Shown here: positions 1 to 64,000 of the stretch, in pieces | Layout: every line of letters starts with the position of its first letter | How positions within the stretch are numbered: the stretch's first letter is position 1 | DNA from: Klebsormidium nitens | Lineage: Eukaryota; Plantae; Klebsormidiophyceae | Assembly: GCA_000708835.1 (NCBI GenBank) | Contig: DF237360.1 | Coordinates: 1-64,000 of the forward strand | Direction of reading: 5' to 3' | DNA length: 64,000 nucleotides | Translations under genes and position numbers: made by a program | Notes under the pieces: generated by a model | What the model was told of the DNA's origin: nothing | The model's database searches: none | The model's input: the letters and a program-made list of their open reading frames with translations, nothing else

Positions 1-337
1 CTCTTGAAGGTTGTGCAAGACAGTGCAACCTCCACTTCCAAGTTCCATGCGCTCTCTTCAAGTTCAATGAGACTTGACAGAGAATACCCTACATGCGATG
101 CAATGATGATGCGTCAACCGTTCCTATCTAGGCAGCTCCTTGACCGTTGGGCCTCTGGATCGGGGCTGAGAGGGCTTCTCAGATCGAGCTTCCCTGCATT
201 CCAATCCAGCTGAAATGGACGACGCCAGCTCACGGGAGTAGCACAAGCCGACAACGGGAGCTCGTAAGGCGCGGGCACCACCTCTGCATCATTCAGGGCT
301 GGTGAGCAGAGAGTCCGTGAAAAGTTGATCAGCAAAG

Positions 338-3300
338 ATGTCGGAAGCGGGTAGCGATGACTTATTTGGGATCGAGAGTAAGCTGGTGATGTTGGCAGTT
401 GATTCATCGCTGGAGAGCAGAGGGGCGGTTATGTGGGCCGCCCGCAGTCTCATCAATGCGGGGGACGAGGTCGTGATCTTCCATGCAATCAAGACGCTGA
501 AAGAGATCCCCACAGCAAGTGAGTGGTGGTGTGCTTCTGCCCTTCTGATCAGATCACATCTCCTCCTTGGTGTGGTTAACCTTGTATGATCTCCCTGATC
601 CTTTTCAGGGATGAGGTTGGGTGGTGTTGCGAGGGGAATGATGCATTAAGGTCCAACAGCGGAAGTAGGGTGCAATCACCCCGATTCGCACTCTGGTATC
701 AGAGAACAATTGTTCATCAGACGTGCACCCCCGACTCGAACCATGATTGCCAGATGACAAGGTACTTTGCAAGCTTCCGATACTTTACTGACGTCGATGC
801 GTTTGTGACGGCGGGCAGCTCAGAATAGTTCCTCGTTTCTGTGCTTTTGACTTTGCTCTTTTTGCCACTAGAGGCTCGCTCGGCCGGATCAAGCAGCTTT
901 GGAGTCCAGCGCACTTACTTTCCCCTTGGATCGAGATTAAGCTCAGACATTGTGCACAATCGCTTCCAAAATGGCCACTCATTTGTCACACACGCAATGT
1001 GATCCTTTGCTGCGTGCGTCGACAGTGACGCGTCATACACCCCAGCTGAGAGACTTGGCTGATTTCCAATCGGATCCGAGAAGTTGCCACCTGAGAATCA
1101 TTCAGACAGTGATGGCATCTTTGGTCAAATTTTCTCACAATGTGAGAGGCGTTGTTGGCTATGGTGAAACCAGCCCTTTGTAAGGGGTGGTAAAAAAAGC
1201 TCTTGTGCACACTTGTGATCACTGCCCCACCTTTCCACGGCAAGGATCACAAGCAGGGGAACACGCTTCTGACGCTTTTTCTGACGCTTTTTCTGACGTC
1301 TAAGCAATGTTCACAGCTGGCGGGTCGGTTTGGACTGGATCGCCATGATACATTCAAGTGGGCATTCTTCAGGATGCGCTTTGCAGCTTGTGCTTTTATA
1401 ATTCTGGCGTCACATTCTCATCTTTACTCATCCGAGCCTACCATTTGCCAACAAAGGAGTATCCGTCACTGGTGAATCTGCGGTTGAATAGATCCCACTC
1501 GCTGAACTCCACATATGGGTGGCTTTTTTTGGGTGGTGTTCATTTCAAAGGTCCGGGCACTGTGGTTTGCATCATTCATGTCGGCAGAACGTAGGCAACA
1601 GGCGATTTATGAAGCGCCACTCCTCTGGTTTGCAAGAGGTGACTGTGTTGTGGTGATTGATTTATGGGATAGCTTACGGTCTGGTGGGTCAACTCACTGA
1701 TTGTACTAAGAGCTAACAACTGTTCCGAATCGCATACCTGTGCTACGCTTTCCGTTTCCAGCTTTGGTTTTATCGGTGCTAGCTGTTTCCCACATTGTTG
1801 AGGGGGAGAGCACTGCAGCTTTTCCACAACAGAATGTTGTTTTTGGGATGCCTCACACTTCTCTGCACGATGAGTACAGGTGGCAACAAGAGAAAAGGCA
1901 TGGGGGTTGTATCATGAAAGATTGACGCTGTCAATGACCAAGGTCTGTCCTAAAAGAAACACCTTTTCCAGCTATTTTGTTGACCACGTTGCACATACAA
2001 AGGAGCATCAAACATTCCAAACAACTCTTCTTCGTCAGATCCTACCTTCTGTTTGAAGAAAGTCGCTTCCCTGAAACCGTTCCCCCTTACCGTGCAGTGG
2101 GCATGGTCCCGTTTTCTGGGGCCAATCCCGAAATGCAAAGAGCCCACATGCTAGTGACGGAGGAGAATGCTAAGAAGATGGCTGCAACGCACGCCGCTTA
2201 CTGCCAGACCCAAAAGGTGGGAACCAAAGCCTTGCTTTCTTCTCTCAGATCTTTTGAATTTAACCCCCACTTCCTCATTGCCTTTCAAATTTTTGGTCAA
2301 GTTGCCCTCTCAATCATTTCAATGAAGCCAGAAGCGAGTGCAAGTCTGTCAGCCCATCGTATCAGCTTTTCAATGCGCTTTTGAAGGACAGGATCGGGGA
2401 GCTTCAGGTGCAGGTAAAAAGATGGACAAGGGGAAAGGGACGAAGAGAGCAGGAGGGCAGAAACAGAGGAACGGGGACTGGACGAAATTCAGCACCATGG
2501 GGAGGAAAGAAAGCTGACAAACCTACTCTTGAAAGTTGGAATAGGCTGATGGGCAGTCAGGGTGTGCATCTGTCGATTGGGCAGCTAGCTTTTTGTGTCC
2601 AATCAAAACGCTACTGAGTGACGGTACTGCAGAAGGAGAATTTTGTATGATAATCTCCAGCGCCTTGCATATGGCAGAACAGTCAACCTGAGAATCACTG
2701 CACTAGCTTTTCAATGATTGACGAGGATATCTGTCAGGTGAGCTGGCGTCGCACCGGGGTAACGCTAACCTCGAGCAAAATAGTTAACATACTTGCCAAA
2801 ATCAGGACCATTTTACCTCCCTCTTCTCCCTCCCCTTCCCACCCTTTCCCCCTCCCTGTCCTCTCCCCCATCTCTCTTGAACAGTAGTGCTGCCAAGGTA
2901 TCCAAACAAGCTTTACTTGGGCTGACCAGTACCAGAGAAGTGCCAAATCCTGGACCATAGGCACAGAACTAACACGATCATGGTGGCAGTGCATTTCAGA
3001 GTGGAGATTGTTGCTCACACGCCTCATCACAATCTTGGCACGCACTCTTGTTGGATGATTCTATTGCCGCTGTTCAAGTTTCAGCCTGTGTCGCTGAAAA
3101 GCTTCAACATTAAGCTGGGATCAGCGAGGGGATTACACTGGGGGGATAACACTGGGGGCTTTTGCAGGGTCCTTCTGTAGAACTTGGATTCAATGTATGC
3201 AGGCTCCAGATCAGCTCACATTGCTGTCCCAAAGCTAGAATCCAAAGCAAACAAGACACTAGAGCAGGCCATTCCCCTGAGTCTGCCCCGAAATCTAATC

Positions 3301-6300
3301 ATCTCTCCATACTTGGCCCTCCGCAACTTGAGCCCAAGCTTGGGAGTTCCAAGCGCACATAGAACCAGAATGAGCGACTCCAAATCTATGAGTCTAATCA
3401 CCTGGCCAAAAGTGCGCCCTGCAGATTGAACCTGCAATCGCCAAGCACATATAGAACCAGAGTAAGCGATCCCCGAGTGCCCGCCTCATAATCCAGTCAC
3501 TTTCAAGCATATTTGCGCCCCGCAGAGTGAACCCAAATCTGGAGTCCCAAGCAAACGCGAAAATCGAGTTGGCCCTCTGCGAAACTTGCTAGCGGAGCTA
3601 ACCACTTCCCAAACTTACGCCTCTCAGATTGAGGCCAAAACGGAGGTAATATGGGGCCAGCGCCGCCAGGCGATCCTAGACCGTGTGGTTCAACTGGGTG
3701 TCACTCACCTTGTCATGGGCACTGGGAAGGGCAGTCGTCGCCTCAGGTGAGCGTCTGCACCAAGTCATTTGTTGCCGTCTTAGACTAGTGGCTGCATCTG
3801 AACGGGTTAGCTCTTGGGTTCAGGTCAACTGAGTGTTTCAGTCAGCGAAAAATAGAGGTCTGAGTTAGACGGTTAGGGACTGCTTTGGAGGGGTGCGTTG
3901 CCGGTTGATTTGTTAGTTGGAAAGCATCTGACAAAGTAAAAGAAGTCTACTCTTCTCTGGCGAACACACAAGAGGGAAAAGAGAGACCTCAAAATCCGGG
4001 GGTCTTCTATTTGAAAGCCTATCAGGCGAAGGTTTCAATCCTTTGGCAATCTGAACAGGGTCACCTTGCACTTTACATTCTTGGCTTCGATGTTCTAGCA
4101 ATGGACCCGGGTTTCCCAAAAGTATTTGTGCCTCTCCCTGCAAAGCTGGCTCCAGTCAGTGCGCCCGCTCGATTCGTTCTCCCCATCCCTAGTTGCTTTG
4201 TACCTCCTGTGCAAAGAAACAACTGGGCACTCGTCCCCTTTGGAAAAAACACCTGATTGCTCGTCGAAGACGTTGTAATTCCTATTGATCTGCAAGGTTT
4301 GAACTGGCCTCTCAAAACTCAAGCGGGGAACAATCGCAGCCAACTCTGATCCTCCTTCGAGCAGCTCCTAGTGCCAGTTCGGCCCTTCGAATACCTGCCG
4401 ACCTGCAAATGGGGACTCCGAAACCCGCATTTGCCGACTTTCACTCGTTTTCTCGTGCAGTTTTCTCAGGAAGGAGAGCCTGACGGCGACCGTCTCGCGC
4501 GAGGCGCGTTGCCAGGTGTTCCTGGTGGCCAAGAACGGGAAGCTCGTCTCCCGCAGCTCCTACAACGCGGACGCCAGCGGACGTCCGAAGAAGCTGCAGA
4601 GCGCGACGTCCGCACCGGACCGGCTCATGAACGTTGACGCAGAGTGAGTGATTGCATGATCCCGTTCTGGCTGCTTCCAATCCACTTTGTGGGCAGTCGT
4701 TGTTTGAAGGAAGGTGTCTCTGTAATTAGAGACAATCCGACCTGACGGTAGAGAATTCGTGTGTATGTGCGCCCGAATAAAGTGAAGGGCTGAACCTAAA
4801 AAAGCGAAGGGGATATTCTGCTCAAATGAATGAGGGGCCATTACATTGATTGGACAGGCTTGTCGTTCTGAACGATCGTGTTTTCAGAACTGTAGTTCTT
4901 AAATTGCACGACGTTGATTGACGATGCAAGTTCGTTAAGCTTGATCGGAACGAAGTCAAAATCTGAAACCCAGACGGTCCGTCTTCGCAGAACCGCCTCC
5001 AATGCTTCGTTCGGCACGTCCTCGCACCCGCCCAGCAGCGTCGGCACTGTCTCCAGCGTATCCTCGACCCACTACCCCCCCTCCGAGATCGATGAGTCAG
5101 AGTCGCCGATCGGCAGCCCGTACCCCCCCCTGTTCCGGGCCACTTCCACCCCCCCGAGATCGCCCGACAGCCCGGTGACGGTCCTCACGAAAAACCTCGG
5201 CTCCCGCTCCGGGGGCCTCCAGCGAACATTCTCTAATCCCTCCCCGCTCGCAAAGGGGGGGGAGGTGTCTGACAGGCGGAGCCCCGCGCCGGCACCCCCC
5301 CGAACCGGAACACCCCCCTCGACGTACGACCTCGACTGGGCGCCGAAACCGCGACGCGCCACGTCCGTCGCCCTCCCTTCCACGCCCCCAGCCCCCCGGC
5401 CCAGCTCGGCCTCCCCCCGGGGGACCGGCGATGACGCCAGCGTCGTCGAGGATGACGTCAGCCAGGCGGGCAGTGACGTCAGCAGGGACGACGTGGCGGC
5501 GGCGGCGGAGCTTGCGGCGCTGCGCGCGCAGGTGCGGCAGCTGCGGCTGGTGAGCGAGATGCGCGCGCGCGAGGCGGCGCGCTTCGCGGAGCGACTCGAG
5601 GCCAAGGAGGGCGAGGCGGAGGCGGTGGGCAGGTGGGCTTTAGGGTTTTCAGGCGTTTAAAAGTATGGTCTGGGATCGTCGCGACGTTAGAGTGGCGAAT
5701 TTAGCCGTCTTTGGAGTGATTCATAGAAGAAGGAAGGGCGAAGCGTGAGCATTGGGCGAATGAGCTTTAAAACTTCCAGATACCCTTTTGTCTCAGAAAT
5801 TTTGGAAAGACTGTGGAGCGGTTCCAAGGCTAGAAAGGGCGAGGCAGAGGCGGACGCCCAAGCGAGGGGTCCAGATTTTGGATACCGCCTGTCCGGCCAT
5901 TCTAAACTCCCTGCTCCTGGATCGCCTGGCTAACTTGATGTCACTGTTTGTTGTCAGCTTCCATTGATGCAGGCGTCTCACGAAGAGAGTGTCTCGAAGA
6001 TTTATATCCACATTCACATCGATTTTGATTCGGCTGTCCATTATATTTCGACGGCGGAGCAAAACAGGGGCACTCCGAGTGGCAGTCTCATTCTCTGTCG
6101 CTGCTCATGGTGTTCCAGTTCGGGCGACTGGAGAATAGTTAAGACGTAGATTACCACTTGAGCCTTTCAGCTCAGTGGCTGACAATGTATCCCTTTCTGA
6201 CGCCCTTTTCCCTTTCCGCTCAGGCAATTGGCGGAAGAGTCAAGGAGACGGAAGGCCGCCGAGCGGACTGCCAGCCGGCTGGTTTCCGTTCTGGGAGAGA

Positions 6301-6356
6301 CTGCGCCCGAGAAGGTCGTGGACATCATGACCGGCGGAATCCACGCCGGAAACTGA
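338..6356 (+). CDS. USP (universal stress protein / STK_N-like) domain protein with Ser/Pro-rich linker and C-terminal coiled coil; 6 exons
   Basis: Exons 338-518, 2098-2216, 3628-3746, 4461-4643, 4991-5632, 6224-6356; all introns GT-AG and all phases join in frame. USP-fold motifs: VMLAVDSSLESRGAVMWA..LINAGDEVVIFH, RQAILDRVVQLGVTHLVMG, REARCQVFLVAKNGKL. C-terminus LAALRAQVRQLRLV...ERLEAKE looks coiled-coil. Confidence 0.8.
3225..3650 (+). repeat. Degenerate ~100 bp tandem array of acceptor + exon-3-start copies in USP intron 2
   Basis: Exon-start equivalents at 3327 (ccgcaa|cttgagcccaag), 3425 (ctgcag|attgaacctgca), 3526 (ccgcag|agtgaacccaaa) and the real one at 3628 (ctctcag|attgaggccaaa); spacing 98/101/102. 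Shared block ccaagc(g)cacatagaaccaga at ~3349 and ~3441. Confidence 0.6.
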
Positions 6357-8705
6357 GCGGAACAGCAGGTGCGGACCTAGCTTCGCAGCCTTAGAGGCCC
6401 TCGCGGTGAAAGCCCTTTCTTTCAAGGCGGGATCGGATGCTAGAAACACGCGGAAAGTCTTGTAAAACACTCCTCAGTAAAGCCCACATCCGGGTGGGGA
6501 GACCTGTGCACGGTTGCTCGATCATTATTTGTTTTTCCCCTGGTGAAACCTTTGTTGAAAATGTGCTCGCGTCTGGCGGATCTTCAGTTGCCAACCGTCT
6601 CTCCCTTGTGCAGAAGTCTGTGCAACCAAGCATTGGTGTCCGATTACATTTAACCTCGAGAAAGACGCTATATAAACGTTCCATACTGGCACATTCCGCG
6701 TTGATAACAGTAAGGTTTTCTTACTGTACCGGTCCACTTATATAAACGGATATAGGTAGCTAAGCGGGCATACGCTAAAAGGCAGGGCGACGAGAGAGCA
6801 TGGAAAACAGGGCCGGAAGGGTAATGATCTGTTAGTCATATGGGGGATAGCGTATGCTCCTCGGACAAGGAAATGAGTGGAAAGCGGAACATAGTTGGAG
6901 AGCTCTGGGGGCCAGAAAGCCATTCGGGCCCCATAATGGCATCCCAACTGTTGCGTTGTTTAATTTCTGAGACTTGTGCAAGACTAGGTATGTTTGGCGG
7001 TCAGTGGACCCCCTTATGTTGACACTGGTTTCTTACTTTGCTTCGGGACAAGGCATTGGGCTTAAGCAGAGTAGATGACTAAAGTCGGTGAAAGCCTGGA
7101 GCTCGGAACGTTTGTCGTAAAGAGTCGATGGAAAGGATAGGAATTGGTGGCCAGAACGGATCGTGCAGATGTCCACTATAACCAAAGCCATGCAGGTCTT
7201 GATTTTATTTGGGGGTTAGTCTGTCACGTGTCTTTATGTGGACTCCGGCGTCAGTCGTCACTAAAGACGAGCAATAAATGCAAGATCATCCATAATGGAT
7301 GCGGCTGTAGGGTCCAAGTAATCCTTCTAACACTTGGTGAGGCTTTGACTTCCGTATAGTTCAGCTTATCTAGTTTTGTGCGGTTCCGGCGCCGAGGAAG
7401 CATGGCTCAGTGCCGCTACGTTAGGACTCCAAGGCTGAATCGAAGTATAGACTCTATCTGTAGTGTCAATCTGTTGACCCTTGTAAGGCAGTGCATTGAG
7501 CCTTTTGTGGTGAGCAGCCTTCAAGTCCCCCTAATCCAAGGTCTGAGAGCTTTCTGTCGGAGCTAGCTTGCCAGTACATTGACATCGAGGGATTTGATTT
7601 GTCTCCCGTCTTCGTTATCAAACTAACGCTATCAAGAGTACTTCCATTACAAACACAAAAGCGTCAGATAGCAATAGCTTGAAGTAAGTCGGACACTGAT
7701 GCCCAGCGCGTTCTCAGACACGCGAAGCTTCGAATTAGTGACTGTCATGCATTCGAGTCCGGCCCCATGTGCCGGCTATGCGACGGCCGCTCGTGCATGC
7801 AAGGGTACAGTCACGTACTGGACGTCGATCAAAGATTCAGGAGGCGTCCTAGATTATATAGGACCTAGCTCGTGTAAATTTCAGCTTCATCTTCAATGAC
7901 GGCTCAATATATACACATGTGCGAAAACGTGTCTGCTTGCATATGTGTGTTAGTTAGCACGGGCCAGCTAGATCGACGGAGAAGAAATGGTTTCGATATT
8001 CTCAACGCCTGTGTATCAGCCGTACCGGTGCTCTATAATCCGATTGCAAGCGCTCAGGGCACCCCGCGTTGCCACATTGCACCGTTGCGCTTCAAATTTC
8101 AAGATCGAATATAAGACAGTGAATACAGAAGGTTGTCGACGACAACGTAAAGGCTTGCGTGATTCCATATCCCTTGATCGGTCACAGTACGTGCTGGCAT
8201 TTGCTAGTCCAGTCAAAAACTTGGCATCGATGCACGAAAGCGGTATGCGTTAATGGCTGTCGTCAAAGTCTCTCCGAGAGGCTCCGAGAGGCTCGTTATA
8301 TCAAGTCACGTTGGAGCCGGCAATCTATCATTACGACAAAGGGCACTATTTCCAGTTGCTAGATTCAACAATCAAAAACTGAGTTCGATGATACGTCTCA
8401 ACTAGATCAGCTAGAGAAGCTATACTTTTCGACTCTTTCAGTCGAAGTCTGATGCATAGACTGCTAGTGACGGTTTGGGGCTCCTTTTAAACATGAGCTC
8501 GGCTGTCTGTCTATTGAGCGTGTTCCCTGTCAGTACGGCGGACACCCGACGAGCGCTATCATAGGGTACACAAAGTCAAAAACTCGTTTGGAGACTTCTT
8601 CTGCTCTTCGGAACCAAGATGGTTCTGCTTCACACCTATCCTTTTCTGTACACAAACACAAGGACCTGCTTTCCTACCCTGTCCACCTCAGACCGTGACC
8701 CCACT

Positions 8706-11074
8706 TCAGACTCTGACACCTTGCAATGCCCCCGAGGCCAACCCTAACTCACTAAAACCACCCGGCAGAGCGTTCTGGCTCGAGAGCCGGGGGCTAACTC
8801 GACACGCCGCATCAAGTAACCGTGGCGACGGCCGATCCATCGTCGAGTCAATCAACTCGCAGTTGATCGCCATCGCCCGCTTCTGAGAGTTCGACAAGCG
8901 CCGCGAGAGGGGCCGTCCGCAGCGGGGGCCCAATGGCACCACGGGGATGTTTTCGCAGTTGCACACCTCGATCATGAAGCCGTCCGGGTCGTGGAAAAAA
9001 AGCTGCTGCACCTCGATCCCGTCCTCGATCACGGACCGACAGACGTACTCAATGCCGAGCAGCTTGAGGCGTCGCTCGACCTCCCCAAGGTCGTCGGACT
9101 GCATACGCAAAGCAGGCAAGTACATTTAGAACTGGCGATATGGACTTTGCAAGATTGTTTTTGCATGACAAGCATCTAATGACTGAGTTGAGGACGTCGT
9201 TCCTCAGCTGTCGCAGACAAATGCTATACTGTGGGACCTGGATGCTCGACAGCAGAACATCAGGAGAAGGTCATGAGACGGCCGTATGGGTTGCAGATTG
9301 CTGCCGCATCGTCTTGCACCAATCCTTCTATGCTCCACTTTTAGCTCAGCTCATTTCACCCCAGGTCACTGTGCCTTAGAAGGAGTGTTTCTTGACCTAG
9401 GCAGCCAACCTACTGCTAAAGGACTACAAGCTGACTTTCCAAAGCACATGGGGACTTGGGTTGAGAATCACGCTAATGCAGCTGGATCGACGCTGAACCT
9501 TACTGGTATCTAGTTCCATATTATTCAGGTCCTGGTATGGAAGTCAGAGAGTGATCTGCTATTCTTATGTGTAATTCAACGAGTCCAATCAATCACGCAT
9601 CAATCACCCAAAGAACTCTGCAATGTTCCTTTCCATTGGGAATCAGAAGAAGCTACTCTTCTGAGTTGGCCTTTGCATGTTTGAGAAAAAGAACAATGAC
9701 AATGATTGTTAAAAGCGCAAGACCAAAAGTTAGAGCGTGCATAACGCTATCGGAAGCAACTAGCTCAGCTTACCTGGAAAGACAGGTGGTCGGCCTTGGG
9801 GTTGATTTCCTTCTTCGTGTTCAAGTACATGTTTCCTGGAGTAGAGTCTTTTAGCAAATGGATGCCAACTCCATAGTTGAATAGCCTGCAGAAAACAACT
9901 GTGAGTCTTTGCAAGCCAACCTAGCTGGCACCAGTGTGGCTTGAATATGTGCTACTTACTTTAGACTTTCTGAGGCTCAACAGGTGCTGATAACGCAATG
10001 GAGAAGTGGAACATGACCAACTGATGCACAGATGGAGCATCATTGCCGTGACAACAACGTCAAGTTTTGTGCTCTGCCACCAGTCAATGACACTTATGAG
10101 CTCAAGCATCAGAGAATGCATGTTTCCTGCGCAAGCAAACAATCTAAGGAAGGTGCAGGCCAGTGGCCAAGATGAGAGGACTGAGTGAATGGTGGGACAC
10201 CCTCTTAGCAAAGGGCTTGTGAAGCTCAATTGGCGCTGGTGACAGAATGTTGGAGTTGCTTAAAGCAGAGGCAGCTGAATTTCAAAGGGACAGAAGCTCA
10301 AGCAGATATGATCCTCAAAACATTCAAAATGGGTTTTTTCCAAGCACTCTGTGCAATTGAAGGACACAAAGGCAAGCTCAGCCACTAAAAGGAAGTGTGT
10401 GTGCATGATGTCCCTGCCCCCCAAGTCTGAAGTGTATGTTATGAGCACATTGTCTCTTTGCCCAAGTGCGTCTCCCATTCAGCTACCCAGCTTGCAGACG
10501 GTTCTGAGGAACTGCTGACCTCAAGGAGACCCTAGCCTATCTATGCTTGTTGACCAGGCAAGTTTCAATAGGGTCAACAGCGAGCACATTGACCAATTGC
10601 ACCTCTGCTTCAATTTGTCTTGGTGAAGGTAGCTTTGCTGGCAATCACAAGCTTAGAAAGCCTGCTAGACTGGTCAGTACCACTTTCAGACTGGTCAAAG
10701 AGGCTTCCTAGGAGTCAACACTTGCACGAGTAATCACAGTCCTTAGAAATGTGCATTGCGAGGAGGGTAGCAACTCTCAATGGCCTTCAAGCTGCACTAT
10801 CACAAACCCTCACAAAAAGACATCTGCATGTGAGAGGCTTCAATTGAGAAGAAAGTGGGAATTGCCATTCTTGACAGGTGCCAGGCGTTCAAAGGAAAAG
10901 CCAGGCTCAGAACACTCACCAGGCTCCTTCAAATTGGATGTCTAATGACCCAGGCCTTTTTACCTCATAGAACCCTAATATCTTGGTGTAGAAATCTATT
11001 GAGCGGGACAGAGACTTGGACACCCGAGATATATGATTCAAAGACCGCACGGGGAGGGGTCCTAAATGGTCCAT
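8706..11074 (-). CDS. Glyoxalase I-like / VOC family protein (plant lactoylglutathione lyase-like); 3 exons
   Basis: Exons 11074-10920, 9885-9774, 9098-8706 (660 nt, in frame). SLNHISRV..SIDFYTKILGF..VKRPGSLDIQFEGAWLFNYGVGIHLL...INPKADHLSFQSDDLGEVERRL...QQLFFHDPDGFMIEVCNCENIPVVPL matches the plant GLXI-like VOC pattern. Confidence 0.92.
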
Positions 11075-11674
11075 CTTCGACACTGGGAGGCACTATCACT
11101 GCCTTCAAAAGCTTTTGCAGCCTCCGCTCCGCTTGCCTCTCTTACTGCTTCACAAGTTGAAAACCAGAACAATTTCGCGGGCATTGCTGAGAGGGGGGCT
11201 GGCTGTTGGAAGAGATTCTGTCTGCGAGAAGCGAAACGTCTGAACACCGATTAGGAGTGCTCTGTTTTGTAGCCAGGGAGAAATCCCTTCTCTTCAAAGT
11301 CAAGTCAGAATTTTCTCAGGAGTCCACCTTGCCAGCCATGACGATGCAATGCGTTTTTGCAGAAAAATCTCAGCACCTACCCGTACGGGTACCCGCCACC
11401 CGCCATGTACACCCATCGTACAACCCTGTATCACCGAGCGTTTCTCCAACCGATCTCTATCAGCGGGGACCGCTTGAGAAACCAGCAGGAGACTCCAGAT
11501 GACAAAGCCGTAAAATCCGGACAAGGTGCCCTTCTTGATACGGGCAGAGTCCAGACCGGTTCAGCCGGTCTGAAATTTGAGGCGCGCGCAGAAAGGTCAG
11601 CGGATTGCATGTGCACTGTGCAGCCTGAAGGCTGACCCTGGCTGAGGCTGAGCCCGTGAAGGCAGTAGGTAATA

Positions 11675-11866
11675 CCGTACCAGCGTTTAATTTCGTCAGG
11701 TTCGACGCCAGATAATTAATTATGAAACGTTTGCGGGATTCGGCAGCCCTAGCGTTACCTGCTAAACAAGACCATTATCGGTCCATTACCGCCCAGAATA
11801 TTTTCCAGCGGAATTCGTCAGGCCAAATAATTGTTTAATATTTGACGAAATTAAACGCTGGTACGG
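11675..11866. mobile_element. 192 bp Tc1/mariner-type (Stowaway-like) MITE
   Basis: Perfect 24 bp TIR CCGTACCAGCGTTTAATTTCGTCA at 11675-11698 and its reverse complement at 11843-11866; TA on both flanks; AT-rich non-coding interior. Confidence 0.85.
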
Positions 11867-13053
11867 TAATAGGACCCACCTACATAGGTATCACCATGCA
11901 GTACCGGTACCGGTCAACATCCGAACAATTTGTAGTTTTCACATGTGTCAAACCGAGCACCGTCCGGCGTCCAGGGGTCAAGAAAGTCAACGTCCGATCC
12001 CCGGGACGCGAATGCCCTGCGAATGGTGTACAAAGTGATCGGTCCTTCTCCAAAGAAACCGCGGCCGGGGCAAGACGCCGCAATGTATGACGCATTAATT
12101 GCTACAACTTCAGCCGCAATTCGAGAGTGCAGGTCACATCGTGACGCGTCGCATTGGAGTATGCAGCCTCGGTGAGGTCAGCTTTCAAGTTTGGGGGCCC
12201 CATGGCCCCTGCTACCCACCAGCTAGCCTTGCCTGAGGTGCACATAAAATTGAACGTCACAGCCTACAGGTTCGAACTAGCATCTGGTCCACAGCACCAC
12301 GCGTGGCTTCAGCGGCAGCTGAGCCCTCTTTCCTAGTTTCCTTAAGGTGGGTTCCACGTGCCCATATATCGCGCGCCATGATTGATATACATCTTTCACG
12401 GATATATGACCTGCAATCTTATAGCTCCTCCAACGTGTTTTTGGTGCCAATCATGAAGCATCCTGAGCATGAAGCATCGAACAGAGTTTCTTGCCTACGT
12501 CAAGGGACATCAACGCACCTGCTTGTAGGAGCATTGCGTATTTGGGTGGCGCCTCATAGAGCATGTTCTGCATCCTCCGGCACTTGGTGGCATTCAATGA
12601 TATCAGAAAAGGGAAGAAAATGCAAGGCTGAGCCGGAGAGCAAACGGGCGATAGTGCTTCGAACCGCCTACAGTGGATCAAACAAATTGATCTTGAGCTT
12701 GAAAGGTGCGATTGTATGGTTCGCTGACTTTCTTAGGAGCTACAGGAGGCTCGGCATCTGTGTGGTCGTTACCTTCTACAAGGATCTGCAAGAAAGTGTC
12801 ACAAGCTTGTTAGATGCAAAATCGTATTCGAGTCGACTGATTTGTTGCATTTTTGCGTTGCACCAAAGGCTGCCCCAGCGATGTGAAATACTGTCCTTCG
12901 GTCCTACTATGAGCAAAACGATCACACAAGAACGTCACCCAACTCGCGCTGCAGCCCAAAAACGCATCCATGTATGTCCAGCCAAACCTAATAGTCCAAA
13001 AAAATCTCCGGACCCATAATTGTATTTGAAAAAGAACGAAAGGTGGGGCATAC

Positions 13054-14621
13054 CTCTCCTTCCTGGCCCTCTTCTTCTGGGGGCTGTAGCGACCATCCGG
13101 CGTCCTCAACGAGGCCAAAAATCTTTTCGAACGCCTCCACAAAGCGCCCTTTCAACAACTTCCTCTCGGGTGCAAGCTGCATGAACGAGACGCGCTCTGA
13201 TTGAAAACGGCGGTCGGCGTGTCTACCGACGGAGTCGCACCAAGCTTACGAGCAAGAAAACCACTTCACAAGGTCAACAGTATGCCTGCACATCGTTGAA
13301 TGAGGAACGCCTGGTTCACGAAAACGTTTCAAGTTGCGGCCGGGTGCCGCCTTCAGGTCAGCTCGACCATCAGGCAGCCTTACAAAAGTCCCCATATGTC
13401 AGTGCTCAACCAGTAAACGGACCATGAAGTCTACAATTCTTTCGGTTCCAAGAGGTCACGGGGTTGCACCCTGCAATCGACCGAGATGAATGGCGCAGGA
13501 ATTGCAATGATCGTGCTTTCCTGACTAGAAGTATCGCATGAAGCGCAACTATGCAGTACATGCCGAGGCAGCCGAGCCAAAGATGAGGTTTGACGTCTTC
13601 ACTATCAACGAGCTGGGCTCCCCTTAACTTCTGAACGAAGTACTTTCCTGGGGGTCTTGCAAGTGAAATGCTACTAGAATTTTCTGATGCAGAGAATAGC
13701 ATGCCCCGAGAGTTCGTGATCTGAAAGCCTTGATTTTCAGAAGAGTAGGGGCACACCTTGTGCAAGAGATTTGCTGAATAGACCAACGACAGGTTCCCGC
13801 TGCCGCCATGAAAGACCTTGTTTTCGCCCTTCCGAAACAAGGTCATGGAAGAATCTGAAAGATGGGCGACACAGCAGACGAGGTAAAGAGAAGGAAACAA
13901 GGCTGGAGAGGAAACAGCATACATACGATGGGCGTGAAGAAGCACTGTTAGGATACGAGAAGTGCGTACACACCTTGTGATCCAGCATCTCTTGCACCAC
14001 CAGTATGAAGCGTGCTGCGTCAATCTCCCCATGCTCCACAAGAGTGGCTCCTGTGTTGTCCAGCTCCTGCAAGGTGACACAACCTTTACTTCTTGACCAC
14101 TACGAACACACGTGCATGCCACTTGACAGCACACTGGTTGACGATCATCTAACGAGCAGTCCATTGTTTTCGAGACTCGTTAATGACATGATCTATTGGG
14201 AGTAGCAGTGGTTGTGAAAGCGGTGACACAAAGAGGTCAGTGATCAATGGGAGCATTTATGCCGACCAAGCAAGGCTTATGCGGCGCTCTCAAAAGTGTC
14301 AGCACAGGATGCACACTCCTGTGGTCGTCAAAGGCAGGTCCACAGCTTTCCCACAATCGACTAGCCCCTGGCTCAAGCTGCAAGACAAGACAAACACTGA
14401 AAAGGTGCTATTGATTCAAGGAGGCAGTTGGTCTAGGCGGCGAGAATGGTCCCTCTACTTCAACCTGACGATAAGTCCACAAGTAGAATCTACATCATTT
14501 GAGGTCTGGAACATACAGACCACTCGTTTTTCTCATGCGTTCGACCTTTGCTTACCGTCCGCAATTGGTTGACGAGTTGGAGGTCCTCAGACAGCATGAC
14601 TCGGACGGCCTTATTGCAGAG
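13054..14621 (-). CDS. Hypothetical multi-exon protein, only partly resolved
   Basis: Exon-like segments with AG/GT boundaries: 14621-14556 (LCNKAVRVMLSEDLQLVNQLRT), 14066-13974 (ELDNTGATLVEHGEIDAARFILVVQEMLDHK), 13196-13054 (RVSFMQLAPERKLLKGRFVEAFEKIFGLVEDAGWSLQPPEEEGQEGE). The first two join in frame; the third needs an intervening exon I could not place. Possible further exons near 15155-15465 and 12256-12345. No family recognised. Confidence 0.4.
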
Positions 14622-15886
14622 CTGCATGTCAGGGAACTAGCGACGTCAGAGATTTACATGGGGCGCCAGGGCCCTGCTGAAGAATACCCTTAACACATCC
14701 AAGATGTGGAATTCAAAATTCACATTCGCTGGGGTTTCCTATCAGCCACTATCATAGATTCTTTCTGAACAATGGAGATGCACCAGGAACAGTCAAAGCC
14801 CCTCAAAATCGTATCTTAGAGCAATTGTTTTGCCTGTTTCTGTCGTTTAAAAGCAGCAGGGTTGTAGATTCTTGGTGGCCCTAAGCATTGCGGTGCAATT
14901 TGAGGCGATCGGTCACAACTACCACACATTAATCCAGTGGGCAGAGTGTTGACAAGGACGTTCAGGTCTCATCCAAAGGGAATGTGGATGGGGAATCTTG
15001 AAAGCCAAATGTGCATGTGTTCCGGTGCAAAAAAGAACCTTGTTCTGCTTAAATGTACTTTCCCTAGCATACCTGATTCATTGCCTCCACAAAGTCCGGG
15101 TCCCACTCATCGTCTTTGCTAGCAGTTGTTTGGCTGCTTTTCTTCACAGCTCTTACGTTACTGCTCGTCCTTCGCCCCACTGAATGCACTCCTGATGAAC
15201 TTGAAAACTGGCCAATGTGGACCGCTGATTGACAGAACTGGCTGTTGATAAGTAGGTTCAAGGAAGAGGCTGCGTCCCTCAGCGGCATCATAGGCTTACA
15301 CCGGACCCTTTTCCTGCTTGGCGCCCTGCTAGAACCAAATGCACCATGCTGTCTCAGAGTTCCCGGCTGTAAAACTTTACAGGCTTCTTCTAATTGCATG
15401 TTCTGCAAAATAGACGTTAAATTTTGCAATTGCAAGGTGGTGGTATGTTTGCTGGCTGCAGCCATCTTTCCGAAGGTTGTCGAGTTGGCGCCTCCTCTGG
15501 GTGTGCTCAACAGCAATCGGCAATGCTGTGAATCTTCTTATGTACCTGGTACAATGTGGCCCTTGAGAAATTTGCAAGCTCAAAATCAGCTTTACGCAGG
15601 GCGCCTTGCAAACAGAAACTGGGCAACTGGACCAGCTTGCTTTCTCAGTTTCTGCTCTCGACAATGAAACTTTGAAAGCCGCTTGTGAACATTTGGGGAG
15701 CTGTCACTTTGACGCACTGCAGCCCCCCTGAAAGGAAAGCAATCTGCTTTGAATCTTTCCAGCCGTCGATGAGAAGCATCGACCGCAACGCGGCCCCGTC
15801 TCCTCAGGGGATCATCGAAGAGGGGGCGCGTCTGCTCTGAGTCTTGGTTCTCCTCCCGGAAAAGCAGCCAGCACTTATGTATGTAA

Positions 15887-16395
15887 GGGAAGGGACACTT
15901 TGAAGCTGTACCCCCCGTATTAACTGTTATGGGGGGGGTACCAAGGACCGAGAGCCGCTACTGGGTGGTAGAAGGGGACCTACTACCACCGAAGGAAGCC
16001 CAAGGCCACATGGGGGGGGAACCTTGTAGACCCTGAGAGTTCCGCGGGGGTTCAAGGGGTGATATGGGTGTGATTTTTAGGGGATTTTCCTCCAAATAAT
16101 CCAGTGATTGGTCCAAATATGCCCTTCAGGTTGAACGTAGCTCGAAGTCAGCCCCAAAATACACAGAATACAGCTTGTAAACTTTGTAAATGTACTCCGG
16201 TTTGCAAAACTTCGGAAAAAAAACTGAGCCTTGCATGGGGCGGGGACCGGAGACCCTCGAAAGCTGAGCAGGGAAGGGGGGGGGCTTGGGGCCCGCGCCA
16301 GCGGGGCCCGTCAGGAAGGGGGGGGGACTAAGGTCATCAGGCTGAAAGGGCTCCATAATTAATACGGGGGGTACAGCTTCAAAGTGTCCCTTCCC
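15887..16395. mobile_element. 509 bp PIF/Harbinger-type (Tourist-like) MITE
   Basis: Perfect 37 bp TIR GGGAAGGGACACTTTGAAGCTGTACCCCCCGTATTAA at 15887-15923 and its reverse complement at 16359-16395; TAA direct repeat on both flanks (15884-15886, 16396-16398); no transposase ORF. Confidence 0.9.
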
Positions 16396-16542
16396 TAATA
16401 GCACATGATCGAGTTTACCCTCTGAAGGTAATTAGGCAGGTAGACGCATACAAAGCGTCCTGCCAAGTGCATATAATTCTAATCTTGCGAGATGGACGCT
16501 TGAAGGCATACCATTTGAAGGTGAGTGACCTGGTTGGACAGA

Positions 16543-19099
16543 ATGGTTTCGAAAAGCCTGGCCAATTGGTCAGACAGGGTAGACACCCAGGTCAGTGAGG
16601 GCAACCAGGCGGAGGCGGAGACGCTCCTCCTTAGTGTGATCAAAGATGCAGAAAGCAGAGGGGAAGAAAGCCTGGGCCTTGCAGCAGCTCTGAACGACCT
16701 TGGATTGCTCTATTGCAAGCAGGGACTGACCCTGAAAGCAGACCCACTGCTCCAGAGAGCACTGGCGATTAGGCACAAAGTGGAGGAGACACCTGTGCCG
16801 AGGTGAGCGGTGCGATTTTGCTGTGTGTCAGGCGCAGGGGAGCGGTTTTGTTTGACTTTGATCAGCTTACATGTGGCGGTGATGCGTGCGATCACGCTGC
16901 GACGCTTTGTTTGTAATGCCGTGTGGGTGTGCCTTCCACTTCCTTCTCTTTGTTGATGGTGGTTAAAAATCAGCAACTGCAAAAATGGGTCAAAGTCCAG
17001 TCTCTTTGTCTTCACGAGCTTCGATAAGTCAAGTACCGAAGTATTACATTGAAAAGTTCCATAGCTCCAGCTTTGATACTCACGAAGCAGAAGGAATAAT
17101 CCTCAAGTAATCCATGTATCTTCTTATTGTTTGATATTGGAAGAGCTGGCTGAGCCCGCCTTCCTGAACTTTCTCACCTTGCCTCCTGTGGTAAACTGCT
17201 GAGATTGTGAGTTGAATGTTGGAGTAGCAAACAACTTCTGCGACCACCATCCCATCAGAATGGTGAGACATGTTCAAGCCTCTCTTGAGTTCCTCCAATC
17301 CTGTTCTCACAGACCCAACCATGACGTCGCCAAGCGACTAGAGATTCTCTCCGTAACAGAAGACAACTCAAGGGTAGCTTCAAACGGCGCCGAACCGCAT
17401 TCCTCAGAAGAAGGGGACGCTGCAGACTGGGAGACTCGGGACTGGGAGGAGGATTTATCAACACCTCCTCCTGCTAGCCGGAATGATAGAAAGAGTCTGG
17501 TGGAAGATAACGACTTTGGGGGCATGAGCACATCTCAGCCCCCCAAAAGCAGTGGCTCCAAACCGAGGGGCCGTGGCGCCGTCCGCTTCGGGGGAGGTTC
17601 CTTGTACAGCGATCGTGGGGAGTCCGAAGGGCCAGATAACTGGGGCGAAAGAGAAACGCGCAGCGCGTCGAAAGCGGACGAGGCAGAAATCTGGCTCCGA
17701 TCCGAAAGCGCCGGGGGAGCGTCCGACAGTGTTCGATATCCCGACGAGTCCGATTTACCTGTTCCCGGGGGGTCCGGCAGAGCAGACACGTCCGAAGATT
17801 GGGCAGCGGACCGACCCCCCCTGGCGAGCACGAGCGGGATGGACCATGTGATTGAAGTGTATGGGTTTGCACCTAGCGTGAAAACGATGGATTTGGAGAC
17901 GCTGTTCTGGGGGTATAGGGAAGAGGGCGTCACGATCAAGTGGGTGGACGACACGCACGCGGTGGCGGTGTTTCGGCGGCCTTCAGCAGGTGCGCATTAC
18001 CCTTTTGAAAAGCTATCGGAAAGGGGTTTTGAACTCTGGATGTGATTTGAAGGATCTTTCAGGAGTTTGGGAACACCGATGAGCCCCCATAGCTCGTCTG
18101 AGTTCGGCCTGCCGTTACACGCGAGGTTTGGTGGAACGACCAGGTGTTGTTGTCGCATTAAAGACTGCCGTCAGAGTTTGCCAACTCAACATGCGAACTC
18201 TCCTTGTAATCTTAGTGGGTGAGGTTCAGTTTGTTCTGCGCGCTTAAGTGAGGCAGCGGTTGAGCTCGCGTTCATTTTCGTAAGACCATCCGAGAAGAAG
18301 AAAGGAGAGCAAAAGGAAATTCGACTGAAAACCCTTCCCCGCTCCTCGGGTCGAGCACTTCGTTAGTCATCGATCTAGACTTCCCTCATCTCTTTGCAGC
18401 ACGGGCCGCCCTAGACTCCATAAACGATAGTAAGTTCAAGCTGCGGCCATTTGCGGAGGCGAGCCTCTCGGCGCTACGGTTGCCTGCGGAAGGTACGTAC
18501 TGGTTCTGCTTAAGTGGTACTTTCCCGACGCTGTTCTTGTAGTCCGACTGGACTGTGAGGAACTTGACCGGCCCTTTTCCGGAAATATTAGGATGGGCGG
18601 CGAAAAAGCGTCTGCCCAATAGCTTTTTTTTGATACATTTTCTATGTTAGACAGAACGGGGATCGCAAGTGGGCTGCGCAGCTTTTCCAGAAAACATCCC
18701 TGAAGGTTCTGAGTACGAAAACTTAGCTCATTCCTGGAGGGTTTTTGTTCGTTTTGTTAGCATCCGGCCTGTATAAGTTGCCTCTTATCACGCGTCTGGT
18801 CCTTAGACGATTAAAACCAACCGCTCGCGACAATTTTTGGCCTGTACTTTTGCTTCTTCATGTCCCGCTGACAAAAGTTCTGGTCAATGGCAGAGCTGCA
18901 ACCACCGCTTCCTCGGCCCAAAACCACGGCGCGGGCTGCTCGGCGACTCATCGCCAGTGCGCTCGACGACAAGAACGTCAAGAAGGCGGTCAGGGCCATG
19001 AGCAATCCGTCAGACGAGAGGCGGCTGGAAGCGGAGCGGAAATCGAAGAGGAGTTTGACGCACCAGCTAAGAGCGGATGCTTGGGGAGACGGTTATTGA
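16543..19099 (+). CDS. TPR-motif + R3HCC1/R3HCC1L-like RRM protein; 4 exons
   Basis: Exons 16543-16802, 17313-17989, 18400-18492, 18894-19099, phases compatible. Exon 1 has [15 protein letters not shown]...[12 protein letters not shown] (kinesin-light-chain-type TPR). Exons 2-4 have [40 protein letters not shown] and [17 protein letters not shown], the R3HCC1-like RRM and C-terminal motif. Start codon uncertain. Confidence 0.78.
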
Positions 19100-20314
19100 T
19101 GGCCAAGTACTTACGTCAAGGAACCTTTGTCCATAAGGTGAAGGTTGTGCGGTAGGTACACCTGAAGTTTGTCTTTCCATTCAGGCGCTGATGTCAGAAC
19201 GGAAAGGTCTGGTCGAGTGAATTCCCTGACAGGTTCGAGCAACTGTGACTATCATTATGTCTTCCCCTACTTAGCGCTGCTCAGTGTTAGACAAGACTCC
19301 CCGGGCCGGGCCGGGTCCGGAGAAGATTATGCTGCTGAGTGTTGTTGATTATTCGGACGCTCGATTTTGGACATGCGGGCCATGCTAGTCTGTCGGACCT
19401 GGCACGCGGGGACGGCCGCCTTGTGCCGGTTTGTACTATAAGCCGTTGCAATGATCCTTGTTATTTAGTCGTCGAACTTAGCCGACCAGCCTGATTGCCT
19501 GGCATGTCCCATGTGAATCATCGGACATGTACGTGACTCGTCCGATCTAACTTGTGCATCAGTGCCAGATATGTTTCCAAATACACCGGCGCGGGATTAT
19601 CGCATCAGTACCAAAGCCGCCTCGCGAGATTGCGATTGGCTGGCATAGTAGGCGGCCCGGACTGAAAAGCGTGAAATCGCAAGCCGCGGTGCACAACGGA
19701 TTCTATTGAAATCGTAAATACATCGATCATAGTGAATGCAGTCACGGCATCCGAATACGTGCATGCACATTCAAGTTAGCCTAGCATGATCCATGCATGA
19801 GCTAGTAGTGATCTCAGTCACTGCTGCCGCCGGGCCCAAGCTTAAGATGGTATACCACGTGTGACGTCGATCCCAGCAACACGTTCAGTGAAGACTGACG
19901 CGGTTCCAACAATGATGTTGGCCAAACCGGACTGCGTAAGCGAGTTCCAATCAAATATAGCATCCGAAGCCTGTGCGCAGTTCATGCAGGCCGTGCATCG
20001 ATGCTTTCAGTGACACGTATACTTCGTGTTACATTCGATCACCGGCTTAGTACTCAACATTGCCGGCCTTGAGCGTGACCGTACGTCCTCTCAGTGCATG
20101 ACCAGTGCAGCCTTTGGGGTTTGCAGATTTAGCCCAGGCCCGGTGCCAAATTGGCATATGCTTCAAGCAAAGATCACGCACAAAGACGTGTAGCCTGCGG
20201 TTTGATGACCAGAACTGCCACAAGATATGTTTGGACTCTTGAATGACCCGCTCGATCTTTTTGGAAAAACTAAAGCCGGAATTGATCAGCGATTGCTGTA
20301 ACCTCGAATACCCT

Positions 20315-23300
20315 CTACTCTGGTCGCGTACTGGGGGCCAGCATGATCGGCGCTCCGAACTGCAGCCCCGACGAGCCTAAAGTCGCCGACTTTATGATTG
20401 TCCTATTGACGGCGGCGGACTGCGCTTGGAGGGCGGGCGGGCCCACGAACGGGCTAGAATCGAGGGCCGCCCGCTGGTGATCGTCTAAGCGGGCGCGGAA
20501 GATCGTGGGGCCGATGAGCTCCTGCAACTCGCTGACGCAATACCCGGCCGCGCTCTCCACCAAGCGCTGCAGATCGGAAAGGACGATGACGTCAGCAACG
20601 ACCATATTGCTGGGCCTATGAGCTCCTGCAACCCGCTGACGCAATACCCGGCCGCGCTCTCCACCAAGCGCTGCAGATCAGAAAGAATGATGCGTCAGAC
20701 GCAATCAGATTCTGGGGCCGATGAGCTCCTGCAACTCGCTGACACAATGTCCGGCTGTGCTCTTCACCAAGCGCTGTGGATCGGAAAGGACGATGACGTC
20801 ATCAGCGATCAAATTTTGGGGCCTCTGAGCTCCCGAACTCGGTGATGCAATAAGCGGCCGCGCTTTCCACCAAGCGCTGCGCGCCGGAAGGAGGTGGTGA
20901 CGTCAGCGGTAGCAAGAAAAGGGGCCGCATGTGAGGCGAGAAGAGAGTGAGCGAATATGGGCAGACCGGAGAAGGAGATGAGGCGTGCATAAGAAGACTA
21001 GAAAGGACCAGCGCTCAGATAAGAAGGGGTCCATCGGTGCCCTTTTAGGCACTGCCCCGGCGCCGAACAGAGTCTGTCGAGCGGTAACCTTGACACCGTG
21101 TGGCCCAAGGCGGCTGACCTTGTGGAGATCAATCAGAGAGGGGCATGTCGGCAGCCTTGATAGGTGGCACACAGACGAAAAGGATCGTTGAAGAAGGAAG
21201 GAAAATCAGCGGGAGACGAGAGGAAAGAGCACGCACGGACAAGAATAGGGAAAAGGAAGAAGACGTGGGGAAGCCAACGCACCAAGGAAACGGAATAAAG
21301 AGAAGGCTACGACACTCAATTGGAAGGATGAGGCTCGGAGCTTGCCTGGCGACACGTCAGCGCCCAGAAGAGCGGGTCAAGGAAAAGTTCCAGGTACGCC
21401 TTGAACCGTTTCTTGCCCATGTTCTGCAGGCGCAGACAAAGGGTAAAGTATAAGCATCTGAATCGCTGGCAGCACATTCACAAAGCAGATCTGGCGGTGG
21501 ACGCGGAGACCCTCCCTAAAATAGAGACCAAGCAACTGACGTAGTCAGAGGTACGAAAACGGGGAAGCAACCGGCACGCTGTCCACTTTTCTTGGAGCAA
21601 ATGAGCCTCAAGTGATCCTTCTTAAGCATGACACTGTTGCGGTTTTCGAGCTATGGCTTCATATGACTCCAGAAATAAGGAGGCGCACTTCTGGAAAGCA
21701 AGTTTGTGGGATTTCTGATCTTATCGGATCTAGCAAGTCCCACCTTGGCTATGACCGGTAGTTGCTTCCACAGCGTATCCAGCAGGTCTGGAAACCGCTC
21801 GAAGCCCGTGCAATGGCCCTGTACGAGGGCACACACTCAGTGAGAATCGCAAAGTCCAAGTTTGATGCCCCTCCAGTCTCTCCTCCCTCTAAGCTTCTCA
21901 GAAGCTCAGAAGGAGAACGCCGATTAATTCAAGGGGCCGGCTCTTGACCGGCCAATACGCATGTTGAAAATCTCGTATGCTTCCGCTCTTGCGAAGGGGG
22001 TCAGACTATTCCTAAATAGAGTCCCGCGTGCACCGAGAGGCGAATCAAATTGACAGTGCATTCAAGGGTTTCCAAAGAATAGTTGTTTATGACGAATTTG
22101 AAGCGCGTCCGCTTACGAGCTCTGCTAGAATGGGGAGGAACGCGACACTTTCTTCAGAAGTACCGCCGACAGATTCTGCAGCCGGTTCGCCTAACTAAAA
22201 ACGCGCTCTCACTTTTTGAGAGGCTGACTCTCTGGAGGACAATTTGCAACTGAGAAAAAAGACCAAGACCAAAAAGTAGACTCACGAGCTCTGCTAGAAG
22301 AGGGAGGAACGACGGCACTTTCTCCGGAAGCACTGCCGACAGTTCCCGCAGCAGGTAGATGCCCCCTTCGGACGCCTCCCAGGGCTCGCCGTTCCGGACG
22401 GGCTGCGGACACTCGGCCTCGCCGTCCAGATTCGGACACGTGGCATTCGGAGGGTCGGCGCTTCCGTTGGTGGAGTGAGCGGCGCTGTGCAAAGGAGACA
22501 AGAGCGTTGCTGTGAATCGAAATCAATTAATACTATAACTTCTGTGACGAGCGAAACCTGATAGTAATAAGAAGACTGCTGAAAAGGTCAAACAAGGACT
22601 ACGTTCTCATCTACTTGCAAGGCCCATACCTTAGCAGCCAAAAACTCTAGAGACGTTCGGTTGACATGTTGCCTGATTGAAACGAAGAAATGAAGAAACG
22701 GAAATACGACAAAAATGAAGAAAGGAAGAGCGTTGTGACCAGGAGGCAAGCGTTGACCGCAAACAACACCCGAAAGTGGATGACAAAGAACCGACGATGG
22801 CGGGAGTCACAAGATGGTCTTGTGATGCATCACTTTTCCATCACAAATCCTACCCGTGCTACCCGTTCCGAGTCCTCTTCGCAGGGCCCCAGGGCAGTTT
22901 TCGAACATGTCGTGATCTGCGACCTGAAATCGGTTGTTCTTTTCGGAGGGCGCTTTGGCTTCGAACCGGAGCCGGATGGGGAGTTCCGCTCCGGAAAAGC
23001 AAACGGACCCAGGCCCCTGTTCTAAAGAGAACAGGAACTGGTTCGTGAGACACGGCTCCAATCCGTAGGAATCAGATCGGTTCTCTACGAATCGGCCTTG
23101 AACTGGGGCCTCGGGTCCGGTTCTTCCGCCACTTTTCCGTAGCGGAACCTCCGGCTCGGCCCCGATTCGGCCCCGCTTCAAATTCAAAGCGCCATATGTT
23201 CGCGGGTACCACATTAGTGGCCCGCAACGAAGAATACGCAACACGGATTCTTGCCGTGTCGGTGTAACTTACCTGTCCGGTTTTCTGCTTCCGTTCGCGT

Positions 23301-26300
23301 CGTTTTGTACACCTCCGGACGGCTGTTGTTTGGCCTGGGAGAGCAGCGTCCGCAGCTCGGCGAGCACCTGCAGTTGACGGGCGTGTTATGTTCAGTGATA
23401 AGCCGTGCAGATCAGTGAGCGAAGATTGTAGTCAAACGCGACGCATGGCTTGCTCAAGGCGGAGTAAAGCCGACGCTTGCAGAGCGCCGTTGCCGAGCAA
23501 GGCAAAGACAGGTATGGAGATCCCCTTAATCCCAGACGAGAAGCGCTGTCAACATTGATTCTGCATCGAGGTGTCGATCGACGCAGGTCTCCTTCTTGAA
23601 ATGTCTCAAACGGTCAGGTTCCTGTCCGTTTAAAGCACTGAACATCAGCAAAAGCGCTCTCGCGACGTGCGAACCAGCAGCGCACCCGCTGACCTTCCGA
23701 CCGAGAGTGCCCCTGAAGCGAAGACACGCATGAATCCCGAAACACTTTCTGTTGTCAATCACGAAACTCGTTCGATGCATAAAGCAGCCAAAGAATGCAG
23801 CGCTGTGCTCAAATGAAGATCAACGTTCCCAGCAACTCTAGCCAATTGCGAAGCAACTCGCAAGACAACCTTGAGGCAACTCTAAGACGATTCTGGAGCG
23901 GTTTTGAAGCAACTCGTAAGGCAACTTTGAAGCACTTCTAAGAGGGTACTCTGAAGCGATTTTGTAACACGAAGCAATCCTTTAATTGGGACCGGAAGAC
24001 GGACCTGCGGCGCGATCTCGTCCTTGTACGCGGTGGTGGCGCATCCGACAGCGACCGCGGCACTCTCGCGCACCGAGGGAATGCCTTGAAGGGGGTCAAG
24101 GACAAAGGGGCAACAAACGAAGGGGCGCTTTTTCACCGGAAGTTTCATCGAGGCCTCGACATGCCAGCCTTAAAATACCCGTACTTCTCGAGCTAGGAAC
24201 ATGGACACCGGCACTTCGATGACGTCAGGGTGTGCGTTTTGGAAGGCTTTCCAAAAAGTGAAGCATGACCTGATTTGGCGGCGAACCTCTGTCCCAAGTA
24301 CGGGGAATCCGAATGAGCTAGCAACCCCCAATCTTGGCTATTCTTGAGCTGTTTCGATTTTGTTCGTACTGGATTCACTGTCAAGAAGTGCCCATCAGCG
24401 GAATAACAGCAGCAACAATCCGAGCAGCAAGCGCGCTTGGGGATACTGTCTCTCAGAAGCGAGAGCCACGTGGACAGGAGCTGGTCGCGCGAGGCACGTG
24501 AAACGTCAGGAAAAGTAACCACGCACTGGCCGGATGCTGCACAAGGAGTGGATGCAGAATTTGGCATTGGGGCGGCGAAAATCGCACTTATCATACGGCG
24601 AGCTTGTGTTAGGCTTGCTGAGATAAAACTTCGAGGACCACGAGCCCCAGATTGTTAGAACGGAAGGAGGGAGACCGTGGACTCCCCAGCCGAGGTACGA
24701 GACCCCTCTTAGCCATACCCCCTAGAATCGACGGTCTGGGTAGATTGACCTTACTAGAATAACCGTCGAACAAAGGGGTCATAAGGAATGGGGTTTCTAC
24801 GGAGTACGCCGGAAGTCCCTGTTCTCATCCTCCTTCCGTTCAGTCAGGGTTCAGACGAGTCAGACGGGTCGGAAGCGTTTCGGTCTGCGACCTTTCAAGC
24901 ATCTTTAGAATGTTGTCATCGGGTAACTGCTAACCGTGGTGCTCATGCCTTTGGAACGTACAACCTTGTGAAAGAGGGCGAATCTGTACCTTTCAAGATG
25001 CAAAACAGAGGTTGCAGAGTGCTTGTTCCCGACATTCCAACAAAGCACGTGTTAATTCCAGAGTGTAAGCCCAACAGAAAGCACGTGCCATTTCCGAAAG
25101 TGTAAACCCAACAGAAAGCACGTGTCATCTCCGGAAGTGTAAATCCAGCAGAAAGCACGTGTCACTTCCGGAAGTGTAAACCCAACAGAAAGCACGTGTC
25201 ATTTCCGGAGTGTAGATACGCCAAGGCCCACCTGCGCACGCTGCCTCCCTCACGGGCCAATTCACATCGCCCATCGCCGGCAGAAGCGCCCGGAGCATTC
25301 CCCCGACCTGCGGGGCGACGCGCGCGGGATCCACTTTTGCCGCCATTTCCCCCATGCAATGGCACGCCGCCTCTCTAACCGCGTAATTGCTTGACGAACA
25401 CTGCTGGACGTAGTAGGCTGCGGTTTCCGGCGCGATCCTCGCGAGCGCGTCGCGCCCGTTAGTGCCCATCGCTAGTTTCCACGTCTCCTGGGAGAAGATG
25501 CGGACGCCCTCCGCGATGTAGTGGCGGTTAAGGCACCTGCGGACGGTCCGGTTAAGCATCGGGTTAAGGGAATTAGGCAGGGTTGACGATGGGGTTAAGT
25601 AGGGTTCGTATTAAGGGGATTAGGCATGGTTGACGATAGGGTTAAGAGAGTTTCATAGTTCAACCCTGGCCTTGACATTTTCTTTGCGGATTGCTCTGGG
25701 TTCTTCTCCCGTCCTGCGAGCTTCTAAAATGGGCTTCCAGGGGCTTGGAAGAGGAACATGGACGGAGGGATTGACTGTCGTAGTTGCGCAAAGCCAATCT
25801 CAAGGACCTGAGGACTGTCCGGTTGAGCGGCGGGGTGAGGTTGAGGCAGGCTTGGCGACGACTTCAGAAGGTTAGAGAGCTCTACCCCCCTCGCCTCTGC
25901 TTGCCTTTCCTGCTGTTCGTACGTCTTGACTTTTTTCCTGGATTGTTAACTGTTTGCCCTCTTTTGCATGAGTTTTTGGGGACTCGAAACAGGTGGTTGA
26001 ACGAAGGGGCCGACTAACTAGTCAGTCCAAATGCACAATTTCAGTCTTCTTTCAAAGGCTGATTCTGGCCCGAAAAGCCATTCCTCCGGAATGCAATTTT
26101 CAATACCACGTCTGAGCAACACCATTTCTGCGACGTCGATTCACCTTTCAGGTACCATTCTTTCACAAGATCGAGCAGAACAAGGAGTGAAGTGAATAGC
26201 ATGATTTCAAGTAGAAGAAACATTCCAAGAAACATTCGGCGGAAGGCTCACATGGGCGGCAGAAGCATGCCGTACAAGCGCTGAGCGTCAGCCGTAGCCG

Positions 26301-29300
26301 CAACGACGAACGCACGAGTGGCCACGGAAGCAGCTGCGAGCATCGACAAAAGAGTGACGTCAGCATGAGAATGACGTTTCTGTGGTAGGCGGACTTTGTG
26401 AGAATTGAAAGATGAGTGATCTTCGAAGAGAAAGATTCTCACAAATGTAGCTGAACATGATTCCCACATGGCGTATGCCCGATGCACGCACCAAATTCTC
26501 TTCACTTCCAGAGATGAAGATGGTCTCTGACGACATTCCCTCGGGTGAAGCAGTCGAGAAGGCTCACAGGTCAATCCGTTGAAGGAGGCCAGATTCAAGA
26601 CAGGACTCCAGCGACGAGATTGACAGAGGATAAAAGCACAGCTGACTTACGGCTTTCTCTTTGTGTAAGGACGGAGATCGTCCTGTAAATGTACTTCAGG
26701 ATGGAACCGTCCGAGCCCCGTTCGGCAAGCAGCTCTCGACCGCTCAATAGTGGCAAGTCCCTTGTCTTCCAAGGAGCTTGTCTCCAAATATGAAAAAGCC
26801 GTGGGCACCGCCTCTAAAATCCTTGATCCAAAAACTTAGGTGCTTCGCACCCCTACCCACCCTACCCTCCAAAGCAAACCCTACCCGTCCCTCCACCTAT
26901 GAACCTTAGGGGATAAAGGAACTGCCACAATGACCGCTCACCGTATCTAACCTGGCTCCAATTGTCCCCTAGCCCGGCCGCCAGCATGTCCGCAATCGCA
27001 GCGCCGCTGCACATGTCAGAACAAATGCTTACGTCAGCGGGTTCTGACGACATTGACGCCCGTTTCGGGGACGTTCCAAACAAACGCCGTCACTGGGGCG
27101 GCACCACGAAAGGAAGGTTTTCGGCAGGACCTGACTGACGTCGTAGACATCCTCAGCCCTGCGAACATAATAAACCGACGGGACAGTACGGTTGGGACAC
27201 GGAGTGGCGAAGGTCGGCCGTACAAGCCCCACTGCCAAACAATGAATGTTTCACGAACGACCTGTTAAAATGTTTCTTCGACAAGCAAGCTGTTTTGGCC
27301 TGGACGGACGAACCCACTGAAACAAAAGGAAGGAAAGAACAAATACAGAAAGGAACAGAAATGAGAGGACGCTTCAGCAGAAGCGAAGGCGAGCGACGGT
27401 AAAGCATGGTTCGTGCCTAGGACTCCAGCCGTTAGACCATCTTCTGAACGCCATTTGAACCACTTTTTGAAGGGGATGTATTGAAACTCACTCTTGCACT
27501 TTTTCCCCAAGGGACCCCCCGAACAGCGCCCGCAGCGTGTAGAACCCCGTCTCACGCACGAAACGATTCTTGTGCGTCAACGCCCGCTTGATAGCCGCCC
27601 ACATTCGCGCGTCGACGAGAGGGATTCCTGGGTCCGGCGGAGCGGCGGGCCCCTCAGCCCGGCCTTCGAGCAGCCGTTGCAGCGTTTTGAAGGAGGTTTC
27701 GAGGCGCTGCAAGCTGCCCATGGTTGCCTGGGGGAAAACGCAGGATTGTGTAATCAAACTGGTTGACTTCGAAGAAGGAGCAAAGCCAAAGCAGGAACAA
27801 AAGAACAGGCAGACTATTGTCCTTCTCCTCTGAGAGGTAGTAAATCTGTCCGGACGCAATCTCTTCCAAAGGCTTCTGTTCGCCTACGAAGGCCGCAAGG
27901 ATCTCGCTTGTCAGTATATGATTGAGCTAGCGTTTCCCTGTCCATTGAGTGTCCACTGTCCTTTTTTTAGCTCGAGACCCAACTCCTTCCTTCAAGATGG
28001 GAGAGTGATCGATCGATCGTCAGATTAAGTGTGCCCGATTCGTCAGACATCCGGTTTCGCTTCTCTCGTCCCTCCAAACCGTTTTCAGCATAGTCTGACG
28101 ACGGAAGAAAGTTCGAGGAGCCTATAGGGCTACAGTGGCTTCTTTAATCAAAGCAGCTGCTAGAAAGTTACCGCCAGCTGGAAATGCTAAGAACGCCTCG
28201 AACACATAGAGATTTCATTCGTCTTGTTGGGACGTCTACGATCTTGGCAGGAGACATGCTGTTGCGTACCTTGATCGCTCTTAGACGGCATGCACGATGT
28301 GAGAGTGCCAAACTCACCGCCAGCTCCGCTTTCCGGGCCCAGGAGTGCGGCCGATACATGCTCCGCACTCCGCTCTGCGCTGGGTTTGCTCGGGGATTAG
28401 CGGTCGGGCTGGGAACGTCCCCGCTGACGTCATCTTCAGGGCTCGCGTCGTTTGAAGCTGCTTCACGCTCGTAGTTGTCTTCGATGCTCTGCATTATGGG
28501 GCTGTAGGACGAACGGAGCAGGTGGTTCGTTGAAGACCAATTTAAAAACACAGGTCGGGGAGCAAGGGACAATCCGAACGGTTGCACGATATCCAGATGA
28601 TAACCAAGTTCGTCCGCTAAGGACGGGCAGTTTACAAGTGCTGACTTGGTTTCTCAAGACAAGGCCCGATTAAGAACAAGAAGGCCTGGATCGTAACCTT
28701 GCTTATCGGAAAGCGACCAGATGTCGATGGAGATTGGAGGTGACCTCAGAAGCTTGCAGCACCGTTCAAAAGAGGGCAAAGAGTATGCCCATGAGTACCG
28801 AGGTTTGTTGGCAGAGGGAGGTTTTCTTACTCGCGAACAGTCAAGAAGGTCTGGTTGTCCGCGGTTCGCGCAAGCACAAAGACGCACTCTGCCACCGCCA
28901 GCCTGCAGGCCAAAGTCCAGATGGTTGGAATAGGTTCTTGAGTTGTTGGTGATCATCTCGAGTTGTTGATGACTGGGCTAGGTTCTTGAGTAGTTGAAGA
29001 TCATCTCGTGTGTCTAATGAGTGGGCAAGGTTCTTGAGTTCTTGACAATCTTCTCGTGTTTGATGCTGAGATTGCTAGACTCTTGGAGTGTTGATAGTCA
29101 TCTCGTGTTGCTATTTGACAACAGAAATCTTAGAAAGGTATGGTTCAACGTTCTTCTGGATGACTGGATGCTTCAGGGAGAGACTGGCTAAGGTGAAGTC
29201 ATACCAGATACCTTTTCAATCAAGCCAACACTCTGACTTTAGTGAGAAGAACAGGGCGCAGATGGAATGAGTGGCGTAGGGATTGTATTAAGGGCCAACA

Positions 29301-30300
29301 TAGGGCTTCAGTGATGATGCCAATCAAGATCACCTGACGTGTGCTTCGGGATCCTCCAGATGATCCAGCGCCAGCTGCAAGATCTCCCCCGCAAAGGCGG
29401 CATCTTTGGACTCGGACAGGATGACCTGCAAAACATTGGGGAAGTACGAACGAGTGCTCGTTGGTCTGAGGTTTACGCTTACCAGCTGCAGAGCCGATGC
29501 AAGTGTTACAGTTAAGGAGTCGAAGCAGTCACTCTGATATCTGTCAATATGAAGGCAAGCTCCTTCCTCCCCCAATCACATCAAGACCGAGAATACCAGC
29601 TGAAGTATGATTCAACTCCTATCCTTTGTAACATCCAACATGAATCGAATGCTAAGTGCTTTCCAAATGCGACGCTCAACAACCCTTCAGCAGCTTTGTT
29701 CTGGAATGAGGTGGTAGTTTAGTGCATTCTTAACCATCAAACAACCTCTGATGAAAGTTGGAAGGCCTCGATCGAACTTGGCAACTGGCCAGCATTCGCT
29801 AGACTTGAAATATACTTTCTTTTCACAATTGATGGCCGCAAACCTCCTGAGGACGTACCTTAGCTGCTAGGAATCCTCCATGCTTTGCCTCCCAAGATTC
29901 CGTAGACACCAAGCGCCGCACATTCTCAGCTGCTTCTTCTAGTAAAAGTGTTCTCTCAGCATCTTCTGCACTCGAAGCAGGCACCAGTAAGATCACTGCC
30001 GGACTCTTGTTTGAGGATTTGCTTGTATCACATTCAACATTGGAGCAAACAAAAAGTTTACTGCTGACTGTGCCAGGCAATTGCCACTGTCAACCTCTTG
30101 TGGTCTTTCAACGAGGTTTGTTCAATATTGTCCCTATCAGCAGTCAAATCACAATACAATGCAGCTGTGCGCAATCAAAGGCGAGGCACGCCAAACTCAC
30201 CTGTGCTTTCCAGTTTCTTCTCCAGCTGTATGACTGCGCGTTCTCTTTCTATGTGCCTTGCAGCTTGCAATCCATCCCAGATGCTTGCTGCATCGGCCAT
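20315..30300 (-). CDS. HEAT/ARM-repeat protein, uncharacterised family; 16 exons, last intron GC-AG
   Basis: Exons (minus strand) 30300-30201, 29995-29859, 29425-29334, 28902-28831, 28501-28318, 27727-27492, 27006-26942, 26333-26252, 25536-25232, 24536-24447, 24084-24005, 23367-23273, 22484-22286, 21818-21744, 21423-21346, 20566-20315 join in one frame. HEAT signatures: STESWEAKHGG, LEDPEAHVRLAVAE, HKNRFVRETG, LGDNWSQVRYAASVA, SSNYAVREAAC, DVNWPVREAAC, DSIPSVRESAAVAVG. Confidence 0.85.
20507..20910 (-). repeat. 4 x 103-104 bp tandem copies of branch site + acceptor + start of the HEAT gene's last exon
   Basis: CAG|CGCTTGGTG junctions at 20876, 20773, 20670, 20566 (minus strand), each preceded by CTGACG; only the 20566 copy continues into the remainder of the exon. 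Confidence 0.9.
22107..22190 (-). repeat. Frameshifted copy of the 3' end of HEAT exon 13 with its own GTAAGC donor, inside intron 13
   Basis: gagctctgctagaatggggaggaacgcgacactttcttcagaagtaccgccgacag (from 22117) vs gagctctgctagaagagggaggaacgacggcactttctccggaagcactgccgacag (from 22286); 169 bp offset, 1 nt deletion in the copy. Confidence 0.8.
24658..24841. mobile_element. Possible degenerate MITE / inverted repeat in HEAT intron 9
   Basis: Perfect 13 bp IR GAACGGAAGGAGG (24658-24670 / 24829-24841) with imperfect inward extension; no TSD recognisable. Confidence 0.35.
25037..25217. repeat. 5 x ~37 bp intronic minisatellite, each unit containing CACGTG (G-box)
   Basis: Consensus aacagaaagCACGTGtcatttccggaagtgtaaaccc; CACGTG at 25046, 25082, 25119, 25156, 25193. 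Confidence 0.9.
28931..29110. repeat. 4 x ~48 bp intronic tandem repeat in HEAT intron 3
   Basis: Units ggttcttgagt..tga..atcatctcg starting ~28931, 28979, 29027, 29076. Confidence 0.75.
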
Positions 30301-30998
30301 TTGCGAAAGCACGAACGAGTAGGATATCCCTGAACCTGTTGTTGAAGGACTGTCTACTCCTCTCTGCTTTTCCTCCTTTTTTCTGCCTTCGCTTCACTCG
30401 TAGGCGCCAAGTTTGTATTTGAGATCAAGCGTACTGGAACAAATGCCATGCTGCAGGCTGCACTGCAGCGGCGCAGGCTCAGCTCGCAGCGCAAGCCTTG
30501 GCTTTCTCTGGGACTAGAGTAGGCTTCATTCAGTGACGGGAACTGGCACATCCGTGACTGTCCACGGCCTTGATAACGCTGGAGTGCCGGTTTACGTGCA
30601 TCCCCAACAAATACCATTGCCGCACGGCAAGTTGTGTTCTCATTAATTGGCCAAGTGGCAAACTGTCGGGTGACGTAGGCAGTCTGGTGCCAGCTCAGCA
30701 CTTCGAAAAAGTTCAGGGGAAACCACGTGGCAGGCGTAATCATGGCTTCTTCCTTCGGAAAAAAGGAAGGTGGGGGCTGGCCAGCAAGAAGGACTCGAGG
30801 AGAGGGCCGGGCGCTTCAGGGCTGCCTGCTGCAGAACTGCTGAGGTAGGTCGTGGCCTAAACCCGGTCACCTTGCAACACTCCCTCTATCTCGTGTTCTC
30901 TGGCCAGCGCATGTCGGAAAAAGGACGTAATTGAATTCCTTCTCTATTGCATTCAATTACGAGGCATCAACCGCCTCCCTGTGGAACTTTCTGGGAAC
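30301..30998. promoter_or_regulatory. Probable bidirectional promoter between the HEAT gene and the beta-galactosidase gene, with a G-box/ABRE
   Basis: About 700 bp separate the divergent ATGs (30300 minus, 30999 plus); CCACGTGGC at 30723-30731. Function is inferred from position only. Confidence 0.45.
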
Positions 30999-42823
<11,825 letters not shown>

Positions 42824-44127
42824 ACGGACTGATTTTGTGGATCGATCAGCACCTAGTGTAAAGAGCAAACGGCCGCTTTGGGCTCTTTTACAACTGCCCC
42901 GGCCGAGAATTTGAGGACATGACATCCAGGCTGCCTGATTGATCGTCACCTACTTGATTCTGTTACGGTGTACCATAAATTTTGACCGTTGTGCTTGGGA
43001 TACTTTGGTAGCCCTAGATCTGATTTCTCCTTGTGGTAACCATCCGACATGACTCCAGGCCTTGCTGCAGAATCTGCCTAGTGGCTGATTGAACACGAAT
43101 GGGATATCATGCCTCAATTGACGATCTTCACTGTGCTGCTTCACAATCCATGGTAGTTGCAGCTGCCAATGCATGCTCCATTCGCCACAGACGGTGATGC
43201 GGCGACCGTAGTATAGTACTTCATGCATGTTCGACGGTGAGCTAGAGGCCCGCAATCGTTGAATCACGTGTACCACTGAGCCATGTGTGCGCGGCCGCCG
43301 CATGGCATGTACATGCATCATATATGTAGATGGTATACTAACATGACTATATACTTGTCCGGCAACAGGGAGTGTGACTGAGTTTCTCCATATTGGCGTA
43401 TACTAATACATAGCAGGCTCCGCGGGGCCCGCAGACCATGCGGCATTTTTTTCGGAGCTAGCTGCTTAAGCATTAGTAAGTTCAATGTATATCGATATTG
43501 GCGTGCTGGCGCATGCGTGACGCATGCATCGGTATACGCCAGTGCATGTGCATGCGGACATCCATATATATAATGGCATGGCTAGATCCGAACGCAAACG
43601 GAGCAACTGCATGAGTGACTGCATAATGGCATATCGGATTAACAACTTATAGGCTGCCAGGCTGACCGTATAAATAATCTAACTGCAACATATGCTGCCA
43701 GACCATTGTTGCTTATTTTCCATGACTCAGCGGCCCGGCCCGGCAGCTAACTTAAAAACTGGGCGCGGCCGTATGGCCATCGCCCATCGAATTCTGGCAT
43801 GCCCGACTAGCTCAGTGAACCGTACAACGATCACCATGAATCGATGATCGAGCATGGATACTGAGCACATATATAACGGTGATCCAATCGTCGGACTCCT
43901 ACACACCATTGCGAAGGTAAGGTTTAAGGTTCAAAACGACGGCCGCCTGATTCTCAATCGTTCAGATGGACAATTCACTTTGTTCAACGACGTGACCGAG
44001 TGTGTCTGGAATGATATTGAATGCATGTCTGACAGCAACCACATACATTGCCTGCTAAGCGTCCGACAGAAGACAAACTGACAGTTCGGAACACAGTCGG
44101 AGGAAATATGTACAAGCCTACTTCTAC

Positions 44128-47100
44128 CTACGTCGGGGCTTTGCTCCCTGTCACGTGTTGCGCTATCCACCCCAGCCCGTCGTAGAGGCCCTCTCCCGTG
44201 AGCGCACAGCACGCCTGGATGTGCCAGTCGTGCCGCTTTATTGAGTGCAGCGAGAGCGCATCACTAATTTCGGCAGGGGACATCGCGTCTTTCAAGTCCT
44301 GCTTATTTGCAAACACAAGCACTACAGCGGGCTGCAAGTCTTCGTGCTCTAGTAGCTTGAAGAGCTCGTCCCGCACTATGGAGATCCGCGAGCGGTCCGT
44401 GCTGTCTACAACTATGATGACCGCGTGCGTGCCCCGGTAGTACGTCGCCCATGACGTCCGCAGACGGTCCTGCCCTCCGAGATCCCATACCTGCAGGGTT
44501 CGAGGTTGCAGGTGTTTGTGCATTTCCTTTGCGCGTTTTGTCGACAGAAACTTTTTGGCTGACCAGGGGAAACCGGATCGACGTGAAGCAGGCTGCCAGC
44601 TGTCCACCAGGATACAGGGAGGCAGGAAAGAAAGAGAATTGTGACGAGAGCTCGAGATGCTCAACATGTAAGGGACAAGTAAATTTCGAAGCCAGGTGGA
44701 GTGTGCAGAATATTGACAAGAGGGGAGAGTGAACAGCAGAGGGGCTCGCAGGTCGGTCGTTTCTAGAAAGAAGGAGACAACGATAATCACACCGCCAATA
44801 CTTCTTGCCTCTGCGGCTAGGGCAGAGCAGCTGTTGCAGGCGCGAATGGATTGCCCGGATGTTATCTCAAGGTGCTGCTCAGATGCGCAGGACGCACGTA
44901 GCTTCAACAGGCCAGAAAACGAAGACACCTTGATATGTCCGGTTAGGCCAAGACGTTTCCCAAACCGAACGGTAAAACCTTTACACGACTTCCGAACAAG
45001 CGTACTCCGTGCTTTAGTGGGGCAACTTGACGACGAAGGGCATCGAAATACTGCGACACAAATCATCGAACACGGATTTACCAGCATCGTCCTAATTGTC
45101 CAGCAGTACCAATGCCAACGAGCATAATGCTTGGGCCACGCGAGTGTTCATGCATTATCCACAAAGCACCAGCAATTTTAGTGAGAAGTGCGCAAATCTG
45201 GGGTCCCATACAGACGAAGCCCCGCCACCACTTGTCAAGGACACAACGTAAGCTTGCAACAAGTTCCGTCGAGTAGAAACTATCTGATGACAGAATTGGG
45301 TCTAATCTCAGGCCGTAGGTAACCCACTGCTAGAGGCATTCAATAAAGAGGGTCACGGGTGGGGTTAAGAGAATGAACAGTTGAGCTAGACGCCTAAAGC
45401 AGAAGCAAGACAGGTCAACTTCAGACTGGAGTCGACTGACCTTTTGCAAGCGTATACTGCTGACCATAAACTCACAGACCGTCGTTCAGCATGCCAAAGC
45501 GCAAGAACGGAAAATGATAATGAGTGGGAGGGGAGAGAGAGCTCACCTCGAATCTAATGTTTTTATATATCAGTTCCTCCACATTGCTCCCCACCGTTGG
45601 TTGCGTAACCACCACCTCCCCCAGATGCAGCTTATACAATGTTGTTGTCTTTCCTGCAAGTTCAGTAAGTTCGCGCTCATGAGTATTGATGTTCCAGAAA
45701 CACTGTGCATGATAGTGAAGCTTGTCAATGTGTGAAACGTAACCAGAAATTTATCCTCCATATCGAGTCCGGTTCCACAACCTCCGGTTGCTATACCTCC
45801 GCAGGTTAACGACATAATGAATGGCCGAACAGGATTTGCGGGCTGGGGCCATCAGATACTGTCGTACAGGAACATTTGGCTGGGGCCATACAGTCAAGGG
45901 GACTGGATTGGGCGTAGAAAGACTTGCAGTATGGAGCTGTGCAAACAGGTAAACAGTTCCCTTCTCCTTTATTGACGTGTCAGATCAATCTGCATTGCTC
46001 GTTGATACTAGATATTTTATCACATGACTTCTGTGGATTCAGGAGCTTATGATTCTATACTTGTCGAATTACCCCGTCGAGAAAGTTCAGAAGAGTGACT
46101 TTCTTACATAGACTTTCTAACTTAACCAACTAACTAACTGGATTCTCTTCAGAACTGCCACCGAGATGGCACTGGAATATATTTCTGAGGCATGGCCTGA
46201 GCCCATACCGTACGAAGGCAACAGGATCACAAGCACTGAAGAAACGGAAGTTTAATCTGCACTTATACTTCTTGACGAGGAGCTGTAACTTGCCTTGCGA
46301 GTAAAGAATCAACAAGTAAATTAGCAACTTCCTGTCAACAAGCTGGATCATGCTTAAGGGGTACTTCTAAACAGGGCGAGAGAGGGCAAAAGAACTTGAA
46401 TACTAAAGAGAGTAAACCTTGCTCGACTTCATGATATGCAGCCGAAATAGTTTGTCCAAACCCAGCCTGCCAACTGAAGAGCGCTATGAAGAAACAAAGC
46501 TTCACTGTACTGATCCCCTTCTCGCAGCGAGTGGAAGCACAGATTCATTTAAGGTTTAATCTACCCTGAGAAACAAGGGTTGGAAATTAGCGGCAGGTGT
46601 CGAGCTCTTAAAATCTTCAAAAGTTAGCCTGCGGAGCGCTTGAAATAGGACCTAATTCCTGATCCATAAAACAAGGGTGGAGGAGGCCCAACACCAAACG
46701 TGAAAGTCGTATTCAAACCCTAATTTAATCACTGCCTCTACTTAGACAGGCAACTGTCAGAAACGAGAGACTACATAACGTTGCAGAGAGACTGCCATAC
46801 AATTTGGAACTGCCAATTCGCTGATCCAGTAAGTTGACGACATCATGAGCCGGATAGAGGCTACCCACGCTTTCACCACTTCTGCAGAGTGTAAAGCCAG
46901 ACCAACTCCTTGACATTCTTTCACTAAGATCCAATCAAACTTTCATGATAAATTCTGGGGTTGTGGCGGCATTCTAAAACCAGGCATATGTTGACACCAG
47001 GGCGCAGCGCTGGCAGCAAGCGCTTCGAAGAGCATTCACCATTGGTATCTAATCTGGTTATTAGGCTCAACACTAGAAAGGGTGGGGTTAGTGAGGGGGT

Positions 47101-47441
47101 TCAGGGTGGGCAGGATTATGAAGCAGTTAGATGTTTAGGTTTACCTTTTAAAGTTAGCTTTATCTTTAGTACGAATTGAGCTCAACATAACTATTCCTTG
47201 AAGACTATGTCCTCATCTCTAACCTTCTGACGGGGGCATCGAGCAGCGACTGCACCAGCACACCTTGTTCAATCATCAGAAAGCCTGATGCGGATCAGTT
47301 AGTCACCTTCCGCAAAGGAGCATGCAATAACACGAAAGATACGGTACAAAACTTACCTGCGTTGTCCAATCCAACCACGACAATCTTGTACTCCTTTGCT
47401 GGGAACCAAAAGAACCATAGTCTTGATATCAGTGCCCCCAT
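44128..47441 (-). CDS. ARL5: ADP-ribosylation factor-like GTPase ARL5 (plant ARFC1 orthologue); 3 exons, 184 aa
   Basis: Exons 47441-47357, 45653-45547, 44490-44128. [87 protein letters not shown]...[11 protein letters not shown]...[24 protein letters not shown] closely follows Arabidopsis ARFC1 as I recall it. Confidence 0.95.
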
Positions 47442-48320
47442 CGTTTTCTGACGTCGGTGCAGTATATAGCTTCACCAACTATTCCGCCTACGATGGACTT
47501 GTTTCAAAACACAGAAGAGAGTTTGCCGGCTGATAGGATAATCACAGCTTTCAGCCTCTGTTCTGGATAAACCTCCTGCCTGAGAACACACCGCAGGCTT
47601 CAGAGGTGGATTCGAGGTGAGAGATTGCCCGAGGTCACGATGAAAGGCGCTCTTGCTTTCAACAACTTCAAACTGCATGGCACTGCAGCATGAGGAAGAT
47701 GCGCCCACAATCCTCGTGAACTACCGTAGATTGAGCTGGAAATTAAAGTCAGCATGGAGTAGGTGACATGGGGTCATCCGCGCGCAGCTCGCGCACTATG
47801 CTCGTTTGTGCCGGGGCCGGCGCGTACGTCCGTTCAAGACCGGGCCGCCCTGGGCCTGGGCCTGAGGGTTGACGTCAGCGAGCTTGCAAGCATTCATTCA
47901 ATCATGGCGCCTGCCGTCTGCAATTTGCAGATCTGCAGCAGACTCTATAGAGTGCCCTGTCACTGTGTCCCCTCCCTGTCCCCTTCGAGAATTTGTTTTT
48001 GACGACGGTTGAAACTTGCCAGAGTCCTCTCTAGCTTCTGGGGAGGGCCGCCTTTCTTCATTAAACGTAATATCCTTTTTAAGAAGATTCCTTCTGCGAT
48101 CAGGGGAGCGGGCCTGCAGAATGGTGGATGATTCAGATTGATTTAAGAACCAGAGACAGAAACGGGCGGTAGGGACTCGAGGAGAAGGATCATTGTGTCG
48201 GAATCTTGCTAGTTGCACCTAGGAGCTCGCACGTAGGCAATGCAGGTTAAGCTTTGCTCTGATCTAGTGTGATCCATAAGCAAATCCAGGATTTGAGCTT
48301 GCTTCTTCGAAGCCAGCACA

Positions 48321-51300
48321 ATGGAGAGCAATTCGAAGCCCAAGGAGCCGGTAGTGGCATCAGTAGTGGCCATTACTGTAGGGTATGCTCTCACATCGAG
48401 TCTGCTATCAATCATAAACAAGTATGCCGTCAGCGTGTTTCCATTCCCCGGCCTCCTGGCCATGATTCAGTACCTGGTGTCGGTCCTTGCCGTGTACTTT
48501 CTTGGGAAGTTCAAGATCTTGGAGCACGACCCGCTACAGTGGGACAAGCTGAAGGCTTTTTTCCCTTCTGCGCTCGTCTTCTTCCTGGCGGTCTTCTCCA
48601 ACATGAAGGTCCTGCATTACGCTAATGTAAGCCCCTTTGCCGCCTCAAGATCTGCGGAATTGATTGGAATGTGATCAGAGGGTTCCTTCAAGTAACAAAG
48701 CGTTGGGGTTTGTAGGAAGCATTTAATTCGAAGGGATCACCTTTCAGGCCGATATGTGGATCCTGAAGAAATGTCAACTTATAAGTCAGCTGAATGAGCA
48801 TAAGTGCGCACCATGACTTTATTCACAACCCTAATTGAACTCTCATCTTGGTCAGCTCAGGATCTATTTACTGAGATCTCGATTATGATGCATAATGCAC
48901 CGATAGATCCCCATTCATCTGATTGCCTTGGACATTGGTGACCTATGAGTGAGCTCATGTCTCTTTCGTTTAAGGTTTCGTGTTCAGAACGAAGGCACCT
49001 CTTTACTTGAAAGCTTTCTGACTCACCTTCTGTCACTCCTCACTTTGCTGAAATATCAGACAGGAATGAAAACCCTGAATAATTGACAAACTAATTGTCT
49101 TGCCACAGATAGCCAAGCATGTGCAGTAAGAGTACAAGCAAATAAAACATTGGTCGACACCTGCGCTGCAGATCACTGCTCACTCTAACGCTGCCTGTAT
49201 CCCCACCTCACGAGCTCAATCTAGTCTTTGTTGCCACTCCCATAACGATCCTTTCTTTTGTTGTCACCCCATCAGATTTTCATTGGTGGGTCTTCGTGTC
49301 ACATCAAATCCATTTGCGTTTTTCCAGGTTGACACTTTCATCATCTTCCGGTCATCGACCCCGCTCCTAGTTGCTATCGCAGACTCGTTGTTCATGAAGC
49401 GGCCGTGGCCGTCAAATGCAACGTTTGTCTCCTTGGTTATCATCCTCCTGGGGGCTGTTGGGTGAGGTTAAGAACCTTTCAGCAGTGCTTGAGCTGAACA
49501 AGCAGTGGGACAAGGTGTAACCTTCCACTTTGAGATTTGCAGATTTCTGATCGGGCATGCTGCATAGAACAAAGTTTTCCTGTTCTTGGCACAGCAATGT
49601 ACCCATCATATAAGCAGGATTGATGCGATAACTCGAGTTTGGTTGGTTGGTTTTTCCGCAAGAACAAACCAGGTTGCTGGAATTGTGGAATTCCCACTCT
49701 TGAGAGGCCTATCCTAGTGGTTGGTACCTTTGATTTCTCGGCCTTTCTTTGCCCTTTTTACCCCAGTACTGCTCTGCGCTATCTAAGGAATCTGCTGGCA
49801 GTGTCCAAGACTGTGCTCAGTGAACGGGCCTGTCATCAAGCTTTAAAACTTCACCCCCGAGTGTTGGCTAGGCCAAAAGCACGAGCTGGTATGCTTTACA
49901 GCTCAGAAAGGACAGCTTGTCCGCTGATCTGGGAGGACCAAGGTCACTATTTCTGTAGAAAGCAGTAGGAATACAATCTTGGCTACTGTTACATCTAAGT
50001 TAGCTGCTCAGCACAGTACAATGACGTAAACATCAATGGGGAGGGTCAGCTGATCCAGTTCCCCTCTTCCCCGCAGGTATGTTGCAACCGACTTTGAGAT
50101 CAGTATCGCTGCTTACAGCTGGGTGAGTTTGTCCTTGACCATTCACAAACTGCTTGATTCCCGCTTGGTTCGCTTTTCGTACGGGACAGATCGGATTGCG
50201 CCCCTTGCTCTTGTTATCGGGTTAGAGTTTAGCAGGCTTGTGCTCGTGTCAGAATATGGTTTATTGAGCTGAATGGGCTGCTTGCAACAAGGTCCGATGG
50301 CACTGCACCAAAAACAACCAGACTCCAGCCTTTGAAAAAATCAAAACCGCACCCTCCTTTCAGTCCCAATCTGATCATCTAGACTGCCCCTTTTCGAAGC
50401 GATTCTGTCTGGTGGAACTGGGCTATGATTTGGTCTTGGAAGAGATTTTTGGTTGTCAGAATCCACGAGCTCAAAGTCATTGTTGGTTGTCCGAAATTTA
50501 CGAGCTCGGAAGCCTACCCCAAGACACAGCCGTTTGGAATATATCCGCGCACTAGAATCCTTCCTTGTCTCAAAATCGATCACCGTTGCTCATTGGATCG
50601 TCAAAATCGATCACCGTTTGCTCATTGGATCGTACTTACCAGCACCGTGAAGCAGAGAAAGAACGTGCTTAGCTCACAGACAGCTCCCATTTTTCAAAAT
50701 GCGATCTGGCAGCAGTCACCGATGAGAAAAGGTTTGCTCCTTTTTCGTTTGCCAAAGTATCGGGAATCCATAAGCATCGCGCAAAAACAATGTTGTCTGG
50801 CTACCAAATCACTTTTATCATGACTGATACAGTCCGTTACAAACACGTTTTGAGCACCAGTAGAGCTCCAGAGCCTGTTCGAGAACTCAATAGTGGCCGA
50901 TGCTAGGCTCTGCATGCTGAACCATCCTTTGTCAAATCATGGTTCTTCTTTGGCGACCTTTTTATGACCACCATCATGTCGACTTGGCCTCATCAACCAC
51001 ACTTCCTCCAATGGAAATGCACGCCGGGACTGAGTCCGCCACCATCAATGCTCGGGACTTAGAAGCGGGGTCTCGATCTTTCAACAGGCGACCTTCTATT
51101 TGATTACCATCACAACTGAGATGGTCTACATCAAGCACGTAGTGAGCACCATCGGGCTCAAGACGTGGGGCCTCGTCTACTACAACAACATTTTCGCGCT
51201 GCTCCTGTCCCCCATCTTCATCTTCATCACAGGAGAGGGCTTTGGAATTGCAGAGGTGAGGCTTCATTGTACCATTCCGCTCTCCATACTTCTGGGGGAT

Positions 51301-54300
51301 CTTCTCTCAAAAAGTGCAAGAGGAAGGAGAGGATCGCAGATGGTGCAGTGACACTACAAGCTTCTCCAACTTCGCTGTCTGCTGGTTTAGCCGTAACGAT
51401 TACGTCTCCTTTCAAAATGACTGCCACGCAACCCCTAGCTTCAGTACATAGCTGATTAAGGCGCTGACAGAGGCAGTTGTCGTAAGCAGTCGCTTCAGGT
51501 TTCAAGACGTCGTCGTTTTTCTTGGCCCTCGGCAACGAAGGGGCAACAAGGGAATCCGGCCTTGGCTAATCTGAGCTGCAAGAGTCTGTCAGGGACACCG
51601 ATTTCGTTCGTTTGTTTCGTTCTTCTCGACCATTCTCGTGCTGCAAGTATTCAGAGCATCTGTTAGCAGCTGCGGTCGGGGTGGAACATTCCTTTCCAGA
51701 TCTCCGTTTCTTTTAGCTAATTGCCTGCCTCCATAGGCAATTATCTCCTTCACCAGATATTACCCAGTATCTTTCATAAGCTGTGGGAGTTTCCGAGCTT
51801 CGCTGGCGGAGTTGTCGACGCCATGAAGCTGGTGAAAGAGTCATTGATCGGGATCTAGAAAACATGAGCAACTCCTGCGTACGTCTGATATCGGGCCCTC
51901 CTTTATGCAGTTGTTCCAACCGAGTACCTCCGAGCAAACGAATATGAGCGACCTGTCTGCAAGCATCCAGGTGAGCCTTACACGTACACTCGTGCAGAGA
52001 CGCACTTGCTTTTTCGCCGTGAAGATAACTCCACCCGTAGATCCTTCATCTCACGCCTATTCCGTGGTCTCGAACAAGACCCCCAGTGTGTTCCCCAGTG
52101 CCTCGGTCCGGACCGCCCTTTCCCAATGGAATGTGAATGAACAAGTTCTTACTCAATCCGTCAGTTGCTCGTCAATCTTCTGGCACTTCTTCTTGACGTC
52201 TTTTGTTCCGACGGGGCTGGCAGGATCTCCCCTCTTTCAATTCCTCATCGACGATGTCGATAATACTCAACTCCTACCATACGGATAGAAGACGCCAAGT
52301 GCCTGACGCTCTGTTCGTATGGCCCCGTCTTCCTTTCGTGCAATTGTCGACTGGCAGGAAGCTTGTCGATCCCCTGAATTGACGAAATATCTGATCCCCA
52401 TTTCCTACTATGCAGATGGAAGGTACCAAGTATTTGACGCTCGTGTCACATGGCCCTGTCTTCTTTACGTGCAATGTCCGACTGGCAAGAATTCTTGCTT
52501 ATACCGTAGATTAGCGAACTTCATACCCCCCGATCTCCTACTTTACAGATGAAAGGCGCCAATTATTGACACTCGCGTTGTAGGGCCCTGTCTTGTTCTC
52601 TTGCAATATCGAGCGGCAAAAATCCTGTCCTCAACCCTGCATCAAGGAGATATTAGACTTTCAATATCCTACTCTATACTTAAAGGAAGCCAAGTACCTG
52701 ACACTTGCATCATACGGCCCGCTCGTGCTCTCGTGCATCTGCATGCTGGCAGGACATTGTATTTCTCAGACTTTGATTCGACAAAACCTTAAATTTTCAA
52801 TCTCCTCTTTGCAGATGGAAGGCGCCAAGTACCTGACGCTCTCGTCGTACGGCTCGGTCGTGCTCTCGTGCATTGTCATGCTGCCAGAAAATCGTGTTCT
52901 TTAGACCCTAAATCGACAAATCCTGACATATCCAATCCTTTACTTGCAGATGGAAGGCGCCAAGTACCTCACTCTCGCGTCGTACGGCCCCGTCGTGCTC
53001 GCGTGCATCTGTGAACTGTCACAAACTTGTAATTCTTGAAGCCCAATTGACAGATTTCAAGACCCAATTTTCCTTGTGCAGATGGAGGGCGCCAAGTACC
53101 TGACGCTCGGGTCGTACGGCCCCGTCGTGCTCTCGTGCATCTTCGGGCTGGCCATCAGCTTCTTCGGCTTCTCGTGCCGCCAGGCGCTCTCCGCGACGTC
53201 GTTCACGGTGGTCGGGGTCACGAACAAGCTGCTGACGGTGCTCATCAACGTCACCGTGTGGAGCAAGCACGCGGGCACATTCGGGGTGTGCATGCTGCTC
53301 GTGTGCATCGGCGGGGGGGTGCTATACCAGGTACGGTATCGGTCTCGTAGGACTGCCAGAAATTTTCTTCTTTCCTCCCCCTGGGTTTGCACAATACTTG
53401 AGCAAGCAATGGCAAGGGGGTGCTATCTAGTCCGGTCCGAAATCAGAAGTCTAATTTTTGTCCTCCTTGGGGTTGCGCGATACGTGAGCACGCAAGCGCA
53501 TTCAGGTCTGCCTACCCAATACGTTCGCAAGAGGTCCGGTACTCTAACGAACCGAGTCGGCAGTGTCCTACTTCAATGTACAGTCAACCAGAGCTCTTCT
53601 CTCCATGCTGCACCAGTAGTTTTTGCCAAGGAGCTCCTCGACAAAAGTAGACATTGTAGCTCGAGAGCTGTATCAGATCATACGGCTTGGTTTAAGGCTG
53701 ACGCTCTTGGCAAGTCGTTAGAGCGCTTCGGCTGTCGACCAGGCGTCACTGAAAAGTCAACATCTCTGTTCCCGAGCACTTCGCCCCAGACCTTTGATAT
53801 GAATCTTGGGATGGAGCTTTGAGCAGTTCCAGAAACATCAATCCGTAAACATAATGTATTCCGTTGCTTTTGCTCTGCCGACCGGAGAATTGGTACCCGA
53901 CTCCTAATCGAACAAGGCGGCATTTGTATTTCCCAATCGGAAACAACATGTGTCTCGGCTTCGTTTCCGTCTTTTTGGTAGGGCCACCATAGGGTGTGCG
54001 CAATGGAGAGTCCGAAACCCGCACAATGTTGCGACTGTTTGCCAAATGCGTTCTGCAGCCGTGCAGATTCCGATCAACCGTTTTCGGATCCGGCTACTCG
54101 GATGAATCCGGTTCTGGTTTGGGTTCGCATTCGGGTTCGCAGTGTCCGAAATCTTCACGACTTCGCTACGTTTGCCGGATGCATTGCAGCCGTGCACGCG
54201 CAGAGGCCGGGAGCATGCACTCATCGTACGGCGCTTAATGGAAAGAAGCGAAATCCGGATTGTGCCAAAAAGTCGGCCCGAAACCTGCAAATTTTTACCG

Positions 54301-54712
54301 TTTGATTGCGAACCAAACGGTCATCTGTAGTTGGCGACGATTCTCACTGTTAGAGTAGAGCTTGTTGCAAGTAGTGTCTGAGCCCGTAATTTTTGAACGA
54401 GGCGAAACTTAGGAAAACTGGGAGACAGGTGAACGTAGATTATTACCATCCTAACACTGGCCGCCATGTTTGAACCATTCATGCTGTCTCCTTGTGCAGC
54501 AATCGATGACTCCTCCCAAGAAGTCGGAGACCCCTAAGCCGCCCAGAGGGGACGTTGAGGAAGCAGAGTCCACTTCGCTTCTCAAAGGGGCCTCCTCGAA
54601 AGGTGCGTCCGAACGTCCTCTTTTTCTCTTTTTCTACGTCGTCGAAAGGTGTGTCCGAACGTCCTCCTTTTCTGTTTTCTCGATTGGTGCACCGTCTACA
54701 AAAGCACGTTGA
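48321..54712 (+). CDS. Golgi nucleotide-sugar transporter, GONST3/GONST4 (GFT1, GDP-fucose) type; at least 7 exons
   Basis: Exons 48321-48626, 49328-49461, 50077-50122, 51088-51255, 51911-51970, 53082-53330, 54500 to 54602 or 54712 (3' end uncertain). Motifs: GYALTSSLLSIINKYA, NVDTFIIFRSSTPLLVAIAD, TEMVYIKHVV, WGLVYYNN, SCIFGLAISFFGF, SATSFTVVGVTNKLLTVLINV..W.KH. Confidence 0.92.
50571..50633. repeat. 31 bp direct tandem duplication in a transporter intron
   Basis: caaaatcgatcaccgt(t)tgctcattggatcgt occurs twice back to back. Confidence 0.85.
52270..53145 (+). repeat. 7 copies (~133 bp period) of acceptor + start of transporter exon 6
   Basis: Exon-start equivalents at 52285, 52416, 52549, ~52683, 52815, 52950 and 53082 (real: MEGAKYLTLGSYGPVVLSCI). 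Confidence 0.93.
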
Positions 54713-55959
54713 CACTTGGAAGTTACGTACTGACCACGAAAAGCAAGCCCGCTTATGCGGAATGCCGGAAAGTTGCCTGACGCCTGACGTCTTGGCCTAC
54801 GGCAAGAAAAGTGTAGCACCGCCCTCTTGGAAGGAATCAGACACGTGTCTCGCTGACGAAGTGATACGATTTGACACCCAGGTTGTATGTGGCTCTTACT
54901 TCGATGAACAAACTGCTTGTGTGTTCAAGTCCACTTTTGTAAGCGATTGCCTCCACTTGTTCCAGGGGGGGCCAGCTCCAGAGTGGAAGGGCGATAGAAG
55001 GGCGGCAAAGATATGCACTTCATGTACCTCAACACGGATTGTGTCCCGCAAGGAACTGTAAAGCCATCAGGTATGGTACGCTTTGTTGGTAACAGGTACA
55101 GCCTAGAAATTGGGTGGTTTCGTATAGAAGGGCGGACAAGGTGGATGCGTTGGACAATCGACTCGGTTGAGGAGTCAAGCGCCCTTTGTAGGACCTGTGT
55201 AGGAAACCGGATGGACGGTGATTTGACATACTTGGAAAAAAGCCGCGTCCAGGTTCTTACATCAACTTCTCTCGCAATTCGCTGTGGACATGGTTTCATT
55301 ACAGGATCCTACCGTTTTTCTCCTCCTTTCAAATGATGTTGATGTTTCGATCCGGAGTCAACATTGTTGAGGTTCTCAACGAATGTTTTCTTTACTGGGG
55401 TTGATCGGCACTGGTGAAAAAAGACCATCGGCTGTTGGCCGCCTGGTCCAAGCCCAAATGTAATTGCAACTTGCTGAGTATCATAACTGCATGGCAGCAT
55501 TGACATATTGAGAATACAATTAGTTTTACTTCCACTGGCTCGCTGTGTCAAACCGTTGGACTGTTGGCCGGACGGCCGCCCGGCGGGTACGGGCCGCCGC
55601 GGCCCATACCCGGGCCGGCCGGGCGTTGTTGCATATGCTGTTGCACTGCATGCGCCGCCGCGTATGACCCAGGACTCATTGACGAGATCTCATGATGTTT
55701 CATGACATTTGACTGGGCGGCCCGGGCAGATATGTACTGACGGTATATACGCCCATATATTGGCATGACTTTAGCTAGTATGATAAATGCAGGCGCGGCC
55801 GGTGCTTGAGCAAGCTATAATTAAGCCGATAAGTTCGTAGGATCAATGGATCATGCAGTGCGGATCGAGTATACGATCGAGCTTAAGTTAGATCTTATGG
55901 TTAAGTCGAGGAGCTCGCCATGTGCCAGCCAGCATGCGCACTGCGGGCAGCCATATGCC

Positions 55960-56016
55960 CATGGGAAAATTGCAGGCAGCTGCGGCAGCTGCCGGCCGGC
56001 CTGCAATTTTCCCATG
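55960..56016. other. Hairpin: perfect 18 bp inverted repeat with 21 nt loop in a convergent intergenic spacer
   Basis: CATGGGAAAATTGCAGGC (55960-55977) / GCCTGCAATTTTCCCATG (55999-56016). Confidence 0.85.
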
Positions 56017-56368
56017 CTCGATCTGAACTAGCTACTAGCTGCAAGTTCGATTCGACTAATCTTCGACCAATGATGCAATCTGGACTACGTGTAAAATGGC
56101 AGCTCACATTGTTGACACTTATAACTCATTAGAAATTGCCTGCTGAATTCAGTATGTGATCGAATTGTCTCGGCAGGTGCCTTTCCACATGCATAAAAGT
56201 GTACAAAATGATCGGACTTGTCCGATTCGTGTCGCCCATTTGGGTTTGTGTTTGCAATTGGCGTGCTCTTGCGTGTACATGACGGTTTGATAAGGAAGCA
56301 CGTATTCACTGGAACAAATCTCCGGTAATGGGCTCATATTGGCGCTTCATTTTGGACTCTCCCGACAG

Positions 56369-57667
56369 TCACCTCGGACGATCAAAAACTTTGTCACACC
56401 ATACCGAAATGTTGCCATCCGATGCCAGAGCATCAGTCGCTAGGTCCCAAGTCAACCCATCGCTTACTTCGATCTGAATCTCTATGTTTTCCCTACCTTG
56501 CCGGCTACGCTTGTACGATGCCGATCTCCTCTCATTATCCCTTCCTATAGGAGACGGCTTTCCCGGCAGCAAAGCTCCGTTTCTATCAGATGGTGGCGCG
56601 CAAATTGGCTTCTCAATCTTACTTGTCCATGGCCGCGATTCAACCATAGGGGCAGCAACAAGCTTGCTCACTATACGACGCGCTTCCTTCTGTGCTGCTT
56701 GCCTGCCGCCGATTATTGTCGATGGGGACACAATCCATGCATGAGCAGGCCCCTCTACATTCAAACACCCAGACCACCCTTTAGGAGCAACCAGACCAAG
56801 AAAAGCCGAGCTCTTGTGCGGCTGCTTTGCTGGCTGGAGGAAGTTAGAGCTCTGCCCTTGCTTTCTCCGTGGTGCTGCTGAGACACTCGAAACAAGATTG
56901 AGGGCGGGGCCCCGAAGCCAGAAACTCGAACCGCGACAAGCGGCGACACCGCCATGCAGACGCAGTGTCTGGCTTTCAGGGCTCCAAGTCTACACAGGTG
57001 CCACACAAAGCAGGTGACATCAAGTTAGAACCTGACCTGACACTAAGGTTATGCAAGGCTAGGCTCAGGTATCAGAAGTAGGCATGGAATATGTCACTGA
57101 TTTGCCTTCATTTCGAACATCTTGCTTGCCAAAGTGATGTCCAGAAAAAGGACTTGTCATGGTGGTCAAAAGCGAAAAGCTTCCAGCCATTCAAGGAGAG
57201 ACTATGCAACTAATCCAAGGTGGATTGGATTGGCTCTGCTCAGCAAGTCACACCCTCACCATCGCCTCGCCCCTCAGTTGCAGCCCCGACGCAAGGTCCT
57301 GCACATAGACCCGGCCCTCCACATCCACGTCCCCACCACTTTCTCGCACTGAAGCCTTTTCTGACATGAATCTGTAAGCGATTGCTCCTTTCATCAGGAT
57401 TTCTCCTACCAAGCCCAATGCCAAGCCGCCACTCAGATCCTGGCCATACTCAACAGACGCAGACCTAATATGCCAAGCCAGCCTGGTCGTCCCTTCCAAG
57501 TCGAGCTCGTAGTTTTGCCACACTACACCTTCAGAATAAAGCACTGGCTTCTCTGAATCCTTCGAATTGCGCGTCAGCTTTTCCTGCTCTGCTGTCGAGT
57601 TGACGTGGTGCGAGGAAGCAGGACCGTGGTTGCTCCTTGATCCAACTTGTCCCATATTTGCAGAGAA
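56369..57667 (-). CDS. Candidate LptC-like (cyanobacterial-type Lpt beta-jellyroll) protein; two exons resolved, N-terminus unresolved
   Basis: Exons 57667-57260 (or from ATG 57655) and 56989-56369 join in frame via GTGAGG...GTGTAG. Protein contains YELDLEGTTRLAWHIRSASVEYGQD...GEILMKGAIAYRFMSEKASVRESGGDVDVEGRVYVQDLASGLQLRGEAMTWSPESQTLRLHGGV and IQIEVSDGLTWDLATDALASDGNISV, an alternating beta-strand pattern resembling cyanobacterial LptC as I remember it. Family call is pattern recognition, not a search result. Confidence 0.55.
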
Positions 57668-58675
57668 CTATGTACAGAGTCAGGATAAGGCGGCTAGAGC
57701 ACCAAACAAATGGGAGCTTCAGCATTCCCAAGACGTGATTAAAGGTTCGTGAGTGATTGCCATGAGGGCAGTGCTCGCTTCAAGGTCAATGAAGGGCTTG
57801 ACAAGCTTGTCAGACAGAAGTGGAAGCAATGCCAGGAAGGGAGCTGGGCACTAGCTAGGAGGCCACTCGCCCGCCAAGTGACTGATTCAAGCCAATGCTG
57901 CAAATGCCTGCCGCCATCAATCCTCCACAAGCTCAGAACATTCATCCGTAGCCCGTCCTAGTCCCTTCGTATCAGCTATACAAGCTTCGGAGTTCTTTTG
58001 AACCATCATTCTCCTTGTGATCGTAGAGAAGTTTCTTGCAAAACCTAGAAAATGTGCAATAGTAGCGACCTATCGTGTTTCTAACTGTAATTTGTAAAGC
58101 GATTGCATCACGAAACAAGGGCAAGACCTGTGCGCGCTGATTGTCCTGTGCAAAGCTGCACAAACCTGGCCGTGAGCCCGTCCTTTCTAGCGGGACAACA
58201 GCTGCTCCTGATCTTCCAAGTAGAAACAAAGCATCTCTCCGAATCTACCGTACGAGCCCCAGAACCGAATCGGGTCCAGAAGTGGATCGAGCTGACCCAG
58301 AAGTGGATCAATTTGTTTGTTATCTTGTTCCAGTCTACGCCGATCGCCGATACCTATAGTCGTTTTGCATTTTATGACCAAAAACAAAGGTTTTCAGGGC
58401 TGCAAGGACCTCCTCTTGGCCAAATTTTAATCCGTTTGCAGCCCTAGATGAGGTTTAGAAAAAGAGGATATGCGGCGAAAACTGATCGCAAATTGGTTCA
58501 GATTTGATCACAGCATTGCAGATAAACGCTCAAAAAATAAGGTGAGCCGGTATAGGGTCCCGTACGGTAGGTACAAAACAGAAGCTGCCAACAAACAAAA
58601 CCATGCACTGATCAATCCATGAAAATGGTGAAGTTAAGCTTATAAGTGAAGCTTCTCTGGTACCTACCTACGTGC

Positions 58676-58705
58676 TGGACATTTGTGTTGCAACACAAAT
58701 GTCCA
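58676..58705. other. Perfect 30 bp palindrome in the divergent region upstream of SMC4
   Basis: TGGACATTTGTGTTG|CAACACAAATGTCCA, no loop. Confidence 0.95.
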
Positions 58706-59175
58706 TGGCACAGATTTGTCGCGGCGACCTTCGCAATAGAGGTCCGCTCAGGACAGTCGCTCCAATGGACAGCGATAAACCCAATCGGACGGTCAGTATC
58801 GCTCAGATGAGGTTTCGACTTCCCGCTGTTTTTTACGAACAAGAAAGAAGGGTGGCCAAATTTGTGCTTCTGCCAGTGCTGCTTCTGAGGACGCTTTTTC
58901 GATACGGCCAGCTATTCAGAAAGAGGAGAAGCTGGGGCGCTCACAACTGAATGCATTGGGCAAGCTGGGTGACGCTGGGTAACGGGCAATTGGAGGGATC
59001 GCCTGCGGAAGTTCTGGTCCTGAGTACCGTGCGATCAAGGAGGCGTGCACATCAACTCTTGTCAGGGGCCAGATTAGAGTCGCTCTGCTGCTGACCAGGC
59101 GTCTTGTTAAAAAAGAACTGCTGAAAGTTGGAGGAGCTCACTTGGTAAACTGTGGGTTCCTTCCATATAAGAAGT

Positions 59176-62100
59176 ATGGGCCGGGAGATGGTAACTTCCC
59201 CTGGGGCAGGCGAAGGGCGGCAGTCGCAGGTCCCCAGGCTAGTAATCACACGCATGGAGCTTGTGAACTTCAAGTCCTATGCCGGCACAAAATCCATAGG
59301 CCCCTTTCACAAGGTAAGACTGGCTCGTTTCATGAGTAATGTAGTTGGTCGCCGTTGCATATCCAAACGAAGGTAACAGCCAAACACTGTTTGGAATGCG
59401 GAGACCTTTGGAAGTCCTCTGCCTTTCAGTCTTGCTGGAAGGGGCCAACGTGCAGCCCACGCTGTTGTAGATCAATTGATCGTAAAATGGGCTTGCTTTC
59501 TGCTATGAAGGGTGTGAGTGTGATGCCCAGTCTACAGCCAAAGGAATGCTGTCATTCAAGAGCGACACCTGGTGGACCTGGAGAATCCTCAACGATTACC
59601 CGACGATAGGAAGCCTCAGCATTTGCAAATCTAAGAATCCAAGATTGCATGGCACTGCCAGTAGCAAAACCGTGTGACTGTGACCAACTCGTCTAGAAGA
59701 TCTTGGTGAATGGACTGCAAGTTCTCTGCTAGAACCTCCTCTGCATAATGTGGTGGCAGTCTCGCAACGGACTTACGAAAGCTCTGATAGAGCAATCTTC
59801 TGCCACGATTCCTTCTTTTTTCTGCTCTTTCTCCCCCAAGGTCGCCGCTTATGTAGCGCCTGTACTCCTGCAGTGCTTCTCTTCTGTTGTTGGTCCAAAT
59901 GGGAGCGGGAAGTCGAACGTCATCGACGCCATGCTCTTTGTTTTTGGGAAGAAGGCAAAGCAGGTATGTCCGCTGAAACCTTACCGTGGCAGCCAGAAAG
60001 TTTTCCCTGCGTTGCCTCTCCCCAAGGGCTTTTCGCAAGCACATCTTGAGTTCATGGTGGTAGATTAATGGTGCACATCTGATTAGCAGAGTGGTAATGT
60101 GGGTCAAGAATGCTCACACAGTTTCGTCATTCAAGATTCTGCCCGCTGTGGAGTTTGGAGTGTAAAGGCTCCCATAGCTAGCGTTGCAAGTATCGTTTAT
60201 CATCGCCAACACTGATGAGGCACAATGATCGGACAGAAAATGTTGCCCCCCCATGTCTGCAGCTACGGCTCAACAAAGTCTCGGAGCTGATCCACAACTC
60301 GACAAACCATCAGAACCTGCCTTATGCAGAGGTCTCGGTATACTTCCAGATGATCGTTGACTTGGTAAGCGATCCATTCTTTCCAGACCAGTGTGTCTCC
60401 AAAGTTGCTGGACCTTCAGACATGATCAAAGCTGGTCATGCCTCTCGTAGGGCAGAATTACTTTGGAGGCCATTGAACAATGATATCTACACGCAAGCCC
60501 TGGGCAATCTTTGAATACGTCCTTCTCCGGGGGAGGGACCCCAGCGACCATCCACTGTACAGAACTTTCCGTTCATAGAGAAGAAGGTTCGAACTAACCA
60601 GATAGACATGACATACTCTGTTCAATGATCGACGTGCAGGATGATGAGAACTCAGAGCCCGTGCCGGGGACTGAGCTCGTGGTAACTAGGCGCGCCAACC
60701 GGGACAACAGTTCTAAGTACATGATCAACGGCAGGAACAGCACGTTCACAGAGGTCACGGAACTGCTCAAAGGGAAGGGCATCGACCTTGACAACAACCG
60801 CTTCCTGATCCTCCAGGTGGGGTGCTGTGCTCTCTTTCAGTGAATTGCAAACTTTCAAGGTTTGTGCCCATACCAACTTGACATGGGCGGTGGCTGAGTT
60901 GCGATTGGCAGTGGCTGAGGTGTATTTAGCAGAATGACATGTATCAGGCTGCGTCAAGCAAATAGTCCCAGTCAAGCCGTTCGCTGCTTCGATTCGCTAC
61001 CCGCATCCAGGGCTTTCCACCAGAGGTCAACCATCCACTTGCTGAAGTAATTGCTTCACGAAGAGCCTTCCTGTGCTAGACTCATGGTATGCACAGTCGC
61101 AAGCTCCAGGTGAGCGCCGCTTTCAAGGCCCTGTTTCTGAGGCGTGTGTTGCTGCTCAGGGCGAGGTGGAGCAGATTGCCATGATGAAGCCCAAGGCGCA
61201 AGGCCCCCACGACGAGGGCCTCCTCGAGTACCTCTCAGACATCATCGGCTGCGACCACTACAACGAGCGCATCGACCAGGCCAGCCAAAAGTGAGCAAGG
61301 ATCCTGGCTTTGGATTCGTTTTGGTGGAGCGGGGTTTCAAAGGGTTGCACTTGCAAGTATGTTCTGATGCAGTCACACAACGGCTGAACTAAGAAGTCTG
61401 ATGGCCTGTCTCCGAAAAGATTTGAGTCCGGTTCTGCAGATTGACCGCTTTGAGATTAGACAGCCGGTTGAGCTGTGCTGGCGTGTTGGTGCATTCTTGT
61501 ACCTCACCGGTGGTCCTACTCAAATTTGATATCATATTCCTTGAAAAATCCCGTGCCTGTTTGTCTCGAATATAGAAGTTCCACGTCGCTTCAAAACGAG
61601 CTTGCCGTCAGGTGTGGTTGTGAGAGTTCGTTTCGTCGTCTCTGTTCGGATCACGAGCTGGTCGATCGAAGCTCTAAGGCATCTGTCTCTGCAGGGTCGA
61701 GCAACTGAGCGAGGAGCGCACAGGGAAGCTCCAGCATGTCAAGATTGCGGAGAAGCAGATGTCCAGCCTCGAGGTAAGTCTGAGCTCTGGAAGTCACCCC
61801 ATGAGGAAAATCAGCAGGCTCCTTTGCAAGGAGACTGGTACCAGCTTTGAGCGAACCTCGAAGCAGACAGGAAGCAGATCATGGAAAGCGTCAGGCTTTG
61901 GACAGGCTCACCTCGCGGTTGTTGTCTCTATTCGACATTATCAAGAGCACCCCTCCTCATTTGCCGTTACAAATTCGCGGTCTCGTCGAAGTTGACTAGC
62001 TTGTGCAGATTTTGGGCTGCCATACAAGAACTCGTGGCTTCAAAGTCGTCCTGTTGGGTGCTAGTACTGATTCCTTTGTCGGTGGGACACGTTCTGATAC

Positions 62101-63897
62101 TAACGTTTTTCTTCTTGCAGGGCGCCAAGACTGAGGCGGAGCTGTTCATCCGGAAGGAGTCGGAGCTGCTCCAGGCTAAGGTAATCGACCTGCAGCTGTG
62201 CCTGGAGGAGAACGAGCGCGCGCTCGTGACCAATAAGGCCAACCAGGCCGCACTTGAGAAGAAGCTCGAGGAGGAACGGTGAGCGTGATTCTTGTGGTTA
62301 TGCTGTCGAGAAACATGGTAAAATGAATTGAACGCCATGCTGATCTATGCAATTTTGTAAGCTGAGAAAGGACCTCGTTCAGAGTACCCATCCCTAACCT
62401 GATTCTTGGAGCAATTAGTGCCGAAGCCGGCAGGTAGCGCTGCAAAAGACGTCGTGTCGTGTACCGAGTTCGAGAGTTCACTGCTCCTCTCAGCGTTTTC
62501 CCAAGCGTTACATTCTTATGAGGCGATAGGAGCAGAGGGCCCCCAACGATCGACACGTCTGCGAGTGGGAATTGGGAGTTGAATCTGCGGCATACGCACT
62601 ATTCAAAGGACTAGCACGTAATTGTTCAGCATCTGCGCTCGTCCTTCCCTACGGCAAGCTCCAAAGTGATGCATTTTCGACTTCTTTCGCTACAGCGCCA
62701 AGCGGGCCGACGACGAAGCGCAGGCCAAGGTACTGGAGAAGGAGTTTACCGTCCACCGGAAGGCCTTCGAGGTCAGCATCCGTTCCCTTATGGTGGTTCC
62801 GACCTTTGAAACTTTCGTTCTTGGACCAGAAACAACGTCACGCTGTTCGTCAAACGTGGCCCCCTTACCAATTGCGGTGAAAGGTCACCAACGAATATTG
62901 AATCGTCTATCGTCCTGTATTTCGAGTTCCGAAACTGCCAAACGGTGCTAAATCTGGCGTCGACATAAGCTGCCAAGTTTCCGGTGGTATCACGTATGGA
63001 GTAACATATTCAGACCGGCAATTGGTATTAGACTTCAGACTGCTGTTCCTTCGAGCCGCCCCTCAAAAGGCGGGGGGTCCCACCATAGTCTTGCTTCCCA
63101 GCCCTCTGCAACGTCATCCTTCCCGTTCGTTGACCTCGTCCTACCTCTCGGTCCCCCATCCTAGTTCGTGAGCGATGCCTTTGGTGTATGCGTTTGTATG
63201 TGAAAGAATTATCAACCACCCCGTGAGCTCCAATCCTGCTCTTTTCAACATCCGCAGCGCGTCTATTGCTATCGTTTTCGTCTGCTGACGTGTAGTTTCT
63301 TCTCTGTCCTCGTGCAGAAAATCGAGAAGGAGCTGGACAGCGCCAAGGAGCAGTTCGCCGAGTTCGAGCGCAAGGACGTCAAACTCCGCGAGGATCTGAA
63401 GCACCTCAAGGAGAAGCTGAAGAAGCTCGACCAGAAAGCCAAAAAGGTGCGCTCCGCGCCCACATATCTTACGTAGAAGCACTTGCCCCGATGGCGATGG
63501 GTTGCTCGCCCGTAGGTGCTGACCATTCTGCGCCAGCCGACAGTAAGCTCTTGCCCGCGCGAAGGTCAGCAATCAGACCACTTTTTAGAAGTGCCCTCGA
63601 ACCGAGAAGCTTGTGCTTCATACAAGAACGTCTGAAGTCTTTCGTCCCTAGTCTGAAACAACGGTTCTGGCTCTCTAAAAGGTCATCCACGAAGTCTCGG
63701 CGACCTTATTAGAGAGGCATCCGGCTGAAATATGTTCATTGCTGGCTTTCAGGACGTCCAAAAGCGGGCAGAGCTGGAGAAGGAGTCTGCGGACGCTGTG
63801 GAAAGCATCCCGCGGCTCGAGGGGGAGCACGCGCAACTGGTAGCGGACCTGCCGGCGCAGGAGAAGCTGCTCGACGAGTACAAGGAGAAAGCCAAAG
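59176..63897 (+). CDS. SMC4: Structural maintenance of chromosomes protein 4 (condensin CAP-C), 5' part; continues beyond the window
   Basis: Exons 59176-59313, 59874-59963, 60263-60364, 60640-60816, 61160-61290, 61695-61773, 62121-62278, 62696-62771, 63318-63446, 63753-63897. Motifs: LVNFKSYAG...[49 protein letters not shown] (Walker A), GIDLDNNRFLILQGEVEQIAMMKPK (Q-loop), EFERKDVKLREDLKH, all SMC4-type. Confidence 0.96.
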
Positions 63898-64000
63898 GTA
63901 GGTCATGTGGAGAGCTTCCTTTTCTGGGCGCATCTCAGACCTATGATGCGAGCATATTCAAATACATTGTAACCAATTGATGCGCAACTCAGCGCAGGAA

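Follow-up and report, generated by a model that had tools for sequence, protein, structure and literature searches.

In the lipopolysaccharide transport bridge, LptC provides the first of the soluble beta-jellyrolls. The proteobacterial form, represented by E. coli YrbK (PDB 3MY2 and 4B54) and by the LptB2FGC complexes 6MIT and 6MJP, has a transmembrane helix that inserts between LptF and LptG. The long-form LptC of cyanobacteria, about 370-570 aa, consists of an LptC domain followed by LptA/OstA-like repeats; examples are Cyanothece sp. PCC 7425 B8HPU8 (labelled 'OstA family protein'), Limnothrix WP_158234545.1 and Hormoscilla MBO1349839.1, all with PF06835, PF03968 and TIGR04409. For plastids, discussion of Lpt-derived proteins has so far been confined to TGD4 and LPTD1, which are LptD-related beta-barrels of the chloroplast outer envelope and are linked to lipid import and remodelling. 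A 2025 review and a 2026 preprint on the plastid LptD relatives make no mention of a plastid counterpart of LptC or LptA, and our literature searches on LptC in plants, mosses and Archaeplastida, as well as on the locus tag of the gene described here, returned nothing relevant.

The gene lies in a window of 64,000 nucleotides (the whole stretch of DNA that was analysed) from the streptophyte alga Klebsormidium nitens, and its product is an undescribed eukaryotic variant of LptC. Whereas TGD4 and LPTD1 are barrels, this protein is a predicted LptC-type jellyroll. Taken as a whole, and including the mechanism proposed below, we consider the gene a likely, very diverged eukaryotic descendant of a long cyanobacterial LptC. 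Of the parts of this explanation, the derivation of the jellyroll from LptC is very likely and the cyanobacterial ancestry is likely.

Gene structure and conservation

The gene is on the minus strand of the window and has two coding exons, 57260..57655 (residues 1-132) and 56372..56989 (residues 133-338). They are separated by a phase-0 GT-AG intron of 270 nt (56990..57259), with donor GTGAGG (GT at 57259-57258) and acceptor TGTAG (AG at 56991-56990). Translation starts at the ATG at 57655-57653 and ends at a TGA at 56369..56371. The spliced product of 338 aa is identical in reading and length to P0002, the 338-aa NCBI protein KFL_004110090 of K. nitens, whose database label is "hypothetical protein"; exon 2 matches it with 100% identity over 100% of the query.

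Two orthologous algal loci, L001 (protein identity 74-76%) and L002 (about 50%), have the ATG, the phase-0 intron position and the stop in common with the K. nitens gene. Beyond the stop the alignment with L001 decays, and L002 ends at the same place. Indels in the exons are in frame, including those in exon 2, whereas the intron and the flanks have diverged and their indels are not multiples of three. The dN/dS is 0.24-0.30, or about 0.25, and the gene is under purifying selection, including over the jellyroll. The intron occupies the same position in L001 (306 nt), in L002 (497 nt) and in a moss genomic contig, L006 (347 nt). This position, common to K. nitens and a moss, shows an old nuclear gene that predates the split between Klebsormidiophyceae and land plants.

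The two-exon model, the orthologous loci and the match to KFL_004110090 thus bear out the preliminary description of this DNA as containing an intron-containing nuclear gene of a streptophyte alga. The motifs that it named are all present, two of them with a small correction. The true spacing in WHIRSASVEYGQD is W-x-I-x6-Y-x2-D, one residue more than had been given, and in GLTWDLATDALASDGNISV five residues rather than four separate GLTWDL from ASDG. The splice join in YRFMSEKASVRESGGDVDVEGRVYVQDLASGLQLRGEAM|TWSPESQTLRLHGGV falls exactly where it had been placed, between M132 and T133. The upper bound of 57667 that had been given for the gene is simply the base after an AG, and it is non-coding. 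This AG, at 57669-57668 in K. nitens, has the same distance of exactly 12 nt to the start codon in each of the three Klebsormidiophyceae loci, and it may be the acceptor of a 5'-UTR intron.

The neighbour of the LptC-like gene is an SMC gene, arranged head to head with it in conserved synteny. The adjoining genes are this SMC gene and others, and there are no lpt genes among them.

Relationship to cyanobacterial LptC

Word searches recover very little. Exon 1 finds only a prokaryote-style ORF call of an orthologue, exon 2 finds the annotated K. nitens protein, and a profile search beyond these adds only mosses. An exhaustive phmmer search of 1.84 billion representatives (E<=1e-3) was more informative. 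It gave 22 matches, 16 of which are members of Pfam PF06835 LptC (178-571 aa), and these 16 are found among the 19 matches outside the Klebsormidiophyceae; a moss protein is also matched (E 2e-7). All but two of the LptC matches (14 of 16, the exceptions being P0022 and P0023) also carry PF03968. The alignments to the LptC proteins span query residues of about 40-165. The three clusters that have organism names (Cyanothece PCC 7425, Hormoscilla and Limnothrix) are all cyanobacterial. The detectable bacterial relatives are of the long, multi-repeat type, as the preliminary description had suggested when it pointed to cyanobacterial multi-repeat LptC proteins.

The eukaryotic sequences do not reach the curated thresholds of the family models. 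Five scanned LptC matches pass the NCBIfam LptC equivalog TIGR04409 with 95-140 bits. The only family-model match of P0002 is to this same profile, 17.8 bits (E 0.0018; residues 24-146 on profile positions 24-146), which is below the cut-off of 38. The Pfam LptC model (PF06835), which had been named as a check on the resemblance, gave no match even at E<=10, whether the exons, P0002, the moss homologues or P0009 were scanned. Apart from the sub-threshold TIGR04409 match, searches of Pfam, NCBIfam and PDB sequences were blank with the exon pieces and with the whole protein alike, as was a search of PDB sequences with a profile of the eukaryotic sequences alone. BLASTP gave nothing meaningful against E. 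coli LptC and nothing at all against E. coli LptA.

In a profile-profile comparison with hhalign, the eukaryotic family aligns to cyanobacterial LptC over 280 columns with a probability of 98.8% and E 4.4e-17. The cyanobacterial alignment was built from matches of the same query, which somewhat favours this score, and the margin over the reversed control is ~13-16 orders of magnitude. The Klebsormidiophyceae alone give E 4.5e-14, and reversed-template controls give E 0.07-0.5. At the nucleotide level, tblastn with the cyanobacterial LptC proteins P0012 and P0040 and with the moss proteins matches 57541-57260. The earlier impression of an LptC-like protein is thus upheld as a remote homology.

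The N-terminal jellyroll is homologous to that of cyanobacterial LptC residue for residue. The two have in common a near-invariant Trp (query W61), a W-x-P motif after the sixth strand and a recognisable later L-x-W...G-N-[IV] beta unit. The K. nitens protein differs in that identity to the cyanobacterial form is about 17-21%, it has neither the N-terminal hydrophobic segment nor the lipobox-like Cys, and it contains a eukaryote-specific helix insert; the greater part of the LptA/OstA-like repeats is missing from it, as is the VVTEI-P C-terminus. Its gene is also nuclear and spliced and adjoins no lpt gene.

Predicted fold and domain layout

The predicted fold is that of an Lpt beta-jellyroll. 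AlphaFold (AF2) models residues 39-167 as a beta domain of eight long strands, with pLDDT >90 for residues 40-160; across two models the pLDDT over these residues is 80-96. The LptC-like jellyroll is divided by the intron. Its first part, residues 39-132 (57260..57541, minus strand), is indicated by phmmer, hhalign and tblastn as well as by the model (pLDDT >90, strands within 39-135). The second part, residues 133-167 (56885..56989, minus strand), is indicated by the alignment and by predicted strands at 140-151 and 155-167. It contains a W-x-P-E motif that aligns with the W invariant in the cyanobacterial set (W142).

The best PDB matches of the model in Foldseek are proteobacterial LptC chains (6mit_C, 6mjp_C, 4b54 and 3my2), with a TM on target of 0.55-0.66 and an rmsd of 2.8-5.4 A over 108-144 columns. 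LptA, LptH and the LptD N-terminal jellyroll, which have the same fold class, form a second tier with lower scores. LptC is still at the top when the AF2 alignment holds eukaryotic sequences only, and so the jellyroll that had been anticipated is predicted with or without bacterial rows. Compared with its proteobacterial structural matches, the K. nitens protein has no transmembrane helix and no LptB2FG context.

Between the jellyroll and the C-terminus is an insert with a predicted basic amphipathic helix, residues 227-242 (56660..56707, minus strand; hydrophobic moment 1.07). The helix block is the most conserved among the Klebsormidiophyceae and is gapped in all of the cyanobacterial rows. 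Mosses splice the helix-bearing insert in or out (P0006 versus P0047).

A C-terminal beta unit, GLTWDL...ASDGNISVWC, occupies residues 300-333 (56387..56488, minus strand). AF2 places strands at 302-330 with a pLDDT of about 83, hhalign aligns the unit to a repeat of the cyanobacterial profile, and repeats of P0012 and P0040 give weak tblastn matches at 56464-56408. The unit resembles LptA-type repeats and appears to be what is left of the LptA/OstA-like repeats that follow the LptC domain in cyanobacteria. The K. nitens protein has no signal peptide. K. nitens has only this one later beta unit before the stop at 338 aa, and all three Klebsormidiophyceae end there. The moss members, which align across ~300 columns of the cyanobacterial multi-repeat architecture (hhalign), continue for ~180 C-terminal residues more, and tblastn found no further exons matching this extension within the window. 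Because K. nitens is without these residues, the two lineages may differ in function.

The N-terminus

The preliminary description had taken the first exon to be unresolved, which left room for a hidden transit peptide. The ATG at 57655 is the start, and the idea of a hidden transit peptide is rejected by the in-frame stops upstream, by the agreement with the annotated start and by tblastx of the upstream region against L001 and L002, which found no conserved upstream coding exon. In-frame stops occur 4, 29 and 12 codons upstream of the ATG in the three Klebsormidiophyceae loci, and the moss and P0009 transcripts also have an in-frame stop ahead of the first ATG. Compared with L001, the upstream region itself (57656..57979, minus strand) is ~70% identical in nucleotides and has indels of lengths not divisible by three. 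Every frame is interrupted by stops, and the region would be a 5' untranslated or promoter region.

A transit peptide would be expected to add roughly >=40 residues, rich in Ser/Thr and with few acidic ones, ahead of the mature domain. By sequence composition, no long extension of this kind is found at the N-termini of the K. nitens and moss proteins. There are only about 10-20 residues before the jellyroll in the moss and P0009 proteins, and K. nitens has 38, of which 4 are acidic and 5 basic. A hydrophobic N-terminal membrane anchor is likewise absent from the K. nitens and moss members in the hydropathy scan and the alignment; within the first 60 residues, 19-residue hydropathy peaks at -0.15 in K. 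nitens and at up to 0.74 in moss, versus 1.1-2.6 in 15 cyanobacterial proteins.

The Klebsormidiophyceae have a different N-terminal feature. The K. nitens protein begins with MGQVGS (57638..57655, minus strand), a pattern match to N-myristoylation (Gly2 after Met1, no charge at residue 3, and Ser/Thr or some other small side chain at position 6). Four Klebsormidiophyceae sequences have it (MGQVGS, MGQGES, MGQAGT and MGQAGT), and the next ~30 residues diverge. Their MGQxx[S/T] N-terminus fits N-myristoylation. The pattern is absent in mosses and P0009, and since mosses lack Gly2, myristoylation cannot be the general anchoring solution of the family. The 'MGSQVG' start of the moss protein P0047 is an artefact: a prokaryotic gene caller used a GTG as start codon, and the protein truly begins at the next ATG.

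Distribution and origin

At E<=1e-3, the homologues detected come from Klebsormidiophyceae, from mosses and from one unidentified transcriptome only; none is detected in chlorophytes, red algae, glaucophytes or seed plants. In a phylogenetic tree the six eukaryotic sequences form one clade (support 100/100). Nesting of this clade inside the cyanobacteria, which the preliminary description had named as a check, is undemonstrated, since the tree is rooted by just one, very long, E. coli branch and the eukaryotic stem is also very long, at 2.58 substitutions per site.

The restricted distribution would suit a gene that an early streptophyte acquired horizontally, from a free-living cyanobacterium or some other bacterium, instead of inheriting it from the plastid ancestor. 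We regard such a transfer as unlikely. With a divergence this high, failure to find homologues at E<=1e-3 says little, and the match to moss itself reaches only E 2e-7; the named bacterial relatives are all cyanobacterial and have the long architecture in common; and the shared intron puts the gene before the split between Klebsormidiophyceae and land plants.

Possible functions

If the gene does descend from a long cyanobacterial LptC, then the jellyroll (residues 39-167) and one later beta unit (residues 300-333) would have been kept, whereas the signal/lipobox anchor at the bacterial N-terminus would have gone, together with most LptA/OstA-like repeats. The insert with the basic amphipathic helix would have been gained, together with the N-terminal MGxxx[S/T] in the Klebsormidiophyceae. 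In the mechanism that we find most likely, the protein would be synthesised in the cytosol, have no cleavable transit peptide and be seated peripherally on a membrane by myristate and the basic helix. A lipid or glycolipid would be bound with its acyl chains in the hydrophobic groove of the jellyroll. It could then be handed over by strand pairing, edge to edge, with a second jellyroll, be it that of the protein itself or one in an LptD-related outer-envelope protein such as TGD4 or LPTD1, both of which are plausible partners. We lean slightly towards lipid handling, where lipid binding is something that we infer, and a cytosol-facing location seems to us about evenly balanced. The most specific version of this proposal is unlikely: the first Lpt jellyroll of the endosymbiont would have moved to the cytosolic side, become anchored by myristate in the Klebsormidiophyceae, and docked on TGD4 or LPTD1 to feed lipids between the ER or cytosol and the plastid. 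If it were true, a bacterial export bridge would have been re-used outside of the organelle, and eukaryotes would have their first known lipid carrier of the Lpt jellyroll type.

The LptC ancestry might also say nothing about function, the jellyroll having been re-used for a role other than lipid transfer, e.g., as a protein-binding scaffold. Strong divergence is evident from the very long stem and from the failure of the curated LptC models; the protein no longer has the anchor or most repeats, and the best conserved block is the new helix-bearing insert, which mosses splice in or out. However, the alternating hydrophobic pattern of the strands and the LptC-like fold have been kept, with high model confidence, the jellyroll is under purifying selection, and a non-lipid role is not known to us for any Lpt-type jellyroll. 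We consider such a re-use rather improbable.

Another location was proposed in the preliminary description, namely the plastid intermembrane space, where the protein could be a lipid shuttle of the envelope. It would then form an LptC/LptA-like lipid bridge between the inner and outer envelopes and would have entered by a non-canonical route. Homology to a component of a periplasmic bridge would favour this, as would the LptD relatives TGD4 and LPTD1 in plastid outer envelopes. Klebsormidiophyceae and mosses, the lineages in which the family is present, also keep plastid peptidoglycan. However, no N-terminal extension precedes the jellyroll, which begins at residue 39 in the K. nitens protein and near residue 10 in those of mosses, in-frame stops precede the start codons with no upstream exon, and there is no inner-membrane anchor; with neither extension nor anchor, this location finds no support in the sequence. 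In addition, the conserved Gly2 motif suggests cytosolic N-acylation, and about one and a half jellyroll units, all that K. nitens has, are short for a bridge. We consider an intermembrane bridge quite unlikely.

Finally, although Pfam is blank and beta-rich repeats can give spurious profile matches, a chance resemblance or a bacterial contaminant in the assembly is hardly credible in view of the reversed-template controls (E 0.07-0.5 versus 4e-17), the predominance of LptC among the phmmer matches (16 of 19 outside the Klebsormidiophyceae), a fold match that is independent of bacterial rows, the spliceosomal intron, the head-to-head SMC gene in conserved synteny and the presence of the family in moss transcripts.

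The K. nitens protein is a tractable candidate lipid-handling protein from a family that is invisible to Pfam. The descent from a long cyanobacterial LptC that we prefer would mean that a piece of the cyanobacterial lipopolysaccharide bridge has survived as a nuclear gene under selection, at least since the divergence of Klebsormidiophyceae and land plants. It would also provide an example of a bacterial membrane anchor that was dropped and possibly replaced by a eukaryotic lipid modification. The moss members in Physcomitrium and Ceratodon bear the annotation hypothetical or uncharacterised. Knock-outs are easily made in Physcomitrium, and so its member, LOC112282190, offers a direct handle both on the fate of the endosymbiont's envelope lipid machinery and on whether Lpt-type jellyrolls join plant lipid traffic.

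Gene Structure and Conservation

The LptC-like gene of K. nitens is real, conserved and under selection. All of the motifs quoted in the preliminary description were found by translating two minus-strand ORFs, at 57655-57248 and 56764-56369; the residues were right and two of the spacings were off by one residue. These ORFs fuse in frame through a canonical intron, with the donor GTGAGG directly after the Met132 codon (57262-57260) and the acceptor TGTAG directly before the Thr133 codon (56989-56987), exactly the junction that had been assumed. The spliced product has 338 amino acids, and its translation is the sequence of P0002, listed by NCBI as "hypothetical protein KFL_004110090 [Klebsormidium nitens]" (338 aa; 100% identity over exon 2). 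The window is thus nuclear DNA of K. nitens.

Two orthologous Klebsormidiophyceae loci were available, a Logan contig of SRR23617307 (L001; protein identity 74-76%) and a JGI metagenome contig (L002; about 50%). In nucleotide alignments with L001 the exons have only in-frame indels (9, 9 and 6 nt) and both the ATG and the TGA are kept; the intron and the flanking DNA have diverged and contain many indels. In L002 both exons recur, and the intron falls at the same position, again in phase 0. The dN/dS values for the three pairs among these loci are 0.27, 0.24 and 0.30.

The first exon, previously thought to be unresolved, is complete, and translation starts at the ATG at 57655, where the annotated P0002 also begins. 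In-frame stops lie 4, 29 and 12 codons 5' of the ATG in the three loci, and translations upstream of it are unrelated among them. A tblastx search with the upstream 1.7 kb found only an SMC exon on the opposite strand in L001 and no match in L002. All three loci have an AG exactly 12 nt before the ATG (57668-57669 in K. nitens, where a pyrimidine-rich tract precedes it), and the upper boundary first given for the gene, 57667, is the next base. Since the four intervening codons are not conserved, the simplest and probable reading is that a 5'-UTR intron has its acceptor at this AG.

The N-terminus is MGQVGS in K. nitens and MGQGES or MGQAGT (the latter in two sequences) in the orthologues; Gly2 and Ser/Thr6 are kept in the Klebsormidiophyceae and the next ~30 residues drift. 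As a pattern match alone, the MGQVGS start fits the N-myristoylation consensus. The moss transcripts and that of the 464-aa homologue P0009 have an in-frame stop ahead of the first ATG and encode only 10-20 residues N-terminal to the jellyroll. For the moss product P0047, the apparent "MGSQVG" start was rejected as a GTG-start artefact. The eukaryotic protein has no presequence and no membrane anchor.

Relationship to Bacterial LptC

The KFL_004110090 domain is an LptC-derived jellyroll. Pfam searches at E<=10 gave no matches for the exon pieces, the whole protein or any of the eukaryotic homologues, NCBIfam gave none for the exon pieces and a PDB sequence search returned nothing meaningful. 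As neither word searches nor family scans had settled what the protein is, an exhaustive phmmer search was run, which gave 22 matches at E<=1e-3. Klebsormidiophyceae pieces account for three, and there is one each from Physcomitrium patens (XP_024375313.1, E 2e-7), a transcript (P0009, E 5e-6) and a planctomycete. The other 16 are proteins of 178-571 aa, all members of Pfam PF06835 (LptC); 14 of them, the exceptions being P0022 and P0023, also match PF03968 (LptA/LptD N-domain). The three clusters with organism names are all cyanobacterial (Cyanothece PCC 7425, Hormoscilla and Limnothrix), and the five phmmer matches that were scanned all pass the NCBIfam LptC equivalog, with 95-140 bits versus a cut-off of 38. 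The matches place query residues 40-165 on about 50-160 of the LptC proteins, which is the LptC profile core. Full-length P0002 has a single, sub-threshold match to the NCBIfam LptC model (E 0.0018, residues 24-146 on profile 24-146). The LptC assignment in the preliminary description stands as remote homology and fold, and not as membership in a curated model.

The planctomycete protein (P0007, HUB24180.1, from a Tepidisphaeraceae MAG) is the only bacterial match without an LptC Pfam domain. It has 2047 aa and four matched stretches (E 1.4e-6), with 36% identity over query 67-125, and may be a giant protein with repeated jellyroll-like beta units.

Profile-profile comparisons with 17 cyanobacterial LptC proteins gave probabilities of 98.8% for the eukaryotic family (8 rows; E 4.4e-17, 280 columns), 98.2% for the three Klebsormidiophyceae orthologues (E 4.5e-14, 235 columns) and 82.8% for the mosses alone (E 9e-6, 300 columns). 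These scores are somewhat inflated, as the template set was collected with the K. nitens query, but that bias cannot account for the gap to the reversed template, against which the same three queries had probabilities below 1% (E 0.07-0.5).

The beta-jellyroll that had been expected is also predicted by AlphaFold2. The model from a 26-row alignment has eight long antiparallel strands at residues 39-167 (pLDDT above 90 over residues 40-160), hairpins at 205-219 and 302-330 and a single helix at 227-242; disorder is predicted for residues 1-38, 169-202 and 268-295. LptC chains are the top Foldseek matches in the PDB, 6mit_C (E 8e-6) followed by 6mjp_C, 4b54 and 3my2, with TM on target of 0.55-0.66 and rmsd of 2.8-5.4 A; LptA, LptH and the LptD N-terminal domain rank after them. 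A control refold with only the eight eukaryotic rows left the strand pattern unchanged (domain pLDDT 80-92) and LptC once more filled the first five places among its PDB matches, so the assignment is independent of the bacterial sequences.

Differences from Cyanobacterial LptC

The cyanobacterial LptC N-terminus is a hydrophobic segment ending in a lipobox-like Cys, nearly invariant (Cys28) in the cyanobacterial alignment. All but one of the cyanobacterial proteins aligned have such a segment, with a lipobox-like [AGS]-C at its end. This suggests that the aligned proteins are lipoproteins, unlike the helix-anchored E. coli LptC. The eukaryotic proteins, in contrast, lack a hydrophobic N-terminal anchor; within their first 60 residues, the maximum hydropathy over 19 residues is -0.41 to 0.74, versus 1.1-2.6 in the cyanobacterial set.

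The eukaryotic proteins also have an insert, absent from the cyanobacterial ones, that separates the jellyroll from the C-terminal beta unit. Within it lies the block that is best conserved among the Klebsormidiophyceae, and this block contains a basic amphipathic helix. Physcomitrium isoform X2 (P0006, 461 aa) lacks ~69 residues that are present in the 530-aa transcript product P0047 and in Ceratodon P0048. These residues are the insert (columns ~375-455 of the combined alignment), and so mosses seem to splice it in or out.

K. nitens and its two relatives end directly after one later beta unit (GLTWDL...ASDGNISVWC), which aligns to one repeat of cyanobacterial LptC, whereas the moss proteins run ~180 residues further in beta repeats. 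No extra C-terminal exons were found within the window.

Origin of the Gene

In a moss genomic contig, ...CQVL and TWEAV... are separated by a phase-0 GT-AG intron, homologous in position to the one that splits ...GEAM from TWSPE... in K. nitens. Judging from this common position, the last ancestor shared by the Klebsormidiophyceae and land plants already had the gene in its nucleus, with an intron.

The six eukaryotic sequences in the tree form one clade (support 100/100) on a very long stem (2.58 substitutions per site). Rooting on E. coli LptC places them among cyanobacterial-type LptCs, with a root that is a single very long, untrustworthy branch. The simplest origin is endosymbiotic transfer from the plastid ancestor, since every relative with a name is cyanobacterial and has the long architecture; given the narrow distribution detected, a later horizontal transfer is an alternative.

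Possible Function

The protein is a new, anchorless eukaryotic variant of bacterial LptC. By analogy with Lpt proteins, the jellyroll groove would hold lipid acyl chains. We predict that the protein attaches peripherally to a membrane, via myristate in the Klebsormidiophyceae and perhaps via the basic helix, and it might pass lipid on by pairing its strands with those of another jellyroll. The preliminary description placed it as a lipid bridge in the plastid intermembrane space, a model that has no sequence support, although non-canonical plastid import exists.

Reviews on ER-plastid lipid traffic and outer-envelope barrels give TGD4 and LPTD1 as the sole Lpt relatives and do not mention an LptC or LptA counterpart, and our literature searches found no description of a eukaryotic LptC-like family. 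Such a variant is moderately surprising, and it is experimentally tractable in moss.

Neighboring Genes

An SMC gene is the head-to-head neighbor of the LptC-like gene, an arrangement kept in L001. The SMC-family N-terminal exon (59152-59376, plus strand), which contains PRLVITRMELVNFKSYAG, has 91% identity in L001, where there is a Pfam SMC_N match; more exon-like conserved blocks follow up to about 63900. Downstream, blocks at 55174-54912, 54623-54461 and 53341-53163 have 74-95% identity to L001 and presumably belong, as exons, to the next gene; no Pfam match was obtained for two long ORFs in this region (53163-55174).

A perfect 18-nt inverted repeat (55960-55977, CATGGGAAAATTGCAGGC, and 55999-56016, GCCTGCAATTTTCCCATG; GC-rich 21-nt spacer) lies ~350 nt past the stop codon and overlaps a looser 26-nt inverted pair (55613-55638 and 55976-56001). 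An element that forms a hairpin, or what is left of a small transposon, could account for it.

Finally, a 319-aa ORF at 44128-45087 (minus strand) encodes an Arf-family GTPase in its C-terminal part (Pfam PF00025, E 1e-42). L002 likewise has Arf-family ORFs (2017-2166 and 4080-4445) within a few kb of the orthologue, so the linkage may be loosely conserved.
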